DNA from: a virus
IMG/VR virus record: IMGVR_UViG_3300032105_000042
Span: 15,693 to 79,692 of that record
Length of the DNA: 64,000 nucleotides
Reading direction: 5' to 3' (one strand)
Notes under the pieces: model-generated
The model's database searches: none
What the model saw: the letters and a program-made list of their open reading frames with translations, nothing else
Told to the model about the DNA's origin: nothing
Translations under genes and position numbers: made by a program
In this document: positions 1 through 64,000 of the stretch, in pieces
Numbering within the stretch: position 1 is the first letter of the stretch
Layout of the letters: each line of letters starts with the position of its first letter

Positions 1-713
1 TCTATATGTCCACACTTGTACTCATCTCTCCATGAGTTACAGCAAAGTGCGACACGACCATCCCAACGTATTACCATCTCTCTGAACGGGCGAGCGCAAC
101 GTCTCTGCAACGGCTCACTCGGCGGCTTCAATCCAGCACCACAATGGGCATTGACCCGTTTGGTACCCAAAGCAATCTCAGCCATCGCTGCCTTCTCAAA
201 GTCCTCCATCAGGATTATCCTCTGGACGTTCGCCTTGACTTTGTGGTAAGGCGATGGCCCACCAGGATAGTCCGTGACTGGAACGCCCTCATAAAGTCGG
301 ATCTGTGCTTCAGCCTTCTTGGAAGCTTCGTAGCAATCCATAGCAAAGATGTTCAACCCATTAACAAACAGTGCATCCAAATTAGCTGAAACACCAGGCT
401 TCCTCAGAAGAGGTATGCCATTCGTCGTAACCATGAGGCAGGCTTTAGGAAGATATTTTCTAAGTATGCCAATTATCTCAGCCGCATCTGGGTTCATCAA
501 TGGTTCACCACGAAGACTGAACTCAAACTTGCTGTTCCATCCACTCTCTGCAACAAGCTTGCCAATCTTTTCAGCAAGACCTGTTGTAAGGTATTCGTAA
601 AGCCCACCAGGCTTTTCCCTGATCCCTTGTATGCCACACATTTGACACCTGAGATTACATCCTTCAGTGAACTCTATCTTGATAGTATTTGGTGGATCTT
701 GTCGGTACTTCAT
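1..713 (-). CDS. Radical SAM enzyme with C-terminal SPASM/twitch-type Cys cluster (3' end runs off the window; absent from the ORF track)
   Basis: Manual translation from ATG 713, which overlaps the FkbM stop as ATGA: MKYRQDPPNTIKIEFTEGCNLRCQMCGIQ... Contains CxxxCxxC, FSLRGEPLMNP, VTTNG and C-terminal RCARPFREMVIRWDGRVALCCN. Confidence 0.9.
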   Translation of the reverse strand, partial: MKYRQDPPNTIKIEFTEGCNLRCQMCGIQGIREKPGGLYEYLTTGLAEKIGKLVAESGWNSKFEFSLRGEPLMNPDAAEIIGILRKYLPKACLMVTTNGIPLLRKPGVSANLDALFVNGLNIFAMDCYEASKKAEAQIRLYEGVPVTDYPGGPSPYHKVKANVQRIILMEDFEKAAMAEIALGTKRVNAHCGAGLKPPSEPLQRRCARPFREMVIRWDGRVALCCNSWRDEYKCGHI

Positions 714-1459
714 GATCTCCGCCTGACGAAAACAAAGTCTTGATGCCACATAGCTGATTTATACGGCAGGGATTTATGCCATCTACCACCTCTCTTGAAG
801 TAAGTATCAAATTCAGAATGGAGGATCTCTAGCAATCCTTCCGTAGCTGCCTTTGACTTCAAGGGCGAACTTTTCATACGCTCCTCTTTATTCAGAAGAA
901 ATCTACCACTATAATGTATCTCACCAAATAGGAACTTTACATACTTTGGCAATGGTGTCCGAAAAAATGACCATTCAGCACCCTGACAGTCCAATTTGAT
1001 TACGTTGGGCCTATAAGTCCTCAATACATCTGAGAAATAAAATGCCTTAACGCACCCAAGAATTACTGCCCTACCATCCCTACGACGTACAACACTACAC
1101 TGTGTCATATGCTTTGCCACTTTACTGATAGTCAAAGGAACCTTTTCCTCTCTCCAACCTATGAGAGCCCCTTCGAGACAGATCGCTTCTGGAGCATTCT
1201 TCTTAAGGATACGGAAATTACCCACCTCTGGCTCAATAGCTATGACTATCCTAGCACCAGCATCCAAAGCAAGTCTGGAGAAAAATCCCCGATGTGCCCC
1301 AACATCAAGAACAACACTACCCTTCAGACTGAGACCGAAATCCTCCAACATCCGGAAATATCCACGAACCTCCGCAAGTATCTCAATATCATATTCATCC
1401 CCAATCCAAACACCCTCGTGCTTTCTCATCATAGACCTAGCCCTCCATATAGATGCCAC
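710..1459 (-). CDS. FkbM-family SAM-dependent methyltransferase
   Basis: VLDVGAHRGFFS motif I, IAIEPEVGNF motif II, VIKLDCQGAEW motif typical of FkbM. Confidence 0.85.
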   Translation of the reverse strand: MASIWRARSMMRKHEGVWIGDEYDIEILAEVRGYFRMLEDFGLSLKGSVVLDVGAHRGFFSRLALDAGARIVIAIEPEVGNFRILKKNAPEAICLEGALIGWREEKVPLTISKVAKHMTQCSVVRRRDGRAVILGCVKAFYFSDVLRTYRPNVIKLDCQGAEWSFFRTPLPKYVKFLFGEIHYSGRFLLNKEERMKSSPLKSKAATEGLLEILHSEFDTYFKRGGRWHKSLPYKSAMWHQDFVFVRRRS

Positions 1460-1471
1460 AGATACGAGGGC

Positions 1472-2347
1472 TCATAACAACACTTTCACATCAGGAGTAT
1501 ACCGTTCCAACCTACCTTCACCAAGACGAACACGCTCGTATTTATCCCACTCGCATAAACTGTGTTCACAATCTCTCATCTCTAGAGACGGAACGTTTGT
1601 TGTTCTAAGATACCTTGGTGAAACCTCCAACAGACAACGCATCTCAGTTAATGCTTTAGTCTTAGAGAGCGAGGGTCTGTCGCGCCTGAGCCTACCTTTT
1701 ATTGGTCGGCCGAACACACGATGTAGTCCCCTAACCGCCCCAGGGCCAACGTTGGCCCACGTCATAATATCGGGAGCATCAGACAAGTATCTTGTGTGGC
1801 GAAGATCCGTCACGACTTCATAGGAAAGGAATGGCCCAAAGCCCACACGCCCATTGAACATTTGGAACGCTTCCTCCAAAGTCTTAGCAAGATGAAGTGG
1901 CGGTGGATCCTTGTGGAGAGGATCCAGAATCTTGAACACCGTCTGCTCAGACTTCTCACCACCCAACGTACCAGTCAGCATATAGGCACTCGTATAGACC
2001 TTCAAGCCTCGGGCACGTCGCTGCTTCATAATATTTAGTACACGTCTTGGCTCCCATCGTTCAGGAAAACCTATCTCCGCTAATGTCTCTGGCCAATTAA
2101 TCTGACGAGCCATAGTCATAGCAAACCAAAGATTCTTATGCTCCGAATAAGGCCCCCTCCAGTTCTCTCTGATCCATATTGTGACCTTGTCTAATTCCCT
2201 AAAAATGTTACAAAAACGGTATCGTTGGAGTATCGGGTCTTCCGTCCAAGGCGGAGGTTCACCTGCCTGACGGCGAAGATAGATCCTATGACGTTCACTT
2301 ACAAACGCAAAGAACATCTGCAATCCAGGAATTTTTTCCCTTGTCAT
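1472..2347 (-). CDS. Amino acid:DNA transferase / alpha-glutamyl-putrescinyl thymine pyrophosphorylase clade 1 (5hmdU hypermodification)
   Basis: ERHRIYLRRQAGEPPPWTEDPILQRYRFCNIFRELDKVTIWI N-terminal signature, GFGPFLSYEVVTDL, GPGAVRGL, RDCEHSLCEWDKY. Confidence 0.88.
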   Translation of the reverse strand: MTREKIPGLQMFFAFVSERHRIYLRRQAGEPPPWTEDPILQRYRFCNIFRELDKVTIWIRENWRGPYSEHKNLWFAMTMARQINWPETLAEIGFPERWEPRRVLNIMKQRRARGLKVYTSAYMLTGTLGGEKSEQTVFKILDPLHKDPPPLHLAKTLEEAFQMFNGRVGFGPFLSYEVVTDLRHTRYLSDAPDIMTWANVGPGAVRGLHRVFGRPIKGRLRRDRPSLSKTKALTEMRCLLEVSPRYLRTTNVPSLEMRDCEHSLCEWDKYERVRLGEGRLERYTPDVKVLL

Positions 2348-2802
2348 TTACAACACTTCCCGTGTTTATAATTTGGATTGTTGCGACCACGCCTGGTTTC
2401 TGACATTTTGTCCTTAGCAGCTTTTGTATGTTGACGCCCTGTGAAACCAATAGACCGGCACCCGAACATTGGATTTCGTTCCCCAGAGATATCCGGCCAA
2501 CGCCCTTTTTTGATGGAATCTTTTATGTTATCACTTTGGGTCCCAACGAATAAATGTGATGGCCGAACACACCGTCGGTTATCACATTTATGAAGGACAA
2601 GGAGCCCCACTGGAATGTTTCCAAAATGAAGCTCGTACGAATACCTATGTGCATACATTCGACCACGACTGCCTCCAACACTAAAATTTCCATAGCCCTT
2701 GTAGCAAACACCTGTCCATTCCCAGCACGTGTTGCGACCAGGCTCTTTATTGACTTTGGGCCAGAAACGAATTTCTGGGGGCGTTGGTGGACGACCAATC
2801 AT
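2344..2802 (-). CDS. Free-standing HNH homing endonuclease with NUMOD3-like C-terminus
   Basis: CWEWTG..AHRYSYELHFG..VLHKCDNRRCVRPSHLFVGTQSDN; C-terminal GRQHTKAAKDKMSETRRG. Start reassigned to ATG 2802, 1 nt after the upstream stub's stop. Confidence 0.9.
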   Translation of the reverse strand: MIGRPPTPPEIRFWPKVNKEPGRNTCWEWTGVCYKGYGNFSVGGSRGRMYAHRYSYELHFGNIPVGLLVLHKCDNRRCVRPSHLFVGTQSDNIKDSIKKGRWPDISGERNPMFGCRSIGFTGRQHTKAAKDKMSETRRGRNNPNYKHGKCCK

Positions 2803-2803
2803 C

Positions 2804-2950
2804 TCAATACAATATCCCCGAAGATAGCCAAGACTCACCAGCAGAACGGCGCAGATAGATGGAGTGTCGCTCGACGACGAACTCAAAGAAACGTCGCAGA
2901 GATTTTCTGGGGGGAGAAGCAGTAATATCTGCATTCCTTTTATTCATCAT
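2804..2950 (-). pseudogene. 48-aa stranded N-terminal stub of a second aGPT-Pplase1 allele
   Basis: MMNKRNADITASPPRKSLRRFFEFVVERHSIYLRRSAGESWLSSGILY*; FFEFVVERHSIYLRRSAGE matches FFAFVSERHRIYLRRQAGE of 1472..2347 at 15/19 residues. Confidence 0.85.
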
Positions 2951-2998
2951 CGAGCGCCTAGTTCACCGACACGACCTAATGTCAATAGAGCATGATAG

Positions 2999-3871
2999 TC
3001 ACGAGACCTTGATATTCCCCCTCGCCAGGTCGGTCTTCATGTTCCCCATTGTACCCCCCTTCTTGAGGAACTGACCGACCGTCATGCCGGTCTTGTAGAG
3101 GGCGAACCGTCTGTGGACTTCGGTACCCGGCCGACGTGGGTTTGACTTGGCGATGACGGTGATCTTCGCGTCGCGAGAAACTGCACCTTGCTTGCCAGCC
3201 GACTTCGTGGTTGCCGACTTGGTGCCCTTCTTGTCCTTGATCTTCTCGATCTTCTTGTCCTTGATCTTCTTGTCCTTGGTCTTCTTGCCCTTGCGCTTGG
3301 TCTTGTCCTTTTTCACAGTCTTATCCTTTCGCCGTTTCGATTTCCGTTTTGGAGCAGGAGGCTCATCCTCCTCCTCCTCTTCCTCGCCGTCCTCTTCTTC
3401 TTCTTCTTCTTCCTCTTCTTCACCCTCCTCCTCGCCGTCCTCTTCTTCTTCTTCCTCTTCTTCGTCCTCGTCCTCGCCCTCATCCTCGCCGTCCTCTTCC
3501 TCTTCCTCTTCCTCACCGTCCTCTTCCTCTTCCTCTCCTTCCTCTTCTTCTTCTTCTTCTTCTTCTTCTTCCTCTTCCTCTTCCTCTTCCTCGCCGTCCT
3601 GCTCTTCCTCGCCGTCCTCTTCTTCTTCCTCTTCCTCTTCCTCGGGCACGTCAACATCGGGGAACGATAGTGGCACGCCCCCGGCCTTGACATTATCTAC
3701 GGCTTCCTGGCACCAGCCTTGAGCCTCCGCTGAGAGCTGGAAAAACTTCTCGTCGGCGATAGCATCCATGGCACGAACGAGGCGCGTCCGGAAAGTTCCA
3801 TCGTCTTCCTTACGCTTCCGCTCAAGACCGGTAGCTTCCATGAGTTCTAATTCGATCGACATACTCCTCAC
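2999..3871 (-). CDS. Protein with a ~100-residue Glu/Asp tract, a Lys-rich segment and a small C-terminal domain (possible DNA mimic / nucleoprotein chaperone)
   Basis: Long EEEEEDGEEEE tract followed by KKDK repeats and a folded-looking NPRRPGTEVHRRFALYKTGMTVGQF end. Confidence 0.7.
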   Translation of the reverse strand: MRSMSIELELMEATGLERKRKEDDGTFRTRLVRAMDAIADEKFFQLSAEAQGWCQEAVDNVKAGGVPLSFPDVDVPEEEEEEEEEDGEEEQDGEEEEEEEEEEEEEEEEEEGEEEEEDGEEEEEEEDGEDEGEDEDEEEEEEEEDGEEEGEEEEEEEEEEDGEEEEEEDEPPAPKRKSKRRKDKTVKKDKTKRKGKKTKDKKIKDKKIEKIKDKKGTKSATTKSAGKQGAVSRDAKITVIAKSNPRRPGTEVHRRFALYKTGMTVGQFLKKGGTMGNMKTDLARGNIKVS

Positions 3872-4512
3872 TCCTCGAGTTGATATTCTGACAGGCAGGC
3901 AGCCACCTCTGACAACACGTCACGGTCTTGATCGAAACCAAATAGTCGTGCCAGCGTGAGGTTAATCGGCTCCACTGACGAGTGACCCTTCAAGCGACGA
4001 CGCGTGAGAGCAGACATGGGTTCGACCCCCAGGGCTTCTCTGAACAAAGCAACACACACACCCCGAAGTTCGTCAGGTACACACTTGATGACATCCAAGC
4101 ACACCTCCAGTTCGCTCACACAGTCATATACAGCCACGCCATTCGTTCCCGCAATATCAATGTCCCCACCCTCCTCATTTGTGAGTGAGAAACACCTGTT
4201 CTCGTAACCAACATTGAAAGGATTGGGAAAGCAGGCTGAAGCAGAACTGCTCAACAAAAACCTCAATGCCACCTTGTAGATACACAGAAACTCATCCTCG
4301 TCAGAAACATGTGCGTGATAGACACAAACCCTCCAGTAAATGTAGAAAGCAGTCTGCTGCAAATCATCATCATCACACACAGCAGCAACCTTCCAGCGGT
4401 TTCTTCGGAGATACGAGAGACCCCAGTCCTTGATCTTACCCTCGAACGCCGGGCTGCCATTCAACCTGTTACGCGAGAACACCTGGCTAACACTTACTCC
4501 ACTCTTCGTCAT
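3868..4512 (-). CDS. Hypothetical protein, weak resemblance to a sigma factor region 2
   Basis: ORF packed between neighbours with 4-nt overlap; DDDDLQQTAFYIYWRV resembles the sigma region 2 DLxQ motif. Confidence 0.4.
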   Translation of the reverse strand: MTKSGVSVSQVFSRNRLNGSPAFEGKIKDWGLSYLRRNRWKVAAVCDDDDLQQTAFYIYWRVCVYHAHVSDEDEFLCIYKVALRFLLSSSASACFPNPFNVGYENRCFSLTNEEGGDIDIAGTNGVAVYDCVSELEVCLDVIKCVPDELRGVCVALFREALGVEPMSALTRRRLKGHSSVEPINLTLARLFGFDQDRDVLSEVAACLSEYQLEE

Positions 4513-4542
4513 AACACTTCTCCCCTCCGTGTAACTTCCCAG

Positions 4543-5553
4543 CTAAACTTCACCCTCTACGCAGGACAGTGCAAAACGCCGTACCTGACGCGGAGACATC
4601 GCGCCCGGATCCTCCACACGATCGGGTAGTGAACCAACCTTAAGCTGCAGAAAACTCAACTCACCCCAGACTTGCATGACATTACTCAACCCATCGTCAT
4701 CACCAAGAAACACTATCTGGGAGCAGCACCCACGCAGTTCACTGAGGAGTGCTATCTGTTCCTCCGAAATGCCCGCACCAAAGAGGCAGGTAGCACGGAC
4801 ATCGAGATCACTCCCATAGACATCCACCTTCAAGGCATCCAGGGGACCCTCCACAACGCAGAGAGTATGGAACTTCTCTTCTACAAGTGCATCATAGTTC
4901 CACAAGACATTCCTGATACTCCGGAGAGCTAGTGGACTGTCCTCAGTCTCAGCGTTAGGTGAGAGTGTCAGATAACGCAGGCGAGCGTTCCTGCTGATAG
5001 CACGACCCGTCCATGTCACGAGCCGCCCCTCGAACCACACTGGAAAGATGATCCGGCCGTGCCAAAAGCCTGTCTTACAGTAGCCGAGACTATACTCGGC
5101 ACAAACCGCGTCCAGATCTTCCCGCCGAAATCGACGTCTCACCAGATAATCCTGATAGTAGCACCCGAGCCCCTTGCTAGTCAGTGGACGGTAGTCTCTA
5201 GGAAGCTCCAAACCGTTCCCGACATGTTCCTCGGACTCTGGCTTGGGGGAACGCAGCCTGTCCACCACTTCGGCAAGCCCACCCAGGTCGCGCGCTCCCA
5301 CAACTATGTCGTCGGCAACAGTGTAACCACACCCAAGCAACTTCATTATGAGCCGGTGTGGTCGTCGGCCACCATGGCCACCATGCCGCAGGCAGTTCCA
5401 GTACGCTGTTGACAACTGTATTCCCAAATGTTCGCTGGGATCCTCATCACCACAGAACGGGCACTTGACAACGATGCCTCCCTTAGCGCAGTTTGGTCCC
5501 TCCGTCCGGTAGGGAATATGATTATCCTCGAGAAATGTAATAACGTCAAACAT
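4543..5553 (-). CDS. DNA primase (Zn finger + TOPRIM)
   Basis: CPFCGD zinc finger, GRIIFPV, VVEGPLDAL and FLGDDD TOPRIM motifs. Confidence 0.9.
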   Translation of the reverse strand: MFDVITFLEDNHIPYRTEGPNCAKGGIVVKCPFCGDEDPSEHLGIQLSTAYWNCLRHGGHGGRRPHRLIMKLLGCGYTVADDIVVGARDLGGLAEVVDRLRSPKPESEEHVGNGLELPRDYRPLTSKGLGCYYQDYLVRRRFRREDLDAVCAEYSLGYCKTGFWHGRIIFPVWFEGRLVTWTGRAISRNARLRYLTLSPNAETEDSPLALRSIRNVLWNYDALVEEKFHTLCVVEGPLDALKVDVYGSDLDVRATCLFGAGISEEQIALLSELRGCCSQIVFLGDDDGLSNVMQVWGELSFLQLKVGSLPDRVEDPGAMSPRQVRRFALSCVEGEV

Positions 5554-7124
5554 CAGAGTCTCACCCGCCCACGAAGCACCCTGTTCATCAAGTTCTGACC
5601 CCTGGCAAGAGCAGCAAGGATACGCTCGTCCACGGAGTGACCAGTAATCTCGCTCTTAACAACGGGGTCTATCACAAACACTCTCTCGGACTTCTGGCCG
5701 CTGCGCCTGGCGCGGCGCTCCGCCTGGGTACGGATGATGGGGCGGACGGAGCTCTCGAAGAAGAACAGGTAGCACGCAACCTGCAAATTCAAGCTCATGG
5801 ACCCGGAGTTATTGTTGATCACGAAGATACGGTAACTCGGGTCCTCCAGGAAGCGACGGAGAGCCCGCCGTGGGTGCTTCTGTCCGGACCACAGGCGCTC
5901 GTGCTTGATCTTCCTGGCCTTCAGCTCCCTGCTTATCCGGTTCCCCGTCCAGATGTACTCGTGGTAGACCAGCATCTTCGCGTCCGCTGGCATCTCGTCT
6001 ATCGCCTCGATGAGAGCGTCCAGCTTCGGGTTGGCCGGAAACTCTATCTGAGCACGCGCCCCGGTCTCGTCATCCTTCAGCCCGAGGAAGCCGGAGGAGA
6101 TCTGCCGCATGCGGATGAACGAGTGGTTAATCTCCTGCCAGTTGCCCTTGACCTTGCGAAGATGCTCCAGAGTCCGCTCGTAGTACTGCTCCATCTCAGC
6201 TGTAAACAAGAGCACCCGCCTGATCGGGACGCGCTCGGGCAGATCCTGGCACTCTCCCTCAACGTAGGTAATGGACCGGTGCCCGATCAGACGACTGAGA
6301 GCGCCTAGCTTCTTCCTGTCGAACTTGTAGTCCCAGCCACCGCTCCAGTAGTTTCTCTTCTTCTTGAACAGAGCCTCGCGGAACAACCCCAGTGTTGGGC
6401 CCAGAGTTTGCCCACGATCCAGGATGTAGAACTGAGCCCAGAGTGGAGTCGGCTCCTTGCCAAAGGGTGTGCCCGTGAGCCCAAAGCACATGTCGACGAA
6501 GCGGGAGAATTGATTGCAGATACGGAAGATGAGAGACCGCTTGTTCATTACTACCGTCGACTCGTCCAGGACGAGCCCGTTGAACTTGCGGAGCAGGGAC
6601 TTAATCTTCTTCTTATCCAAGTATCGCTTTCGGCGTCTCGACCTCTTCCTCGGTGGCAGGGTTGAGCAGAGCGCTCGAAGCCCCGGATAGTGTACAATGA
6701 ATAGGTCAGCCTCCCGGTCCAATAGCTGCCGCCGCTCCTTGTGGCTCACATCCAGAGCTACAAAATCCAGCATCGGCGCATACTTCTCTATCTCGATTAC
6801 CCAGTTCTCGATGCTGGCACGGTTGAGTACACAGATCAGGAAGCAGGTTCGCTCACCTCTACACTTCCGGTAGGCAATGAGATCCAGCACCACCCGCGTC
6901 TTACCGATCCCCATGTCCATGAAGAACATGAACCGCTGGAAGTAGACGCCGAGAAGGAAGCCCACGAGCTGGTTGTCCCAGGGTTCATCGGGACCGTAGA
7001 ACTCGGGAGGAGGATCAAGATCACCTATGGCCTGGAGCAGCTCCCGTCGAGATAGCTTCTTCATCCAGGCGAAACTATCCGCTGGCTGCTCCAGAAACTT
7101 CTCTATGATTTTCCGCGAGATCAC
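5553..7124 (-). CDS. SNF2-family (SF2) helicase/ATPase
   Basis: FMDMGIGKT motif I, LVLDES motif II, GLTGTP motif III, QAERRARRSGQ motif VI. Start reassigned to GTG 7124 after the RBS-like GAGGTTAGG. Confidence 0.88.
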   Translation of the reverse strand: MISRKIIEKFLEQPADSFAWMKKLSRRELLQAIGDLDPPPEFYGPDEPWDNQLVGFLLGVYFQRFMFFMDMGIGKTRVVLDLIAYRKCRGERTCFLICVLNRASIENWVIEIEKYAPMLDFVALDVSHKERRQLLDREADLFIVHYPGLRALCSTLPPRKRSRRRKRYLDKKKIKSLLRKFNGLVLDESTVVMNKRSLIFRICNQFSRFVDMCFGLTGTPFGKEPTPLWAQFYILDRGQTLGPTLGLFREALFKKKRNYWSGGWDYKFDRKKLGALSRLIGHRSITYVEGECQDLPERVPIRRVLLFTAEMEQYYERTLEHLRKVKGNWQEINHSFIRMRQISSGFLGLKDDETGARAQIEFPANPKLDALIEAIDEMPADAKMLVYHEYIWTGNRISRELKARKIKHERLWSGQKHPRRALRRFLEDPSYRIFVINNNSGSMSLNLQVACYLFFFESSVRPIIRTQAERRARRSGQKSERVFVIDPVVKSEITGHSVDERILAALARGQNLMNRVLRGRVRL

Positions 7125-7254
7125 GACACCTAACCTCAATACTCCCCGTACTACAGCGACTAAGTACCCCTTACATTTAGGGTTTACTTGTATCAATAAA
7201 AACCTTATACTGAAAAACAAGCTGCGTAAAGAAAAATATTTAGTGGAGCGGGTC

Positions 7255-7563
7255 ATGACAAAAACACCCACCAAAATCCCACAGGATCTACTGAGCAACT
7301 ACGATCTCATGTTCATGTTTGACAGATCGCTGCAGCGGATCTACGTCTGGCGGCGTAAGAAGGGATTGCCATTCCACAAGATCCCTGGAGGATCCGTCAA
7401 GACCATGCCTGTGCGATACAGCCTGTCAGAGATTATAAGCTGGGCAGAAAAGAACGATATCTTCATCCATCACAAACCAACAATCACAGCAAGTGGAGAT
7501 GTACGCTGGCCGAGATCAAGACGGAAGGAGTTCAAGGAGTTCCACCAGAAGACTAAGCTCTAA
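7255..7563 (+). CDS. Small HTH DNA-binding protein (excisionase/AlpA-like)
   Basis: LLSNYDLMFMFDRSLQRIYVWRRKKGLPF...VRYSLSEIISW pattern; ATG 7255. Confidence 0.6.
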   Translation: MTKTPTKIPQDLLSNYDLMFMFDRSLQRIYVWRRKKGLPFHKIPGGSVKTMPVRYSLSEIISWAEKNDIFIHHKPTITASGDVRWPRSRRKEFKEFHQKTKL

Positions 7564-7662
7564 GAACATCAGCTGTATGACTGGTTGAGAGAGCTGAGGT
7601 AAGGATTGATATCAATATTGATATATGTAGTATTTGGAATTGGAAAATTCATGTACTATAAA

Positions 7663-7762
7663 CTTCCTACTCTCCTACTCTCCTACTCTCCCCCCTCCCC
7701 CTCCTCTTACGAGGGGGGGAGAGGAGGGGGAGAGAGTAGGAGTAAGAGTAGGAGAGGGAGTT
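7663..7762. repeat. Imperfect inverted repeat with a polypyrimidine left arm and polypurine right arm (CCTACTCT iterations)
   Basis: cctactctcctactctcctactctccccctccccctcctc-ttac-gagggggggagaggagggggagagagtaggagtaagagtagga, preceded by an AT-rich stretch. Confidence 0.75.
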
Positions 7763-7785
7763 GTAAAGGAGAAAGGGAGGGAGTT

Positions 7786-8274
7786 GTGTTGGAGAGAGTG
7801 ATATCGGGGGGTCAGACTGGCGCTGATCAGGGAGGTCTGGAAGGAGCCAAGGAGGCCGGTATTGAGACTGGTGGGATGGCACCCAGAGGCTACAGAACGA
7901 GCTCCGGACCCCAGCCAGACCTGAGAAGGAGGTTCGGCCTGGAGGAGTCCCAGTCTGCCTACTACTCTCCGAGGACTAGGACCAACGTGCGGAATAGCAC
8001 TGGGACGGTAATCTTTGGAGACCCACACTCACCAGGGAGCAGGTTGACATCCCGGCTGTGCAGGGAATACCAGAAGCCCTGTCTCAAGATACCCTACCCC
8101 AGCTCGACGAGCGACAGCCCCAGAGACGCGCTGGCTGTGTGGTGCCTGGTAAACTGCGTCGAGACCCTGAACGTAGCGGGGAACAGAGAGGAGAGGAACC
8201 CAGGGATCCAGGCGTTCGTGAGAGGAGTGATACTAGGTACAGTAGAGCGGCAGAGGGAGATATGCATCCTGTAG
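7786..8274 (+). CDS. SLOG-superfamily protein (MoCo-carrier-like / YpsA-related)
   Basis: VISGGQTGADQGGL, GGMAPRGY, RTRTNVRNSTGT, LNVAGNRE; GTG 7786. Confidence 0.85.
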   Translation: MLERVISGGQTGADQGGLEGAKEAGIETGGMAPRGYRTSSGPQPDLRRRFGLEESQSAYYSPRTRTNVRNSTGTVIFGDPHSPGSRLTSRLCREYQKPCLKIPYPSSTSDSPRDALAVWCLVNCVETLNVAGNREERNPGIQAFVRGVILGTVERQREICIL

Positions 8275-8555
8275 ACTGGATTAGAGAGACAGCGGCCATA
8301 GTAGACGCGCTCTCCGACGCCGACGACTCCTCCAACTTTGCCTACGGAGGAGGAGGAGTCAGAGTGCTCGGCCCCGTCGTGGAGGCGCTGGTGGACCTGG
8401 AGACAGACGCGGCGCAGGACCGGGGCTTCGTTGTATTCCTACTGAGGGACAGTGGCTTCTCCTACGAGGAAGTTATGGAGAGCATCGACGAGGTGATGGA
8501 GGAGTGGCAGCTCCTGAGACGGAGCCTAGTTCAAGGAACGAGGTATCTTCAGTAG
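8262..8555 (+). CDS. Hypothetical protein
   Basis: ATG 8262 after GGGAGA; overlaps the SLOG stop region; GC3-rich codons. Confidence 0.55.
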   Translation: MHPVDWIRETAAIVDALSDADDSSNFAYGGGGVRVLGPVVEALVDLETDAAQDRGFVVFLLRDSGFSYEEVMESIDEVMEEWQLLRRSLVQGTRYLQ

Positions 8556-8566
8556 AGAGGGTCGAC

Positions 8567-9085
8567 ATGGACGAGCAGGACTTCCAGTCCACCGTCGCGC
8601 TGCTACCCAACCTATCCAAGCAGCAGCTCCGGCACGTCCGCAGCGTCATCGATCAGCACCTCCTCCAGCCCGGCGAGGATGAGGGCGAGGACGAGGACGC
8701 CCAGCTACTCTACACCCAGTCCGCGAGCGTGCTGACTGCGAGGGGCCTGAGATGCCCACCGTGGCCCGCGTTCCGAAGGATGGGTATCTACCGTCACCTC
8801 CGGAACAACCTACCGGCAGTCCAGGATTTCTCCGAGACTAACTTTGGTGACCTGAAGCGGGTAGCACGCCAGCGCCTGTATAGAATATATGCGGAGCTAC
8901 TCATCGACTGGCTGGAGCGCAACCCCAGAGTACCCACGAAGATCGGAGTTTACTTCCAGAACCTGGGACTGATACCAGAATTAGTTCACGACGCCTTCCC
9001 TGGCTACGCACAGCAGGGCTGGCTTCCAATGGTGCTCCAACTTGGTGCACGAGACCATGGATTGGACAAAGGTGATGAAGGCTAA
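8567..9085 (+). CDS. Hypothetical replication-associated protein
   Basis: ATG 8567 after GAGAGG; lies upstream of the DnaB-like helicase. Confidence 0.55.
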   Translation: MDEQDFQSTVALLPNLSKQQLRHVRSVIDQHLLQPGEDEGEDEDAQLLYTQSASVLTARGLRCPPWPAFRRMGIYRHLRNNLPAVQDFSETNFGDLKRVARQRLYRIYAELLIDWLERNPRVPTKIGVYFQNLGLIPELVHDAFPGYAQQGWLPMVLQLGARDHGLDKGDEG

Positions 9086-9209
9086 AGTCTCTTTACAACT
9101 ATATGTTATCAGACAGAAGTCCACGGGAAAGATGATGCCCGAGGTCTACTGGAAGAAAGGATACACTCACACCGAGCCAATTAGTCCCTACATCGCCGTG
9201 CGGAGATAG
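9075..9209 (+). CDS. Small hypothetical protein (44 aa)
   Basis: MKAKVSLQLYVIRQKSTGKMMPEVYWKKGYTHTEP...; fills the gap with an overlapping start. Confidence 0.4.
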   Translation: MKAKVSLQLYVIRQKSTGKMMPEVYWKKGYTHTEPISPYIAVRR

Positions 9210-9234
9210 TTGAGGCCAGGCTGGAGCTCCCCTA

Positions 9235-10698
9235 GTGCCTGGTCAGGACAACCTGTCCACGTTCCTGCAGGAGAACTTGCTCACGCTCCTATGCTACGAC
9301 GATAAGCATGCGACGATTATCCGAGGCACGGTTAGTGTCGATCTCTTCGAGGGACCCTACCGCAAGATTGCGCAGGAGATCTACCATCACCTAGACACCG
9401 CAGGGAAAGTGCCAGGTGATCACATAGTAGATCTCTTCGAGGACACGCTCACCAAAGGTGACCACAAAGCACGTCAATACCGCCAGTTATTCGAGGCTAT
9501 TCGAGAGAGCCGAAAAGAAGTAGATCCTGACTTTGTCATACAGCGTCTGGCAACATTTGTACGAATACAGGAAATCAAGGCAGCAACGCTAGAGGTTGCC
9601 GAACTTGTTCACACCGGCAGGTTGGATGACGAGGCCATCGAGAGAGCCGAGAGCATCTTCACGAAAGCGATCCACAAACGGCTGGAACTCTTTAACGCTG
9701 GTGTCCTCCTCGGAGACTGGGAACACACACTGAGACTACTCGAGCGAGGTGAGGAGGAAGTCTTCCCAACAGGTATCCTGGAACTGGACCGTCTGGGTCT
9801 CGGCCCAGCCAGGAAGGGTCTCCACCTCTTCATTGGTCTACCAAAGCGTGGTAAGACCTGGTGGCTTGTCAACCTTGGTAAGAGTGCCTACATAGAAGGG
9901 CGACGCGTCGTCCACATCAGCTTGGAGATGAGCGAGAGACAGATCGTCCGACGCTACTACCAGGCAATGTTTGCCCTTGCCAAGCGTCGGCCAGCACGGG
10001 ATCAGGATGCGTTCTATCGTACTGATTTCCGTATAGATGAAGACGGCAGACTCGAGGGTCTGGTACAGGAGCGCTTCGAACCCCGTCACGCGCTGGACGA
10101 CGAGGAGGCACTGACATATCTCCATCGGAGGCTTAAGCACGTCGGTTCGAGACTGAACCGTATCATCATCAAGGATTTCCCGACTGCGCAGTTGACCATC
10201 TCTGGGTTGTCGGCCTATCTGAACAGTCTCGAGGTTCGCTACCACTTCAAGCCGGACCTCCTAATAATCGACTACCCTCAGCTCATGAGTTTCGACGCGC
10301 GCTACCAGCGGCTGGAGCTCGGCAAGATCACCCAGCAGCTCCGAGGGATCGCCGTGGAGAGGAACCTTGCCGTTGCCATAGTCAGTCAGTCTCACCGCAA
10401 GGCGCTGAAGGCTCGGGAGGTGGACCTTGGAAACATCGCCGAGGACTTCAGTCAGGTCGCCACGGCCGACGTCATTCTTACCTACAGTCAGACCAAGGAG
10501 GAGCGCAGGCTGGGCCTAGCTCGCATCTACGTAGCAGGAGGACGAGACGAGGCCGACCAGTTCTCGATACTGATCTCGCAGCACTACGCGACCGGGCAGT
10601 TCTGTCGGAAGTCCGTTAGAATGCAGAAGCAGTACTGGGACATTCTTGACCACTTTGAAGAAGAGGAAGACGAGGATGAGGAAGATGAAGAGGAATAG
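9235..10698 (+). CDS. DnaB-like replicative helicase with acidic tail
   Basis: Walker A GLPKRGKT, HISLEMSE, LIIDYPQL, AIVSQSHR, IAEDFSQVATADV. Confidence 0.9.
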   Translation: MPGQDNLSTFLQENLLTLLCYDDKHATIIRGTVSVDLFEGPYRKIAQEIYHHLDTAGKVPGDHIVDLFEDTLTKGDHKARQYRQLFEAIRESRKEVDPDFVIQRLATFVRIQEIKAATLEVAELVHTGRLDDEAIERAESIFTKAIHKRLELFNAGVLLGDWEHTLRLLERGEEEVFPTGILELDRLGLGPARKGLHLFIGLPKRGKTWWLVNLGKSAYIEGRRVVHISLEMSERQIVRRYYQAMFALAKRRPARDQDAFYRTDFRIDEDGRLEGLVQERFEPRHALDDEEALTYLHRRLKHVGSRLNRIIIKDFPTAQLTISGLSAYLNSLEVRYHFKPDLLIIDYPQLMSFDARYQRLELGKITQQLRGIAVERNLAVAIVSQSHRKALKAREVDLGNIAEDFSQVATADVILTYSQTKEERRLGLARIYVAGGRDEADQFSILISQHYATGQFCRKSVRMQKQYWDILDHFEEEEDEDEEDEEE

Positions 10699-11275
10699 GG
10701 AAAGGAAGAGGCTGGGGCCGACCGAGATAGGCAGGGAGACCAGCCTCGCGAGAGTCATAGTCATCGGCGAGTCACCGGGGCCGAAGGGTCAGGCTGCCTT
10801 CCCACTCTTTCCCCACCCTGCTAGGAGCGCGGGGTACCGTCTCGCCCAGATGACGGGTCTGGTTAGAGCGGAGTACCTGCGACACTTCCGCAGGCTTAAC
10901 CTCGTCCCCAGCCACCAAGGACCCAACTGGCCTGCCACCATCGCGCGAGACGCTGCGGACAACCTGGCAGGTGGTGGTATGCTCAGTGGGTACCGCGTAC
11001 TCCTGCTGGGGGCAAAGGTCTGGCGCGCCTTCGGAGGAGCCAACAAGGACTTCTCCTACTGTCGGTGGTACAAGAGATACGGGCGGCTCTGGTCTCCAGG
11101 CTACTACATAGCAGTCATTCCTCACCCGAGCGGGCGCAATCTTCTCTACAATAAGAGTAGCGTGAGGCAGCATGTCGAGTCCTTCCTCCGTGCTCTGGCC
11201 AAGGGCAGAGCGACGCAGAGGTATGCCTTTATCTACAGCCGCGCGCCTGCCGGTCGTACCCGTCGCCGTCTCTAG
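10646..11275 (+). CDS. Uracil-DNA glycosylase superfamily protein
   Basis: IVIGESPG motif A, VLLLGAKVWRAF, IPHPSGRN motif B; true start probably downstream of 10646. Confidence 0.75.
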   Translation: MTTLKKRKTRMRKMKRNRERKRLGPTEIGRETSLARVIVIGESPGPKGQAAFPLFPHPARSAGYRLAQMTGLVRAEYLRHFRRLNLVPSHQGPNWPATIARDAADNLAGGGMLSGYRVLLLGAKVWRAFGGANKDFSYCRWYKRYGRLWSPGYYIAVIPHPSGRNLLYNKSSVRQHVESFLRALAKGRATQRYAFIYSRAPAGRTRRRL

Positions 11276-11403
11276 GGTTAGGAGGGGGTGGTACCCGGCC
11301 CCCGGCCCCTAGGTGCTAGTGCCCTCCTGAGGCCCGTGGGGGCACCCCACAGCCGCGTACCTAGCCCGTTGCCCGGCCAGCCCGCGCCACCACCTCTCCA
11401 GAA

Positions 11404-11560
11404 GTCCCTTATATTTCAACTACTTGGCAGGACGGCGATTTCCCTTATGTCTCAACGACTTACCAGGGGGTTACTAAGTCTCAGGGGGATTGTTCCCGCG
11501 AACCCCTAGCCAGGGCCACTTCCGGGCTAAATATCCCTTATATAACAATAGCTTATGGGG
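11404..11560. repeat. Three spaced copies of TCCCTTATRTNWCAANNRCTT
   Basis: gtcccttatatttcaactacttgg (11403), ttcccttatgtctcaacgacttacc (11440), atcccttatataacaatagcttat (11534). Confidence 0.65.
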
Positions 11561-11971
11561 GGCACGATTTTTCCTCCCAGGGTCCCCATTTTTCTTTACA
11601 TTCGGGACGGCGGTACCTATATTAGCTGTAGGGGTTAAAACCCCTAACCCTAGTGTCATATGCTAGGGCGTCCCCCGGAGGGGGCCTTGGGGAAGAAGCC
11701 TAACCGCCACCCCTTAAAGGTAAAGCTGGAGATTCCCCCCTTCGACGGTTCGGTGGCCCGGTTATCGGTATAGTGGTGGTGCCCGGTCATAGGTCAGGAA
11801 GTGCCTCGTTCCGGACGCGTGTGATGCGCGACGTGGAGACCGTGGGTGGCTATGGGTTGTTGAGGTGTGTTCAGGCCCGTATTACTTATTTGCTGCCCTT
11901 GGCCGAAGCGTCGTAGCAGCGCGACGATGGGCGGGGGAAAGCTCTGACGAGGATCTCCTCCTCCTATGAAA

Positions 11972-12047
11972 GTCGAAACTCGGCCTGCCTTGTGCAAGCC
12001 GGGTCCACCGAGCGCTGGCCAGCCCGGTGCTGACGACGACAGGCCAG
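11972..12047 (+). ncRNA. Type II hammerhead ribozyme HH1 (cleavage after C12005)
   Basis: GTC-GAAA-CTCGGC/GCCGGG-TC-CACCGAGC/GCCCGGTG-CTGACGA-C-GAC; pseudoknot CTGGCC/GGCCAG. Confidence 0.85.
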
Positions 12048-12063
12048 ACCATAGGAGGAGATC

Positions 12064-12291
12064 ATGAAAACTTCAGCAAAAGAGTTCTCAGAGGCTTTGC
12101 AGAGCCTAGTCGATCAAGTCATCGATGGTGACGAAGAGTTAATGAACGAGCTCGCGTACGACCCAAAGCTCTTTGGGGATGGATCAACCCAGACGTACAG
12201 CGAGCTTGGTATCCTTACTACGGATGCTGGCTTCGTCCTTCGGACAGCCGATGGTTCCGAGTACCAGGTGACCATTGTCAAGTCTAGTTAG
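12064..12291 (+). CDS. Small early hypothetical protein
   Basis: RBS CATAGGAGGAGATCATG; ends LTTDAGFVLRTADGSEYQVTIV. Confidence 0.8.
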   Translation: MKTSAKEFSEALQSLVDQVIDGDEELMNELAYDPKLFGDGSTQTYSELGILTTDAGFVLRTADGSEYQVTIVKSS

Positions 12292-12354
12292 TCGAAACGC
12301 TCCAACCGGAGCGTCTGCCAGGTGTGAGCTACCTGGCACTGATGAGACAGCTCA
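12291..12354 (+). ncRNA. Type II hammerhead ribozyme HH2 (cleavage after C12315)
   Basis: GTC-GAAA-CGCTCC/GGAGCG-TC-TGCCAGGT/ACCTGGCA-CTGATGA-GAC; pseudoknot TGAGCT/AGCTCA; fully canonical core. Confidence 0.95.
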
Positions 12355-12370
12355 ACCATAGGAGGAGATC

Positions 12371-12547
12371 ATGAGTAAGCTAATCGACATACGGATAACA
12401 GTTTCCGCCCCGGCCGACGCCTGGAAAACGATGGACGACGATGCTTTGGGGGCTGTCACCGAGGCGTTCGAAGACTTGTTTGCAAACTTTGAAATGGAAA
12501 CCCAAGATCTTGCGTCAAAGTATGGTTTCCAGACCAGCGTCGATTAA
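12371..12547 (+). CDS. Small early hypothetical protein (58 aa, not in ORF track)
   Basis: MSKLIDIRITVSAPADAWKTMDDDALG...QTSVD*; conserved RBS; stop abuts HH3. Confidence 0.75.
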   Translation: MSKLIDIRITVSAPADAWKTMDDDALGAVTEAFEDLFANFEMETQDLASKYGFQTSVD

Positions 12548-12614
12548 GTCGAAACCGGGCCAACCAGCCCGGTCTGCCGAGGGATGAGCTCCCGACACTG
12601 ACGATGATAGCTCA
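12548..12614 (+). ncRNA. Type II hammerhead ribozyme HH3 (cleavage after C12574)
   Basis: GTC-GAAA-CCGGGC/GCCCGG-TC-stem I with bulge-CTGACGA-T-GAT; pseudoknot TGAGCT/AGCTCA. Confidence 0.8.
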
Positions 12615-12630
12615 AGTATAGGAGGAGATT

Positions 12631-12912
12631 ATGTTTGATTGGCAAAGGTTTTGTTTCTACAAAGCTATTCCCGATGGGTTTCTTACCCAGCATAAGGGAA
12701 GAACCTTCAACACCTCTTGGGATGGAGCCTGGGTTCTCGATAGCTGGAACGATTTGAACGTCCCCTACTTCACCCGTCCCGGGCGAAAGAAGCGGTTCGT
12801 CGTTCCACATCTCGAACGGCGGCTGATCTCACTAGCAAAGAAAACCGTCGTAACGGTAAAGTCAATACGAAGGAAACGCCTCCCCAAGCATCTGAGGCGA
12901 CGGCACCTCTAG
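12631..12912 (+). CDS. Small early hypothetical protein with Arg-rich tail RRKRLPKHLRRRHL
   Basis: Conserved RBS; stop overlaps HH4. Confidence 0.8.
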   Translation: MFDWQRFCFYKAIPDGFLTQHKGRTFNTSWDGAWVLDSWNDLNVPYFTRPGRKKRFVVPHLERRLISLAKKTVVTVKSIRRKRLPKHLRRRHL

Positions 12913-12977
12913 TCGAAACCGGGCTGGGTAGCCCGGTCGGTTTGATCTGACCTACCAACCCTGACGATGACAGGTCA
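12912..12977 (+). ncRNA. Type II hammerhead ribozyme HH4 (cleavage after C12938)
   Basis: GTC-GAAA-CCGGGCT/AGCCCGG-TC-GGTT..AACC-CTGACGA-T-GAC; pseudoknot TGACCT/AGGTCA. Confidence 0.82.
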
Positions 12978-12998
12978 AGACAACTATAGGAGGAGATC

Positions 12999-13268
12999 AT
13001 GTGTTACATTATCCAGACAGACATGAGTACAGGTCAATCCTCCCAGCCCCTGTTCTGGACTGGGACCGAGGTCGTCGGCATCTGCCGCTCTGGCGAGGCG
13101 AGAGTCTATAGCAGCCGCTCTCAGGCAGCGTCAGCCCTTGCAGCTATCCCCTCGAACGTCGTCCGGTTCTACGATCTACACATACGACCCGAGGGTGAGC
13201 GCTCCCGGTTGCCACAGTTGAGAGGTATCCGTGGGATGAAGGGTAATCCGGGATACGATCTCGGTTAA
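12999..13268 (+). CDS. Small early hypothetical protein
   Basis: Conserved RBS TATAGGAGGAGATCATG. Confidence 0.75.
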   Translation: MCYIIQTDMSTGQSSQPLFWTGTEVVGICRSGEARVYSSRSQAASALAAIPSNVVRFYDLHIRPEGERSRLPQLRGIRGMKGNPGYDLG

Positions 13269-13269
13269 A

Positions 13270-13335
13270 GCCGAAACGGGAGATCATACTCCCGTCATCG
13301 TGAGCCAGCTACTCACGGTCTGATGAGGCAAGCTA
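13270..13335 (+). ncRNA. Type II hammerhead ribozyme HH5 (cleavage after C13296)
   Basis: GCC-GAAA-CGGGAG/CTCCCG-TC-ATCGTGAG/CTCACGGT-CTGATGA-GGC (stem II covaries GCC/GGC); pseudoknot AGCT/AGCT. Confidence 0.92.
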
Positions 13336-13349
13336 CATAGGAGGAGATC

Positions 13350-13574
13350 ATGAAAGTTCGGGAGCTAATCAAGGAGCTGGAGTAGTTCGACGGCGACATG
13401 GACGTCTGCTTTGCCTACAACTATGGCGACCATTGGAAGACAACGGTCTCGCCGAAGGTGAATAAAGTGGACGAGTGTGGCATCCGTTACTCGGACTATC
13501 ACAACACATACCGTGTTGTGGACGAGGACGACAAGGAGTCACCCGAGGAGCACGCGGTCGTACTGTTCGGCTAG
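13350..13574 (+). pseudogene. Small phage protein gene interrupted by an in-frame TAG at codon 12
   Basis: MKVRELIKELE*FDGDMDVCFAYNYGDHWKTT...VVLFG*; strong RBS; TAG at 13383-13385, frame open on both sides. Confidence 0.7.
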
Positions 13575-13575
13575 A

Positions 13576-13648
13576 GCTGAAACGGCGGAGTAACACCTCT
13601 GCCGTCGCCCCGAGCACTGACCCTGTCGGGGCCTGATGAGGCAGGGTC
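13576..13648 (+). ncRNA. Type II hammerhead ribozyme HH6 (cleavage after C13606)
   Basis: GCT-GAAA-CGGCGGAG/CTCTGCCG-TC-GCCCCGA/TCGGGGC-CTGATGA-GGC; pseudoknot GACCCT/AGGGTC. Confidence 0.92.
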
Positions 13649-13672
13649 GCACAACCCCCATAGGAGGAGATC

Positions 13673-13885
13673 ATGAACAAAAAGCAGTTTTGGATCAACC
13701 AAGTCGCCGCACAGCGCCAGTGGATCGACGCGCACGGCGGGTGCGAAGCAGGCTATGTGGAACGCTACGGTTCAGCGTCCAATAAAAAGCACTACGGTGA
13801 CGGTGGCGAAGCCATCTGGAAGGCCGACAAGGACGAGCTTGACAAGTGCTTATCGAGTGCTCGTCAACATGGTGCCCTCATTTAA
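13673..13885 (+). CDS. Small early hypothetical protein
   Basis: Conserved RBS CATAGGAGGAGATCATG. Confidence 0.8.
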   Translation: MNKKQFWINQVAAQRQWIDAHGGCEAGYVERYGSASNKKHYGDGGEAIWKADKDELDKCLSSARQHGALI

Positions 13886-13917
13886 CATGAGATCGGCTGA
13901 TAAGAAGGAGAGTGCCA

Positions 13918-14135
13918 TGGAGCACATAACTGTAAGGGCCGAGCGAGGCTCGGCAATACTAGGTCGTCTTACCAAATTCTCCAAGGGCTGGCGGTTCTAC
14001 CCGTGGACGGAGAGCCGTCGGCCGTCAACCCACTACTGGCCGACCGCCGAGGAGGCCATCCCGCGCTGGCTCAAAAGCGCAAGTTCCGGCTGGACAAACC
14101 AAAGTCATCCTGACGCAGCCCGAAGCCCATCCTAA
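13918..14135 (+). CDS. Small early hypothetical protein
   Basis: ATG 13918 after AAGGAG: MEHITVRAERGSAILGRLTKFSKGWRFYPW. Confidence 0.6.
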
Positions 14136-14166
14136 GGAGGATGGGCTTCCAGATACGTCAGTATCA
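14109..14166 (+). promoter_or_regulatory. Unclassified structured leader, motif B copy 1
   Basis: Hairpin GAAGCCCATCCT-aagg-AGGATGGGCTTC followed by CAGATAC-GTCA-GTATC, then the conserved RBS. Confidence 0.55.
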
Positions 14167-14183
14167 AAACATAGGAGGAGATC

Positions 14184-14915
14184 ATGAACGACAAGTCAAA
14201 GATCATAGACAAGATCCAGAAGCTGCTGGCCCTGTCTAAGTCGCCCAACGAGCACGAGGCAGCGCTCGCGGCAGATAAGGCACAGGAGCTCCTGGCTACC
14301 TACAACATCGACGTGTCCGAGGTCGAGGCCGAGGAGGCCAAGACGTCGGTCATTAAGGACGCCGTCAAGACCAAGCGCAAGGCTTGGCAGCGCGTCGTCC
14401 GGGCGGCAGCAGCTAAAATGTACTTCTGCGAGTACTACTACTCCACGTATGACGTGGAAGCACCGCAGCGCAAGCGAGGCTTCGCGACGTACGACCTCCA
14501 CTTTTACGTCGGCGAGCCTCACAGCATCGCCGTCGCCAAGATGATGTCGGAGTATCTGATAGCCACCGTCTGGCGACTAGCCCGCGACGGTTCGCGAGCA
14601 TACCCCAAGCGGGAGAGGAGACGCTATCGGAACTCCTTCGTCATTGCCTGTACGTACAGGCTCCGAGCGCGGATACTGGAGCGCATCCGGGAGAGCTCCC
14701 AGACAGGAGTCACTACACACGAGGGTCGGAACCTCCCGGCCCTGGCCTCGCTGTACGACCAGACCCGGCATCGGAACCAAGCCTTCATCGAGAAGCACGT
14801 GGGAAAGCTGGGTGCTGGCAGAGGTCGGATGAGCGGCTCACACGATGCTGGTAAATTAGACGGTCACGAGGCTGGTGGGACTATCAGCCTGGACAAGCAG
14901 ATCGGAGGTAAGTAG
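14184..14915 (+). CDS. DUF2786-domain protein
   Basis: KIIDKIQKLLALSKSPNEHEAALAADKAQELLATYNID N-terminal signature. Confidence 0.85.
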   Translation: MNDKSKIIDKIQKLLALSKSPNEHEAALAADKAQELLATYNIDVSEVEAEEAKTSVIKDAVKTKRKAWQRVVRAAAAKMYFCEYYYSTYDVEAPQRKRGFATYDLHFYVGEPHSIAVAKMMSEYLIATVWRLARDGSRAYPKRERRRYRNSFVIACTYRLRARILERIRESSQTGVTTHEGRNLPALASLYDQTRHRNQAFIEKHVGKLGAGRGRMSGSHDAGKLDGHEAGGTISLDKQIGGK

Positions 14916-14918
14916 CAA

Positions 14919-14986
14919 GTCGAAACCGGGGCACCCCGCTCCGGTCGTCGTGGCCCAGGCAGCCACGGCCTGATGAGACAGCCTGG
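14919..14986 (+). ncRNA. Type II hammerhead ribozyme HH7 (cleavage after C14946)
   Basis: GTC-GAAA-CCGGGGC/GCTCCGG-TC-GTCGTGGC/GCCACGGC-CTGATGA-GAC; pseudoknot CCAGGC/GCCTGG. Confidence 0.95.
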
Positions 14987-14999
14987 ATAGGAGGAGATT

Positions 15000-15608
15000 A
15001 TGTATTATGTTACTATGGACAGCGAGGGCGACCGCATCCTGGAGGATGCAGAGATCGTGGAGTACAGGACGCACTCCAAGGCCAAGGACCATCTCCTGGA
15101 CAGCTTCTCCGAGGTAGAGGAAGGCCAGGAAATCGAGATCGTGTCAGGTCACTTCCAGAACTGCTGGAAGAGGGTCGAGCTCAACGGGATAGCAAGAGTG
15201 GACATCGATCCCTTCTGCTGGGACGAGGTCTGCATTCAGCATCCGGATAAACATCCGGGAGACAGTACATACTGGATAACGCCCGGACCGGAGGTCCTGG
15301 TGGCCAAGCTCGTTAATGTAGAAACAACGTCGTGGGAGGGTATCGTGAACCTTAACATCACCTCAACCACGGTCGGCCCGTTCGAGGACGGCTCCTTTAA
15401 GGCAGGCGTGCGCGTAGAGACGAGCGAGCAGACCTCGATCGTTTACGCCCGGCAGGGCCCGTTCCCGACCAGTGACGAGGCTCACCACGTAGCGCAGGCG
15501 TTCCTGCAGTACGTGTGCGAGCTCGTGGACAAAGCGCTCACAGAAGTAAGGTACGACAAGCTGATCGTGAGCTTGCTGCTGGACGACCCCCCGTCCGGCG
15601 GTGGCTAA
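15000..15608 (+). CDS. Early hypothetical protein (possibly two fused modules)
   Basis: Conserved RBS GATAGGAGGAGATTATG. Confidence 0.7.
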   Translation: MYYVTMDSEGDRILEDAEIVEYRTHSKAKDHLLDSFSEVEEGQEIEIVSGHFQNCWKRVELNGIARVDIDPFCWDEVCIQHPDKHPGDSTYWITPGPEVLVAKLVNVETTSWEGIVNLNITSTTVGPFEDGSFKAGVRVETSEQTSIVYARQGPFPTSDEAHHVAQAFLQYVCELVDKALTEVRYDKLIVSLLLDDPPSGGG

Positions 15609-15619
15609 CCCGGACCCTA

Positions 15620-15690
15620 GTCGAAACAGGGGAGCGCTGTCTCCCCTGTCGGAGCGGGTTGCTCTCCCGCTCCCTGACGAGACAGAGCAG
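15620..15690 (+). ncRNA. Type II hammerhead ribozyme HH8 (cleavage after C15650)
   Basis: GTC-GAAA-CAGGGGAG/CTCCCCTG-TC-GGAGCGGG/CCCGCTCC-CTGACGA-GAC; pseudoknot TTGCTCT/AGAGCAG. Confidence 0.95.
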
Positions 15691-15706
15691 ACCATAGGAG
15701 GAGATC

Positions 15707-15883
15707 ATGTCCCTACACCGTAGCACTCAAATGATTCTCGACACCGTCTCCAAACCTTACATGGACGAGGGCGATAGGAGGGCACTTGCCAATGACATCT
15801 CAACGCGCCTAGACAGTGGCGACAGCGACGAGAAGGTTGCGGCCTGGGCCGCTAAGATAGTCAAGACATTTGAGCCGACGTAA
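15707..15883 (+). CDS. Small early hypothetical protein (58 aa, not in ORF track)
   Basis: MSLHRSTQMILDTVSKPYMDEGDRRALAND...FEPT*; conserved RBS. Confidence 0.75.
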   Translation: MSLHRSTQMILDTVSKPYMDEGDRRALANDISTRLDSGDSDEKVAAWAAKIVKTFEPT

Positions 15884-15884
15884 C

Positions 15885-15928
15885 CCTGAGCGCATCAAGA
15901 GGTGCGCTCTCAGATGCGTCAGCATCGT
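15885..15928 (+). promoter_or_regulatory. Unclassified structured leader, motif B copy 2
   Basis: CTGAGCGCATC-aaga-GGTGCGCTCTCAG hairpin followed by GATGC-GTCA-GCATC, then the conserved RBS. Confidence 0.55.
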
Positions 15929-15946
15929 AAACCATAGGAGGAGATT

Positions 15947-16510
15947 ATGACATCGCAATCAACCGAGTACGCAGCGACCCCAGAGCCGTGGAAGCTGCCA
16001 CGGAACCACCCGTGGTGGTGCCCCAAGGGTGACCTGCTCCACGTCCCGCGCGCTCTCAGAAGAGCGAAGTGGACCGAGAAGCAGTGGGTGCGGCACCGCG
16101 AGGCTCAGCAGCGGAGACGAAGTGTGTCGTGGCATCGCACAGTCATCAAGACGGACGCCGCCATATTCGCGCCGGTCATCGCCCGAAAAGCCGAGAAGGA
16201 GAGGCGAGCGAAGCGGAGACTGGAGCGGCTAGAAATCAAGGCCGAGAAAGTGAAGCGTCGCCACCTGGAAACAGAGGAGGCCAATCGGGTCCTGGACTGC
16301 ATCGCCACTCGGGCGACCACCGCCCATCGGATAGCGAAGGCCCTAGACCTGGACCAGCGAATGGTTCGTCGCGCAATACGACGGCTGCTGCGAGAGGATA
16401 AGATCGAGAAGACGAGCCCAAAGGTGTACGATCTCTGCGGACGTGGGCAGGCACCCAAGCCAGTACGGAGGAAGCGTCTCCCCAAGCGTCTGCGGCGACG
16501 GCACCTCTAG
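15947..16510 (+). CDS. Basic protein with C-terminal winged HTH and tail RRKRLPKRLRRRHL
   Basis: VLDCIATRATTAHRIAKALDLDQRMVRRAIRRLLREDKIEK wHTH pattern. Confidence 0.7.
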   Translation: MTSQSTEYAATPEPWKLPRNHPWWCPKGDLLHVPRALRRAKWTEKQWVRHREAQQRRRSVSWHRTVIKTDAAIFAPVIARKAEKERRAKRRLERLEIKAEKVKRRHLETEEANRVLDCIATRATTAHRIAKALDLDQRMVRRAIRRLLREDKIEKTSPKVYDLCGRGQAPKPVRRKRLPKRLRRRHL

Positions 16511-22569: not shown

Positions 22570-25500
22570 ACCACCTCCTCGACATCCACACCCAGTGTGT
22601 CTACAAATACGTTAAACGCGGGATCGTTGGTTGTTAGTACGGCGCGGAAGTCGAAGCCCCTGGCCTCGAACTCCGCGCTGTCCAGTCGCTCGAAGGCACT
22701 GAACGTAGGGCTCCCACCCGGATCGTCGTCAGTGTGGCGGACGAATACCACCACGTCGGTCTCGGCCTGCAAAGTACCGTCGAAGTCCTCCCAATCGTCC
22801 ATTGGATTGGTGCGGTCGTCTATGAAGTCCAGCACGTTGATGCTGGTCATACCTACCCGAGTAGTTAGACGCACCCGCTTCACCGTAACTAGGTCGAAGC
22901 CAGCGGCGAAGTCGTAGGTCCCAGTGGAAGTTATGCCTCCGAACGAGTCCAGATCAGAGAGCGCGTCGAAGTCCGGTATGTCGTCGAACAGCCCAATGGA
23001 GGTCAGCTTCAGGATGCCTCCATCCGCGACCACTCCCGTCTTAATACCGGTGAACGCAGTGTGCTCATTCAGAGAGTCAACGTTAGCAAACGCGAGGACG
23101 TTGGCCTGCTTGGTAGTGACGGACGCTATTGCGTCGGAGGGATTACCCGAGACGTCGAACACTCGCGCCAGGTAAGTGCCTGGCTTCAGGGGGAGCACGG
23201 CAGTCAGGTCGCGCGCGTGCACCGTAGTACCTATCGAGCTACTAGCTGACCAGGTAGCCCCCGTGAAGTCGGCCGAGTGTCGGAAGCGAACCTCGCCACC
23301 GAACAGTACGTCAAGCTCGGGCGGCTCATCCCATCGCAGGAACACCTGCCCGCCGAAGACCGAGATCGTCAGGCCAGTAAGACCGCTCGGGTTGGTGGAC
23401 TTCCCGACGACTGTGTGAGCAAATATGATAGTCGCGGGACCCGGAAGAAGTCGTCCACCGACCACGAACCGGAGGCGCAGATCCAGGGTCTCACCGTCGT
23501 TGACCCCACTGATGATTACCTTGTCCGAGGTTATTAGATCCGTCTCCATCCGAGAGAACGGCTCGGCAGTGGAAGTTGGCCTCCCCGTTATCTCCACAGT
23601 AGGCGCATCGAACCTAGGATCGTCGAAAGGATCAAACTCTATGACTATCCTAGTCCGCAGGGACTCTCCAGGACCACGCACTAACACCGACTCGTCGGAT
23701 ACCACGCTCCGCACAGTGAGGGCCGGGATCACTGGCAGTGGAGTTAGATTTGTCTTGAAGGTGGGGATTGTCTCAGTGTCGGCGTCGAACATCGCCGGTC
23801 GATACGGTACCGCCACGACGCTGGCCCTGAACTCAGTTCCGGGTTGTATGGCAATTATGCTCGCGTCGTCGGTCTCCTGCCCGAGCAGACCGAACCCGAA
23901 GATCTCTCCTATCACTACCGTCGGCTGCCCACCCGTCGCCGGGATCGGCGTGGTGAGGACGACCAGCGTCTGCTCACCAGCATTTGTCACCACCTGCGCC
24001 GTTACCTCCCCACCAGCGATGGTTCTTATTGCAATCCCATAGTTGTTACCACCGACCATCGTGACCGGTTCGTCCAGCGTGAGGTCGGTGACGTTGTTGC
24101 TCCCGTCGACAGTCACTGCCTTGATACGCCCAGACGACAGGCCGACCAGGAGGACGTCGTGGGTTATGGACACGCGATCCCCGCGCAGGTATGTGAGGTA
24201 CTCCATGTCCTGCTGGAAGGTCCAGCGCTCGGGCTGGAGCAGACCCTGGGCTATGCGGAACCGGCCAAGCCTCTGTATCTGATCCGGGTCCGTTACCCCT
24301 GGCAGCTCTAACCCCTCGAACTTCTTGGCATTGGTATTGTCAAAACCGTCGCGGAATACTCGCCGCTCGTCCTGCCGATAGCCCTCGTTCTCGTTCGGGA
24401 ACCGAATGCGCCACCCGTCCGGGGGATCGATGAACGACTTCTCGGCTCGGAAGTCGAAGGAGTTGCGGGGCGTTATGTGACTCACGGGCAGGGCCTGTAC
24501 CTGCTCTATCACCACCGACCACTTTCCGTCTATCTGACTCGGCGCGGCTCGGCCAGCCGACGCCACGTCGGCCAGCGTGTCCCAGACGCTGGAGGTGAAG
24601 TCCCGCACCATGTTGAACTTGAAGCTGCGGGATGCGTTGAAGACGTGCCAGGACTGCAGGGTTGGCAGGTCCAGTCTCGCGTCGGGTAGTGGTTCCACGA
24701 TCCCGTTACCCTGGAGCACTTGACGATACAGGGACGCCGGGTTCTGGATCTGCTGATCCGGCACCCACGTGGAACCGTTCCAGTCCAGCCCTATGGTAGT
24801 GACTATCCCGGTGAACTCGTTCACGATCCGGTTTAGCTGATCGGTGGCCTGTATGCGAAGAGCCGTCTTCGCGACTGGTACCGCCGATACGATTGGATCC
24901 TCATCGGTGATCGCGCGGAGGGCCGACCACGTCACCTCGTCGAAGATCTGAGACGAGGTGGTATCAGAGGTCGTCCGGCGCGTCCGGATCTCGTACTGGC
25001 CTCTCTCCACCACTGCCCAGCGGAACCCGTGCCGTATAGCCGACGTCTTCTTCTGAGTAAAGGTAACAGTCTTCCCACTCACAAAGGAATTAGGTACGGT
25101 CTTGGCCGTAAAGATTGGGGTGAGAAACGTAACGTCGCCAACCTTTCGAAACTCTATCTCTATGGCCACTGACCGCGATACCTTCTTCCCTCGATCGTCG
25201 AACTCCACTAGACCCCTGAGGAATGTTATGTCAACGCTCAACTCGTCGGCGTCGGGGCCGGAAGTCCTAGTAACGAAGCCTGCCGACTGCTGGAGAAGTA
25301 TTGAGAGGTTCTGCTGGTTTACCTGGTTGGAGTACAGGGTCAGCGGGGCATCCCCAGGACGGCCCTCCCGGTGCTCCGTCTCGACCCCCACGAAGTCTGT
25401 CAGAGGTGTCTGCCCAATCCTCAGCGTCGGAATGTCGAGCTTGAGAGGGCCGACACCCCACACAAACAGCAGGCGCAGGAACTGCTTGTCTCCGACTATC

Positions 25501-26126
25501 TCCGTGAACGGCGCGGCTCCGAAGGGAGGAGCCATCCTGTGACGACCGAGCACTACAGGCACGGGTCCGAACGGTCGCGAGACGTTGCGAGCACCCTCTA
25601 TGAACAGCGTCGGTGAGTCCCTGGTCGTGGCTCCAGAGAGAGTCTCGATCTTCGGTGTGCGTATGGGTGCGATCGCGTTGACCAGCAGGCGTCCGGCAAT
25701 GCTGATGATCGCCGAGCCGAGCACGCCCGAGAGGGTAGACGCTATCCCGAACGGCAGCCCCAGAGGCAGACCACCGATTAGTGGCAGGTTCTGAAAGATC
25801 ACGCCACCGAGTGCCGGTCCGATGAAAAAGGCAGCCGCAAACACGGCCAGCATGAGTATGGTCCTCAGAGGGTTCTTCCCTCCTCCTCCACCAGCTGGCA
25901 GAACTCGGAACTCGATGTGCACGCCTGCCTTCGGGCGCACCCTCGGCCACCACTCCCGGGGGATGACCTCCCCTCTTATGAAGGCAATCGCGTGCTGGAT
26001 CAGCATCGGATCGGGCTGTGCTATGTGAAGCATCTCCTCGATCGTTAGACCCTCAGGCATCCAGAGGACGTGACGCTCGATCCGGAAGGGATGAGGTGCT
26101 GCAGTGACCAACACGCCCTCATTCAT
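22566..26126 (-). CDS. Central tail fibre / host-specificity protein (lambda J-like)
   Basis: GGGGKNPLRTIL, PVPVVLGRHR, FLRLLFVWGVGP, GRAAPSQIDGKWSVV, Fn3-like C-terminal part. Confidence 0.85.
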   Translation of the reverse strand: MNEGVLVTAAPHPFRIERHVLWMPEGLTIEEMLHIAQPDPMLIQHAIAFIRGEVIPREWWPRVRPKAGVHIEFRVLPAGGGGGKNPLRTILMLAVFAAAFFIGPALGGVIFQNLPLIGGLPLGLPFGIASTLSGVLGSAIISIAGRLLVNAIAPIRTPKIETLSGATTRDSPTLFIEGARNVSRPFGPVPVVLGRHRMAPPFGAAPFTEIVGDKQFLRLLFVWGVGPLKLDIPTLRIGQTPLTDFVGVETEHREGRPGDAPLTLYSNQVNQQNLSILLQQSAGFVTRTSGPDADELSVDITFLRGLVEFDDRGKKVSRSVAIEIEFRKVGDVTFLTPIFTAKTVPNSFVSGKTVTFTQKKTSAIRHGFRWAVVERGQYEIRTRRTTSDTTSSQIFDEVTWSALRAITDEDPIVSAVPVAKTALRIQATDQLNRIVNEFTGIVTTIGLDWNGSTWVPDQQIQNPASLYRQVLQGNGIVEPLPDARLDLPTLQSWHVFNASRSFKFNMVRDFTSSVWDTLADVASAGRAAPSQIDGKWSVVIEQVQALPVSHITPRNSFDFRAEKSFIDPPDGWRIRFPNENEGYRQDERRVFRDGFDNTNAKKFEGLELPGVTDPDQIQRLGRFRIAQGLLQPERWTFQQDMEYLTYLRGDRVSITHDVLLVGLSSGRIKAVTVDGSNNVTDLTLDEPVTMVGGNNYGIAIRTIAGGEVTAQVVTNAGEQTLVVLTTPIPATGGQPTVVIGEIFGFGLLGQETDDASIIAIQPGTEFRASVVAVPYRPAMFDADTETIPTFKTNLTPLPVIPALTVRSVVSDESVLVRGPGESLRTRIVIEFDPFDDPRFDAPTVEITGRPTSTAEPFSRMETDLITSDKVIISGVNDGETLDLRLRFVVGGRLLPGPATIIFAHTVVGKSTNPSGLTGLTISVFGGQVFLRWDEPPELDVLFGGEVRFRHSADFTGATWSASSSIGTTVHARDLTAVLPLKPGTYLARVFDVSGNPSDAIASVTTKQANVLAFANVDSLNEHTAFTGIKTGVVADGGILKLTSIGLFDDIPDFDALSDLDSFGGITSTGTYDFAAGFDLVTVKRVRLTTRVGMTSINVLDFIDDRTNPMDDWEDFDGTLQAETDVVVFVRHTDDDPGGSPTFSAFERLDSAEFEARGFDFRAVLTTNDPAFNVFVDTLGVDVEEVV

Positions 26127-26523
26127 AGCGGTAGATCCCCTCCAACCTCTTGGCCCACAGAGGACTGTAGAGCCGCTCTATGAAGATCCCGGCCTTCTTC
26201 TCCGCGTGCAGTACCCGCTGCTCGTCCACCAGCAGACCCATGTGTACCGGCCTTCTATTTATGAGAAAGAGAGCCCCGTCCATCGCCCGAGGGTGGCTCA
26301 CTCGTCTCCACTCTGGTAGGTGACTGGAAACAAGCTGTCCAAGCTCTACGCTACCCCTCACGTCTGCCTCGTCGTAGCAGTCGACGTAGCTCGGCAGCTC
26401 GATGCCCAGCACGTGACGATACCCCAAGAGGACTAGTCCCCAGCAGTCCACCCCCTCGAAGTCCCTACCCCTCTCGACGAAGGGAACGAGGAGTATGCGT
26501 CCGACGAACTCTTCCAGCGTCAT
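26119..26523 (-). CDS. NlpC/P60 tail-tip protein (lambda K-like)
   Basis: GRDFEGVDCWGLV..Y, HMGLL....VLHAE. Confidence 0.88.
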   Translation of the reverse strand: MTLEEFVGRILLVPFVERGRDFEGVDCWGLVLLGYRHVLGIELPSYVDCYDEADVRGSVELGQLVSSHLPEWRRVSHPRAMDGALFLINRRPVHMGLLVDEQRVLHAEKKAGIFIERLYSPLWAKRLEGIYRYE

Positions 26524-26538
26524 GTCTCTGCTCCGCTA

Positions 26539-26994
26539 CTACTGAATGAGACCGGGGAACTCGGCCGGAGAGAAACTACGCGCCGGGAAGGGCTCCCGCG
26601 TCAGGTCCTCGAACTCCAGGTCTCCCCTGACCTGGAGTATGTCGTACTTGACGTTCGTCAGGCGCATGGTTGGGAAATCCATCTCGATAGTGTCCGGGTC
26701 AGCTCGGAGTACCACGGAGATAGTCACGCTGGCAGCGGTGGAGATGTCCCGGATGGCCTGGCCAATCTCCCGGCTCACGTTGTCGATCTGTAGCTGGGCG
26801 CGAGGAGGAGCGTCCTCCAGAGAGTCGGGGAGCTTTATCTCGAACGGGAACGCTATGTACTCCTGCGCATTCGACGTGACGTTTACCCGGTCGTTGACCA
26901 CGAAGATGGGCTCGGCCAGATCCGCGTGATCAATCTTCAGCAGTATCAGTGGCTGGTCGCTAGCCGGTGACCACGCGTCGTCCTTCAGAGGCAT
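26539..26994 (-). CDS. Tail-tip protein (DUF1833-like)
   Basis: LILLKIDHADL, YIAFPFEIKLP, AQLQIDNV, EPFPARSFSPAEFPGL. Confidence 0.8.
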   Translation of the reverse strand: MPLKDDAWSPASDQPLILLKIDHADLAEPIFVVNDRVNVTSNAQEYIAFPFEIKLPDSLEDAPPRAQLQIDNVSREIGQAIRDISTAASVTISVVLRADPDTIEMDFPTMRLTNVKYDILQVRGDLEFEDLTREPFPARSFSPAEFPGLIQ

Positions 26995-27009
26995 CCTGCA
27001 AGACTCCTA

Positions 27010-27372
27010 CTACGGCTGTATCTCCAGGCTCAGGACCCCACTCCACTTGCGACTGTTGATGTCCCCTCCCATGACGAGTGTCCAACTCGGAGGACCTCGG
27101 AACGCAAAGCTCACCGTGGCATCGGTCGTCGGGTCCTCCCAGTCAAACTCCAGCGACCCGTTCTTTAGCGTAGTGCGAAAGAAGGTGTCGAAGGTCTGCT
27201 TCTGACTGCCAGTGAGTACGATGGGTACCCTGACGGACCGCATGTTAGCCGCGAAGCGATTTCGCCGGGAGGGTGGACCAGAGTCCATGGGTGTTCGCAC
27301 AACCGCGTCCACGTCGGTCTCGGTCATGCCAACGAACTGCTTCTGTGGTAGGGTGCCTGGCCACGCGGTCAT
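27010..27372 (-). CDS. Distal/minor tail protein (lambda M-like)
   Basis: WPGTLPQ, RTPMDSGP..RR, FDTFFRTTLKNGSLEFDWEDP. Confidence 0.78.
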   Translation of the reverse strand: MTAWPGTLPQKQFVGMTETDVDAVVRTPMDSGPPSRRNRFAANMRSVRVPIVLTGSQKQTFDTFFRTTLKNGSLEFDWEDPTTDATVSFAFRGPPSWTLVMGGDINSRKWSGVLSLEIQP

Positions 27373-29762
27373 CTGGAGACCACTGTCTGGGTCGAGCCAA
27401 ACGTATCACGAATAGCGCGGAACGTCCGAGTACCAGGCCGCATATTGTCGGCCGTCGCCTGGTCTATGAACAGTCTCACTCGATCCAGGTCACCAATCCT
27501 GTCGGTCTGCTCCGAGACCTCGGAACCCGGAGGAGCAAACACCTGTATCTGCACGGTGGGACCACTGGGAAATGAGGCACCCTCCAGCCGACTGGAGGGA
27601 ACGATAGTACCACCGACCCTAGGAATAAATAGCTCGGGTCCGGCCTCACCGACGATGCCCGGCTGTCCTCGACGAATGTTACCTCCGTGTTGGAAGAAAC
27701 TGAAGCCACCACTGAATAGATCCTCAAGAGCACGGGTAAGTGGCACGGTTATGGCCAATCTTGTCAGGATGCGGATGATATCCTGGGCTAGGCCCTCCAG
27801 GATATCCCCCAAACTCTTCCCGGATACGATGGCGTCCTCCAGCGCGGAGGCGAACGTAAAGCCGAGATCCGCTCCCAGACGCTCCAGCCTCTGAGTCGAG
27901 TCGGCCTGCTCATCCTGGAGCCTGGTAACTTCCTTTATGCGATCCGACAGCTCGACGAGCGCTCTGTCCACCACCAGTATCCCATCCTTTCCCTCGCCAA
28001 TGCGCTTAAGAGCATCGGCAAGGACTCCGGCCTCCCGAGCGGCGTGGACGGCCTCCGGGGCCAGGTCACCGAACCTCTTCTGTACAAGCTCCAGCTCGAA
28101 GTTAGCGTCCGCGAGAGCCCCCACCAAACCCTTTTGGATCTCGTCATTAAACTTACCCATGCCAGGAAAGGCTTGTTCAAAGGCCGAGCTGGTCTTGGTC
28201 ACCTCGGTACCAAGATCCTTTACACTTCCTTTAGCAAGGTCCAGAGCTTTCTTGAGTTCTTCTATCTGGTCCTTGGGGAGTTTTCCAAAGAGGCTCTCGA
28301 AGGCAGGGTCAAGGAAATCCACTATAGTGTCTGCTATCTTTTTCAGATCATCCGTTATTCCCGCAAAAAAGCCCTTTCTCTGCATAAAGTCCTCTGCAGG
28401 CTTCACCCCCTTTATAAAGTCATAGAAGGCTTGTAGTTGCACCGCAGCCTGCCTTACGGAGAGACCAATGGCGAGCATTAATGCGGGGATTACGAAGAGA
28501 CGTCTCAGGAAGATGACCAGGACTATGGCCACACCACGGAGTATGATAGCCAGGCCCAGGAGAGCAGGGCCAGCTATACCAAGAGCAGAAACCACGACGG
28601 TACCAAACCGCAGGATCTCTGGGTTGGTTGCACTCAGCTTACGCGCCAAGCCCGTCATACTACGCAGCATTCTCTCCGTGAAGCCTTGAAGGCCTGCTCG
28701 TGTAACAGAGAGGGCGGCACCCTCTATGGCAGACTTCAGCTCGACAACTGCGCCAACCAGCCCACGCAGCTGGATCTTCTGAATGCGCTCGGCAGTGCCA
28801 CCAGCGTCCTTCAGTCTCTCAGTGAGCTTAGCAAGATCCTCACCTCGGCCAACCAACGCCCCAATCGCACGACCACCTCGGATACCAAAAACTTCTAAAA
28901 TCAACCCCACCTCAGTCGCCGTAATACCACCCTCTAGAATTGCCTTCTCTATGTCTCTGACAATATCAGCAAGAGGACGGATGCGATCGCTGGTGTCGAT
29001 CACTGTAAGGCCAAGCTTCCTCATGGCCTTAGTCCCCTCATCCGTGGGCTTGAGCATATTTATGATAGCACGGTTCAGGGACGTACCAGAAATTCCTCCT
29101 TGAAGACCAGCGTCACCAAGCAGTCCAATTGCGGCTGTTATATCTTCAATAGGTATCTGGGCTTGTTGCGCTGTCGTACCAACAAACTTCAGGGACTCGG
29201 CAGCTTGTACAATAGTTACGTTGGCAGTTGCCTGTACCTTTGCCAAGACATCATTGACACGTACTATTTCTTCAGCTTCCATCCTAAACTGCGTCAGGAC
29301 ATTGGAGGCGATGTCTGCCGCTGTTCCCAGATCGAGTTGTCCCGCGCTCGCGAGCTGGAGAACACCCGGCATTGCCGACAGGATCTCGTTTACCTCGAAA
29401 CCCGTCTGAGCCAGGAAGGCCATACCCTCGCCAGCCTGCACCGCAGAGAATTCCGTAGTCTCACCCAGCTTACGCGCCTGCGCCGAGAGCTTTTCGAAAT
29501 CCTTCCCAGTCGCGCCGGTCAGGGCAGCGACCCGGTTCATTGCCTTCTGGAACTGGAACGCGCTGCGAAGTATCCCGGCACCAAGTGCCAGCGCTGGCAG
29601 TGCTAGGCTGGTCGTCATCCTGCGACCAATGCCCTGCATCCTCTTGCTGATCCTGGTGAGAGAGCGAGTCATCACCTGGCGAACCCTCGCCAGGTCTCCG
29701 TCCAGCTGCTTGAGAGACGCTCGGATCGCGATGAACGCGGTGCCAAGCTGAATGCTAACCAT
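27369..29762 (-). CDS. Tape measure protein (TP901-type)
   Basis: FQKAMNRVAALTGAT, LGETTEFSAVQAGEGM.FLAQ.G, C-terminal FQHGG..GQPGIVGEAGPELF. Confidence 0.92.
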   Translation of the reverse strand: MVSIQLGTAFIAIRASLKQLDGDLARVRQVMTRSLTRISKRMQGIGRRMTTSLALPALALGAGILRSAFQFQKAMNRVAALTGATGKDFEKLSAQARKLGETTEFSAVQAGEGMAFLAQTGFEVNEILSAMPGVLQLASAGQLDLGTAADIASNVLTQFRMEAEEIVRVNDVLAKVQATANVTIVQAAESLKFVGTTAQQAQIPIEDITAAIGLLGDAGLQGGISGTSLNRAIINMLKPTDEGTKAMRKLGLTVIDTSDRIRPLADIVRDIEKAILEGGITATEVGLILEVFGIRGGRAIGALVGRGEDLAKLTERLKDAGGTAERIQKIQLRGLVGAVVELKSAIEGAALSVTRAGLQGFTERMLRSMTGLARKLSATNPEILRFGTVVVSALGIAGPALLGLAIILRGVAIVLVIFLRRLFVIPALMLAIGLSVRQAAVQLQAFYDFIKGVKPAEDFMQRKGFFAGITDDLKKIADTIVDFLDPAFESLFGKLPKDQIEELKKALDLAKGSVKDLGTEVTKTSSAFEQAFPGMGKFNDEIQKGLVGALADANFELELVQKRFGDLAPEAVHAAREAGVLADALKRIGEGKDGILVVDRALVELSDRIKEVTRLQDEQADSTQRLERLGADLGFTFASALEDAIVSGKSLGDILEGLAQDIIRILTRLAITVPLTRALEDLFSGGFSFFQHGGNIRRGQPGIVGEAGPELFIPRVGGTIVPSSRLEGASFPSGPTVQIQVFAPPGSEVSEQTDRIGDLDRVRLFIDQATADNMRPGTRTFRAIRDTFGSTQTVVSR

Positions 29763-29769
29763 GCTCTAC

Positions 29770-30105
29770 CTACTCCTCGGGAAGAGCTATTACGCTAGCG
29801 CGACGACGCTCCTCCCACTCCTGATCCTGTCTTGCTATGAACCCCTTCAGCTGGTCCTCCGTAGCCGCAGCGTCGGGGGCCAGGTTCTTTACTAATGCCT
29901 CGTGCCGAGCAAGCTCCTGGGCTGCCTCCTCGGGAGACAGTTTGGTAGGTTTGTCCTTGAACTTGAGGAGCCTAGTCAGGGAGGGCATCCTCTTGGCTCG
30001 GTTCAGCTTTGCCATCAGCCAGGATCCCATCACGACCTGGTCACTCTCTCGCTGCACACGTCTAGCATACCCCTCTAGGTAAAGGGAGAACTCGCACAGG
30101 GTCAT
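29770..30105 (-). CDS. Tail assembly chaperone, downstream (T) part
   Basis: Frame is open upstream as PWNWERAQLVAYEAGLTPDQFWGMTLCEF, a typical TAC-T pattern. Confidence 0.7.
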   Translation of the reverse strand: MTLCEFSLYLEGYARRVQRESDQVVMGSWLMAKLNRAKRMPSLTRLLKFKDKPTKLSPEEAAQELARHEALVKNLAPDAAATEDQLKGFIARQDQEWEERRRASVIALPEE

Positions 30106-30146
30106 CCCCCAGAACTGGTCGGGTGTGAGCCCAGCCTCGTACGCTA

Positions 30147-30533
30147 CTAGCTGGGCTCGCTCCCAGTTCCAGGGCTCGGAGGGTCCGCACTAGCGGCGTC
30201 CTCCTGGTCGCCTGGCGTGCTGGGCTGCGTCTTGCGCGCGAGGCCCTTCTGGAATGCCTCACCGAGCGACGCCGCTGCTTCGGAGATATCCCAGTCCAGC
30301 GCACCTACCTCCTTCTCGGTGAGATCCGGGTGGTGATGCTGAAGACCAGCCCACATGATGTAGATCAGATCGGACATACCAACGCCGGACAGACCTATAC
30401 CGTCTGCGAGCTGCTCGAACGAGGTGAGCCCCAGGTGATCCATTACCATAGCGGTTGCGTTCAGGTCGTAGCAGAGAATGTATGCTGCTCCTCCCACAAC
30501 AATTGGGGTATCTCCCCTGTGTGTGTTTCCCAT
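30147..30533 (-). CDS. Tail assembly chaperone (G part)
   Basis: Lies between tube and TMP; YILCYDLNA....D..G, IMWAGLQHHHPDLTEKEVG. Confidence 0.75.
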   Translation of the reverse strand: MGNTHRGDTPIVVGGAAYILCYDLNATAMVMDHLGLTSFEQLADGIGLSGVGMSDLIYIMWAGLQHHHPDLTEKEVGALDWDISEAAASLGEAFQKGLARKTQPSTPGDQEDAASADPPSPGTGSEPS

Positions 30534-30570
30534 GTTTCTTCTCCTTAACCGATCAAGCGACTGACCCAGA

Positions 30571-30963
30571 CTAGAGCTGGATTATCGCACCGTCGACCGC
30601 CACCTCCATGGAGATCGTGACGTTGTCCTGGTCGGGGAAGTCTCGGGTCATATCCGTGATTACTGCGTTGACCTCCTCCTTCGCCACGCCCAGCTCCTGC
30701 TCCCGGAGCTTGATCTTAGTGCCGTTGCGCATCGCGGCTCTGAGAGCCGTGAATGCAACGTCGGTCGGGACAAACAGGTTCTCGAAGGAGTAGGTCGCCT
30801 CGTACCGACCAGCGGAGACCTTGCGCTCACGCGCGTCCTTACTCGACTCGTCGACCACGTCGTTGCTTTCACTTACGGACGCGTTAGTCTGCGACGCGAT
30901 CGCCGCGAAGGTACCGGCCCCGTCCGTGTCGACCAGAATTAAGACATCCTTGCCGTTCATCAT
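30571..30963 (-). CDS. Major tail tube protein
   Basis: NGKDVLI, DESSKD, VITDMTRDFPDQDNVTISMEV..DG. Confidence 0.82.
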   Translation of the reverse strand: MMNGKDVLILVDTDGAGTFAAIASQTNASVSESNDVVDESSKDARERKVSAGRYEATYSFENLFVPTDVAFTALRAAMRNGTKIKLREQELGVAKEEVNAVITDMTRDFPDQDNVTISMEVAVDGAIIQL

Positions 30964-31007
30964 TCATCTCCTTATTTCAAGAAGGACACTTACTCGGTGG
31001 CTAACTA

Positions 31008-31364
31008 TTAGCCACCAGGCATCCGCACGGCTGCCACAGTGAGGTCCGCACCGCTATCGCTATAGGTAACTTGAACCTTACCATTGCCGTCAGTGTAAGG
31101 TGCCAAAGGGGCCTTGACCCAACGTTCCGAGGTCAGTGGTATATTGATGGCCAAGGCAGCAAACGTCACCTTGCCAAACTTGTCGATGTCGAATGACGTC
31201 CGCTGCACAGCGAAGGTCACGGTCCTAGCCAAGGTAGCATTGGCGTTCTTGACGACGAAGAACGTCCGGTCACCGTTGATGTAGTCATCACCCCCAGCCG
31301 CTGCCGCCACGAAGGACGGGTTGAGGCCGGTCTCAGCGATGTCTTGTACTGCTTGGTTTGCCAT
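31008..31364 (-). CDS. Virion structural protein
   Basis: PSFVAAAAGGD....G..FFVVKN, GKVQVTYS; in the neck/tail cluster. Confidence 0.6.
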   Translation of the reverse strand: MANQAVQDIAETGLNPSFVAAAAGGDDYINGDRTFFVVKNANATLARTVTFAVQRTSFDIDKFGKVTFAALAINIPLTSERWVKAPLAPYTDGNGKVQVTYSDSGADLTVAAVRMPGG

Positions 31365-31393
31365 GGCAATATCTCCTGGTTATGACAGTAGTA

Positions 31394-31825
31394 TCAAGGT
31401 TCACTCATGACTAGGCGCACTGTAACTATGCGGCCCAGTGCGTCCTCCTCGTCGGCCTCTATCGGCCCAGTTACCACGGCGATCTCCACGGTGAACCCAG
31501 CTATGGTGATAGCCTGGCGATGAAACAGGTCTCGCACGCGCTCGGCTACGTCCTCCACTACCCCAGCGGACAGAGCGATATCCGCGAAGCAGCGGATGTC
31601 CCTGACAATCTCCCGACCAGACGAGTTCTTGGTATCCAGCGACCCGGGATCCTGCGAGGCCTCGCCCGTAGTCAGGATGTACGGGCCGTTGGTCTCCAGC
31701 GACACGCCCGATGGGATGGGCGTCTTGGTGAATATCGACGGACTGCCACCGAAGGTACCGAGCAGCGCTGTTAGCGCCGAGTCATTGACCAGTCGATCGA
31801 ATAGGGCCTGGGTGATTGCACTCAA
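31394..31825 (-). CDS. Tail terminator (DUF3168 / gp17-like)
   Basis: QALFDRLVNDSALTALL, PYI..GE, VAERVRDLFH. Confidence 0.82.
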   Translation of the reverse strand: MSAITQALFDRLVNDSALTALLGTFGGSPSIFTKTPIPSGVSLETNGPYILTTGEASQDPGSLDTKNSSGREIVRDIRCFADIALSAGVVEDVAERVRDLFHRQAITIAGFTVEIAVVTGPIEADEEDALGRIVTVRLVMSEP

Positions 31826-32157
31826 AGACCTGTCTCCGTGTTCTTGAGGCGACGGAACCCAGTGATCTCGCCGGTATCCTCGTCCATCTCGGCCACCAGA
31901 GCACCGAAGCCTTTCTTTGGCCCATCGTCGAAGGAACCCAGGAAACCGTTCAGGATACCGAGCAACCCAACCGAGTAGTCCATCGACTGAGACACGTCGT
32001 CCTTAACTACTCGGACCTGGACAGTCGGGTGTGTCATCAAAGCCTTACCACAGGGCACCCGATGAAGACAAAGGTCAGTGATGGCACTGCGGTCGTGGGC
32101 CAGCATCTCATTCATGAAGTTAACTAGCTCTCCCGCCAGCGCAAACCGAACCGACAT
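31822..32157 (-). CDS. Hypothetical protein
   Basis: 4-nt overlap with the next gene; HPTVQV, VGLLGILNG. Confidence 0.55.
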   Translation of the reverse strand: MSVRFALAGELVNFMNEMLAHDRSAITDLCLHRVPCGKALMTHPTVQVRVVKDDVSQSMDYSVGLLGILNGFLGSFDDGPKKGFGALVAEMDEDTGEITGFRRLKNTETGL

Positions 32158-32160
32158 TAC

Positions 32161-32589
32161 CTACACTCCCGCTAAACCCTTGGCCAGGATACGAAGGATC
32201 TTTCGCCTCTGCTCCATCAGGGTTGGCCGGAGATAGGGGCGAGGCTTTAGAGTACCACTCCTGTTGCCAAACTCCAGTGCCGCTCCCTTCTTCAGGTCCG
32301 TGCCAATCAGGCCGATGACGCTATTCACGGTTGACACCACCCTCTGACGGATGGAGTTCTGCAGCTGACTAGTTATCTTCTTCGGCGGCTCGCCAGGGAG
32401 CGACGGATCCAGACCAATGATAGTACCACCGGGAGTGATCCGGGTTGGCTGCCCTCGGTTCAGCTTTTCCTTCACCCGATCGCGCACGAAGACTGTCGCG
32501 ACCAGCATGTTCTTCTTCACCTCCTCGAGAGTCTTACGGCGAAACAGTCTCTTGTTCAACCGCAGTCGGAAAGGCTTACTAACTGCCAC
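32161..32589 (-). CDS. HK97 gp10-like neck/tail completion protein
   Basis: SLPGEPP....QLQNSI, ALEFG....KPRPYLRPTL. Confidence 0.85.
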   Translation of the reverse strand: MAVSKPFRLRLNKRLFRRKTLEEVKKNMLVATVFVRDRVKEKLNRGQPTRITPGGTIIGLDPSLPGEPPKKITSQLQNSIRQRVVSTVNSVIGLIGTDLKKGAALEFGNRSGTLKPRPYLRPTLMEQRRKILRILAKGLAGV

Positions 32590-32908
32590 TCTGTATCTCC
32601 TGAGCTTGTACCTTCAGGAACTCGTCCTCGGACGGCAGGAGCAGGGCCAGGACCTCGTACTTGATACCACCGTCCTCTATCGTATCTCGGACCTTGACAT
32701 CAACACCAAAGTCAAAGTACCAGACGTGTGTGACATCGGCCTCCTCCCGATCAGCCACGAAGCGATCCGAACCACTAGCAGCGTGTCGCCGACCCTTCGG
32801 GGTCGCAACCTCAGTCAGAGTAGTAGTGAAGCCACCCTGGCCGTCAGCCGTCGAGGTGTCTCGCTTTATACTGGGACTCCGGTTAAGGAGGTGAGAGATC
32901 CTACCCAC
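32579..32908 (-). CDS. Head closure / head-tail joining protein (SPP1 gp16-like)
   Basis: TADGQGGFTTT, THVWYFDFGVDVKVRD.I......YEV. Confidence 0.8.
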   Translation of the reverse strand: MGRISHLLNRSPSIKRDTSTADGQGGFTTTLTEVATPKGRRHAASGSDRFVADREEADVTHVWYFDFGVDVKVRDTIEDGGIKYEVLALLLPSEDEFLKVQAQEIQSGS

Positions 32909-32910
32909 TT

Positions 32911-43012: not shown

Positions 43013-44086
43013 TTAACCCTCCGGCACGGTCACGGTCCACGAGGTCAGCGAGACCGTGGCAGCTATGACGATTGCCAGCGTGTTGTAGTTGAAGTCCGCC
43101 CCGGAGGTGCCAGCCTCGCCATCGATGAGGTCATCTAGCGGAGTGGGAAAGACATTGGAGGACGAACCCCGCAGCCAGCCCAGCGTGCCAGTCGCGTTGG
43201 CGGAGATATCATCCGCCACCGCCCCTGCCGTTGCGATGCCACCGGGTGCCGCATCCACTGCGGCTCCGAAGGCAGGGGTTGCCAGGTCGTGCTCGAACAG
43301 GATCGTGCCCACGGGGGTCGTGTCCGGATCCGCGACCTGCGCGCCCGTCCGTCCGACAAGAATACCGTCGACGGTGCCCGTGTCGAGCTCGTCCACGGCG
43401 ATGTCGCACATCTTGATCGCAATGACGTTGGCGATCCGGGTGTTGAGTGCCATCAAAATCTCTGCACTACCACTCGGGAACGGATCCACGGCGCTCGACC
43501 CGGCAGCGCGCTCCTCCTCCTCGCCAGCGTAGATTGGCCAGTTCAGCTTGACGACCCTGTGCTCGGTGCGCCGGTGGCTCTTGTCCAGTCCGTTCTCCTT
43601 GCGCCACTGCTTACTCAAAGTAGTCTCGATCTCGACCAAATGGGTGCCCATCGCTCGACCACCGACGACGATTGTGCCAACCTTGCCAGGGATGTGCTTG
43701 CCGTCGGGCGTGATCGCCAGCCTCTTAGCGAGCTCCTTCACGTGGGCCGCATCGGAGCGCGGGGCCAGCTTCTTCAACTCGACCTCGAACTCCTCGAGGG
43801 CCGACGGTCCCATCCACCCCTTGATCGCTGGGACGAGATGATCGAACTCGTCTCCAAAGGGCAGGTTAGACAAGCCCTGCAGCACCCACTCGCGGCCCAT
43901 CGTGGCAATCTTCGGGCTCCGGCGCGAGAAGATACTCGGTCGGATGAATTCACCCGCGCGAAACTTAGCCGCCTCGTCGAGTGTGGCAGTGTCCAAGGCA
44001 CGCATCTTAGCTGTCATAGTCACTTCTCCTGCTATCAACCCACCGATGTCCAGTGGGTAAGGTTGCGGATCATCGCGCTCGGTCAA
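43013..44086 (-). CDS. Virion structural protein (conserved C-terminal domain from MALNTRIAN) with an unrelated N-terminal half
   Basis: C-terminal PAFGAA..G.ATA....D.SANATGT..W.R, DGEAGTSGADFN. Confidence 0.65.
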   Translation of the reverse strand: MTERDDPQPYPLDIGGLIAGEVTMTAKMRALDTATLDEAAKFRAGEFIRPSIFSRRSPKIATMGREWVLQGLSNLPFGDEFDHLVPAIKGWMGPSALEEFEVELKKLAPRSDAAHVKELAKRLAITPDGKHIPGKVGTIVVGGRAMGTHLVEIETTLSKQWRKENGLDKSHRRTEHRVVKLNWPIYAGEEEERAAGSSAVDPFPSGSAEILMALNTRIANVIAIKMCDIAVDELDTGTVDGILVGRTGAQVADPDTTPVGTILFEHDLATPAFGAAVDAAPGGIATAGAVADDISANATGTLGWLRGSSSNVFPTPLDDLIDGEAGTSGADFNYNTLAIVIAATVSLTSWTVTVPEG

Positions 44087-44103
44087 ACGACCGGCTGTGA
44101 TGT

Positions 44104-44496
44104 CTAGTTAGTAGGGACTTCCTGCTTCGGTTCCCTCATCTGCGGCTCCGGGATCACTGGGGCCTCTGCCGAGAAGTCGCGCCACCTGTCCGCCAGGCGC
44201 CGACTCCAGAGCTTGGGCTTCTCGGCTTTGAGGAAAGCCAGGGTCTTGTCGCAGAGCTCCCTCGTCGTGTCAAAGTTCGCTGTGTCCTGCGCCATGGTGT
44301 ATTCCATCAGCTTCGCTTTGCAGCGGTCTACGACTTGCTGCTGTGACTGTAGAGAGATTGCCGCCAGCCCGATGTCTTGCTCGGTAGCCGACGTAAAGAA
44401 GCTGATCCCCTGAAAGGCAGCTGCGCCGAGGAACTCCTTGCAACCGCTCAGGGCTACCAGGCATATCATCAGCAGCAGGAACTTACGCATCGTCAC
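44104..44496 (-). CDS. Lipoprotein (possible spanin-like)
   Basis: MRKFLLLMICLVALSG-C lipobox at the distal end of the lysis cluster. Confidence 0.6.
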   Translation of the reverse strand: MTMRKFLLLMICLVALSGCKEFLGAAAFQGISFFTSATEQDIGLAAISLQSQQQVVDRCKAKLMEYTMAQDTANFDTTRELCDKTLAFLKAEKPKLWSRRLADRWRDFSAEAPVIPEPQMREPKQEVPTN

Positions 44497-45217
44497 CTCC
44501 TAACGCTGACCAAGAGCGGTCTAAGATCGCCCGGTAAAGAGGCCAGTTGCTCTCGTTCTCGAAGCTGTACCAGTGATCGCCGACGCTATTAGGGTTGTCA
44601 CCCGCCAGATCCCATCCGTAGAGCTCCCTCATCGTGCTCCGGAAGTTCGCGTCATCCAGTGGCAGGTCGATCCAGTTGGTCGGTGCCAAGGACCCGAGAG
44701 GTGTGTTCCCAACGAACTCACCACCGAACCCCGGCGCGAAGCGACCTAGCTTGTTCAGCACGTCGTCCGTCGCCACGTTTACCGCGAAGAACTCGATCTC
44801 ACTCCGCCTGCGAGCTACCCTAGCGGCAGCATCTAGATACTCAGCACCGTTTAGGAGCAGGACCCTGGCTGCTGGTGCGCCTAGGGACAGTGCCTCCACC
44901 ACTACTCTCGAGCCCAGACTGTGACAGACGATGTCAACCGGCTCGGCAAAGCGACGTAACCTGTCGGCAACCCTGAGGGCCTCGTCGCGGGCGAGATCCC
45001 AGGCCCAGCGATACCGGTTCCACCTACCGTGCCTCCAGGCCCACCACACGTTCCTCCGGGTCAGTGGTACGGAGAACCAGGCGTGCCGGACGGTCGGTAC
45101 TTCACCCAGCATCTCCTCCCACCGAGGGAAGGTATAGTTGTGAGGATTGTCCCTTCCCTCGGCGTCGGGATCGTACTGAAAGCCGTGGACGAGAAGTACC
45201 GAGTTGGACAGTCTCAC
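44483..45217 (-). CDS. Alpha/beta hydrolase (lipase/esterase-like)
   Basis: LLVHGF oxyanion motif, IVCHSLG nucleophile elbow, DDVL, C-terminal DHW. Confidence 0.85.
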   Translation of the reverse strand: MRLSNSVLLVHGFQYDPDAEGRDNPHNYTFPRWEEMLGEVPTVRHAWFSVPLTRRNVWWAWRHGRWNRYRWAWDLARDEALRVADRLRRFAEPVDIVCHSLGSRVVVEALSLGAPAARVLLLNGAEYLDAAARVARRRSEIEFFAVNVATDDVLNKLGRFAPGFGGEFVGNTPLGSLAPTNWIDLPLDDANFRSTMRELYGWDLAGDNPNSVGDHWYSFENESNWPLYRAILDRSWSALGGDDA

Positions 45218-45220
45218 GTC

Positions 45221-45394
45221 TTACTTGCCGACCTTGGAGATGCCTCGTGACACGACGTAAGCCGCTGCGGGACCGAAAGTCGTGGCAGCAAGCTCGGGGT
45301 CGATGTCGATCCCAAAGATCTCCATGATGGCACCGAGGCTCATGGCAATCATCGTCACCCAAAATTCGGATGTTCTTACTCCGGGACGCTTCAT
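45221..45394 (-). CDS. Small holin-like membrane protein (57 aa, not in ORF track)
   Basis: MKRPGVRTSEFWVTMIAMSLGAIMEIFG...AAAYVVSRGISKVGK*; two hydrophobic segments. Confidence 0.7.
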   Translation of the reverse strand: MKRPGVRTSEFWVTMIAMSLGAIMEIFGIDIDPELAATTFGPAAAYVVSRGISKVGK

Positions 45395-45474
45395 TTCCCA
45401 AACTCCTTTTCTTTAGGGTTAGACACTACCTGCCAGCAGGACGCGGCAGGTCACTGGAGGTATTGGGACTCCTC

Positions 45475-46056
45475 CTACTCGATCCTCTCCCACCAGAACC
45501 ACTGTCCTGGCACGGACCATGCCGTCCACCTGTACGGGAGACGCCTGCAGGCGTATATGCCTACGTTCTCCACGGGGTCGTCGGACAGTGGCAGTGGGTA
45601 CCTGTTGTCCAGTATCACGGTGTACTTGCTGGTGTCCACCGCGAGTACCGCGTGCGCCACCCACTGCTTCCCACCGACGGTCTTAGTGGGAGCGTAGCAC
45701 AGCGCGAGTCGCAGGCAGCCCCTGGGAACCCCTCTATTAACGAGCTGGTATGCCTTGGCAGCGGCATAGTCCTCGCAGTCCCCGATGCCGCTCTCAGACG
45801 TCAGACCCGGCACCTCCCAGCGATCCTCCTCACCGTGCTGCTGGAAGTCGGTTCGGTACTGCAGCTTACTCTGGACCTCGCGCTGAACAGTGTCCATGCG
45901 CCTCTTCAGAGAGATACCCAGCGGAACGCGACAGGCCGTAACTTTCCGGTCCACCCACCTGGGCAGCCTCGGCACGAGCCGCATCCAGCCCAGGGGTGGT
46001 GGGCAGCGCCCCAGCCTCTGAAGGTGCGAGGCAGAGGGTTCCAGTATCGTGCTCAC
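45475..46056 (-). CDS. Bacterial transglutaminase-like cysteine protease (BTLCP)
   Basis: YRTD....EEDRW, GDCEDYA..K, AHAVL.V, ILDNR (Cys-His-Asp triad); start at GTG overlapping the upstream stop. Confidence 0.85.
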   Translation of the reverse strand: MSTILEPSASHLQRLGRCPPPLGWMRLVPRLPRWVDRKVTACRVPLGISLKRRMDTVQREVQSKLQYRTDFQQHGEEDRWEVPGLTSESGIGDCEDYAAAKAYQLVNRGVPRGCLRLALCYAPTKTVGGKQWVAHAVLAVDTSKYTVILDNRYPLPLSDDPVENVGIYACRRLPYRWTAWSVPGQWFWWERIE

Positions 46057-46328
46057 TCTCGCCCTCCATTGATCTCTCGCACGATCCGATCCTCCATACT
46101 CTTCAGGTCCTCCTTCATCTCCCTGCGGTAGGACGTGAGACCCTCCCAGATGCGGCTGCGACCCTCGCTGGCCTCTCGGAAGCCCTCGCGGATGTCGCTG
46201 CGAAACTCGTCCTCGAGACGGTCCATCCTGCGGTGAGTGAAAGCGATGCGCCTGTGCACCTGAGCCCACGCACCACCGACCATCGCAGCCATCGCGCCCA
46301 CGATCCAATTCCACAGATTGTCTGGCAT
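46053..46328 (-). CDS. Single-TM protein with coiled-coil tail (holin-like)
   Basis: WNWIVGAMAAMVGGAWA followed by a charged helical region; directly after the endolysin. Confidence 0.55.
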   Translation of the reverse strand: MPDNLWNWIVGAMAAMVGGAWAQVHRRIAFTHRRMDRLEDEFRSDIREGFREASEGRSRIWEGLTSYRREMKEDLKSMEDRIVREINGGRE

Positions 46329-46331
46329 CGC

Positions 46332-46880
46332 TTACAGCCTCAGCAGGAACTCGTTGGCGCGGTTGACCCAGCCCTCCAGCCAGATCAGCTGGTCGGGACG
46401 GTGCTGTACGAAGTCGGAGAAGCCCTGGTAGCGTCGGGCGAGTAGCTCCCTGTGGGTCTGCCGCCAGTGCCGACCGTTGACGGCCCCAAGTGTGATGCTG
46501 CCAACTATACCATCCGTGTCAACTCCGACGACACCCTGCAGCCACCTCGCGGTGCGGTGGCGACCATGCAGCACACCGGAGTCGGTGACCAGAGCGCGGA
46601 GCTCGGGGTGCACTATCTCGCCGAAGCGTGGCCTCTCGACGTATAGCTTCTCGTAGATGTCTCGCGCTTCCGCCTCGGAGAGCGTCCGTATGGACTCCCG
46701 GCACTCATCCTTCGTCTTGGGTACACAGCCTCCTATGTACTTCCGGTACTCCACCAGAGCGGGGACGGTGATGCCCCACCGCGTGGGACCGCCTCGGTCC
46801 TTGGGGTGGTCCGTGAAGCGGCTGCCCTCTCGCCTGAGAATGTCACCTACGACGTCGATGGCCACAGCTAAGTCACCCAC
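46332..46880 (-). CDS. Endolysin, glycoside hydrolase family 108 with PG-binding domain
   Basis: ILRREG..FTDHPKDRGGPTRWGIT, LQGVVGVDTDGIVGSITL, FLEG-like WLEGWVNR. Confidence 0.9.
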   Translation of the reverse strand: MGDLAVAIDVVGDILRREGSRFTDHPKDRGGPTRWGITVPALVEYRKYIGGCVPKTKDECRESIRTLSEAEARDIYEKLYVERPRFGEIVHPELRALVTDSGVLHGRHRTARWLQGVVGVDTDGIVGSITLGAVNGRHWRQTHRELLARRYQGFSDFVQHRPDQLIWLEGWVNRANEFLLRL

Positions 46881-47188
46881 TCCGTAGGCATCACCATCCT
46901 GAGTTTGCTCTTGTCCAGGCCCTTGCCCGACGCCAGCACGCAGCTGATACCGCCAGGCTTGGTCAGAAGCAGGGTCCAGGTGCCCTGACTCGAGGAGGCT
47001 AGGATCTCCAGGAGGCCATGCTCCTCCATCATCTTGACTTCGATCAGCTCCTCTTCGTACTCGGACGCCAGGCGATTGAGCATATCCACACGGTCAACGC
47101 ACAGCATCTGCGCCACTGCGGGCGTGGCTGCACTCGCTAGGAGCGACAGCACTATCGCCAGCGCTCCTAGCAGTCTAGTCATGCTCAC
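46868..47188 (-). CDS. Secreted protein of a type common in Alphaproteobacteria
   Basis: Signal peptide, C.DR..M...L...YEE, GTWTLLLT.PGG.SCV..SG. Confidence 0.65.
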   Translation of the reverse strand: MSMTRLLGALAIVLSLLASAATPAVAQMLCVDRVDMLNRLASEYEEELIEVKMMEEHGLLEILASSSQGTWTLLLTKPGGISCVLASGKGLDKSKLRMVMPTEWVT

Positions 47189-47511
47189 ACTCCAAACATC
47201 TTGAATAGGCAGCCGTAGCGAGTTATCCAGGACCGACCTTCCGGGTCCTCGCTGGGATAGATGATGTTTACCACCACTTCCACCGACATATCGTTAATCT
47301 CAATCACGATCTTGTTCCCCACCTCCAACGGTGCCGCGACCTCGTGTGGAATTACCACCGCGTCCACAGGACCGCAGCAGCTCTGTCCAAATCTAGTCTC
47401 GTACTTCACGATGAAGGCGTACTCGCCGTGGGCTCTCGCCACCTCAAGTCGAAGGATATACACGGGAATGGCTACCATTACAACTATGGCCATCCTAAAG
47501 AGGAATATCAC
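47185..47511 (-). CDS. Signal-peptide-bearing hypothetical protein
   Basis: Hydrophobic N-terminus, AHGEY, SCCG..D. Confidence 0.55.
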   Translation of the reverse strand: MIFLFRMAIVVMVAIPVYILRLEVARAHGEYAFIVKYETRFGQSCCGPVDAVVIPHEVAAPLEVGNKIVIEINDMSVEVVVNIIYPSEDPEGRSWITRYGCLFKMFGV

Positions 47512-47524
47512 CCTTGTCTCCTTC

Positions 47525-47923
47525 CTAGTAGCAAGCGTCGCACATGATTACCGTAAGATCATAGCAGAGAAACATGGTGCCACACCTTAGACACCTCCGA
47601 TGCCAAATCTTTTGTTTTTCATTTGTGCTCGCGATCCTCTTTGACAGACCTATCATTTTGTTGCGGATCGCACCGTCGCCACGCCTGAGTATTGGCACCA
47701 TTTGAGATACGGTTAGACCCTCTGCCTTCAGTTCGGACAGCCGTTTCAATTCCTCCACTGTCCACCGGATCCGACGACGACGCGGTAGTTTTAGCACAGC
47801 AATATGGTTACTGACAGCGACCTCGGTGCGACCCATGATTACCGAGATTTCCGGTACAGTCTTGTGCTCAACATTCCACATCTGGGTCAAGGAGTCATTG
47901 TCTATGTCAAGCCAGTCTGCCAT
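47525..47923 (-). CDS. GcrA-like / Myb-like HTH regulator with C-terminal Zn ribbon
   Basis: Two repeats of W...e...L.E....G....I...L.R....A (e.g. WTVEELKRLSELKAEGLTVSQMVPILRRGDGAIRNK); C-terminal CxxC..CxxC. Confidence 0.6.
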   Translation of the reverse strand: MADWLDIDNDSLTQMWNVEHKTVPEISVIMGRTEVAVSNHIAVLKLPRRRRIRWTVEELKRLSELKAEGLTVSQMVPILRRGDGAIRNKMIGLSKRIASTNEKQKIWHRRCLRCGTMFLCYDLTVIMCDACY

Positions 47924-48204
47924 GTGGGATTACTTCGCACTACCCCAGAGTGAAACTACCACCTGATAATTCTACCACTACAATACAGCGTAGCAGGCTC
48001 TCAGGACTACAGCTCCCCCGGTGGTTCGAGGTGGTCCTCCGAGCTGGACTCCTTACTTCGCACGCAGCAGTTCAGCATATCGATGGCCTCGTATATCCGA
48101 TCCCAGTCAACGTCGTAGTCCTCGTCCTCCAGCCAGAAGCCATAGATCAGCAGCGGGTGGTAGTATCCGCTGTCAACACTGGGAGTACCCGTCGCTGCCA
48201 TCCC

Positions 48205-49593
48205 CTAGTCCTCCGGCTCCTCATCCTCCTCAGGGGGCTCCTCGCCACTGAGAGTGGGTTGCATGAATAGGTTGGAGGGTACCGCGTGGACCTTACCATC
48301 GTCGTCCGGCAGCGGCTCCTCCCCGGCCCGCGCCCTGATCTCGTCCGCCTGGAAGGCCCAGGGTGCGGCCTTGATAACGGACAGCTCGAACTCCCTGTCG
48401 TCGGGGACCGGGCTGTCGAAGTCCAGGATCAGGCGCTCGTCGAACTCTGGCACCAGCGACTGCTGGAGCACCGCTCGGCGAAGCTCCAGTCTCGGAAGGA
48501 GGACGTGCCTTGCGTACAGCACCTCCGCCATCTCGATGGTCGCGCGGTTGGAGTTCTCGATCACGCCGAGCATCTCCGGTGGTATACCATACACCTGGAT
48601 TATGGTGTCGCGCTGGTTCTGCAGCAGCGGGATTAGGCTCAGCTCCTCGAAGGTATTACCCAGCCTCTCGATCTTGAACCTGGTCCGGAGGAAGTGCACG
48701 AGGCCCGCACCCTTGGTCGGGCCTCGCAGGCGACGCTGCCAGTCCTCGCGGACTCTCTCCAGCTGCTTGGACTCTATGGAGCTCCCACCCTCGCTGTCGG
48801 GCATCGCCAGGAACGGTGGGATGGAGTTGTTCTCCAGCCGGGTCCGGATGGTGACGGACGCGGCCTCGTTCGCCTGCAGCTCGTCGCCTAGGGAGCGAGC
48901 GGTACCCGAGCCTCGGCCGAAGGGATCGCGAGGGTTGGGGTCCCGGTAGTAGATCACGTCCTCCTGCGGGATCGGCTCCGGAATGCCCGACCGCCCGAAC
49001 TGCACGTCGTAGAATGGGCGGTCCCGCGTGGGTAGCGAGCGGACCCAGTGGGGTGGTACTGGCAGCAGACTGGTCACCACTCCCTGGCGAGTGCGCTCGC
49101 TGACCAGACGACTGGCCCGCTCCTTGAGCTGGAACGCCTCCCCGACCAGGTCCATGTGCGCCTGAACCAGCTGGCTGCTCGTCGTGCCAGGGAAGATGGG
49201 GGTGCCAGTGTTGATCAAGTCTAGAAGCGGGTGATCCTCTATCTCCACCAGCTCGACGTCCCGCCGAAGGGACACCTCCCTCATCAGGCGCTGGCGCGAG
49301 CGGTGACTGCCACGCTGCAGCCTCGAGACGCGAACGGCTCGACCCCCCGCATCGCGCACAAACATCAGTCGCCAGGTCGTGGTGGCAACCGAGTGGGAGA
49401 CCTTGTGCACCACCGCGCGCAGCCAGGGCATCCGGCTGTAGGCATCCAGCAGCTCCGCCGTCGATCGGAGCGGGGCCGTCCCTATGCCAAGCGTCCCTCC
49501 CCCCAGGACGGCCGACAGGAAGTCGTCGCTGGCGGCGCGGACGTGGGGTGGGGCAACCTGGTAGGCAAGCCAGCTGCGGAAACCGTCCAGCAC
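48205..49593 (-). CDS. Portal protein (HK97 family)
   Basis: WLRAVVHKVS, HMDLVGEAF, YYRDPNPRDPFGRG, YGIPPEMLG.IENSNRAT, ADEIRARAG.EPLP. Confidence 0.92.
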   Translation of the reverse strand: MLDGFRSWLAYQVAPPHVRAASDDFLSAVLGGGTLGIGTAPLRSTAELLDAYSRMPWLRAVVHKVSHSVATTTWRLMFVRDAGGRAVRVSRLQRGSHRSRQRLMREVSLRRDVELVEIEDHPLLDLINTGTPIFPGTTSSQLVQAHMDLVGEAFQLKERASRLVSERTRQGVVTSLLPVPPHWVRSLPTRDRPFYDVQFGRSGIPEPIPQEDVIYYRDPNPRDPFGRGSGTARSLGDELQANEAASVTIRTRLENNSIPPFLAMPDSEGGSSIESKQLERVREDWQRRLRGPTKGAGLVHFLRTRFKIERLGNTFEELSLIPLLQNQRDTIIQVYGIPPEMLGVIENSNRATIEMAEVLYARHVLLPRLELRRAVLQQSLVPEFDERLILDFDSPVPDDREFELSVIKAAPWAFQADEIRARAGEEPLPDDDGKVHAVPSNLFMQPTLSGEEPPEEDEEPED

Positions 49594-50289
49594 GACTCGC
49601 GAGCCCCCGTACTACCTGAACGAGTTGAGGATGACCCAAACACGCTGCCGGACAGCCTCTGCCCGCTCGGCTCCGATGCCGACCAGCACCTCGTCGAGCG
49701 ACGCGACGGCACCGTCTACGCGCACCCGCTTGGACTTGGCTGGTGGCCTGGCTTTGGCCTTGGCCTTGGTCTGGGTCTTAGGATCGGCCACGGCCAGACC
49801 GTGCTTGGCAGTGGGCTTCTTCTTCGTCGGCTTAGTCGCCATGGTTAAGATCTCCATCTGTGTCGCTGCGACTGCGACGTTGGGGGTTAGCCAAAGGCAT
49901 GGAACACCGCTGCCCAAGCAGCCAGTGTCACTATGACGTGCAGCCAATTCCTAGAGGTGGGCACCGCGGATTACCGCTTGGGTGCGGGCCGGTCTCCACC
50001 CGTTGGGCGCGGGCCGGTACCCGCTATCGCTCGGACGCTCGGAGCACCCGCGTCGGGTGGGTCCTCCACCTCGGGCAGCACGACGATCTTCTCGCCCACC
50101 TGCTCCAGACGCTGCTCGTCGATCCACTCAGGCTCAGGCTTCTTGCTCACCTCGTGACAGCGCGGCTGGATCAAAGCCTGACCGCACCCGGTGATGTATA
50201 GTAGGCATATCCGGTCGCGACGCCCTCGTAGCCGGTGAGCAGGTCCCTGTACTTGCATCCTATCTTGATCATGCCGATCTCCTAGTTGA

Positions 50290-50487
50290 TTAGTTGAGGG
50301 GGCCGATAGGCCCAGCATACTCCCGTACCTCGTGTGGCTTGCCATCGATCGGGTGAAGGTTGACACTGCCACACTTTGGACAGTGGAGGTCCGGTGAGCC
50401 ACGTCTGGTGACGCACCGTCCGAAGGTGAACTTGGAGGAGCAGCCAAGGCAGCACCAGGGCTCGTCCATCACGTCAACACTCTCCAT
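50290..50487 (-). CDS. Small Zn-ribbon protein
   Basis: CLGC...CPKCGS. Confidence 0.45.
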   Translation of the reverse strand: MESVDVMDEPWCCLGCSSKFTFGRCVTRRGSPDLHCPKCGSVNLHPIDGKPHEVREYAGPIGPLN

Positions 50488-50515
50488 CCCGCATCTCCTG
50501 GCTCCCAGTACCCTG

Positions 50516-52168
50516 TCAATACAGGTTCCAGTCCACCTCCTCCTCGCGGGACCGCACCCAGTGGAGGAACTGCGACATGGCGTCCACCTGATCCTTGTAC
50601 CGCGAGCGCGGGAAGGTCTCGACCTCCTCCTCGAACTCCGGGAGCCAGTCGGCCTCCTCGGGTAGACACACGTTTCCCGCCTCGATCGCCGGGGTCTCTA
50701 TGTCCATCCGGGTGACCTTGTCCCTGTCGGGTCTCACGCCGAACACGGACAGGCTGGTCCTCTCGCGGAGGTACTGTATCAGCGCCGTCCCGGACGCCTG
50801 GTCCTCGATCAGAACTACCGACGGGTGCCACTTCCGGGCGTGGCTCCTGGCCGTCCGCTCCAGCGTCGGGATGTTCATCCGGCGGCGCAGCACGTGCAGC
50901 AGGTAGGACGCGGTCCTCGTGACGGCCCAGGTCTCGCAGACGGAGTAGGCATTCTGCTGCCCACCCTTGTCGGCGGTGTCCCACGACTGGACGACCTGGA
51001 GGACCCTCTTCTTGCCCGGTGGGGCACGGTACCGCCCGAACCAGCTCAGCTGCACCAGGCCTCCGCCGCGCGGCGCGGGACGCATCTGGAGCTGGGCGGC
51101 AGCACCATAGGATCTCAGCTCGGTCTTGAGCTGGTCCACGTCCTCCCGGTCGTAGCGCCGAGGCCAGAGCAGCTCGTCCTCCTCCCGCCTGGGGTCCCAG
51201 GAGTAGTCCCCGCCGTTCCCCACCAACCGCCTCCGCTCCTTCTTCCTCTCGGCGCGAGGACGCACGCAGGTTCGGCAGCTCCGGTCGGGCTCGAACTCCA
51301 TCGGCAGCATCAGCTCGACGTAGTTCCCCTCGCTGATGAGATAACCCGCCAGGTCGTCGGAGTGGAGCCGCTGCATTATCACCACGAAGGCCGACGTCTT
51401 GGGGTCGTTGACGCGGGTGGACATCGCCTCGCTCCACCAGGTCAGCACACCCTGCCGCTTGGTCTCCGACTCGGCCTCCCGCACCGAGTGGGGGTCGTCG
51501 GCCACGACCACGTCGCCGCGCTCGCCGGTCGACACTCCGTCGGTCGAGGTGGCGAGTCGGTGGCCCATGTGGTCGTTCTGGTAGAAGGTCAGGGTGTCGC
51601 GGTCGTCCACCATCCGGAACTCGCTGCCCCAGCGGCGCTGGTACCAGGGGGACCGGATGACTCGGCGGCACCTTATACTGTCCCTCGTCGATAGGTGCTG
51701 GACATACGAGGAGAACATCCACCGCTTCCACGGCTCGCCCAGCGGACCCCACACCCAGGCGGGCCAGAAGACCGCCACGGTGAGGCTCTTCATGGAGCCG
51801 GGTGGCACGAGTATCAGCAGGCGGTTGATCTCGCCGCGAGTGACTGCCTCCAGGTGCTCGCAGATGGCCCCTATGTGCCAGTTGTCCTGGAACTCGCGGC
51901 TGGGCTCGACGATGGGCCAGGCCTGGCGGGAGAACTCCCTCAGGCTACGCTTGGCCTGCTCCCGCCGGATCTCGTCCATTACCTCGGACGGATCCGGTCG
52001 GGGAGTCGTCAGGTCGTAGCTCGGCGGGTGGCTCAATCTCTGCCTTTGCGTGAAGTCTCTCAAGGTCCGCAAGCTCCTTGTCGGTGAGTCGGGACAGGTC
52101 GATGTGACGCTCGGGGTACAGCGGCTGCCCGTCGGCGCCAGTAACCTCCTGGCGTCCCACGTAGCCAC
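50516..52168 (-). CDS. terL: Terminase large subunit (true start probably near 51979)
   Basis: LLILVPPGSMKS Walker A, VVADDPH, IMQRLHSDDL, QSWDTA, IEDQASG, DQVDAMSQ nuclease motifs. Confidence 0.93.
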   Translation of the reverse strand: MATWDARRLLAPTGSRCTPSVTSTCPDSPTRSLRTLRDFTQRQRLSHPPSYDLTTPRPDPSEVMDEIRREQAKRSLREFSRQAWPIVEPSREFQDNWHIGAICEHLEAVTRGEINRLLILVPPGSMKSLTVAVFWPAWVWGPLGEPWKRWMFSSYVQHLSTRDSIRCRRVIRSPWYQRRWGSEFRMVDDRDTLTFYQNDHMGHRLATSTDGVSTGERGDVVVADDPHSVREAESETKRQGVLTWWSEAMSTRVNDPKTSAFVVIMQRLHSDDLAGYLISEGNYVELMLPMEFEPDRSCRTCVRPRAERKKERRRLVGNGGDYSWDPRREEDELLWPRRYDREDVDQLKTELRSYGAAAQLQMRPAPRGGGLVQLSWFGRYRAPPGKKRVLQVVQSWDTADKGGQQNAYSVCETWAVTRTASYLLHVLRRRMNIPTLERTARSHARKWHPSVVLIEDQASGTALIQYLRERTSLSVFGVRPDRDKVTRMDIETPAIEAGNVCLPEEADWLPEFEEEVETFPRSRYKDQVDAMSQFLHWVRSREEEVDWNLY

Positions 52169-52568
52169 GACCCCGGCCCTTGTGCTTGAGGTAGAAGCAG
52201 ACGGCGCGGAGATGATCCCTGCGCCCGTCGGCGCGCATCGCCGCGATGAGCTTGCTCTCGGCGAGGTCGAGAGTCTCGCTCTCGATGCTCACCATGACCT
52301 CCTGCAGCTCGGGGTACTGGTCGATGTACCTCTTTATCATGTCGCTCTTGTTCAGGTGGCCCAGGCCAGTTGCGTTCTTCAGAAGGTTCGCGGCCTGCGT
52401 CATTATGCCACCGGTCGCACGAAGGGCGTCGGCAACCTGCCTGACCGTATAGAAATCCTTCTTCCGGTACGTGTTCTGGCGGTGAGTAGCGAGACCATCG
52501 TCGCGACCGGCGCTGTTGCCCACCCGCCTCCTCGCGCTCAGACGTCTGCGCTTGATTCTCTTTCTCAT
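51945..52568 (-). CDS. terS: Terminase small subunit
   Basis: Directly upstream of terL; ALRATGGIMTQAA HTH, LDLAESKL, AVCFYLKHKGRGRGYV, EVTGADG. Confidence 0.75.
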   Translation of the reverse strand: MRKRIKRRRLSARRRVGNSAGRDDGLATHRQNTYRKKDFYTVRQVADALRATGGIMTQAANLLKNATGLGHLNKSDMIKRYIDQYPELQEVMVSIESETLDLAESKLIAAMRADGRRDHLRAVCFYLKHKGRGRGYVGRQEVTGADGQPLYPERHIDLSRLTDKELADLERLHAKAEIEPPAELRPDDSPTGSVRGNGRDPAGAGQA

Positions 52569-52983
52569 GTCACTATGCTCGCTGTAGCTTGTCTGGGCCG
52601 GGCCGGAGATCTTCAAGGCCGGGCCAGAAACTTTGGTGGGGATGCAGGGGAGCCCACTAGTACACTACGACCCGACAAAACGGCGCTAGGAACCTCTCGG
52701 AACCTGCCGGACCCTGCCGAGCCTCGCGGAACCTGCTGCCTGCCTACTGCCTACCCGGATTTCATCCTACTTCCGGGTCGTCTGTAACTCCCTGATACCA
52801 CTGGGTTTTCCCCGAGCAGGGCTGCGAACCCGACATGCTCAACCTGTCTGCCCCGACACGCTGTCCCCAGCCTGCGGCATGCTCAAGCAAAACCCCGACA
52901 GCACCTATGCCATCGGGGTATACAAACCCAGTATATAGGATGTCCCTTATAAACCGAACCAAACCAGAAGTAAAGACCTGATT

Positions 52984-53544
52984 TCAAACGACAACTGCCA
53001 GAGCATCCAGACCCTGGCGAAGAAGATCCAGATCAGTGAGGGCATCTCGCTCCAGTGTCCCTACTACAGCCTCCCTTACCCCGGCCGGACAGTCGCTCAG
53101 TATGTCGTACATCTGGTCGTAGTCCCTTCGTGCCTTCCCCATCCGACGCTGTGCCTCCTCGCTCAGGTCCTCTCCCGATGTTCTAGTACCTGCCGACGCT
53201 GTATCGACTGCGCTGACGTGACCGTGCTTGACCAGCATCCTCCGGTACCTCCTAGTCACCCAGTCGAGACGCTGAGCGGCTGCGTACTGGTACATGTTGA
53301 TCGCCCCAATGAGGTAGAGCCGTCCGAAGTGCCAGCCTGCCTCGTCTCTTGCCGCTAACCCTAACGCAACATCCCCCGGATAGACCCGGATGACCTCCGC
53401 CAGGGCATCGGCTCTACGTCTCAGCATGTACTTGCTGGGGCCCAGTCCGCCAGGCTCCCCAGTCCGAGCAGCTCGCGCCCGAGGAAGTCTCCCACTGCTT
53501 GTACGTTTGGAGGACTTTCGTGCTCTCTTCCTGTGCTTCTTCAC
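52984..53544 (-). CDS. Putative late-transcription regulator (DUF6456-like) with basic N-terminus
   Basis: FGRLYLIGAI...QY.AA pattern; upstream of terS. Confidence 0.45.
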   Translation of the reverse strand: MKKHRKRARKSSKRTSSGRLPRARAARTGEPGGLGPSKYMLRRRADALAEVIRVYPGDVALGLAARDEAGWHFGRLYLIGAINMYQYAAAQRLDWVTRRYRRMLVKHGHVSAVDTASAGTRTSGEDLSEEAQRRMGKARRDYDQMYDILSDCPAGVREAVVGTLERDALTDLDLLRQGLDALAVVV

Positions 53545-54098
53545 AATCCCCTCCTACTCTTCCTCACAACTCCTCCCACTGAACCACACTGAACCACACG
53601 CAGCTCAGCTACACTACACAGTCCACCCACACCTGATACTCCACCACAGCAGGACGTACAGCCCGACCACGTGGACGACCGCCAATGCTATCCACCCCCA
53701 CACCATAACTACTTACTTGCTCTCTTCCTGTGCTTCTTCACAATCCCCTCCTACTCCTACTCTGAAACTCCTCCTCTGACACCTAGCTTGCTCTCTTCCT
53801 ATGCTTCTTCATTTTACACGCTTGGAGGACTCTCTACCCCTCCTCCTGTGCTTCCTCACAACTCCTCCTCTGCCACCTCCCCACAACCCATCAACCCACT
53901 CAGCGAACCACCCTCAGCTTCCAGTCCGAACTCAACTCCCTCTCCAGGATCCTGTGCCGTCGGTGGGGATAGTAACGTCTAGAGTGCTCATCCTCATCCT
54001 ATGCTTCTTCACAACTCACCACACTTACCCCTCCCGAACTGACGCACTGCACTCCTGCCAACCCTCCTCCGACTCTTCTTCCTATGCTTCTTCCGCAA
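53521..54098 (-). repeat. Six dispersed copies of the RBS + (G/A/T)TG AAG AAG CAY AGG start, giving micro-ORFs beginning M(R)KKHR
   Basis: CCTRTGCTTCYTC on the + strand at 53530, 53727, 53798, 53845, 53998 and 54081. Confidence 0.8.
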
Positions 54099-54108
54099 CC
54101 CCTCCTGC

Positions 54109-54312
54109 TCACTCCTCGAGCTCCACCTCCACTATCATCCTGTCCGAGTGAGCACCGAGATGATTGGATGCCTCATCCTCACCCAGCTTGACAATAGCTC
54201 TCCTCCTGGTCCTGTATGCACTGAGCACCCTGGGATACGTCTTTCCTCTCAGGTGAACAACGTATATTACCACATGCACTCTCATCTCTACCTCCTCTCC
54301 CTTCTCCTCCAT
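54109..54312 (-). CDS. Small hypothetical protein
   Basis: Purine-rich RBS, tightly packed. Confidence 0.5.
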   Translation of the reverse strand: MEEKGEEVEMRVHVVIYVVHLRGKTYPRVLSAYRTRRRAIVKLGEDEASNHLGAHSDRMIVEVELEE

Positions 54313-54749
54313 CTACCCCAGACTACCCAGCAGACCCACTCGACTGCCCTCGCCAGCAGATCCACTAGCCTGGGAATACCCAGCTCGACAGCCACCACCA
54401 TCGCGAGGCTCCTCCATGCCCTCCTCAGCTCCCCCCGAGTGCCTCCTCCGTGGTGGCAGGACGACCTCCCTCTCCCAGTCTCTGGTCTCTCATCCTCCTG
54501 TCCTCCTTCTCTCCTGTCCAACCAGTCCGGCGTCCTCACCCTCTCGGGGTTGGCCCGCCTCCACCTGTGCATCGCCAGCGCGACCTCCGTGGCTCCCCTG
54601 ACCCTGTCGTCCGGTACCCCGGCCCTGGCGGCCAGCTGGGCCCAGTGGATCACCACGTCCTCGGCCAGCTCGTCCTGCGCCCTCAGCGTGAGGATCGGCT
54701 CGTCGTCGTCTGCCCTGTCGCGGCAGGGATCGTCGTGCTCAGTTGCCAT
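54288..54749 (-). CDS. Hypothetical protein
   Basis: DEPILTLRAQDELA..V..WA pattern seen in phage proteins; C-terminal part doubtful. Confidence 0.55.
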   Translation of the reverse strand: MATEHDDPCRDRADDDEPILTLRAQDELAEDVVIHWAQLAARAGVPDDRVRGATEVALAMHRWRRANPERVRTPDWLDRREGGQEDERPETGRGRSSCHHGGGTRGELRRAWRSLAMVVAVELGIPRLVDLLARAVEWVCWVVWGRWRRRERR

Positions 54750-54770
54750 GTCTAATCCTCTCCTTCTCTC

Positions 54771-55043
54771 CTACGAGTGGTGCCACCAGCGACCGATCCT
54801 GCCGACCACCGTGAGCAGCGCACCCAGTGGGAGGGCCAGCGCCACCACCACCATCGCCACCATGCCCCACGGCTCGCCCCACTGGTCCCCGAGGGTGAGT
54901 ATCACCACTGTCGATCCCACGCCCCCGTACAGCAGCACATCCCCCACGAGGATCATCACCTTCCACTTCTTTCCCGTCAGCTCCACGGTCCGGACTCGGT
55001 CCCCGTGCCACTCCGCCGGATGATCATCCTTCTGCACCATCAT
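54771..55043 (-). CDS. Two-TM membrane protein
   Basis: VELTGKKWK followed by two hydrophobic helices. Confidence 0.6.
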   Translation of the reverse strand: MMVQKDDHPAEWHGDRVRTVELTGKKWKVMILVGDVLLYGGVGSTVVILTLGDQWGEPWGMVAMVVVALALPLGALLTVVGRIGRWWHHS

Positions 55044-55253
55044 AGTCGCCTCCTCAGGAGCTCCAGCGCCCTGTCATACCCTGATATACACTCCCGGTGG
55101 TGAACTGCGTCCCCCACGTGCTCCGCGCTGGGTACGTACTCTGTCCCACTCTCCAGGAATTCCACCCACTCGACGTGCGTCTTCCTACACTCCTCCAGGA
55201 AGCGCAGTACCGACTCCCTCTCGTCGTCTGCCACCTCGTCTCTCCCTCCGTAA

Positions 55254-55535
55254 TTACCACGGAAACTTCCTACGAATGTGGACCGCAGCCCTGGCAAACG
55301 CGACGGCCGATGCCTCCTGATACAACAGACGCCGACGCACACGAAAGACGGCCCAGCCCCGGCGAGTCAGGAGACGCTCGGCCAGCTTGTTGAATACAAA
55401 GTCCTGGGCACAGTCTCTGCACCACTCCTCGGTGACCTCTACCCTGTCTCCGTAGAGCTTACGGAACCTCTCCCTCTCCCCCTCGTCAACGCCAGCCTGT
55501 TTCAGCATCTCTCCAGTAATCTCCACTGTGTTCAT
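55254..55535 (-). CDS. Hypothetical protein
   Basis: Starts 7 nt after the nrdJ stop with RBS AAGAGAG. Confidence 0.5.
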   Translation of the reverse strand: MNTVEITGEMLKQAGVDEGERERFRKLYGDRVEVTEEWCRDCAQDFVFNKLAERLLTRRGWAVFRVRRRLLYQEASAVAFARAAVHIRRKFPW

Positions 55536-55541
55536 CTCTCT

Positions 55542-58500
55542 TCACCCACAGTCCGAGTAGCCGCAGCTGCCGCAGGTCGCGCAGCCCTCCCGGTGATACA
55601 GCGTCGGGTTCTGGCACCGGGGGCAGATCTCGCCTGCCGGCGGTGCCTCCTCTTCCTCAACCTTCATCTCCGCGTCCTCCGGGTCCTGGGGGGACACGGC
55701 CTCCCCCTCATCCAGCAGACCGATCTTGAGGAAGTGCTGTCGGACCACGGAACCGATCATAGCGACCAGACTCGGCACGTACTTCCCCCCTATCCAGTGG
55801 CCACCCATGCTACCAGAGTGCACCTGCTCCAACTCCTCCAGGAGGAAGGTAACGTCACCTCCCCGCCGGAAGATGGCCGAGATCGTCCTGGTCAGCGCCG
55901 TGATCCACTCGTGGTGCTTGACCGACTTGGAGTTGATGAAGATCTCGAAGGGACGACGCTCTCCCCTCTCGTCCACGTAGTCGTTCATGGTGACATAGAA
56001 CGCCTGGTCGAGAGAAGGCCAGCGGACCTTGTAGGTGCAGCCGTCCAGCTCCGCCGGTCTGGAGGCAACCGGCTGGGCCTGGGGCTGGTCCTCCCCCTTC
56101 TCCTCGGGCACCGACATGACCGAGCCGCGCTCCGGGCTGGGCCTGTAGGTAGTGCATCCCTTGAGCCCCATGTCGTAGGCCATCCGGTACACGTCCTGGA
56201 AGTCCTCCAGGGTCATGTCCTCCGGGCAGTTGATGGTCTTGGAGATGGACGCGTCGATGTACTTCTGGCAGACCTCCTGCATGACTAGGTGGTCCTGGAC
56301 CGACAGCTCCAGCGCTGTCACCATGTAGTCCGGCAGCGAGTCCCACGCCAGCAGCTCGCCAGACTCACCAAACTTCCTCTGGTACAGGCGATATCCGTAG
56401 TCCTCGACGTGCTCGAACTCCTCGAGCGTCCCGTCGGCCTGCACTATCTTGCGCTGGTACCACCACGCGAAGGTTGGCTCCAGTCCTGAGGAGACGTTGC
56501 CGTAGTAGATGGAGGTCGTGCCCGTCGGCGCGATAGTCAGCAGCACACCGTTGCGGATCCCGTGGTCGTGGATCCCCCCTCGTATGAGCGTAGGCAGCGG
56601 CAGGACGAACTTACCCTCCAGATACTTGTCGCGATTGAACAGTGGAAATGGACCTCGCTCCTTGGCAAGGTCGATCGACGTGAGGTACGCAGTGTCCCTG
56701 ATAACGCGCATTATTTCCCCAGTTAGCAGGACGGCCTCCTCGCTACCGTATCGAGAGCACATCTGCTGAAGAAGGTTGCCGAGCCCGGTGATGCCGAGAC
56801 CAACTCGCCGCTTGCTCAGTGCCTCCTTCCTCTGCTCCTCCGTCGGGTACTGCGTCACGTCCAGGACGTTGTCGAGGAAGCGAACGCCTATCTGAGTTGT
56901 GTCCCTGACTAGATCCCACTTTACCTCGGCCTGCTCGGTGAAAGGATGCTCTACCATCACCGCCAGGTTGACGGCCCCGAGGTTGCAGTCGCCATTGGCC
57001 GGGAGAGGCTGCTCGCCGCAGTTGGAGACTAGGATACCCTCGTTCTCACCACACACCACGAAGAACCTTCCCGTCTCGCTCACAGTACCACAGTAGACGT
57101 CCTCCGTAGCATCCAACTCTAGAACCGAGACTACCTTGTGATTACCACCAAGGCGATCCATGACCATAGCTTTGCTACATCCAACCTCGTTAGCAATTGC
57201 CTGATAACTTAGACCTTCAGCACGGAGAGACACTAGTTTCTCAGTCTCTATATCATGTCTATAGTTGCCATTCTTCCCTCCAGAGAAGTCCTCATAGTGG
57301 AAGTGGTTCCTCTCCGGAAACCTACGCATAGGGTTCTGATCACCCATCATCTTCATAGCGTTGTGTTCCGACGCAGGAAGTATCTCGATGTTGTCTGGTC
57401 TATTATTCTTCCTGTCCTCATCCTTGTGATGCCCATGCTCCCTTGGATAGTCAGGCCGACGACCATGCTGATACTCACAGGCAACATAGTGCTCCATGAC
57501 AGTCTCGCAGGAGCCACGGAGAGCAATGTAGCCTTTCTGATTAGCCAACCCCCTGTAAACACTGCATATCCGCTGGCCAGCCACGAGACTTCCCGCCTGT
57601 ATTCTACGCCCATCAACCAGGAAGAATATGTGCTCGGGTGTGCACCGCACCCGAGTGACACTCTTGTAACGCTTCCCATTACCTCTAAACGTGACCTCTA
57701 CAAGATTAGCACGTCTGCGCGTCAAACGAGGGTTCTTCATCTCCCGATAAGCAAGATGTCCATCTTCTAACTGTGTCAGAACCAGGACCGACTTACGAGA
57801 ACGAGCAAGCTCATCAAACCTCCGTGGGCCATATGCTGTCCAAACTTTGCTATCTCCCGTCAGGCAAGGATTGGTGCAGTGTATTGTCTCTGTATACCAC
57901 AGGTTGTTCCACTGGTTAACGCGATCTATGAAGATCACGCCTGGCTCAGCATAATCATAGGTAGACTTAGTAATCAAATCCCAAAGATAGCGGGCCTCAT
58001 ATCGTTTATAAACATAGAAAGGAATATCATGGAAGTGATCACCGGGATCCACGACCTCCACGTGTTTCCCATCCGCGCGTGGCACCGAGAAGCCAAGATC
58101 CCACCCGAGATCATTCTCTACACAATACATAAAGGAATTGGTTACGAGGACAGAGACATTGAAGTTAGTGAGCCTCCCCTTCTCGTGTTTGGCCGTCACG
58201 AACTCCTCCAGGTCCGGGTGATCGCAGGAGAGTGTAGCCATCATGGCACCACGCCGCGACCCCGACGACATGATAGTGGCACACATGGAATTCCACATAT
58301 CCATGAACGGCAGCGGACCGGAGGAGGCAGAGCCGGTCCTACGTACCACGGCACCCCTTGGTCTCAGCGTTGAGAAGTCCATTCCGATACCCCCACCCAT
58401 CTGCTGCGTGTAGGCAGCCACGCTCAGCGCGTCCATTATCCCGGCGCTATGTCCGCCGTCCTCCTCCGTCGCCATGGAATCCTCGATCTCCGGGGCAACG

Positions 58501-58772
58501 AAGCAGTTGAGGAGTGTCACCCTCTTGTTCGTGCCAGCCCCCGCGTGGATACGACCCGCCGGGCACCACTCCCGGCGGTTCATGGAGTCCAGGGCACGCT
58601 GAGCATCCAGGCCATTTGGTCCATCCGAGTCATCATAGTACACGCCTAGCACTACCCGCTCGTTGCTCTCCTCGGGGCTCCCCTCAGTCGAGGAGCCGTC
58701 CGGCTGCTTCCAGCGGTACTTCTCGTCCCACACAAACCTAACTATGGGCTGATCGTAAACCTCCGACATCAC
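55542..58772 (-). CDS. nrdJ: Class II (B12-dependent) ribonucleotide reductase with an intein and C-terminal TSCPD/Zn-ribbon domains
   Basis: PAGRIHAGAG, TLLNCFV, GGGIGMDFS.LRP, RRGAMM, NP[intein]CGEQPL, TIAPTGT, IDASISKTIN, KGCTTYR. Confidence 0.93.
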   Translation of the reverse strand: MMSEVYDQPIVRFVWDEKYRWKQPDGSSTEGSPEESNERVVLGVYYDDSDGPNGLDAQRALDSMNRREWCPAGRIHAGAGTNKRVTLLNCFVAPEIEDSMATEEDGGHSAGIMDALSVAAYTQQMGGGIGMDFSTLRPRGAVVRRTGSASSGPLPFMDMWNSMCATIMSSGSRRGAMMATLSCDHPDLEEFVTAKHEKGRLTNFNVSVLVTNSFMYCVENDLGWDLGFSVPRADGKHVEVVDPGDHFHDIPFYVYKRYEARYLWDLITKSTYDYAEPGVIFIDRVNQWNNLWYTETIHCTNPCLTGDSKVWTAYGPRRFDELARSRKSVLVLTQLEDGHLAYREMKNPRLTRRRANLVEVTFRGNGKRYKSVTRVRCTPEHIFFLVDGRRIQAGSLVAGQRICSVYRGLANQKGYIALRGSCETVMEHYVACEYQHGRRPDYPREHGHHKDEDRKNNRPDNIEILPASEHNAMKMMGDQNPMRRFPERNHFHYEDFSGGKNGNYRHDIETEKLVSLRAEGLSYQAIANEVGCSKAMVMDRLGGNHKVVSVLELDATEDVYCGTVSETGRFFVVCGENEGILVSNCGEQPLPANGDCNLGAVNLAVMVEHPFTEQAEVKWDLVRDTTQIGVRFLDNVLDVTQYPTEEQRKEALSKRRVGLGITGLGNLLQQMCSRYGSEEAVLLTGEIMRVIRDTAYLTSIDLAKERGPFPLFNRDKYLEGKFVLPLPTLIRGGIHDHGIRNGVLLTIAPTGTTSIYYGNVSSGLEPTFAWWYQRKIVQADGTLEEFEHVEDYGYRLYQRKFGESGELLAWDSLPDYMVTALELSVQDHLVMQEVCQKYIDASISKTINCPEDMTLEDFQDVYRMAYDMGLKGCTTYRPSPERGSVMSVPEEKGEDQPQAQPVASRPAELDGCTYKVRWPSLDQAFYVTMNDYVDERGERRPFEIFINSKSVKHHEWITALTRTISAIFRRGGDVTFLLEELEQVHSGSMGGHWIGGKYVPSLVAMIGSVVRQHFLKIGLLDEGEAVSPQDPEDAEMKVEEEEAPPAGEICPRCQNPTLYHREGCATCGSCGYSDCG
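57021..57866 (-). mobile_element. Intein (282 aa) carrying an HNH homing endonuclease
   Basis: Starts CLTGDSKV, ends EDVYCGTV...FFV...ILVSN followed by +1 Cys; internal EHYVA..HGHHKDEDRKNNRPDNI and HTH. Confidence 0.92.
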
Positions 58773-59594
58773 TTATTTACCTTTATTCCACTGCACCCAT
58801 AAATCACACAACAATCGCTTAGCCATATACCGACGCGCTCGATTGTGCAGATGACCCTTTGGCATATCGGGATACCGCGCTTCGTCCTTGCTCCGATACT
58901 CATCGTACACGACGCGATACGGACCAGGTACTTCACCTTTGGATTGGTGCATGAACAAACTATCTGAGATAGACCACAAGACTGCGTGTCTCGCTGGGTT
59001 GTAGCCATGTTCTTTTGCAGCAGCTCCTCTCACCTTCCGCTGGCGCGTTCCATCTGGCATCACTGCTACACCCATTCGCTTCCAGACACGCGACGTCGTC
59101 GCGTAATTGGATAGATCACCACACTCGCCAACGATCCCAAACAAGCCGAGTAAATTCAGACCGTAGACTGAACACCACCAGTCCGCCGCCGGAAGACGTG
59201 CCACAAGAAGGCAACCCTTTTTCTCAACCTCTTTTCGTGCACTGCGAACGGGACCAAGACCGACCAAGAAAAGCTTATTGACGACAAGGGCCTCAGCCAG
59301 TAGTGGGTGAGCACCCCGTTTTGACATCATCGCCTTGTAGAGCTTTGTCCCTTCCATCTTGTTGCCATCGCACAGTCGCCGACAACGGGCCTTGATCCTA
59401 AGAACACGCGATTTCTCTTCTTTGTGATAATCCTGACGCTCGCGCCACAACTCGATGACTTGGGCGATGAGGTCAGCAAGCAGCGCTTGGGTACCACAAG
59501 CCAAATGGCCAACCTCATCACCCATAGTGGCGTTGACATACCGAACATAGGTTTCAAAGGGTGCCTGGTCCACGCCACTATTTCTAGGAGTCAT
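58773..59594 (-). CDS. IS110/IS116-transposase-related protein lacking the N-terminal RuvC (DEDD) domain
   Basis: Coiled coil, then GLNLLGLFGIVGECGDLSNY.....VWKRMG, GYNP.R, YR.VYD, HNRARRYMAKRLL.DLW. Confidence 0.65.
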   Translation of the reverse strand: MTPRNSGVDQAPFETYVRYVNATMGDEVGHLACGTQALLADLIAQVIELWRERQDYHKEEKSRVLRIKARCRRLCDGNKMEGTKLYKAMMSKRGAHPLLAEALVVNKLFLVGLGPVRSARKEVEKKGCLLVARLPAADWWCSVYGLNLLGLFGIVGECGDLSNYATTSRVWKRMGVAVMPDGTRQRKVRGAAAKEHGYNPARHAVLWSISDSLFMHQSKGEVPGPYRVVYDEYRSKDEARYPDMPKGHLHNRARRYMAKRLLCDLWVQWNKGK

Positions 59595-59671
59595 TCTCAG
59601 TTTCCTTCTGGATCTCTCGCAGCTTTGACTCGTTGTATACTTTGCCGACACGTTTGCGTGGCGGAAGCCTA

Positions 59672-60079
59672 TTAAGCACGGCACCTAGAAAACCGCGCTT
59701 TGTGTGCCATATCGTCGGCAGATTCGGAGTAGAACCGTATGGCCTCAACAAGATCAGGCTTACGAGCATCGCACAACCGAATATTACCTGGGATCGGTAA
59801 TGGAAACTCTAGCAGCTCCGCCTTGGCATGAGTTCTAAGCCGTCCACCTCTGCTAGTCTTGTCGAACTTCCGTCGTGTCCAGATTACGGAACGTACGCCA
59901 CGATAAAACTCCCGAATAAGATAATGGCAACGTTCTTCAACAACAGGCTCCATGACAAGATGATAAAGATGTTCATCTGATTTGACAGCTTTTGCTAAAA
60001 GCAACGACGGCTCCCCACCTCTCGTTTTGGCATCTTTAATAGCACGCCTTATTGCTTGATCTACGACTTCATGTTTCAT
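59672..60079 (-). CDS. Hypothetical partner gene of the IS110-like protein
   Basis: LLEFPLP, A.RFY...A.DMAHKARF; shares the lower-GC codon style of the neighbour. Confidence 0.55.
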   Translation of the reverse strand: MKHEVVDQAIRRAIKDAKTRGGEPSLLLAKAVKSDEHLYHLVMEPVVEERCHYLIREFYRGVRSVIWTRRKFDKTSRGGRLRTHAKAELLEFPLPIPGNIRLCDARKPDLVEAIRFYSESADDMAHKARFSRCRA

Positions 60080-60082
60080 CAG

Positions 60083-60526
60083 TTATCTCCTATCCTCCTG
60101 TCTCAACCGATCCCGAACTCTCATCAAAATCCTGCCGAGATGGTTCTCACCCTTACCATTGCATACACCCCAAAAGTCGTCGCCCCACCAGTTACCCTCG
60201 ACTAGCTCCTCGTCCTTCGTCCTGAGCAGCTTCACAGCGAGACGCCTATCTCCGGAGAACTTCAGCCAGACTAGATCCGCCATGATACCCAGCTTGATCC
60301 TCTCCCAGCTAGGTCGGAGTTCCAACCTCCTCCCAAACATCTTGGCCGCGCCCGGAGTCGGTGTATCACGGACAACGATACGGAGAGCCTCATCCAGCGT
60401 CTTAGCTGCCTGGAAGGCATGCTCGACAGTAGGATAGCAGACGCCCTCGTACTCAACAGGGGCACCGTAGAAATTCGACAGGAACCTATACCGTTCAGTA
60501 AAGCTGCTGATCATAGCTTCACCCAC
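60083..60526 (-). CDS. NADAR family protein (YbiA/DUF1768)
   Basis: FLSNFY, YPTVEHAFQAAK, W...K..IM......KF, LVEGN.WGD.FWG.....GENHLGRILM. Confidence 0.93.
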   Translation of the reverse strand: MGEAMISSFTERYRFLSNFYGAPVEYEGVCYPTVEHAFQAAKTLDEALRIVVRDTPTPGAAKMFGRRLELRPSWERIKLGIMADLVWLKFSGDRRLAVKLLRTKDEELVEGNWWGDDFWGVCNGKGENHLGRILMRVRDRLRQEDRR

Positions 60527-60792
60527 TAATACCTACGCTGAAACAACAGGACAGTCCACACCACCGAGACCAACGAAGTAGCAGCCATCGATAGCCAGAG
60601 ATCCAGAGACCAGAAAACAAAAGCAAGCCCACCTAACAATACAGCCGTAGAGCCACAGGTCCAGCGGCTGGGCTTCTCCCGACCAAAGACCGACGGGAGC
60701 AGTGCCAGCGAGAAGCAGAACTGTATCACCAGCACTAGGTATTCCTGCCAAATCACGTCGACTTGTCGCGAATGCGCTCCAGAACATCCCAC
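60526..60792 (-). CDS. Small multi-TM protein (PQ-loop-like)
   Basis: Three hydrophobic segments, ALLPSV. Confidence 0.5.
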   Translation of the reverse strand: MGCSGAHSRQVDVIWQEYLVLVIQFCFSLALLPSVFGREKPSRWTCGSTAVLLGGLAFVFWSLDLWLSMAATSLVSVVWTVLLFQRRY

Positions 60793-60989
60793 TGCTTCTC
60801 ACTAACAGAGAGACTACGACCATACTTCTCAAACCTCTCGGTCATGTCGTTCACGAAGCTCTCCTCCCACTCGGTCAAGTCCTCCGTCGCCATCTGTGCC
60901 TTTGATAGGATCCAGTCCAGCCGCTTGGCCTCGCGCTGGTCCATCATATCCAGGCCCACCCAAGCATGATACTGACACCGTGCACCCAC
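60753..60989 (-). CDS. Small hypothetical protein
   Basis: LTEWEESFV..M...F......S.SEKQ..VLERI. Confidence 0.6.
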   Translation of the reverse strand: MGARCQYHAWVGLDMMDQREAKRLDWILSKAQMATEDLTEWEESFVNDMTERFEKYGRSLSVSEKQWDVLERIRDKST

Positions 60990-61162
60990 GCAACTACCAT
61001 AGTGAGAAGACCAATGACCAGCAGCGCGGTTGCGATGACCGTCTTGTCAGCCAGCTCTATGTACCAGACGATGTGCTGACTTATCGGCGCTGCCACAAGG
61101 ATGACCAAGAGTGCCCGGGATCCCATCCTGATCGACCACTCGTGAAACTCTTCGCTAGTCAC
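60944..61162 (-). CDS. Small membrane protein
   Basis: Two hydrophobic helices. Confidence 0.5.
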   Translation of the reverse strand: MTSEEFHEWSIRMGSRALLVILVAAPISQHIVWYIELADKTVIATALLVIGLLTMVVAWVHGVSIMLGWAWI

Positions 61163-61373
61163 CGACCTGCTCCTCGAGCTCTAATTTTATTCTCTTGACG
61201 TTCGCCTCTGACAGAGCCTCGAAGTCGGTCGCACCCTCACCCTTGACGGCACGATCATCCTTGACGAATAGCCAGAACGTGCCAAACTTGCCGTCTAAGT
61301 TATAGTCGTTGTGCGCCGCCACCATCCAGCCTGCCTGGCGCATGCTCCTAAGTAAGTTGTCGAACAAGCTCAC
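61155..61373 (-). CDS. Small hypothetical protein
   Basis: GWMVAAHNDYNLDG...TFWLF..D.RAVKGEG. Confidence 0.6.
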   Translation of the reverse strand: MSLFDNLLRSMRQAGWMVAAHNDYNLDGKFGTFWLFVKDDRAVKGEGATDFEALSEANVKRIKLELEEQVGD

Positions 61374-61564
61374 GGTCGCACCTCAGAGCCCAGCAGGGTC
61401 GGCACCGACACCACCCACTGTCCCAACGAGACCGTCGAGTCCGCGACGGCGACGCGCTCTAATCCCTTCAAAGAAACGACTCTAATAGTAGCTATTGAGA
61501 TATGCATGACGTAATTACCTCGAACATCTATTTATAGGTTGGGGACACCGGGCCACCATTCCCA

Positions 61565-62098
61565 CTAGGGTGTTAGATCACCAGTACCAGCCGGGGCGTT
61601 AACATCTCTTCCGGCCACCGCTGTAGTGCTAATCCTACCTAGCCACACCTTGAAGCACTCGTCACCCCAGGCCAGTACCTCCCCACCCGGCCTGAGGAGC
61701 CGCTCGGCCTTTTGCCGGAAGGCCAGATACTCCTGGAGATACTGGGGAGCTATGTCCAGCCAGATGTCCCCGATCACGCAGTCGAACCTGGGACCCTCCA
61801 CCAGGTCGAAGAAGTTGGACACCTCGATCTGGCCGTGCAGCACCCCGAAGACCCGGCGACACTCCTCTGGGACACCGGGACATATCTCCACGGTGAGCAC
61901 GGAGTTCACGTCCAAGTTCTTCAACAGCTCCGCCTGAACCAGCCCCAAGCCGTACCCGGCCACCAGCACTTCCCCGTGGGCTCGGCTAGCGAGTGCTTCC
62001 ATCACCAGGCGCTCACCGGGCAGATCCCACATCCAGCACTCCCCGTCCACCCACAGGAAGTGATAGCCACACTGCGTCAGTATCTTAGCCTCAGTCAT
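61565..62098 (-). CDS. Class I SAM-binding protein, spermidine-synthase-like
   Basis: GEVLVAGYGLG, VLTVEI, FDCVIGDIW. Confidence 0.75.
   Translation of the reverse strand: MTEAKILTQCGYHFLWVDGECWMWDLPGERLVMEALASRAHGEVLVAGYGLGLVQAELLKNLDVNSVLTVEICPGVPEECRRVFGVLHGQIEVSNFFDLVEGPRFDCVIGDIWLDIAPQYLQEYLAFRQKAERLLRPGGEVLAWGDECFKVWLGRISTTAVAGRDVNAPAGTGDLTP

Positions 62099-64000: not shown

What the first reader, a model, noticed from the sequence alone, without database searches (positions are those of the whole stretch)
1..2347. Thymidine-hypermodification cassette: aGPT-Pplase1 + FkbM methyltransferase + SPASM/twitch radical SAM
Seen: three tightly linked genes (13-nt gap, then an ATGA overlap); the radical SAM gene is missing from the ORF track. 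Known: aGPT-Pplase enzymes transfer amines or amino acids onto phosphorylated 5hmdU in DNA (phiW14 putrescinyl-T, SP10 glutamyl-T), and tailoring enzymes diversify the base (PLP and radical SAM enzymes in M6; FAD and acetyltransferase in PaMx11). Inference: a clade-1 transferase with an FkbM-type methyltransferase and a two-cluster radical SAM may make a methylated or rearranged base I cannot match to a described one. dCTP deaminase (19483) fits dUMP supply. The dUMP hydroxymethylase and 5hmdU kinase are not in this window.
Basis: partly seen in the sequence, partly recalled or inferred. Interest (0 to 1): 0.75.

Follow-up and report, generated by a model that had tools for sequence, protein, structure and literature searches.

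The report
Sugar-type thymine hypermodification operon, kinase-less
The three genes are the front end of a longer phage operon that most likely replaces thymine with 5-hydroxymethyluracil and hangs a tailored sugar on it, using a radical enzyme family not yet described for DNA; the product has never been measured.

Summary
The three genes are real and tightly linked. The window edge hid the rest of the operon. On the 79.8-kb viral contig the order is PF18723 (old name aGPT-Pplase1), FkbM methyltransferase, radical SAM, TAGT glycosyltransferase, thymidylate-synthase-like enzyme (uracil-type Asn, 44-46% identical to M6/YuA-type phage enzymes), HD hydrolase, a small conserved protein, clamp, UDG-PolA.

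No 5-hmdU DNA kinase and no amino-acid:DNA transferase (PF18724) was found in the contig (CheckV completeness estimate 79%).

The radical SAM enzyme is unrelated to M6 gp53. It is a BtrN-like "twitch" enzyme with one auxiliary cluster. Its family tracks glycosyltransferases and 5hmU sources:
- 54 of 80 relatives lie near a TS-like gene, 11 near TET/JBP, never both.
- 65 of 80 lie near a glycosyltransferase.
- Natural TAGT-radical SAM fusions occur in both contexts.

The likely product is therefore a glycosylated 5hmdU whose sugar is oxidised or epimerised and O-methylated, not an amino-acid-derived base. PF18723 keeps the Cys of the proven transferases, but its function is unknown.

The scan reported the same enzyme set before on other DNA (e1-5346959, e1-3260634, e1-3295172). 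The TS + clade-1 + glycosyltransferase core is in print (PMC9599517). I found no paper describing the radical SAM/FkbM tailoring.

The parts
1472..2347 (-). PF18723 protein (HMUDK_hel, formerly aGPT-Pplase clade 1), 291 aa. It has an HhH-glycosylase-like fold. The L-C-E motif (C265, E266) is conserved, with a Glu at -4 (E261).
   Evidence: Pfam 178 bits. AF2 model pLDDT 90. The best structural match is PaMx11 gp46 PUGT, Z 10.5, followed by HhH glycosylases. C265/E266 are invariant in A1, and the L-C-E motif was present in all 135 homologues checked.
710..1459 (-). FkbM-family SAM methyltransferase, 249 aa from the GTG. The probable start is the ATG at 1432.
   Evidence: TIGR01444 55 bits, above the cut-off. 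PF05050. The RBS is visible. The gene is an accessory: it occurs in 4 of 80 PF18723 loci and 6 of 80 radical SAM loci.
1..713 (-). N-terminal about 237 codons of a BtrN-like twitch radical SAM enzyme. The gene continues 969 nt in all, to contig position 15437, outside the window.
   Evidence: CX3CX2C at C19/C23/C26. Auxiliary-cluster cysteines C206, C224, C269 and C272 align to BtrN. Profile against PDB: BtrN 1e-16. AF2 pLDDT 91.5. Foldseek top hit BtrN 4m7t, E 1e-12, TM 0.79 normalised by BtrN's length.
19483..19965 (+). dCTP deaminase / dUTPase-family enzyme, the likely dUMP supply.
   Evidence: PF22769 6e-19 and PF00692 3e-10. phrog_1663 5e-43.
2344..2934 (-). HNH homing-type endonuclease inserted directly upstream, overlapping the PF18723 start as ATGA. 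It is a neighbour, not part of the pathway.
   Evidence: HNH_3 2e-13 and NUMOD3. Junction shown.

Best explanation
The three genes are the first three of a co-directional operon for a kinase-less, sugar-type thymidine hypermodification.

Inferred pathway:
1. A dCTP-deaminase-like enzyme and an HD hydrolase steer the pool towards dUMP and away from dTTP.
2. The TS-like enzyme makes 5-hydroxymethyl-dUMP.
3. The UDG-fused PolA builds 5hmdU into DNA.
4. The TAGT glycosyltransferase puts a sugar on the 5-hydroxymethyl group.
5. The BtrN-like twitch radical SAM enzyme abstracts a hydrogen from a carbinol carbon of that sugar (or of its nucleotide-sugar donor) and oxidises or epimerises it.
6. The FkbM enzyme O-methylates the sugar.

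PF18723 is a catalytically competent-looking relative of the amino-acid:DNA transferases. It accompanies the TS-like route in almost every relative, but its reaction is unknown.

Shown here: gene identities, folds, conserved residues, gene order, co-occurrence and fusions. Inferred: every chemical step and the product.
For: Operon content on the contig:
- The gene order is PF18723, FkbM, radical SAM, TAGT (PF20691 54 bits; phrog_842 1e-41), TS-like, HD, p148, clamp, UDG-PolA.

The TS-like enzyme is a uracil type:
- It has Asn where thymidylate synthases have Asn. The CMP hydroxymethylase MilA has Asp there. The catalytic Cys is kept.
- It is 44-46% identical over its full length to the enzymes of M6/YuA-like Pseudomonas phages and PhiJL001, and 33-36% to ViI- and SPO1-type phages.
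- It is syntenic with PaMx11 gp50-gp51-gp52.

Co-occurrence:
- In the 80 nearest PF18723 loci, TAGT is present in 78, TS-like in 79, a gp49-like kinase in 0 and AADT in 0.
- In 80 loci carrying the radical SAM family, TS-like is present in 54 and TET/JBP in 11, never both. A recognised glycosyltransferase is present in 65.

Fusions and blocks:
- Two distinct TAGT::radical SAM fusion proteins exist.
- One sits between PF18723 and the TS-like gene and was read on 5 contigs. The other sits next to TET/JBP.
- L147 is rSAM-TAGT-TAGT-rSAM. L016 has a TAGT-FkbM-rSAM block.
- A sibling cluster (L015) adds a GT61 glycosyltransferase and an acyl carrier protein.

The radical SAM enzyme:
- It is closest to BtrN and SpeY, twitch dehydrogenases of sugar-like substrates, and to DesII.
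Against: - No chemistry has been measured. The phage is uncultured.
- CheckV estimates the contig at 79% complete, so a kinase or second transferase could lie in the missing part. Six of the 80 radical SAM loci do carry a gp49-like kinase.
- In most TET/JBP + ParB loci with this radical SAM family, my queries found no glycosyltransferase. The enzyme might therefore act on 5hmU itself.
- The FkbM assignment to sugar O-methylation rests on family habit and on travelling with glycosyltransferases, not on a specific homologue.
- The role of PF18723 is unexplained.
Confidence: 0.6

Rival explanations
1. The radical SAM enzyme acts on the base, not the sugar. It abstracts a hydrogen from the 5-hydroxymethyl carbon of 5hmU in DNA. 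The result could be oxidation to 5-formyl-U, in the way BtrN and anSME oxidise carbinols, or a new bond. The glycosyltransferase and methyltransferase would act on that product or in parallel.
For: - The family sits next to two alternative 5hmU sources: TS-like in 54 loci and TET/JBP in 11.
- Most actinophage-type TET/JBP + ParB loci (L013, L121, L133 and others) show no recognisable glycosyltransferase.
- BtrN-type chemistry suits a primary or a secondary carbinol (the anSME analogy is from general knowledge).
Against: - TAGT::radical SAM fusions occur in both TS and TET contexts.
- 65 of 80 loci carry a glycosyltransferase.
- L147 pairs two copies of each.
- L095, L096 and L124 have a GT4-like gene directly before the radical SAM gene in TET loci.
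- Unrecognised glycosyltransferases may explain the remaining loci.
Confidence: 0.2
2. One reading: the clade-1 protein transfers an amine or amino acid onto phosphorylated 5hmdU, and the methyltransferase and radical SAM enzyme then methylate or rearrange that group, as in the M6 and PaMx11 logic.
For: - PF18723 has the fold of the proven transferase PaMx11 gp46 (Z 10.5).
- It keeps the catalytic Cys in an E-x3-C-x-W context.
- Homologues sit in M6, PaMx11, SP10 and SH-Ab 15599 clusters.
Against: - No kinase and no PF18724 in the contig.
- 0 of the 80 nearest relatives have either.
- Glycine transfer in M6 needed only gp54 and gp51, not gp55.
- The radical SAM enzyme has no homologue in M6 or in any of 50,697 deposited phage records.
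- The radical SAM family occurs without PF18723 in all 11 TET loci. PF18723 occurs without the radical SAM gene in 78 of 80 loci.
Confidence: 0.1
3. The operon modifies cytosine (a glycosylated 5hmC as in T-even or TET phages), or the glycosyltransferase, methyltransferase and radical SAM genes are a moron acting on host glycans or a small molecule rather than on DNA.
For: - TAGT was defined in 5mC/TET contexts. PHROG labels it beta-glucosyl-HMC glucosyltransferase.
- The best PDB hit of the TS-like enzyme is a CMP hydroxymethylase.
Against: - The discriminating residue is Asn, not Asp.
- The nearest full-length relatives belong to 5hmdU phages.
- PF18723 and UDG-PolA are markers of T-modified phages.
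- The three genes lie between PF18723 and the TS-like gene in one operon, and the layout recurs.
Confidence: 0.06

Closest known systems
Kinase-less TS + aG/PT-PPlase1 + 5'-deoxynucleotidase + glucosyltransferase cluster of HTVC023P-type pelagiphages (PMC9599517); also seen here in PhiJL001, Brevibacterium phage LuckyBarnes and Ralstonia phiRSL1
   Same: The core genes are the same: PF18723, TAGT, a TS-like enzyme, an HD hydrolase and the small p148-like protein, placed near PolA.
   Different: Those clusters lack the radical SAM and FkbM genes, which occur in 2 and 4 of the 80 nearest loci. Their product is also unmeasured.
M6/YuA, PaMx11, ViI, PhiW-14 and SH-Ab 15599 thymidine hypermodification (PMC5889632, PMC8989533, PMC11472151, PMC13458397)
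   Same: A dUMP-hydroxymethylase-type enzyme, an HD hydrolase and a PF18723 homologue occur in the same order as PaMx11 gp50-gp52. 5hmdU is the precursor, and modification is post-replicative.
   Different: The P-loop 5-HMUDK and the clade 2 transferase are absent here. No PLP, FAD or acetyltransferase tailoring genes were seen. A glycosyltransferase sits in their place. The radical SAM enzyme belongs to a different family from M6 gp53.
BtrN (butirosin 2-deoxy-scyllo-inosamine dehydrogenase) and related twitch radical SAM enzymes (SpeY; HygY epimerase)
   Same: A CX3CX2C core plus a twitch domain with four aligned cysteines. BtrN is the best sequence-profile hit and the best fold hit.
   Different: About 16% identity. 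An extra invariant Cys (C225) sits next to a cluster ligand. The enzyme is phage-encoded, sits in DNA-modification operons and is sometimes fused to a DNA glycosyltransferase. The substrate is unknown.
Phage TET/JBP (5mYOX) + glycosyltransferase pathways and trypanosome base J (PMC8256090; bioRxiv 10.1101/2023.12.21.572611; PMC13229309)
   Same: A 5-hydroxymethylpyrimidine in DNA is glycosylated by a TAGT-type enzyme. The radical SAM family studied here also occurs next to TET/JBP + ParB.
   Different: Here the hydroxymethyl group is made before replication by a TS-like enzyme. 'Radical SAM' does not occur in the text of two of these papers; PMC8256090 was not read.

Membership tests
PF18723 (HMUDK_hel, formerly aGPT-Pplase clade 1) | Full-length match to the family model above the curated cut-off | tested here: met
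   178 bits against a cut-off of 25, positions 4-277 of 281. 2192 homologues, all listed ones PF18723.
PF18723 (HMUDK_hel, formerly aGPT-Pplase clade 1) | HhH DNA-glycosylase-like helical fold related to the AADT enzymes | tested here: met
   PaMx11 gp46 Z 10.5, rmsd 4.4, 215 aligned. HhH glycosylases follow at Z 6-9. Foldseek probability 0.99.
PF18723 (HMUDK_hel, formerly aGPT-Pplase clade 1) | Adjacent or fused P-loop 5-hmdU DNA kinase, the origin of the Pfam name | tested here: not met
   No PF18748 hit. The only weak AAA_33 hit lies in the gene that Pfam reads as clamp-loader-like (DNA_pol3_delta2). No small Walker-A ORF. 0 of the 80 nearest loci have a gp49-like kinase. The contig is estimated 79% complete.
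Amino-acid:DNA transferase (AADT/ADDT, PF18724, formerly aGPT-Pplase clade 2) | Match to PF18724 | tested here: not met
   hmmscan at E up to 10 gives only PF18723. No PF18724 anywhere in the contig. hhalign against gp46 was insignificant.
Amino-acid:DNA transferase (AADT/ADDT, PF18724, formerly aGPT-Pplase clade 2) | Catalytic Cys (PUGT C247) with a nearby metal-binding or essential Glu | tested here: met
   gp46 reads E-T-I-L-C-K-W and this protein reads E-H-S-L-C-E-W. Cys plus the following Glu are present in all 135 homologues. The Glu at -4 is E or Q. The correspondence is by motif and position, not by residue-level superposition.
BtrN-type twitch radical SAM enzymes | CX3CX2C radical SAM cluster motif | tested here: met
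   C19, C23 and C26 are invariant in 37 sequences.
BtrN-type twitch radical SAM enzymes | One auxiliary [4Fe-4S] cluster with four Cys (CX12GX4C ... CX2C), not the seven-Cys SPASM motif | tested here: met
   C206, C224, C269 and C272 align with the four BtrN twitch cysteines. No CX5CX3C follows.
BtrN-type twitch radical SAM enzymes | Dehydrogenation of a carbinol in a sugar-like substrate | not testable with these tools
   Fold and profile similarity only. Epimerase chemistry is equally possible for this group. The HygY paper is cited in PMC10991966 but is not held.
M6 gp53-type radical SAM glycinyl-thymine isomerase | Sequence similarity to gp53 (spore-photoproduct-lyase-like) | tested here: not met
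   tblastn found no match at E 1e-3 in 50,697 phage records, which include M6 and its relatives. The nearest structures are BtrN, SpeY and CteB, not SPL.
dUMP hydroxymethylase (TS superfamily) | TS fold with a catalytic Cys and an Asn (uracil), not Asp (cytosine), at the base-discriminating position | tested here: met
   Alignments to a thymidylate synthase (4h0r) and to MilA. PF00303 3e-20. phrog_5131 369 bits.
dUMP hydroxymethylase (TS superfamily) | Hydration rather than reduction of the methylene intermediate | not testable with these tools
   Inferred from 44-46% identity and synteny with enzymes of phages whose DNA derives from 5hmdU.
TAGT (PF20691) DNA glycosyltransferase | Match above the cut-off and placement beside a 5-hydroxymethylpyrimidine source | tested here: met
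   54 bits against a cut-off of 27.5. phrog_842 1e-41. Directly upstream of the TS-like gene.
FkbM methyltransferase family | Match to TIGR01444/PF05050 above the cut-offs | tested here: met
   55 bits against 37.7 and 24.6 against 22.7. The substrate was not determined.

The most novel reading that the evidence does not exclude
A family of BtrN-like twitch radical SAM enzymes works hand in hand with DNA glycosyltransferases, sometimes as one polypeptide, on 5-hydroxymethyluracil in phage DNA. The family comprises 360 clusters at 50% identity with E up to 1e-30. If so, it would be the first radical enzyme shown to tailor a sugar attached to DNA, or the hmU base itself. Here it would yield, together with an FkbM methyltransferase, a hypermodified thymidine unlike any described.
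Probability: 0.45. Interest if true: 0.78.

Novelty: new variant of a known kind. Interest (0 to 1): 0.62.

Why it matters
All characterised thymidine hypermodifications go through a DNA kinase and an amino-acid or amine transferase. Known DNA glycosylations use glycosyltransferases, sometimes with nucleotide-sugar enzymes.

This operon points to a third pattern. 5hmU is made before replication, glycosylated without a kinase step, and then tailored by radical and methyl-transfer chemistry.

The radical SAM family is common in uncultured phages. It is tied to two independent routes to 5hmU and is sometimes fused to the glycosyltransferase, so it is a clear and cheap target for reconstitution. 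A new DNA-linked sugar chemistry would bear on restriction and CRISPR evasion, on enzymatic DNA labelling, and on the unknown function of the clade-1 (PF18723) proteins that accompany almost every TS-based pathway.

Tried and rejected
- phmmer of the PF18723 protein and of TAGT against PDB sequences found nothing useful.
- hhalign of the PF18723 alignment against PaMx11 gp46 was insignificant. The Cys correspondence therefore rests on motif, position and fold only.
- Pfam at E up to 10 found no second family on the PF18723 protein.
- Own-contig searches for PF18748, PF18724 and PF13671 were negative, apart from one weak AAA_33 hit in the clamp-loader-like gene. A Walker-A scan found only the RecA-like, clamp-loader-like and DnaB-like genes and two large ORFs that I did not annotate.
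- tblastn of the radical SAM enzyme against 50,697 phage records gave no match.
- A single-sequence locus scan with the radical SAM enzyme found one locus only. The alignment-based scan worked.
- The PDB sequence search for the FkbM protein matched only SAM-binding stretches of TlyA and PRMTs.
- The unknown 314-, 265-, 245-, 211- and 145-aa neighbours in related loci have no Pfam family.
- Iyer et al. 2013 and the HygY paper are not held. I could not check whether the radical SAM link was already noted there.
- No model coordinates were available to measure where C225 lies.
- The idea that PF18723 reduces activated 5hmU back to thymine was considered. It would fit its link to the TS route and its absence from TET loci. 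Nothing here tests it.
Full report
**1. Observation**

The window is bases 15693-79692 of a 79,803-bp IMG/VR viral contig that CheckV rates 79% complete. Three co-directional minus-strand genes lie at 1-2347.

- Gene 1 (1472-2347, 291 aa) matches Pfam PF18723 almost end to end, at 178 bits.
  - Pfam now names this family 'HMUDK_hel'.
  - GenBank homologues are annotated 'aGPT-Pplase1' or 'alpha-glutamyl/putrescinyl thymine pyrophosphorylase'. PMC9599517 calls it aG/PT-PPlase1.
  - The neighbouring model PF18724, which hits PaMx11 gp46 (called aGPT-Pplase2 in PMC8989533), is now 'ADDT'.
- Gene 2 (710-1459) is an FkbM-family methyltransferase.
- Gene 3 runs off the window. On the contig the ORF is 334 aa, or 322 aa from the likely ATG. 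It carries Radical_SAM plus a full SPASM-model hit.

The junctions are as described, with small corrections. There are 12 nt between the gene 1 stop and the GTG of gene 2, and a better RBS-preceded ATG lies at 1432. Genes 2 and 3 overlap as ATGA at 713-710. The upstream HNH endonuclease gene overlaps gene 1 in the same way.

**2. What the window edge hid**

I fetched the 15.7 kb upstream of the window. The operon continues with:

- a TAGT glycosyltransferase (PF20691, 54 bits; phrog_842, 1e-41);
- a 348-aa thymidylate-synthase-like enzyme;
- a YfbR-like HD hydrolase;
- a 148-aa protein;
- a sliding-clamp-like protein;
- a PolA with an N-terminal UDG domain;
- then clamp-loader-like, SSB-like, RecA-like and resolvase-like genes.

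The TS-like enzyme keeps the catalytic Cys. It has Asn at the position where thymidylate synthases have Asn and the CMP hydroxymethylase MilA has Asp. Its closest full-length relatives, at 44-46% identity, are the enzymes of M6/YuA-like Pseudomonas phages and PhiJL001. ViI-type (33%) and SPO1-type (36%) enzymes follow.

The order PF18723, TS-like, HD mirrors PaMx11 gp50-gp51-gp52. A dCTP-deaminase/dUTPase-family gene lies at 19483-19965. UDG-fused PolA enzymes have been linked to T-modified phages (PMC13697223).

Together these make 5hmdU, not 5hmdC, the likely precursor.

**3. What is missing**

The contig has no PF18748 (5-HMUDK) and no PF18724 (AADT). The only weak AAA_33 hit lies in the clamp-loader-like gene, and there is no small Walker-A ORF.

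This is not peculiar to this contig. Among the 80 nearest PF18723 loci in IMG/VR (plus or minus 10 kb), 78 carry TAGT, 79 carry the TS-like gene and most carry the p148-like gene. None carries a gp49-like kinase or a gp46-like transferase.

That core has been noted in print for HTVC023P-type pelagiphages (PMC9599517). It also occurs in PhiJL001, LuckyBarnes and phiRSL1.

**4. The PF18723 protein**

The AF2 model (pLDDT 90) is an HhH-glycosylase-like helical fold. Its best match is the solved 5-PmdU glycinyltransferase PaMx11 gp46 (Z 10.5). Queuine-salvage and DNA glycosylases follow.

It shares with gp46 the motif around the catalytic Cys247. gp46 reads E-T-I-L-C-K-W and this protein reads E261-H-S-L-C265-E-W (PMC11472151; PMC13458397). 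Cys plus the following Glu occur in all 135 homologues I extracted. The Glu at -4 is E or Q.

So it looks catalytically competent for C6-thiolate chemistry. No function is published, however:

- In M6, glycine transfer needed only gp54 and gp51. gp55, the gene next to the kinase and the likely M6 homologue, was dispensable.
- PF18723 follows the TS route. It is in 51 of the 80 radical SAM loci and in none of the 11 TET loci.

**5. The radical SAM enzyme**

It has no relative in 50,697 deposited phage records, so it is not the M6 gp53 type.

A 37-sequence alignment shows invariant C19/C23/C26 and C206, C224, C225, C269 and C272. The family profile hits BtrN far above anything else in the PDB (1e-16), and all four BtrN twitch-cluster cysteines align.

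The AF2 model (pLDDT 91.5) matches BtrN best: E 1e-12, TM 0.79 when normalised by BtrN's length. CteB, the twitch dehydrogenase SpeY, EpeE and DesII follow. It is a twitch enzyme with one auxiliary cluster, of the kind that oxidises or epimerises carbinol carbons of sugar-like substrates.

The exhaustive profile search finds 360 clusters at 50% identity with E up to 1e-30.

**6. Whom the radical SAM enzyme works with**

Related loci carry it in many arrangements:

- PF18723-rSAM-TAGT-TS;
- PF18723-rSAM-FkbM-TAGT-TS-HD;
- PF18723-FkbM-ACP-rSAM-GT61-TAGT-TS;
- rSAM-PF18723-GT1;
- a separate TAGT-FkbM-rSAM block;
- rSAM-TAGT-TAGT-rSAM.

Across 80 IMG/VR loci:

| Feature within 8 kb | Loci (of 80) |
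|---|---|
| TS-like gene | 54 |
| TET/JBP gene (10 with ParB) | 11 |
| Both TS-like and TET/JBP | 0 |
| A recognised glycosyltransferase | 65 |
| FkbM | 6 |
| gp49-like kinase | 6 |

The TET/JBP + ParB type includes a Nocardiopsis prophage. ParB-associated 5mYOX enzymes were recently shown to be T-dioxygenases (PMC13229309).

Most telling, two distinct clusters are natural TAGT::radical SAM fusions:

- One lies between PF18723 and the TS-like gene and was read on five contigs.
- The other lies directly after a TET/JBP gene.

The enzyme is thus coupled to the glycosyltransferase and to 5hmU, whichever way 5hmU is made. It is not coupled to PF18723.

FkbM occurs with TAGT but without the radical SAM gene in two loci (L054, L078). 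The two tailoring steps are therefore independent.

**7. Reading**

The best-supported model is a kinase-less, sugar-type thymidine hypermodification. 5hmdU is built into DNA, glycosylated by TAGT, and its sugar is oxidised or epimerised by the twitch enzyme and O-methylated by FkbM.

The main rival is that the radical enzyme attacks the hydroxymethyl group of the base. Most TET/ParB loci, where I saw no glycosyltransferase, keep this rival alive.

A cytosine-based or non-DNA reading is unlikely. All chemical steps are inferred.

**8. Novelty**

The core module and the association of glycosyltransferases with TS-like or 5mYOX genes are published (PMC9599517; bioRxiv 10.1101/2023.12.21.572611). 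'Radical SAM' does not occur in the text of the glycosyltransferase preprint or of the T-dioxygenase paper. Full-text searches found no paper on a radical SAM enzyme in a glycosyl-type DNA pathway. Iyer et al. 2013 could not be read.

Earlier notes of this scan report the same enzyme set on other DNA. My counts and the fusion evidence agree with them and extend them.

I class this as a new variant of a known kind.

Noticed in passing
contig 12590-13036 (L002, minus strand; outside the window): A 148-aa protein after the HD gene travels with the PF18723-TAGT-TS module in most of the 80 nearest loci. It has no Pfam hit. The atlas search points weakly to DUF1599 ('nucleotide modification associated domain 1').
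   Followed up: partly
L013, L095, L096, L121, L124, L179: The same radical SAM family sits in operons with TET/JBP and ParB, sometimes after a GT4-like gene. One case is a Nocardiopsis prophage next to terminase genes. This looks like a second, post-replicative route feeding the same enzyme.
   Followed up: partly
L177:3324-5063 and L179:2091-3857: Natural single-polypeptide fusions of TAGT glycosyltransferase and the twitch radical SAM enzyme (579 and 588 aa).
   Followed up: yes
L015:11801-14160: The nearest IMG/VR sibling cluster adds a phosphopantetheine-binding carrier protein and a GT61 glycosyltransferase between FkbM, the radical SAM gene and TAGT. This hints at an acylated or disaccharide decoration.
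   Followed up: partly
window 2344-2934: An HNH/NUMOD3 homing-type endonuclease is wedged directly upstream of the PF18723 gene with an ATGA overlap. More HNH genes and an intein-bearing ATPase lie upstream on the contig (L002 8237-8818, 3817-4464, 2-2146).
   Followed up: partly
window 2999-3871: A 290-aa ORF has a very long Glu/Asp run followed by a Lys-rich tail and no family hit. A second acidic-tailed SSB-like protein lies at L002 5460-6518.
   Followed up: no
window 7606-8274 and 10646-11275: A circularly permuted YpsA SLOG-family protein and a weak stand-alone UDG-like ORF lie on the opposite strand near the DnaB-like helicase.
   Followed up: no
P0254 (radical SAM homologue from the representative search): One member of the radical SAM family is interrupted by an intein with an HNH domain.
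   Followed up: no

What the first reader, a model, noticed from the sequence alone, without database searches (positions are those of the whole stretch)
2230..2950. HNH insertion left a stranded N-terminus of the transferase; the incoming cassette carries its own recoded N-terminus
Seen: upstream of the HNH is a 48-codon ORF containing FFEFVVERHSIYLRRSAGE, which then diverges and stops 1 nt before the HNH ATG. Downstream, the intact transferase starts in the HNH stop (ATGA) with FFAFVSERHRIYLRRQAGE (15/19 identical). The two copies differ at many synonymous sites (TTC/TTT, GTC/GTA, GAG/GAA, CAC/CAT, CTG/CTT). The stub uses the GC3-rich backbone style, while 1-2800 is visibly AT-richer. Inference: an HNH-driven event replaced the resident DNA-modification allele with a foreign module, recombining inside the conserved 5' end. 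This would be homing-endonuclease-mediated swapping of a whole base-modification chemistry, with recoding possibly protecting the new copy from cleavage.
Basis: partly seen in the sequence, partly recalled or inferred. Interest (0 to 1): 0.75.

Follow-up and report, generated by a model that had tools for sequence, protein, structure and literature searches.

The report
Endonuclease cassette orphaned a gene start
In an uncultivated marine-sediment phage, a mobile HNH endonuclease gene sits with a foreign set of DNA-modification genes where the phage's own version used to be, and the first 41 codons of the old gene are left stranded upstream; sister phages carry a different endonuclease 15 codons away in the same gene, so this gene start is a hot spot where DNA-modification modules are exchanged.

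Summary
On the minus strand a 48-codon ORF (2804-2950) stops 1 nt before an HNH_3/NUMOD3 endonuclease gene (2344-2802). That gene overlaps by ATGA a complete PF18723 gene (1472-2347) with its own copy of the same N-terminal motif.

Sibling contigs settle what the stub is. It is the orphaned 5' end (codons 1-41) of the backbone's resident PF18723 gene. An HNH-less sibling has the same intergenic region running into an intact gene. Another sibling, 89% identical in backbone DNA, has the same stub cut at codon 26 by a different HNH (HNH_3/AP2). That cassette carries a 17-codon replacement N-terminus.

In the window, HNH through TAGT is a low-GC island (GC3 0.39-0.50 against 0.56-0.76). Its proteins resemble those of low-GC phages more than the backbones do.

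Best reading: one-sided, homing-endonuclease-associated replacement. The left junction is illegitimate and homology resumes at the ThyA start.

Not shown: cleavage by this HNH, protective recoding, and the ancestral chemistry. The synonymous differences fit plain saturation. The GC3-rich stub claim does not hold over the whole stub.

It is a new variant of a known kind, a mirror image of the fungal mitochondrial mobile ORFs (mORFs) that carry foreign C-termini.

The parts
2999..3871 (-). Backbone gene for an acidic-then-basic protein; left flank of the variable modification locus.
   Evidence: Its DNA lies within one continuous 88.9% alignment with sibling B (L149) that runs through the intergenic region into the stub. 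The acidic gene precedes the modification module in many distant relatives. GC3 0.65.
2951..2998 (-). Intergenic region upstream of the resident PF18723 gene.
   Evidence: Alignable with siblings B and B', and with the HNH-less sibling D, where it precedes an intact gene.
2828..2950 (-). Stub codons 1-41: the orphaned 5' end of the resident (backbone-type) PF18723 gene, called R.
   Evidence: Codons 3-27 are 91% identical in DNA to sibling B's stub. Codons 27-41 are 87% and 91% identical to codons 17-31 of the full genes of B and B'. The HMM match ends at residue 41. Both of the only two SNPs between the window and L147 (5,446 nt) fall here, at 2891 and 2884.
2803..2827 (-). Left junction and cassette-borne leader of the HNH gene. 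It supplies the stub's last 7 codons (LSSGILY), its TGA stop and the single base before the HNH ATG.
   Evidence: Identity to the resident-type sequence stops after ...GAGTCTTGGC at 2827. GC 0.40.
2344..2802 (-). Free-standing HNH homing-endonuclease-like gene, HNH1 (152 aa, P0001).
   Evidence: Pfam HNH_3 at 1.3e-13 and NUMOD3 at 1.8e-8; PHROG HNH endonuclease families. Absent from siblings C, D and E. Homologues at 44-53% identity sit directly upstream of PF18723 genes in L065 and L091. GC3 0.39.
1472..2347 (-). Complete incoming PF18723 gene (HMUDK_hel family, 291 aa, P0002), with its own N-terminus.
   Evidence: Pfam PF18723 at 3.6e-52, covering profile positions 4-277 of 281. Its start overlaps the HNH stop as ATGA. 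DNA identity to sibling B's allele is 74.7% against 88.9% for the backbone. GC3 0.46.
710..1459 (-). FkbM-like methyltransferase; part of the low-GC island.
   Evidence: Pfam Methyltransf_21. GC3 0.40. 64% aa identity to sibling B's copy against 87-94% for the backbone.
1..749 (-). Radical SAM/SPASM gene, 5' part; the gene runs off the window start. Part of the low-GC island, which continues outside the window through a TAGT glycosyltransferase to the ThyA start at genome position 14627.
   Evidence: Pfam Radical_SAM and SPASM; TAGT and Thymidylat_synt on the next two genes. GC3 is 0.50 and 0.47 in rSAM and TAGT, then 0.76 in ThyA. Homology with siblings D and B' resumes at the ThyA ATG.

Best explanation
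The 48-codon ORF is the orphaned 5' end (codons 1-41) of the phage's resident PF18723 gene, which opens a thymidine-hypermodification module lying between the acidic-protein gene and the ThyA-like gene.

A foreign, lower-GC segment has replaced everything from codon 42 of the resident gene to the ThyA start. That segment holds an HNH_3/NUMOD3 homing-endonuclease gene, a complete PF18723 gene, an FkbM methyltransferase, a radical SAM/SPASM enzyme and a TAGT glycosyltransferase.

Most likely mechanism (inferred):
1. During co-infection with a donor phage, a break occurred in or near the conserved 5' end of the resident gene, probably made by the HNH.
2. The break was repaired one-sidedly. Homology was used on the downstream side, at ThyA.
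3. On the upstream side there was a non-homologous join to the leader of the HNH gene.
4. This left the resident N-terminus as a short leader ORF that ends 1 nt before the HNH start. HNH and the new gene are then chained by stop/start overlaps, which suggests coupled translation from the resident gene's signals.

Shown: orphan status of the stub, junction position, foreignness of the island, a second independent endonuclease insertion in siblings. Inferred: the order of events and the enzyme responsible.
For: 1. Orthology of the stub.
- Sibling B (L149) aligns with window 6866..2869 in one block of 4,020 nt at 88.9% and breaks at stub codon 27.
- Stub codons 27-41 match codons 17-31 of B's and B''s full genes at 87% and 91%.
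- HNH-less sibling D has the same intergenic region and a stub-like start continuing into an intact 297-aa gene.

2. Not a local duplication. Stub against P0002 gives pS 0.83 and pN 0.25.

3. Foreign island.
- GC3 is 0.39-0.50 for the five island genes, against 0.56-0.76 for eight flanking genes.
- Against low-GC phage E, island proteins are 61-66% identical apart from the methyltransferase (29%), and backbone proteins 23-45%. Against low-GC phage C the figures are 56-65% and 46-52%.
- Against sibling B the reverse holds: backbone 87-94%, island 64-76%.

4. Endonuclease link.
- Sibling lineages B and B' carry a different HNH (HNH_3/AP2) inserted at codon 26/27 of the same resident gene. It brings a 17-codon replacement N-terminus that is 43% identical in DNA to the stub.
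- In 137 loci collected without regard to HNH, 2 of 3 HNH1-type ORFs lie directly upstream of a PF18723 gene and the third directly upstream of ThyA.

5. Right border at the ThyA ATG in A, D and B'.

6. One-sided homing with an illegitimate junction is established in T4 (PMC2988022, citing Parker et al. 1999).

7. The same structure occurs in four independent assemblies.
Against: - No cleavage data exist, and no close relative of HNH1 was found (best about 50-60% identity). Its target and cassette limits are therefore unknown.
- No donor with a near-identical island was found. The best radical SAM relatives outside the window's own cluster are 62-71% identical.
- Siblings B and B' differ downstream of a breakpoint inside the PF18723 gene's last third with no endonuclease at that junction. 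Module exchange therefore also happens by plain homologous recombination, and the HNH could be a later passenger.
- The module that the island replaced is not recoverable from these data.
Confidence: 0.75

Rival explanations
1. Two separate events. The low-GC module, including the body of P0002, was acquired earlier by ordinary homologous recombination. Later a small HNH1 cassette with a short replacement N-terminus inserted at codon 41, as the HNH2 cassette did in sibling B. On this view the endonuclease did not bring the module.
For: Sibling B shows exactly such a small cassette: HNH2 plus 17 codons, with GAGC on both sides. B and B' differ in their downstream modules with a breakpoint in the gene's last third and no endonuclease there.
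Against: There is no switch of composition or similarity inside P0002. Its body is 74.7% identical to the resident-type body of B, while the stub is 87-91%. An earlier crossover would have had to fall between codons 41 and about 50, and the HNH would then have had to land exactly on it.
Confidence: 0.17
2. In-place partial tandem duplication of the gene's 5' end, with an HNH gene inserted between the copies and later divergence.
For: There are two copies of the same motif about 600 nt apart, flanking an HNH gene.
Against: Synonymous sites are saturated while amino acids are conserved (pS 0.83, pN 0.25), which fits long separate evolution as functional genes. The stub is 87-91% identical to siblings' resident sequence, whereas P0002's 5' end is not. 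The downstream copy sits in a compositionally foreign island.
Confidence: 0.03
3. The HNH gene lies in a self-splicing intron, and the stub is exon 1 of the downstream gene.
For: HNH genes often live in phage group I introns. The stub ends in the conserved region of the protein.
Against: No Rfam intron family matches 1-4500 even at E up to 1. The downstream gene has its own complete, family-typical N-terminus and a start overlapping the HNH stop. Any intron would have to contain a second copy of exon 1. Sibling B has a differently placed, unrelated HNH with the same layout.
Confidence: 0.02
4. The stub is a functional small gene in its own right, kept for a role unrelated to the old gene.
For: In A, B and B' the stub stays open up to the HNH start: 1 nt before it, overlapping it, and 8 nt before it. 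This is compatible with a retained leader ORF that drives coupled translation.
Against: It was truncated at different codons in siblings, 41 against 26. Both SNPs between the window and L147 fall in it, and one is non-synonymous. In B' the last 7 codons of the 26-codon resident-derived part carry 4 amino-acid changes relative to B, and the junction-derived tails that follow differ almost completely.
Confidence: 0.03

Closest known systems
Free-standing homing endonucleases of T4-like phages (SegF, SegG, MobE): intronless homing, marker exclusion and co-conversion of flanking genes (reviewed in PMC2988022; MobE in PMC2790892)
   Same: An HNH-family endonuclease gene wedged between genes, sporadic among close relatives, next to a conserved gene, and associated with replacement of neighbouring DNA by the donor's allele.
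   Different: In those cases both flanks are homologous and no gene fragment is left behind. Here the upstream junction is non-homologous and strands 41 codons of the resident gene. No activity was tested here.
[quoted passage not shown]
   Same: Homology on one side only, a junction on the other side at a non-homologous site, and proposed as the way endonuclease elements enter new sites.
   Different: That was an engineered laboratory system with a group I intron. This appears to be a natural footprint, seen twice with two different endonucleases in sibling phages. Microhomology at the window's junction cannot be checked without the donor.
Mobile endonuclease ORFs (mORFs) of fungal mitochondria that carry a foreign gene C-terminus: Allomyces macrogynus atp6; Glomus atp6, atp9, cox2, nad3 (PMC3630166)
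   Same: An endonuclease ORF travels with a replacement end of the gene it interrupts. The native end remains as a stranded duplicate that is close to relatives' DNA (91%) but far from the inserted copy (63%), with amino acids conserved. The numbers here are very similar.
   Different: This is the mirror image: the N-terminus rather than the C-terminus. It is in a phage rather than an organelle. The endonucleases are HNH, whereas the Glomus atp6 mORF described in that paper is a LAGLIDADG ORF. In the window the replacement extends over a whole five-gene module.
Nuclease genes at boundaries of genetic exchange between ICP1 and other phages (PMC10448857)
   Same: Homing endonuclease genes, including HNH/AP2 types, mark the edges of recombined segments and cluster near important genes.
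   Different: That work describes the boundaries statistically. It does not report stranded gene starts with cassette-borne replacement N-termini, nor DNA-hypermodification modules as the cargo (text search of that paper).
Thymidine hypermodification gene clusters: 5-hmdU DNA kinase, aGPT-Pplase/amino acid:DNA transferase, radical SAM and others (PMC8989533, PMC5889632)
   Same: The locus lies next to a thymidylate-synthase-like gene and a UDG-fused family A polymerase. Sibling D has an ADDT (PF18724) plus 5-hmdU kinase (PF18748) pair. That paper notes combinatorial diversity of the clusters.
   Different: The window's module has no kinase and no clade 2 transferase. It pairs a PF18723 protein with TAGT, radical SAM/SPASM and FkbM methyltransferase, a combination whose product is unknown. 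Endonuclease-linked exchange of these clusters is not mentioned in that paper.

Membership tests
Free-standing HNH homing endonuclease gene | HNH catalytic domain together with a DNA-binding module | tested here: met
   Pfam HNH_3 at 1.3e-13 (profile positions 2-44 of 46) and NUMOD3 at 1.8e-8; PHROG HNH endonuclease families at 5e-31.
Free-standing HNH homing endonuclease gene | Not inside an intron or intein; its own ORF between genes | tested here: met
   It is a separate ORF with stop/start overlaps to its neighbours. No intron family is detected.
Free-standing HNH homing endonuclease gene | Sporadic presence among closely related genomes at a conserved site | tested here: met
   Present in A. 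Replaced by an unrelated HNH in B and B'. Absent from D, C and E at the same locus.
Free-standing HNH homing endonuclease gene | Cleaves or nicks the endonuclease-less allele near the insertion site, with its own allele immune | not testable with these tools
   This needs purified protein and DNA substrates. The sequence differences between the stub-type and incoming 5' ends (61% identity) allow immunity but do not show it.
Free-standing HNH homing endonuclease gene | Super-Mendelian inheritance with co-conversion of flanking markers in mixed infection | not testable with these tools
   The phage is uncultivated. The only indirect hint is an identical 5.4-kb region in four independent assemblies.
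PF18723 (HMUDK_hel; aGPT-Pplase-like helical protein) | Full-length match to the family profile | tested here: met
   P0002 scores 177.9 bits against a cut-off of 25, covering profile positions 4-277 of 281. There are 2,173 homologues at E <= 1e-20.
PF18723 (HMUDK_hel; aGPT-Pplase-like helical protein) | Genomic association with 5-hmdU synthesis and modification genes | tested here: met
   The PF18723 gene, TAGT and/or a radical SAM gene, the ThyA-like gene and usually an HD phosphohydrolase gene lie together in the same order in the 40 best-matching relatives listed. Sibling D pairs it with ADDT and the 5-hmdU kinase.
   P0002 has no hit to ADDT (PF18724) even at E up to 1. Published transferase activity is for clade 2 enzymes (PMC8989533).
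Group I intron with an internal endonuclease gene | Ribozyme core recognisable by covariance models, and exons that join to one ORF | tested here: not met
   Rfam finds nothing relevant in 1-4500. The downstream 'exon' already has a full N-terminus.
Endonuclease ORF carrying a replacement gene end (fungal mitochondrial mORF type) | Duplicate gene ends flanking the endonuclease: the native copy close to relatives, the inserted copy divergent in DNA but conserved in protein | tested here: met
   The native stub is 87-91% identical to siblings. The inserted N-termini are 43-61% identical in DNA to the stub with most residues kept. This matches the pattern reported in PMC3630166, but at the other end of the gene.

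The most novel reading that the evidence does not exclude
Homing endonucleases of at least two HNH lineages use the conserved 5' end of the PF18723 gene, and the 5' end of ThyA, as landing sites. They act as vehicles that move whole thymidine-hypermodification modules between otherwise unrelated phages. Each cassette carries a pre-diverged replacement N-terminus, from 17 codons to a whole gene. That keeps the interrupted gene working and makes the new allele immune to cutting. This would be a phage counterpart of the mitochondrial mORF strategy and an alternative to introns and inteins. It would make selfish endonucleases a driver of diversification of anti-restriction DNA chemistry.
Probability: 0.35. 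Interest if true: 0.75.

Novelty: new variant of a known kind. Interest (0 to 1): 0.55.

Why it matters
DNA hypermodification is a main phage counter-defence, and its gene clusters are known to be combinatorially diverse. How whole modules move between phages is not known.

This locus gives a dated, nucleotide-resolved footprint of such a replacement. A stranded resident gene start sits next to a homing endonuclease. Sibling phages carry an AADT/kinase module, two different TAGT/radical-SAM modules, or a different endonuclease with a 17-codon replacement N-terminus at almost the same site.

It also gives a concrete biochemical test: does either HNH cut the resident-type 5' end but not its own?

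It appears to be a natural example of one-sided illegitimate homing, which has been proposed as the way endonuclease genes reach new sites.

It extends the 'endonuclease plus replacement gene end' strategy, known from fungal mitochondria, to phages and to N-termini.

Tried and rejected
- The stub as a query for related viral contigs found nothing, because 8-residue exact words were too strict. The acidic protein as a query was swamped by its poly-E tract.
- DNA search of the phage record collection found only a 141-nt weak match to Bordetella phages.
- No close relative of HNH1 exists among 5.8 billion proteins; the best is about 50-60% over the core. Its cassette limits and donor could therefore not be defined. 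Four distant HNH loci in IMG/VR have other contexts.
- No solved structure matches HNH1 by sequence.
- The promoter and terminator scan of 1300-4000 was no better than shuffles.
- No RNA holder is listed among public runs, so splicing and expression could not be examined.
- Contigs laid from four marine runs were mostly short. One low-depth contig (X4, depth 2, 44 nt on the shorter side) joins 2834 to 2199 and skips the HNH. This fits an intact resident-type relative but is too weak to use as evidence.
- Text searches did not reveal a tested function for PF18723 proteins.
- I considered that the excess of synonymous differences reflects selection for recoding and rejected it. In the window 9 of 16 same-residue codons differ, as saturation predicts. 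In sibling B 7 of 8 differ, about p 0.06 by a rough binomial, which is not significant.
Full report
**Setting**

The window is bases 15693-79692 of a 79.8-kb uncultivated viral contig. Public runs that hold it are marine sediment metagenomes. All genes in 1-7300 are on the minus strand.

In transcription order they are:
- SNF2 helicase, 5553-7298
- a 336-aa protein, 4543-5553
- a 214-aa protein, 3868-4512
- an acidic-then-basic protein, 2999-3871
- the 48-codon stub, 2804-2950
- an HNH_3/NUMOD3 endonuclease, 2344-2802
- a full PF18723 (HMUDK_hel) gene, 1472-2347
- an FkbM-like methyltransferase, 710-1459
- a radical SAM/SPASM gene, from 749 running off the window start

Outside the window these are followed by a TAGT glycosyltransferase, a thymidylate-synthase-like gene (ThyA), an HD phosphohydrolase, two unknown genes and a UDG-fused family A polymerase.

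- The stub's TGA is 1 nt before the HNH ATG, and the HNH stop overlaps the next start as ATGA.
- Stub against full gene gives 19/33 identities, E 2e-9.
- A profile of the family's N-terminus scores the stub at E 5e-9. It is the only N-terminus-only hit among 61,651 six-frame ORFs from about 150 related loci, and the match ends at stub residue 41.
- The same structure, base for base, is in three other assemblies from different data sets.

**What the stub is**

Protein searches led to sibling contigs that share the backbone. I label the window's own phage lineage A and the siblings B, B', C, D and E.

- *Sibling B (L149-L152).* It aligns with window 6866..2869 in one 4,020-nt block at 88.9% and stops at stub codon 27. 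B has its own, shorter stub: the same first 26 codons, 91% identical in DNA. This is followed by a different endonuclease (190 aa, HNH_3 plus AP2) and then a full PF18723 gene, P0004.
- *The first 16-17 codons of P0004.* They are AT-rich and only 43% identical in DNA to the stub. From codon 17 on, P0004 is 87% identical to the window's stub codons 27-41, and sibling B' is 91%.
- *What this means for B.* An HNH cassette carrying a 17-codon replacement N-terminus was inserted cleanly into the resident gene at codon 26/27, with GAGC on both sides.
- *What this means for the window.* Resident-type sequence runs to ...GAGTCTTGGC at 2827. The last seven stub codons belong to the HNH leader.
- *Sibling D (L156/L157).* It has ThyA-to-polymerase DNA 80.6% identical to the window and no endonuclease. 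The same intergenic sequence leads into an intact 297-aa gene whose start resembles the stub.

**The incoming DNA is foreign**

- The five genes from HNH to TAGT have GC3 0.39-0.50. Eight flanking backbone genes have 0.56-0.76, with no overlap between the two sets.
- In sibling D the whole locus has backbone-like GC3.
- Phages C (L153) and E (L160) are low-GC throughout and carry HNH-less versions of a PF18723/radical SAM/TAGT module.
- Against E, the window's island proteins are 61-66% identical apart from the methyltransferase (29%), while backbone proteins are only 23-45%. Against C the figures are 56-65% and 46-52%.
- Against sibling B the pattern reverses: backbone 87-94%, island 64-76%.
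- Stub against P0002 is saturated at synonymous sites with residues conserved (pS 0.83, pN 0.25). The two copies therefore diverged as working genes in different genomes, not by local duplication.
- The right-hand border of the exchanged segment is the ThyA start codon in A, D and B' alike.

**A variable locus**

Four siblings on one backbone have four different contents between the acidic gene and ThyA:

| Sibling | Content |
|---|---|
| A (the window) | stub41 - HNH1 - PF18723 - MTase - rSAM - TAGT |
| B | stub26 - HNH2 - patched PF18723 - MTase - ... |
| B' | stub26 - HNH2 - patched PF18723 - TAGT - a different rSAM |
| D | PF18723 - unknown - ADDT - 5-hmdU kinase - unknown |

D's pair is the published kinase/amino-acid-transferase chemistry (PMC8989533). 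The window's set is a different, uncharacterised one. B and B' share the HNH2 region and diverge inside the last third of the PF18723 gene, where GC and similarity also switch.

**Link to endonucleases**

- Two unrelated HNH genes sit 15 codons apart in the same resident gene.
- HNH1-type genes also lie directly upstream of PF18723 genes in two distant contigs, L065 and L091, without stubs.
- A third lies directly upstream of ThyA in L099.
- Those three are all the HNH1-type ORFs found in 137 loci collected without regard to HNH.

This is circumstantial but consistent evidence that the borders of this module are endonuclease landing sites.

**Mechanism**

The layout has a non-homologous upstream junction and homology restored downstream. 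It matches the one-sided, illegitimate double-strand-break repair described for T4 homing (PMC2988022).

The idea of an endonuclease ORF travelling with a replacement gene end, leaving the native end stranded, is known from fungal mitochondria, where it concerns C-termini (PMC3630166). Endonuclease genes at exchange borders are documented in ICP1 phages (PMC10448857).

What is new here is the N-terminal, phage version, seen twice, with hypermodification modules as cargo.

**Limits**

- No cleavage, expression or splicing data are available.
- No donor was found, and HNH1 has no close relative.
- The synonymous differences are what saturation gives, so 'protective recoding' is untested.
- A two-step history, with the module arriving first and the HNH later, remains possible at about one in six.
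- Both SNPs separating the window from L147 lie in the stub, one of them non-synonymous. The rough chance of that is 7e-4. It hints at relaxed constraint but rests on two sites.

Noticed in passing
G000:C1:8240-8797 (minus strand; outside the window, upstream of its first base): A second homing-endonuclease-like gene in the same phage. It is 52% identical to sibling B's HNH_3/AP2 gene and lies in a low-GC patch just downstream of the UDG-fused polymerase gene.
   Followed up: partly
G000:C1:3820-4491 (minus strand; outside the window): A third HNH-type ORF (E 7.5e-22 to the HNH1 profile), again in a low-GC patch.
   Followed up: no
L099:9489-9992: In a distant relative, an HNH1-type gene sits 8 nt upstream of the ThyA-like gene. 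That is the other border of the exchangeable module.
   Followed up: partly
L149:3940-3990 and L158:370-425: At sibling B's left junction the 9-mer TTCTTTGAG (coding FFE) occurs twice, 15 nt apart: once in the stub and once in the HNH2 leader. It may be a relic of an older, shorter stub carried with the cassette, or junction microhomology. Unexplained.
   Followed up: no
L156:1550-4481: Sibling D carries a different module on the same backbone: an unknown 171-aa protein, ADDT (PF18724), 5-hmdU DNA kinase (PF18748) and an unknown 303-aa protein. All have backbone-like GC3.
   Followed up: partly
L160:6881-12292: A low-GC phage from a run that also holds the window's phage has a richer HNH-less module: PF18723, FkbM methyltransferase, a carrier-protein-like ORF (PP-binding), radical SAM, Glyco_transf_61 and TAGT.
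   Followed up: partly
window 2884 and 2891: The only two base differences between the window and contig L147 over 5,446 nt both fall inside the stub. One is synonymous and one changes E23 to K.
   Followed up: yes
window 2976 (loose end in run X3): One metagenome contig has the window-type stub but continues upstream into sibling-B-type intergenic sequence. This suggests recombinants between the two lineages in the environment.
   Followed up: no
window 7001-8000, 39001-40000, 47001-48000, 57001-58000: Further 1-kb bins of low GC (0.48-0.52 against about 0.58-0.63 around them). They contain no HNH-type ORF by the profiles used here. Their content was not examined.
   Followed up: no

Follow-up and report, generated by a model that had tools for sequence, protein, structure and literature searches.

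The window, by which we mean the whole 64,000-nucleotide stretch of DNA analyzed here, comes from an IMG/VR phage record of 79.8 kb. Small genes form an early operon at approximately 11.6-18.0 kb of the window, with a type II hammerhead ribozyme and a shared ribosome-binding site (RBS) cassette before each gene. Upstream of the operon are genes for a DnaB-like helicase and for a protein with weak similarity to the uracil-DNA glycosylase superfamily. A simple core pattern recognizes ten hammerhead copies in the operon; Rfam places five copies above the cut-off and a sixth below it, and the genuine operon hammerheads score 37-58 bits. On the plus strand of the array, the RBS cassette is present in seven exact copies and in four with one mismatch. 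We take the cassette RBS to be an almost perfect extended Shine-Dalgarno (SD) sequence, and its complement presumably resembles the 3' tail of 16S rRNA, the reference being the conserved bacterial tail.

The early operon has a sigma-70-type promoter (TTTACA, 17 nt, TATATT; 10/12 matches) on the plus strand at 11595-11623, the hexamers of which occupy the same aligned position in the related loci L131, L121 and L127 despite different letters. We infer a transcription start near 11630. Upstream of the promoter, CCCTTATRT-type motifs are found in three copies in L131 (L131:1490-1660) and in at least one copy in the window (11530-11560); they may be candidate operator or promoter repeats.

The transcript would open with a non-coding, structured leader of about 375 nt (11630-12005, plus strand), which matches no Rfam family and would be the 5' product of cleavage by HH1, the first hammerhead of the operon. 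HH1 is a type II ribozyme (11971-12048, plus strand) that matches the Rfam Hammerhead_II model with 37.5 bits against a cut-off of 37. Its core, which has an additional C following A9, is intact. Stem II consists of GUC/GAC only (11972-74 with 12038-40), and a pseudoknot joins loop I to the 3' tail (12016-20 with 12042-46). The stems and the pseudoknot still pair through compensatory changes in L131 and L137. Cleavage falls between 12005 and 12006, after C12005. An earlier note on this DNA had the released leader fragment start at 11901. There is no active ribozyme upstream, so the RNA released by HH1 begins instead at the transcription start, and the fragment runs from about 11630 to C12005. 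Downstream of HH1, the first RBS cassette, RBS1 (12050-12063, plus strand), precedes the first cassette gene (12064-12291, plus strand), which has its start codon at 12064 and encodes a 75-aa protein of no family.

Within the leader, CTCCTCCTATG at 11958-11968 is the exact complement of the shared RBS (11/11 letters match) and ends 3 nt ahead of HH1 stem II, which starts at 11972; both observations had been made in the earlier note. Together with GAU at 11952-54 and a CUC bulge, the 11-nt complement makes up an extended anti-RBS on the plus strand at 11952-11969. Matches to the RBS cassette with no more than one mismatch number 19 in all, against 1.3 expected, and the anti-RBS match exceeds chance. 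In the record, only two exact copies run in the opposite sense, at 11958-11968 and 17962-17972. The second copy, a twin of the first on the same strand, lies in the 3' trailer of the operon (17835-18030), 3' of a terminal type I hammerhead-like element and directly before the terminator hairpin, and is kept in L117. Both non-coding ends of the ribozyme-cut transcript bear the identical anti-RBS, each time after GGAUCU. The trailer copy is carried on a short, ribozyme-released RNA of about 125 nt that ends in the terminator and has no adjacent RBS. Unlike it, the leader copy abuts HH1 and is predicted to be able to clamp RBS1 in cis.

The terminal hammerhead-like element occupies 17833-17905 in the window and L117:5180-5260. 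Its core is intact by eye, and Rfam gave no report for it at E<=5. One pair of its stem III is changed on both sides between the window and L117, and the cleavage triplet is GUU in the window and GUC in L117.

A gene on the minus strand that uses the inverted RBS was considered and rejected: no ATG, GTG or TTG lies at a usable distance, and the only frame has 22 codons and starts at ATC. Elsewhere in the window, the minus strand at 53700-54100 carries five copies of an approximately 18-nt purine-rich GAAGAAGCAYAGGARGAG-like repeat. All five differ from the early RBS cassette by one mismatch and sit together in a stretch of about 600 nt without long open reading frames. They may act as iterons, form a structured leader or bind the anti-RBS RNAs.

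Relatives of the locus and conservation of the leader

Relatives were sought by three routes: through homologues of the window's first gene, through an unbiased 20-nt anchor inside HH1 that was searched in metagenome contigs, and through genes homologous to the glycosylase-like gene upstream or to a different first gene. The full leader is available in four sequences (the window, L131, L121 and L127), and only its 3' part in L137, L136 and L117. Two more sequences, L259 and L260, are identical to L131 and therefore add no variation. A blastn search of GenBank phages returned no relative of this locus, leader patterns had no match in viral contigs or genome contigs, and the window's first gene had no relatives among viral contigs. 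The pattern of an anti-RBS followed by a hammerhead start gave five loci in viral contigs, all of them chance matches without ribozymes, and a search with the 14-nt RBS cassette was uninformative (80 loci with one match each). Neither the relatives of the helicase (24-39% identity) nor one relative of the DUF2786 protein encoded in the operon have hammerhead arrays. A phage with a shared RBS and without hammerheads (L135) carries a more distant homologue of the L127 first gene. Three independent Logan contigs of the L127-type phage (L128-L130) break about 75 nt past the glycosylase-like gene, inside a GC-rich direct repeat, which may be a cause of the rare assembly of the leader.

The leaders of L121 and L127 are roughly 77-80% identical to that of the window. 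The four full-length leaders differ by 1-nt and multi-nt indels, which argue against a coding function. A conserved hairpin with a GUCAU-containing loop opens the leader (11648-11668 in the window), and in L127 one of its closing pairs differs on both sides. Just upstream, the window and L131 have a further small hairpin (11631-11645), which is absent from L121 and L127.

The 3' end of the leader is the most constant part. In the block at 11920-11979, 4 of 60 columns are variable, compared with 25-65% of columns in the remaining 20-nt leader bins. Across all seven variants, no change occurs in the 28 nt that begin with GAUCU, include the anti-RBS and reach the start of HH1. The anti-RBS is retained in L137 though the HH1 body has been swapped there for a hammerhead with unrelated stems. 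The new body (L137:246-312) has its own stem and pseudoknot letters, with the anti-RBS, the AGUCGAAAC start and the RBS kept; the swap fits recombination within the conserved ribozyme core and the RBS joints. Another variant, L136, has in its first 150 nt (L136:1-150) a U4-to-C change in the HH1 core, a G8-to-A change in the hammerhead-like heptamer upstream and a G-to-T change at the end of RBS1, and is either a decaying copy or the product of low-coverage assembly errors.

RBS1 itself changes at its edges. L117 and L136 share an A-to-G substitution, L136 also has G to T, and L137 has C to A. The anti-RBS stays the same in each of them, and it thus matches the consensus cassette instead of tracking RBS1. 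The gene behind RBS1 is also variable. Four different first genes stand behind the same leader, HH1 and RBS1 among the relatives, and the window's first gene is the third or fifth gene in relatives. This exchange of first genes among close relatives, in which the leader, HH1 and RBS1 stay, speaks against the earlier suggestion that the regulation is aimed at the gene at 12064.

Predicted pairing of the anti-RBS with RBS1

Since the anti-RBS and RBS1 bracket HH1, and stem II of HH1 has only 3 bp, their pairing would place an 11-bp helix just outside stem II. This helix is formed in the minimum free energy structure predicted for 11890-12075. An asymmetric internal loop of 3 and 9 nt separates it from stem II, and the 9-nt side holds the tail that pairs with loop I in the pseudoknot. 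The clamp is dominant in the local folds of all seven variants, with a pairing probability of 0.60-0.98. RBS1 has a pairing probability above 0.98 in local folds and is predicted to be the sole masked RBS among the 11; in contexts from -150 to +70, its mean unpaired probability is 0.002, compared with 0.22-0.69 for the other ten. The masking of RBS1 in cis, as put forward in the earlier note, is therefore the dominant predicted local structure. When full leaders are folded, leader-internal partners compete, and the probability that the anti-RBS pairs with RBS1 is 0.17, 0.44, 0.62 and 0.99 in the four sequences.

Nine of the 11 pairs in the clamp are invariant. L117 and L136 retain a G.U pair after the A-to-G change in RBS1, and the changes at the helix end in L136 and L137 are without compensation. 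No compensatory covariation was found in the clamp among these sequences, which are too alike for covariation to weigh much.

Duplexes of the anti-RBS with the 11 cassette RBSs have predicted energies of -20 to -23.5 kcal/mol. On paper, the anti-RBS also pairs with 77 GGAGG-rich sites of the window at -19 kcal/mol or lower. Energy by itself thus says little about which target is used, and a scan for trans targets on this basis was rejected as too unspecific. For the two halves left by HH1 cleavage, the predicted ddG is -15.9 kcal/mol at 37 °C and -11.3 kcal/mol at 70 °C. The earlier idea that HH1 frees an anti-RBS RNA is supported insofar as the cut would place the anti-RBS on a separate RNA. 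Cleavage as an ON switch for RBS1 is not supported, as the two products are predicted to stay annealed.

Possible roles of the leader element

The reading that we prefer, tentatively and at a little less than an even chance, is that a conserved anti-SD element at the 3' end of the leader pairs with the shared RBS cassette of the operon and thereby represses or holds it. From the sequence, its conservation and the predicted pairing, we infer effects on translation and on ribozyme activity. The stretch at 11958-11968, aided by GAU at 11952-54, would be the anti-SD element of the structured leader. Because it lies 3 nt before stem II, the helix could close over the whole ribozyme once RBS1 has been transcribed. 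This 11-bp helix, at about -21 kcal/mol, would mask RBS1. HH1 would cut after C12005 and turn the leader into a separate RNA that bears the anti-RBS. The products should stay annealed, so the cut alone would not free RBS1. The anti-RBS would act in cis on whichever gene comes first, and it would probably act in trans on the other ten cassettes. Trans action is proposed because the trailer bears an identical twin, the first gene can be exchanged and the element matches the consensus cassette. As for the ribozyme, a pseudoknotted type II hammerhead was found to be less active when as little as 1 bp was added to its stem II (Perreault et al. 2011, PMC3088659), and the clamp may thus hinder HH1 rather than cooperate with it.

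A broader proposal, which we consider unlikely, is that the leader and trailer fragments, as look-alikes of the 16S tail (GGAUCU...CCUCCU), outlast the single-gene messages, build up in the course of infection and increasingly titrate the 11 extended SD cassettes, with the leader also gating the first cassette and HH1 in cis.

The earlier note had instead described an ON switch, in which uncleaved RNA masks RBS1, HH1 cleavage activates the first gene, and a dead ribozyme upstream has been reused as the switch. We regard this as rather improbable. The same masking helix is predicted for it, the full-length folds are close to bistable, with the clamp and leader-internal pairing as the two alternatives, and engineered SD-sequestering hammerhead and twister constructs express more with an active ribozyme (Felletti et al. 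2016, PMC5052635). However, the cleaved halves are predicted to remain together at 37 °C, as given above, the first gene is not conserved, and the identical trailer twin is left unexplained.

The putative dead ribozyme fares no better. The hammerhead-ordered letters are present as described at 11902-11952 on the plus strand, the 3' half of which falls within the most conserved block of the leader. They comprise GCC (11902-04), GAAG (11905-08), CGTCG/CGACG (11909-13/11922-26), AT (11927-28), GGGC/GCT(C) (11929-32/11941-44), CTGACGA (11944-50) and GG (11951-52), and GGGGGA (11933-38) is able to pair with TCTCCT (11954-59), as had been noted. No hammerhead model matched this stretch at E<=10 in a 1-kb scan or in a 91-nt scan; the latter still listed a 3-bit match to another family. 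CUGACGA is present, and GAAG puts a G opposite A at the expected A15.1-U16.1 pair. The core positions drift in relatives, with G12 to A in L121, position 15.1 to C in L127 and G8 to A in L136. The stem II-like pair is broken in two of the five sequences that cover both sides, its 3' G is an A in three of seven, and no compensatory pairs were found in the hammerhead-like stems among the variants. Homology of the stretch to real cassettes was rejected, as blastn-short finds only a 7-8 nt core. A local hairpin at 11896-11937 was likewise rejected (z-score of -0.8 against shuffled sequences; four unpaired cells in L137). Judged by its sequence, the stretch is probably not a ribozyme and is predicted to be part of the leader's own fold. 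That it is the relic of an old ribozyme seems improbable, with nothing positive in support. The reuse of a dead ribozyme as a switch is thus not supported, given the missing model match, the drifting core and a better-fitting alternative pairing.

This alternative pairing comes from RNAalifold, which joins 11928-36 with 11804-13, 11943-48 with 11793-98, and 11964-69 with the RBS-like CAUAGG at 11787-92. The predicted partner of 11928-11969 is a well-conserved leader block on the plus strand at 11787-11813. The pairing has 22 pairs with all 110 of 110 cells paired and one compensatory pair, and every substitution is compatible with it. A shuffle control was not significant (195/500), since the variation is too small, and we treat this predicted fold as tentative. 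Its existence bears on a further reading, to which we give about as small a chance as to the ON switch, namely that the CU-rich stretch is kept mainly for leader architecture, by pairing with 11787-92 and with 11793-11813 nearby, and that its complementarity to the RBS is secondary. The predicted helices, with substitutions in both conserved blocks all compatible with pairing, are consistent with such a role, as are folds of the released leader, in which the anti-RBS is mostly paired internally (unpaired probability of 0.18-0.51). Yet the helix uses 6 of the 11 nt, whereas all 11 and the flanking GAUCU are invariant and the RBS match is exact; the trailer twin is in a different sequence context, and the shuffle result also counts against this role.

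Alternatively, the helix could be only a folding aid that closes the open, 3-bp stem II of HH1, which, in contrast to the internal ribozymes, lacks a gene end upstream. The helix does lie immediately outside stem II, and HH1 is the lowest-scoring of the copies that Rfam detects and has the extra C after A9. Against these points, the other nine type II copies manage with 3-bp stems and no such helix, extension of stem II was harmful in the published mutagenesis (PMC3088659), and both the exact RBS complementarity and the trailer twin would go unexplained. We consider this role quite unlikely. Least probable is a relic at the DNA level, in which inverted RBS fragments mark the borders of a recombining cassette array and have no function as RNA: cassettes are clearly shuffled between relatives, the HH1 body is swapped in L137 and the two copies do mark the array borders, but both copies are invariant next to leader sequence that varies at 25-65% of columns, and their similarity to real cassettes is limited to the 7-8 nt core.

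Other hammerhead arrays and known systems

At least 120 viral loci matched a hammerhead pattern, several of them with arrays, and seven of the array loci each have their own shared RBS cassette. On the array strand, five of these seven lack any complement of that RBS when one mismatch is allowed. A single complement with one mismatch occurs in each of L162 and L207, downstream of the array and within chance expectation. The seven other array loci are thus without a clear anti-RBS, which points to a feature of this phage lineage and not of arrays in general. Among the viral contigs, L161, L160, L162 and L211 are independent array phages with their own RBS cassette after every ribozyme, L161 having about nine copies of an AAUGGAGAYU-type cassette. 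A linker made of a ribozyme and a fixed RBS seems to be common across array phages.

Anti-SD sequences that act in cis are known from bacterial 5' UTRs, such as RNA thermometers and riboswitch expression platforms, and CU-rich anti-SD seeds are known from small RNAs. In those systems, a CU-rich stretch that pairs with GGAGG blocks 30S binding. The leader described here differs from them in that an entire self-cleaving ribozyme lies between the masking strand and the RBS. Furthermore, its anti-RBS matches a cassette RBS that is repeated 11 times, and it would be released on a non-coding end fragment.

Engineered SD-hiding switches are closer in design (Felletti et al. 2016, PMC5052635; the twister designs are that study's own, and the hammerhead design is cited therein). 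In these switches, as here, the SD is paired with a ribozyme-linked strand in the 5' UTR, and cleavage separates the masking strand from the mRNA. The engineered switches are synthetic, and their short masking stems were chosen to fall apart after cleavage. In contrast, the present element is natural and would form 11 bp plus 3 bp just beyond the stem II of a type II hammerhead. Its helix is predicted to persist after cleavage, and the 3' end of the operon bears a second copy of the element. The clustered hammerheads of Perreault et al. (2011, PMC3088659) are, like those of this operon, pseudoknotted type II ribozymes between small phage genes, and they imply processing of polycistronic RNA. 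Unlike this operon, no anti-RBS element was described for them.

The purpose of many bacterial and phage hammerheads is an open question (reviewed in PMC6765202). The locus analyzed here presents a natural hammerhead that is bracketed by an RBS and its exact complement. If titration by the end fragments were true, it would amount to a protein-free timer that shuts off early translation. If the pairing of the anti-RBS with RBS1 is real, it would tie ribozyme processing in a phage directly to translational control, and it would provide a natural counterpart of designs that have so far been confined to synthetic biology.

Follow-up and report, generated by a model that had tools for sequence, protein, structure and literature searches.

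What a second kind of structured leader does among small phage genes, where ten other junctions carry hammerhead ribozymes, is the question raised by this locus. Individual phage genes can be flanked by clustered type II hammerheads (Rfam RF02276; Perreault et al. 2011, PMC3088659), and for self-cleaving ribozymes between small phage genes a role in polycistronic RNA processing has been suggested, but not established (PMC3088659, PMC6765202). An initial annotation of the same DNA described the second leader, here called motif B, and proposed it to be a new self-cleaving or nuclease-processing motif, or else an operator for the winged helix-turn-helix (wHTH) protein encoded behind its second copy. 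Comparative modelling and the analogy with phage T7 lead us to read motif B as a signal for processing by the RNase III of the host, akin to T7 R0.3 and R1.1, with a probability of about 0.7, cutting being predicted.

The small-gene array and its two elements

The window, by which we mean the whole analysed stretch of 64,000 nucleotides, comes from a virus record of 79.8 kb. Genes for terminase, portal, tape measure, primase and DnaB mark it as a tailed phage. Between about 11.97 and 17.8 kb, co-oriented small genes follow one another in series with a common ribosome-binding site (RBS), ATAGGAGG; we infer that they are co-transcribed, and read the array as a polycistronic transcript. As for the ten hammerhead junctions, five lie above the Rfam gathering score, one is found at E 0.003 and four are recognized by the core pattern. 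A sigma-70-like site at 11595-11623 was no better than chance level and was discarded. The features used below are the following.

11971-17443, + strand: small-gene array; type II hammerhead motifs at ten junctions, motif B at two (Rfam scores, core pattern)
13917-14135, + strand: small gene upstream of copy 1
14110-14165, + strand: copy 1 of motif B, the putative RNase III rod together with the 5' hairpin expected on the cut product (fold, alignment; covariance model 66 bits, as a training member)
14110-14117, + strand: 5' arm of the copy 1 lower helix, partner 14154-14161; contains the TGA at which the upstream gene of relatives ends
14122-14149, + strand: copy 1 upper hairpin, 12 bp, AAGG loop
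14151-14152, + strand: copy 1 predicted scissile bond, CA^GAU
14152-14165, + strand: copy 1 short hairpin GAUAC-GUCA-GUAUC, which excludes the lower helix; predicted blunt 5' end of the downstream product
14171-14178, + strand: array RBS ATAGGAGG 3' of copy 1
14184-14915, + strand: DUF2786/DUF7168 gene downstream of copy 1
15707-15883, + strand: 58-aa gene upstream of copy 2, its TAA on the 5' arm of copy 2
15875-15926, + strand: motif B copy 2 (fold, alignment; covariance model 57.7 bits, as a training member)
15887-15910, + strand: copy 2 upper hairpin
15912-15913, + strand: copy 2 predicted scissile bond, CA^GAU
15913-15926, + strand: copy 2 short hairpin GAUGC-GUCA-GCAUC, which would cap the wHTH message at its 5' end
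15947-16510, + strand: 187-aa protein with a weak winged-HTH match, the downstream passenger gene of copy 2

Both elements are real and not due to chance, as the initial annotation had it: they precede the same RBS ATAGGAGG, and their folding z-scores against shuffles range from -3.9 to -6.9. The 16-mer CAGATRCGTCAGYATC matches the window at 14150-14165 and 15911-15926 only. The presence of both copies thus stands, with the extent of copy 2 corrected, since it starts at about 15875 and not at 15885, where the 5' arm CGACGUA had been missed; the CCYGA given as a common start is not conserved among the copies. Of the two, copy 1 departs further from the canonical form, with an extra mismatch in the lower helix and a precursor fold that is ambiguous and context-dependent. 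Compared with L366, L367 and L573, the gene upstream of it has a 1-nt deletion in an A-run near 14071-14074, either a true mutation or an assembly error, and reads past its natural TGA at 14111-14113; the relatives terminate at the TGA within motif B. Such a frameshift would carry ribosomes into copy 1.

Several other observations were made in the window. A 143-nt duplicate (12859-13001 and 16457-16599, 89% identical) spans a gene 3' end, a hammerhead and the RBS, and suggests shuffling of gene-plus-element units. The sequence TCCTCCTATGA occurs at 11955-11975, just 5' of the first hammerhead, and again at 17945-17975, past the last gene; it is complementary to the array RBS ATAGGAGGA, with which it could pair. 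The junction at 13886-13917 lacks hammerhead and motif B alike, and its RBS (AAGGAGAG) is not that of the array; so it is also in L362, L366 and L573. The last array gene (17462-17818) has a Lys/Ala/Thr-rich repeat tail of histone-H1-like composition. On the minus strand, 36116-40702 encodes a head morphogenesis protein of 1528 aa with ADP-ribosyltransferase-like and head-protease matches, and at 55542-58772 the ribonucleotide reductase large subunit is split by an HNH endonuclease-like segment, possibly an intein.

Homologous copies and their common fold

We collected 48 distinct copies of motif B, 39 for training and 9 found later (pattern scans, protein-led contig retrieval, covariance model). 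Exact-pattern scans gave mostly chance matches, and folding was used as a filter. Some belong to close relatives whose arrays mix hammerheads with motif B (L362-L371, L573, L574); others come from several viral and metagenomic contigs in which no Rfam ribozyme is found, and from a complete 50-kb unrelated phage (L061/G001), free of hammerheads, in which six copies sit at the junctions of one gene run (L061 3023-5845, minus strand); one divergent copy lies in a provirus record (L302). Similar-looking candidates in L114 and L387 were dropped from the set. The reverse strand of L114 (about 4090-4150 and 4335-4385) has a different two-copy hairpin repeat with CAGATGCGTCA, to which the motif B model is blind. 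A strict pattern gave no convincing copy in GTDB genomes, hence no host from there; blastn did not find the motif in cultured phages, and protein-led searches starting from an L061 gene led to no further copies.

The common fold is a rod of about 22-24 bp, which usually begins on the upstream stop codon and has a 2-nt mismatch zone in the middle; it is made up of a lower helix of about 8 bp, two mostly mismatched central positions, a C-G pair, an R-A mismatch and the upper hairpin. On the alignment, 84.7% of the cells in the rod are paired, against 32-39% in slid controls, and 16 of 19 rod pairs have compensatory changes on both sides. Conserved bases are Y-A-R-C on the 5' arm, A-U and then G-C in the upper stem, and G-A-U-R past the predicted cut. 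The pairing CUGACG/CGUCAG, noticed earlier as an alternative in copy 1, is in fact this conserved lower helix, formed in both copies and in the homologues. The short hairpin of the initial annotation does exist in most copies, but the structure described there is only half of the element: the short hairpin is built from the 3' arm of the rod, is incompatible with the lower helix, and is absent from a few copies, e.g. L377 and L424. Nor is its loop an invariant GUCA, which occurs in 9 of 48 copies against 28 with GCCA. Two further observations concern single homologues or groups of them: at L385 1469-1502 the upper hairpin is deleted, the lower helix and the GCAUC strand being retained, and in L380, L412, L430, L440 and L446 a repeated CCCACGATG lies between motif B (or the gene end) and the RBS.

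The fold also bears on the question whether motif B acts as DNA, either as an operator of the wHTH protein or as an attC-like recombination site. Copy 2 does precede the weak wHTH gene, genes of the array are shuffled among relatives, and the opposite strand would have G-T where the lower helix has an A-C mismatch. However, upper stems read on the mRNA strand contain 53 G-U pairs and 1 A-C, so the mRNA strand is the folding one; UUCG and GCAA loops cap several copies, and the arms show compensatory covariation, not a fixed palindrome. The distribution is also against it. The wHTH gene is led by motif B here, by a hammerhead in L573 (72% identity) and by neither in L367 (87%), and a search, run without a positive control, found no wHTH match in five other motif-bearing records; the complete phage with its six copies has no such match. 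Shuffling of the array can be put down to the shared RBS repeat. On strand asymmetry and distribution the operator idea is not supported, and we regard a DNA-level site of either type as extremely improbable.

Search for a ribozyme

That motif B fits no known ribozyme consensus is borne out by Rfam. Searches at gathering and E-value thresholds, over the window and 36 homologous or related loci, gave hammerheads only and no family at motif B, and the two window copies had no match at E up to 10. Neither twister, pistol, hatchet, HDV-like nor hairpin ribozymes matched it with their Rfam covariance models, and the CUGANGA text of the hammerhead core is present in 2 of 48 copies only. RAGATH-type motifs (Weinberg et al., reviewed in PMC6765202), which are uncharacterised and lie close to genes for self-cleaving ribozymes, are likewise structured RNAs set among ribozymes and small phage genes; as far as the families in Rfam 15 go, none matches motif B.

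On the alignment itself we weighed a novel small self-cleaving ribozyme whose core would be the central internal loop or else a pistol-like pseudoknot of the 5' arm and the short-hairpin loop. Numbered from the predicted cut, CA stands at -2/-1 in 36 of 39 training copies, a C-G pair involves +1 in 48/48, and an R-A mismatch at +2 is found in most; moreover the element fills hammerhead slots without an Rfam match of its own. Twister-sister-like ribozymes cut at C^A, and twister-sister and lantern ribozymes (PMC11620745) also have two stems around an internal loop that holds a CA dinucleotide. Yet their required loop strands, GC(A/U)AG and GCUC^A(A/U), as taken from PMC11620745 and from twister-sister sequences, were found in 0/48 copies, and the loop of motif B is variable: CC, GG, GU and AA also occur at -2/-1, and in L412 the centre is fully paired. 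In addition, both the length and the sequence of the upper stem, which would be peripheral in a ribozyme, are limited to exactly what RNase III needs, a constraint not expected of a ribozyme, and some copies lack the short hairpin. For the variable centre, the missing strands and this constraint on the stem, we consider a new ribozyme very unlikely, and equally so a hammerhead-interchangeable new class of self-cleaving RNA or a switch between RNase III substrate and catalytic pseudoknot. Our first model had the 5' arm pair with the short-hairpin loop, the stem remaining closed, in an H-type or pistol-like pseudoknot; it was dropped because the 5' arm also pairs with the UGC of the stem, and the continuous rod that results is incompatible with the short hairpin. 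We also rejected a hammerhead acting in trans on GUC, since most copies have GCC at that place.

RNase III determinants in motif B

[quoted passage not shown] With the cut placed at CA^GAU, pairing in motif B extends from -12 to +10, a duplex of roughly two helical turns. This register was first chosen by analogy with T7, and the determinants peak only with the cut before GA (2.13 of 3, other registers at most 0.82). At pb2, A-U or U-A is present in 36/39 training copies, the rest of the stem being 19% A-U, and in 8/9 held-out ones, and both window copies have A-U there; at pb1, 28 of 39 training copies have G-C and 8 have G-U, with G-C again in both window copies. The U-G at distal-box position 2 (db2) is found in 19/39 training and 8/9 held-out copies. 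These counts come from copies that share descent, and the held-out ones were retrieved by a model favouring the same pairs; the search patterns left the upper stem free and included GATRC. Position db1 is mostly C-G and not U-A, as in T7 R0.3 and R1. The upper hairpin has a mode of 26 nt (11 bp plus 4) in 18/39 copies, a range of 22-31 nt, and at least 24 nt in 36/39. Among the 48 copies, 3 have G-C at pb2, and 3 hairpins of 22-23 nt are under the E. coli minimum. The lower arm carries a second proximal box, symmetric to the first, with A-U at +3 and C-G or U-G at +4 each in 37/39 copies; this explains the conservation of Y-A-R-C and G-A-U-R, bases that were partly selected by the search patterns. 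Altogether motif B has on average 2.6 of 6 determinants, against 3-5 in T7 sites, on a scale that is based on E. coli and may not be that of the host.

In the window, the upper hairpin of copy 1 has G-C, A-U and A-U at proximal-box positions 1-3, G-C at position 4 and U-A at db2; that of copy 2 has G-C at position 1, A-U at 2, U-U at 4, and U-G at db2. [quoted passage not shown] Such a pair is found in copy 1 and in about half of the training copies overall; the other half are mismatched as T7 sites are. This leaves room for a reading in which RNase III or another dsRNA-binding protein binds the rod and cuts it poorly or not at all, thereby stabilising the message or modulating translation. 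The mismatched half speaks against this, and so do two things that make sense with cleavage: the short hairpin begins exactly at the predicted cut and would be sensible only after it, and motif B stands in for self-cleaving hammerheads ahead of orthologous genes. As pb4 is next to the bond on the 5' strand in the assay of those variants, G-C there may simply enforce a single cut, although it may also mean weak cutting. We judge binding without cutting to be unlikely, and keep the RNase III processing signal as our preferred reading. The phage contig, which is 79% complete, yielded no gene for RNase III, so the cutting enzyme would be that of the host.

Likeness to the sites of phage T7

The T7 sites, read from the sequence record, have the layout AAG...CUU-NNN^GAU, the same as motif B. 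Their cut coordinates, which we take to be those of Dunn and Studier 1983 and checked against the sequence only, fall on UAU^GAU for R0.3, R0.5 and R1.1; the positions we presumed for R3.8, R6.5 and R13 disagreed with the sequence, and these sites were left out. A profile trained on motif B upper stems alone, with T7 outside the training set, was run over the 1,752 hairpin registers of T7, where R1.1 ranked 2nd, R1 5th, R0.3 18th and R18.5 24th, while R4.7, R1.3 and R0.5 ranked 83-85; shuffles of the columns equalled this ranking in 7 of 1,000 cases. The covariance model alone did not detect the T7 sites significantly, R1.1 appearing at E 0.18 only.

Like R0.3, R0.5, R1, R1.1 and R1.3 (PMC1540722, PMC3867540), motif B is a rod that fills the gap from a stop codon to the next RBS on a polycistronic phage message, with an upper helix of about 11 bp, G-C and A-U at pb1 and pb2, U-G at db2 in about half of the training copies, a mismatch zone at the cut and GAU after it. 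The differences are that in motif B the mismatch zone is symmetric and one base longer on the 5' side, C-G stands instead of G-C at -7, G-C is frequent at pb4, the lower-arm sequence is conserved, and the motif is intermixed with hammerheads and hosted by unrelated uncultured phages. A further one is the dedicated 3' strand, which gives a blunt 5' hairpin in 35/39 products, whereas in the predicted folds of the five T7 early sites +1 is paired in none, R1.1, R0.5 and R1 pairing from +2. From the determinants and the T7 profile ranks, our models favour the nuclease-processing alternative of the initial annotation, specifically a T7-type RNase III site; its self-cleaving alternative is not supported, with no Rfam ribozyme match, a twister-sister-like loop in 0/48 copies and central bases that vary.

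Junctions where hammerheads and motif B interchange

Orthologous genes in the mixed arrays are led by one element or the other in three cases, the wHTH gene above being one. The 89-aa gene at 12999 has a hammerhead here and motif B in L367 (93% identity). For a 142-aa gene, L362 has the hammerhead and L366 has motif B (73% identity). The DUF2786 gene keeps motif B upstream in 8/8 close relatives with upstream DNA, their upstream genes differing. Swaps may arise via recombination at the shared RBS repeat, and therefore they show tolerance of either element, not selection for exchange. Hammerheads in the array also begin on stop codons and have a hairpin on each side of the cut, their stem III hairpins being shorter (mode 18-19 nt) than the upper hairpins of motif B. 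Motif B shares with the clustered type II hammerheads the slot and the inferred purpose, i.e. single-gene mRNAs with a hairpin on either side of the cut, but it has no CUGANGA/GAAA core and would need a host enzyme; it would leave 5'-P and 3'-OH ends, where hammerheads leave 5'-OH and a cyclic phosphate.

A model of cleavage and refolding

During transcription, the 5' arm, the upper hairpin and the GAU-GC-GYCA segment are predicted to fold into the two-turn rod, which is favoured in 28/39 precursors in predicted folds. Host RNase III would then bind both of the symmetric boxes and cleave the CA^GAU bond, probably on this strand alone because of the mismatches at the stagger. The upstream message would retain a 3' hairpin of 11-12 bp, a known stabiliser after single-strand RNase III cleavage (PMC3867540). 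On the downstream side, the released GAUGC would pair with GCAUC and give a blunt 5'-terminal hairpin about 20-25 nt 5' of the RBS, which would shield the new 5'-monophosphate end. A paired 5' end resists 5'-end-dependent decay in E. coli and B. subtilis. In the predicted folds of the cut products, +1 is paired in 35 of 39, and the RBS lies 16-34 nt past the predicted cut. The short hairpin is, on these models, most likely a post-cleavage 5'-terminal cap. With a hairpin on each side of the cut, the ends would have the architecture of those left by the neighbouring hammerheads, which would make the two devices interchangeable.

Two mutually exclusive folds, together with an in-frame stop on the 5' arm in 42/45 copies, would also suit a cleavage-free switch for translational coupling, in which a ribosome stopped on the 5' arm melts the rod, the short hairpin forms and the next RBS is tuned. 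Neither fold hides the RBS, however, hammerheads of the array begin on stop codons just as well, and the pattern of proximal and distal boxes would be left unexplained, so that we find such a switch highly improbable as the whole account, though it could act on top of RNase III cleavage.

Discussion

RNase III sites of this kind are well known, and on the processing-signal reading motif B involves no new kind of chemistry. In the literature searched, whose coverage is incomplete, we found no description of mixed hammerhead/RNase III arrays in which the two elements swap, nor of refolding into a blunt 5' hairpin. The interchange suggests that hammerhead and motif B alike divide a long message into stable pieces of one gene each. 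Should motif B indeed be an RNase III site, the interchange provides comparative evidence that both devices make monocistronic, hairpin-capped messages, and the orthologue pairs led by motif B or by a hammerhead would form a natural pair for comparing ribozyme with host enzyme, and 5'-OH with 5'-phosphate plus hairpin. The 5' hairpin that folds after the cut would be a compact design, and could help to insulate genes in synthetic operons.
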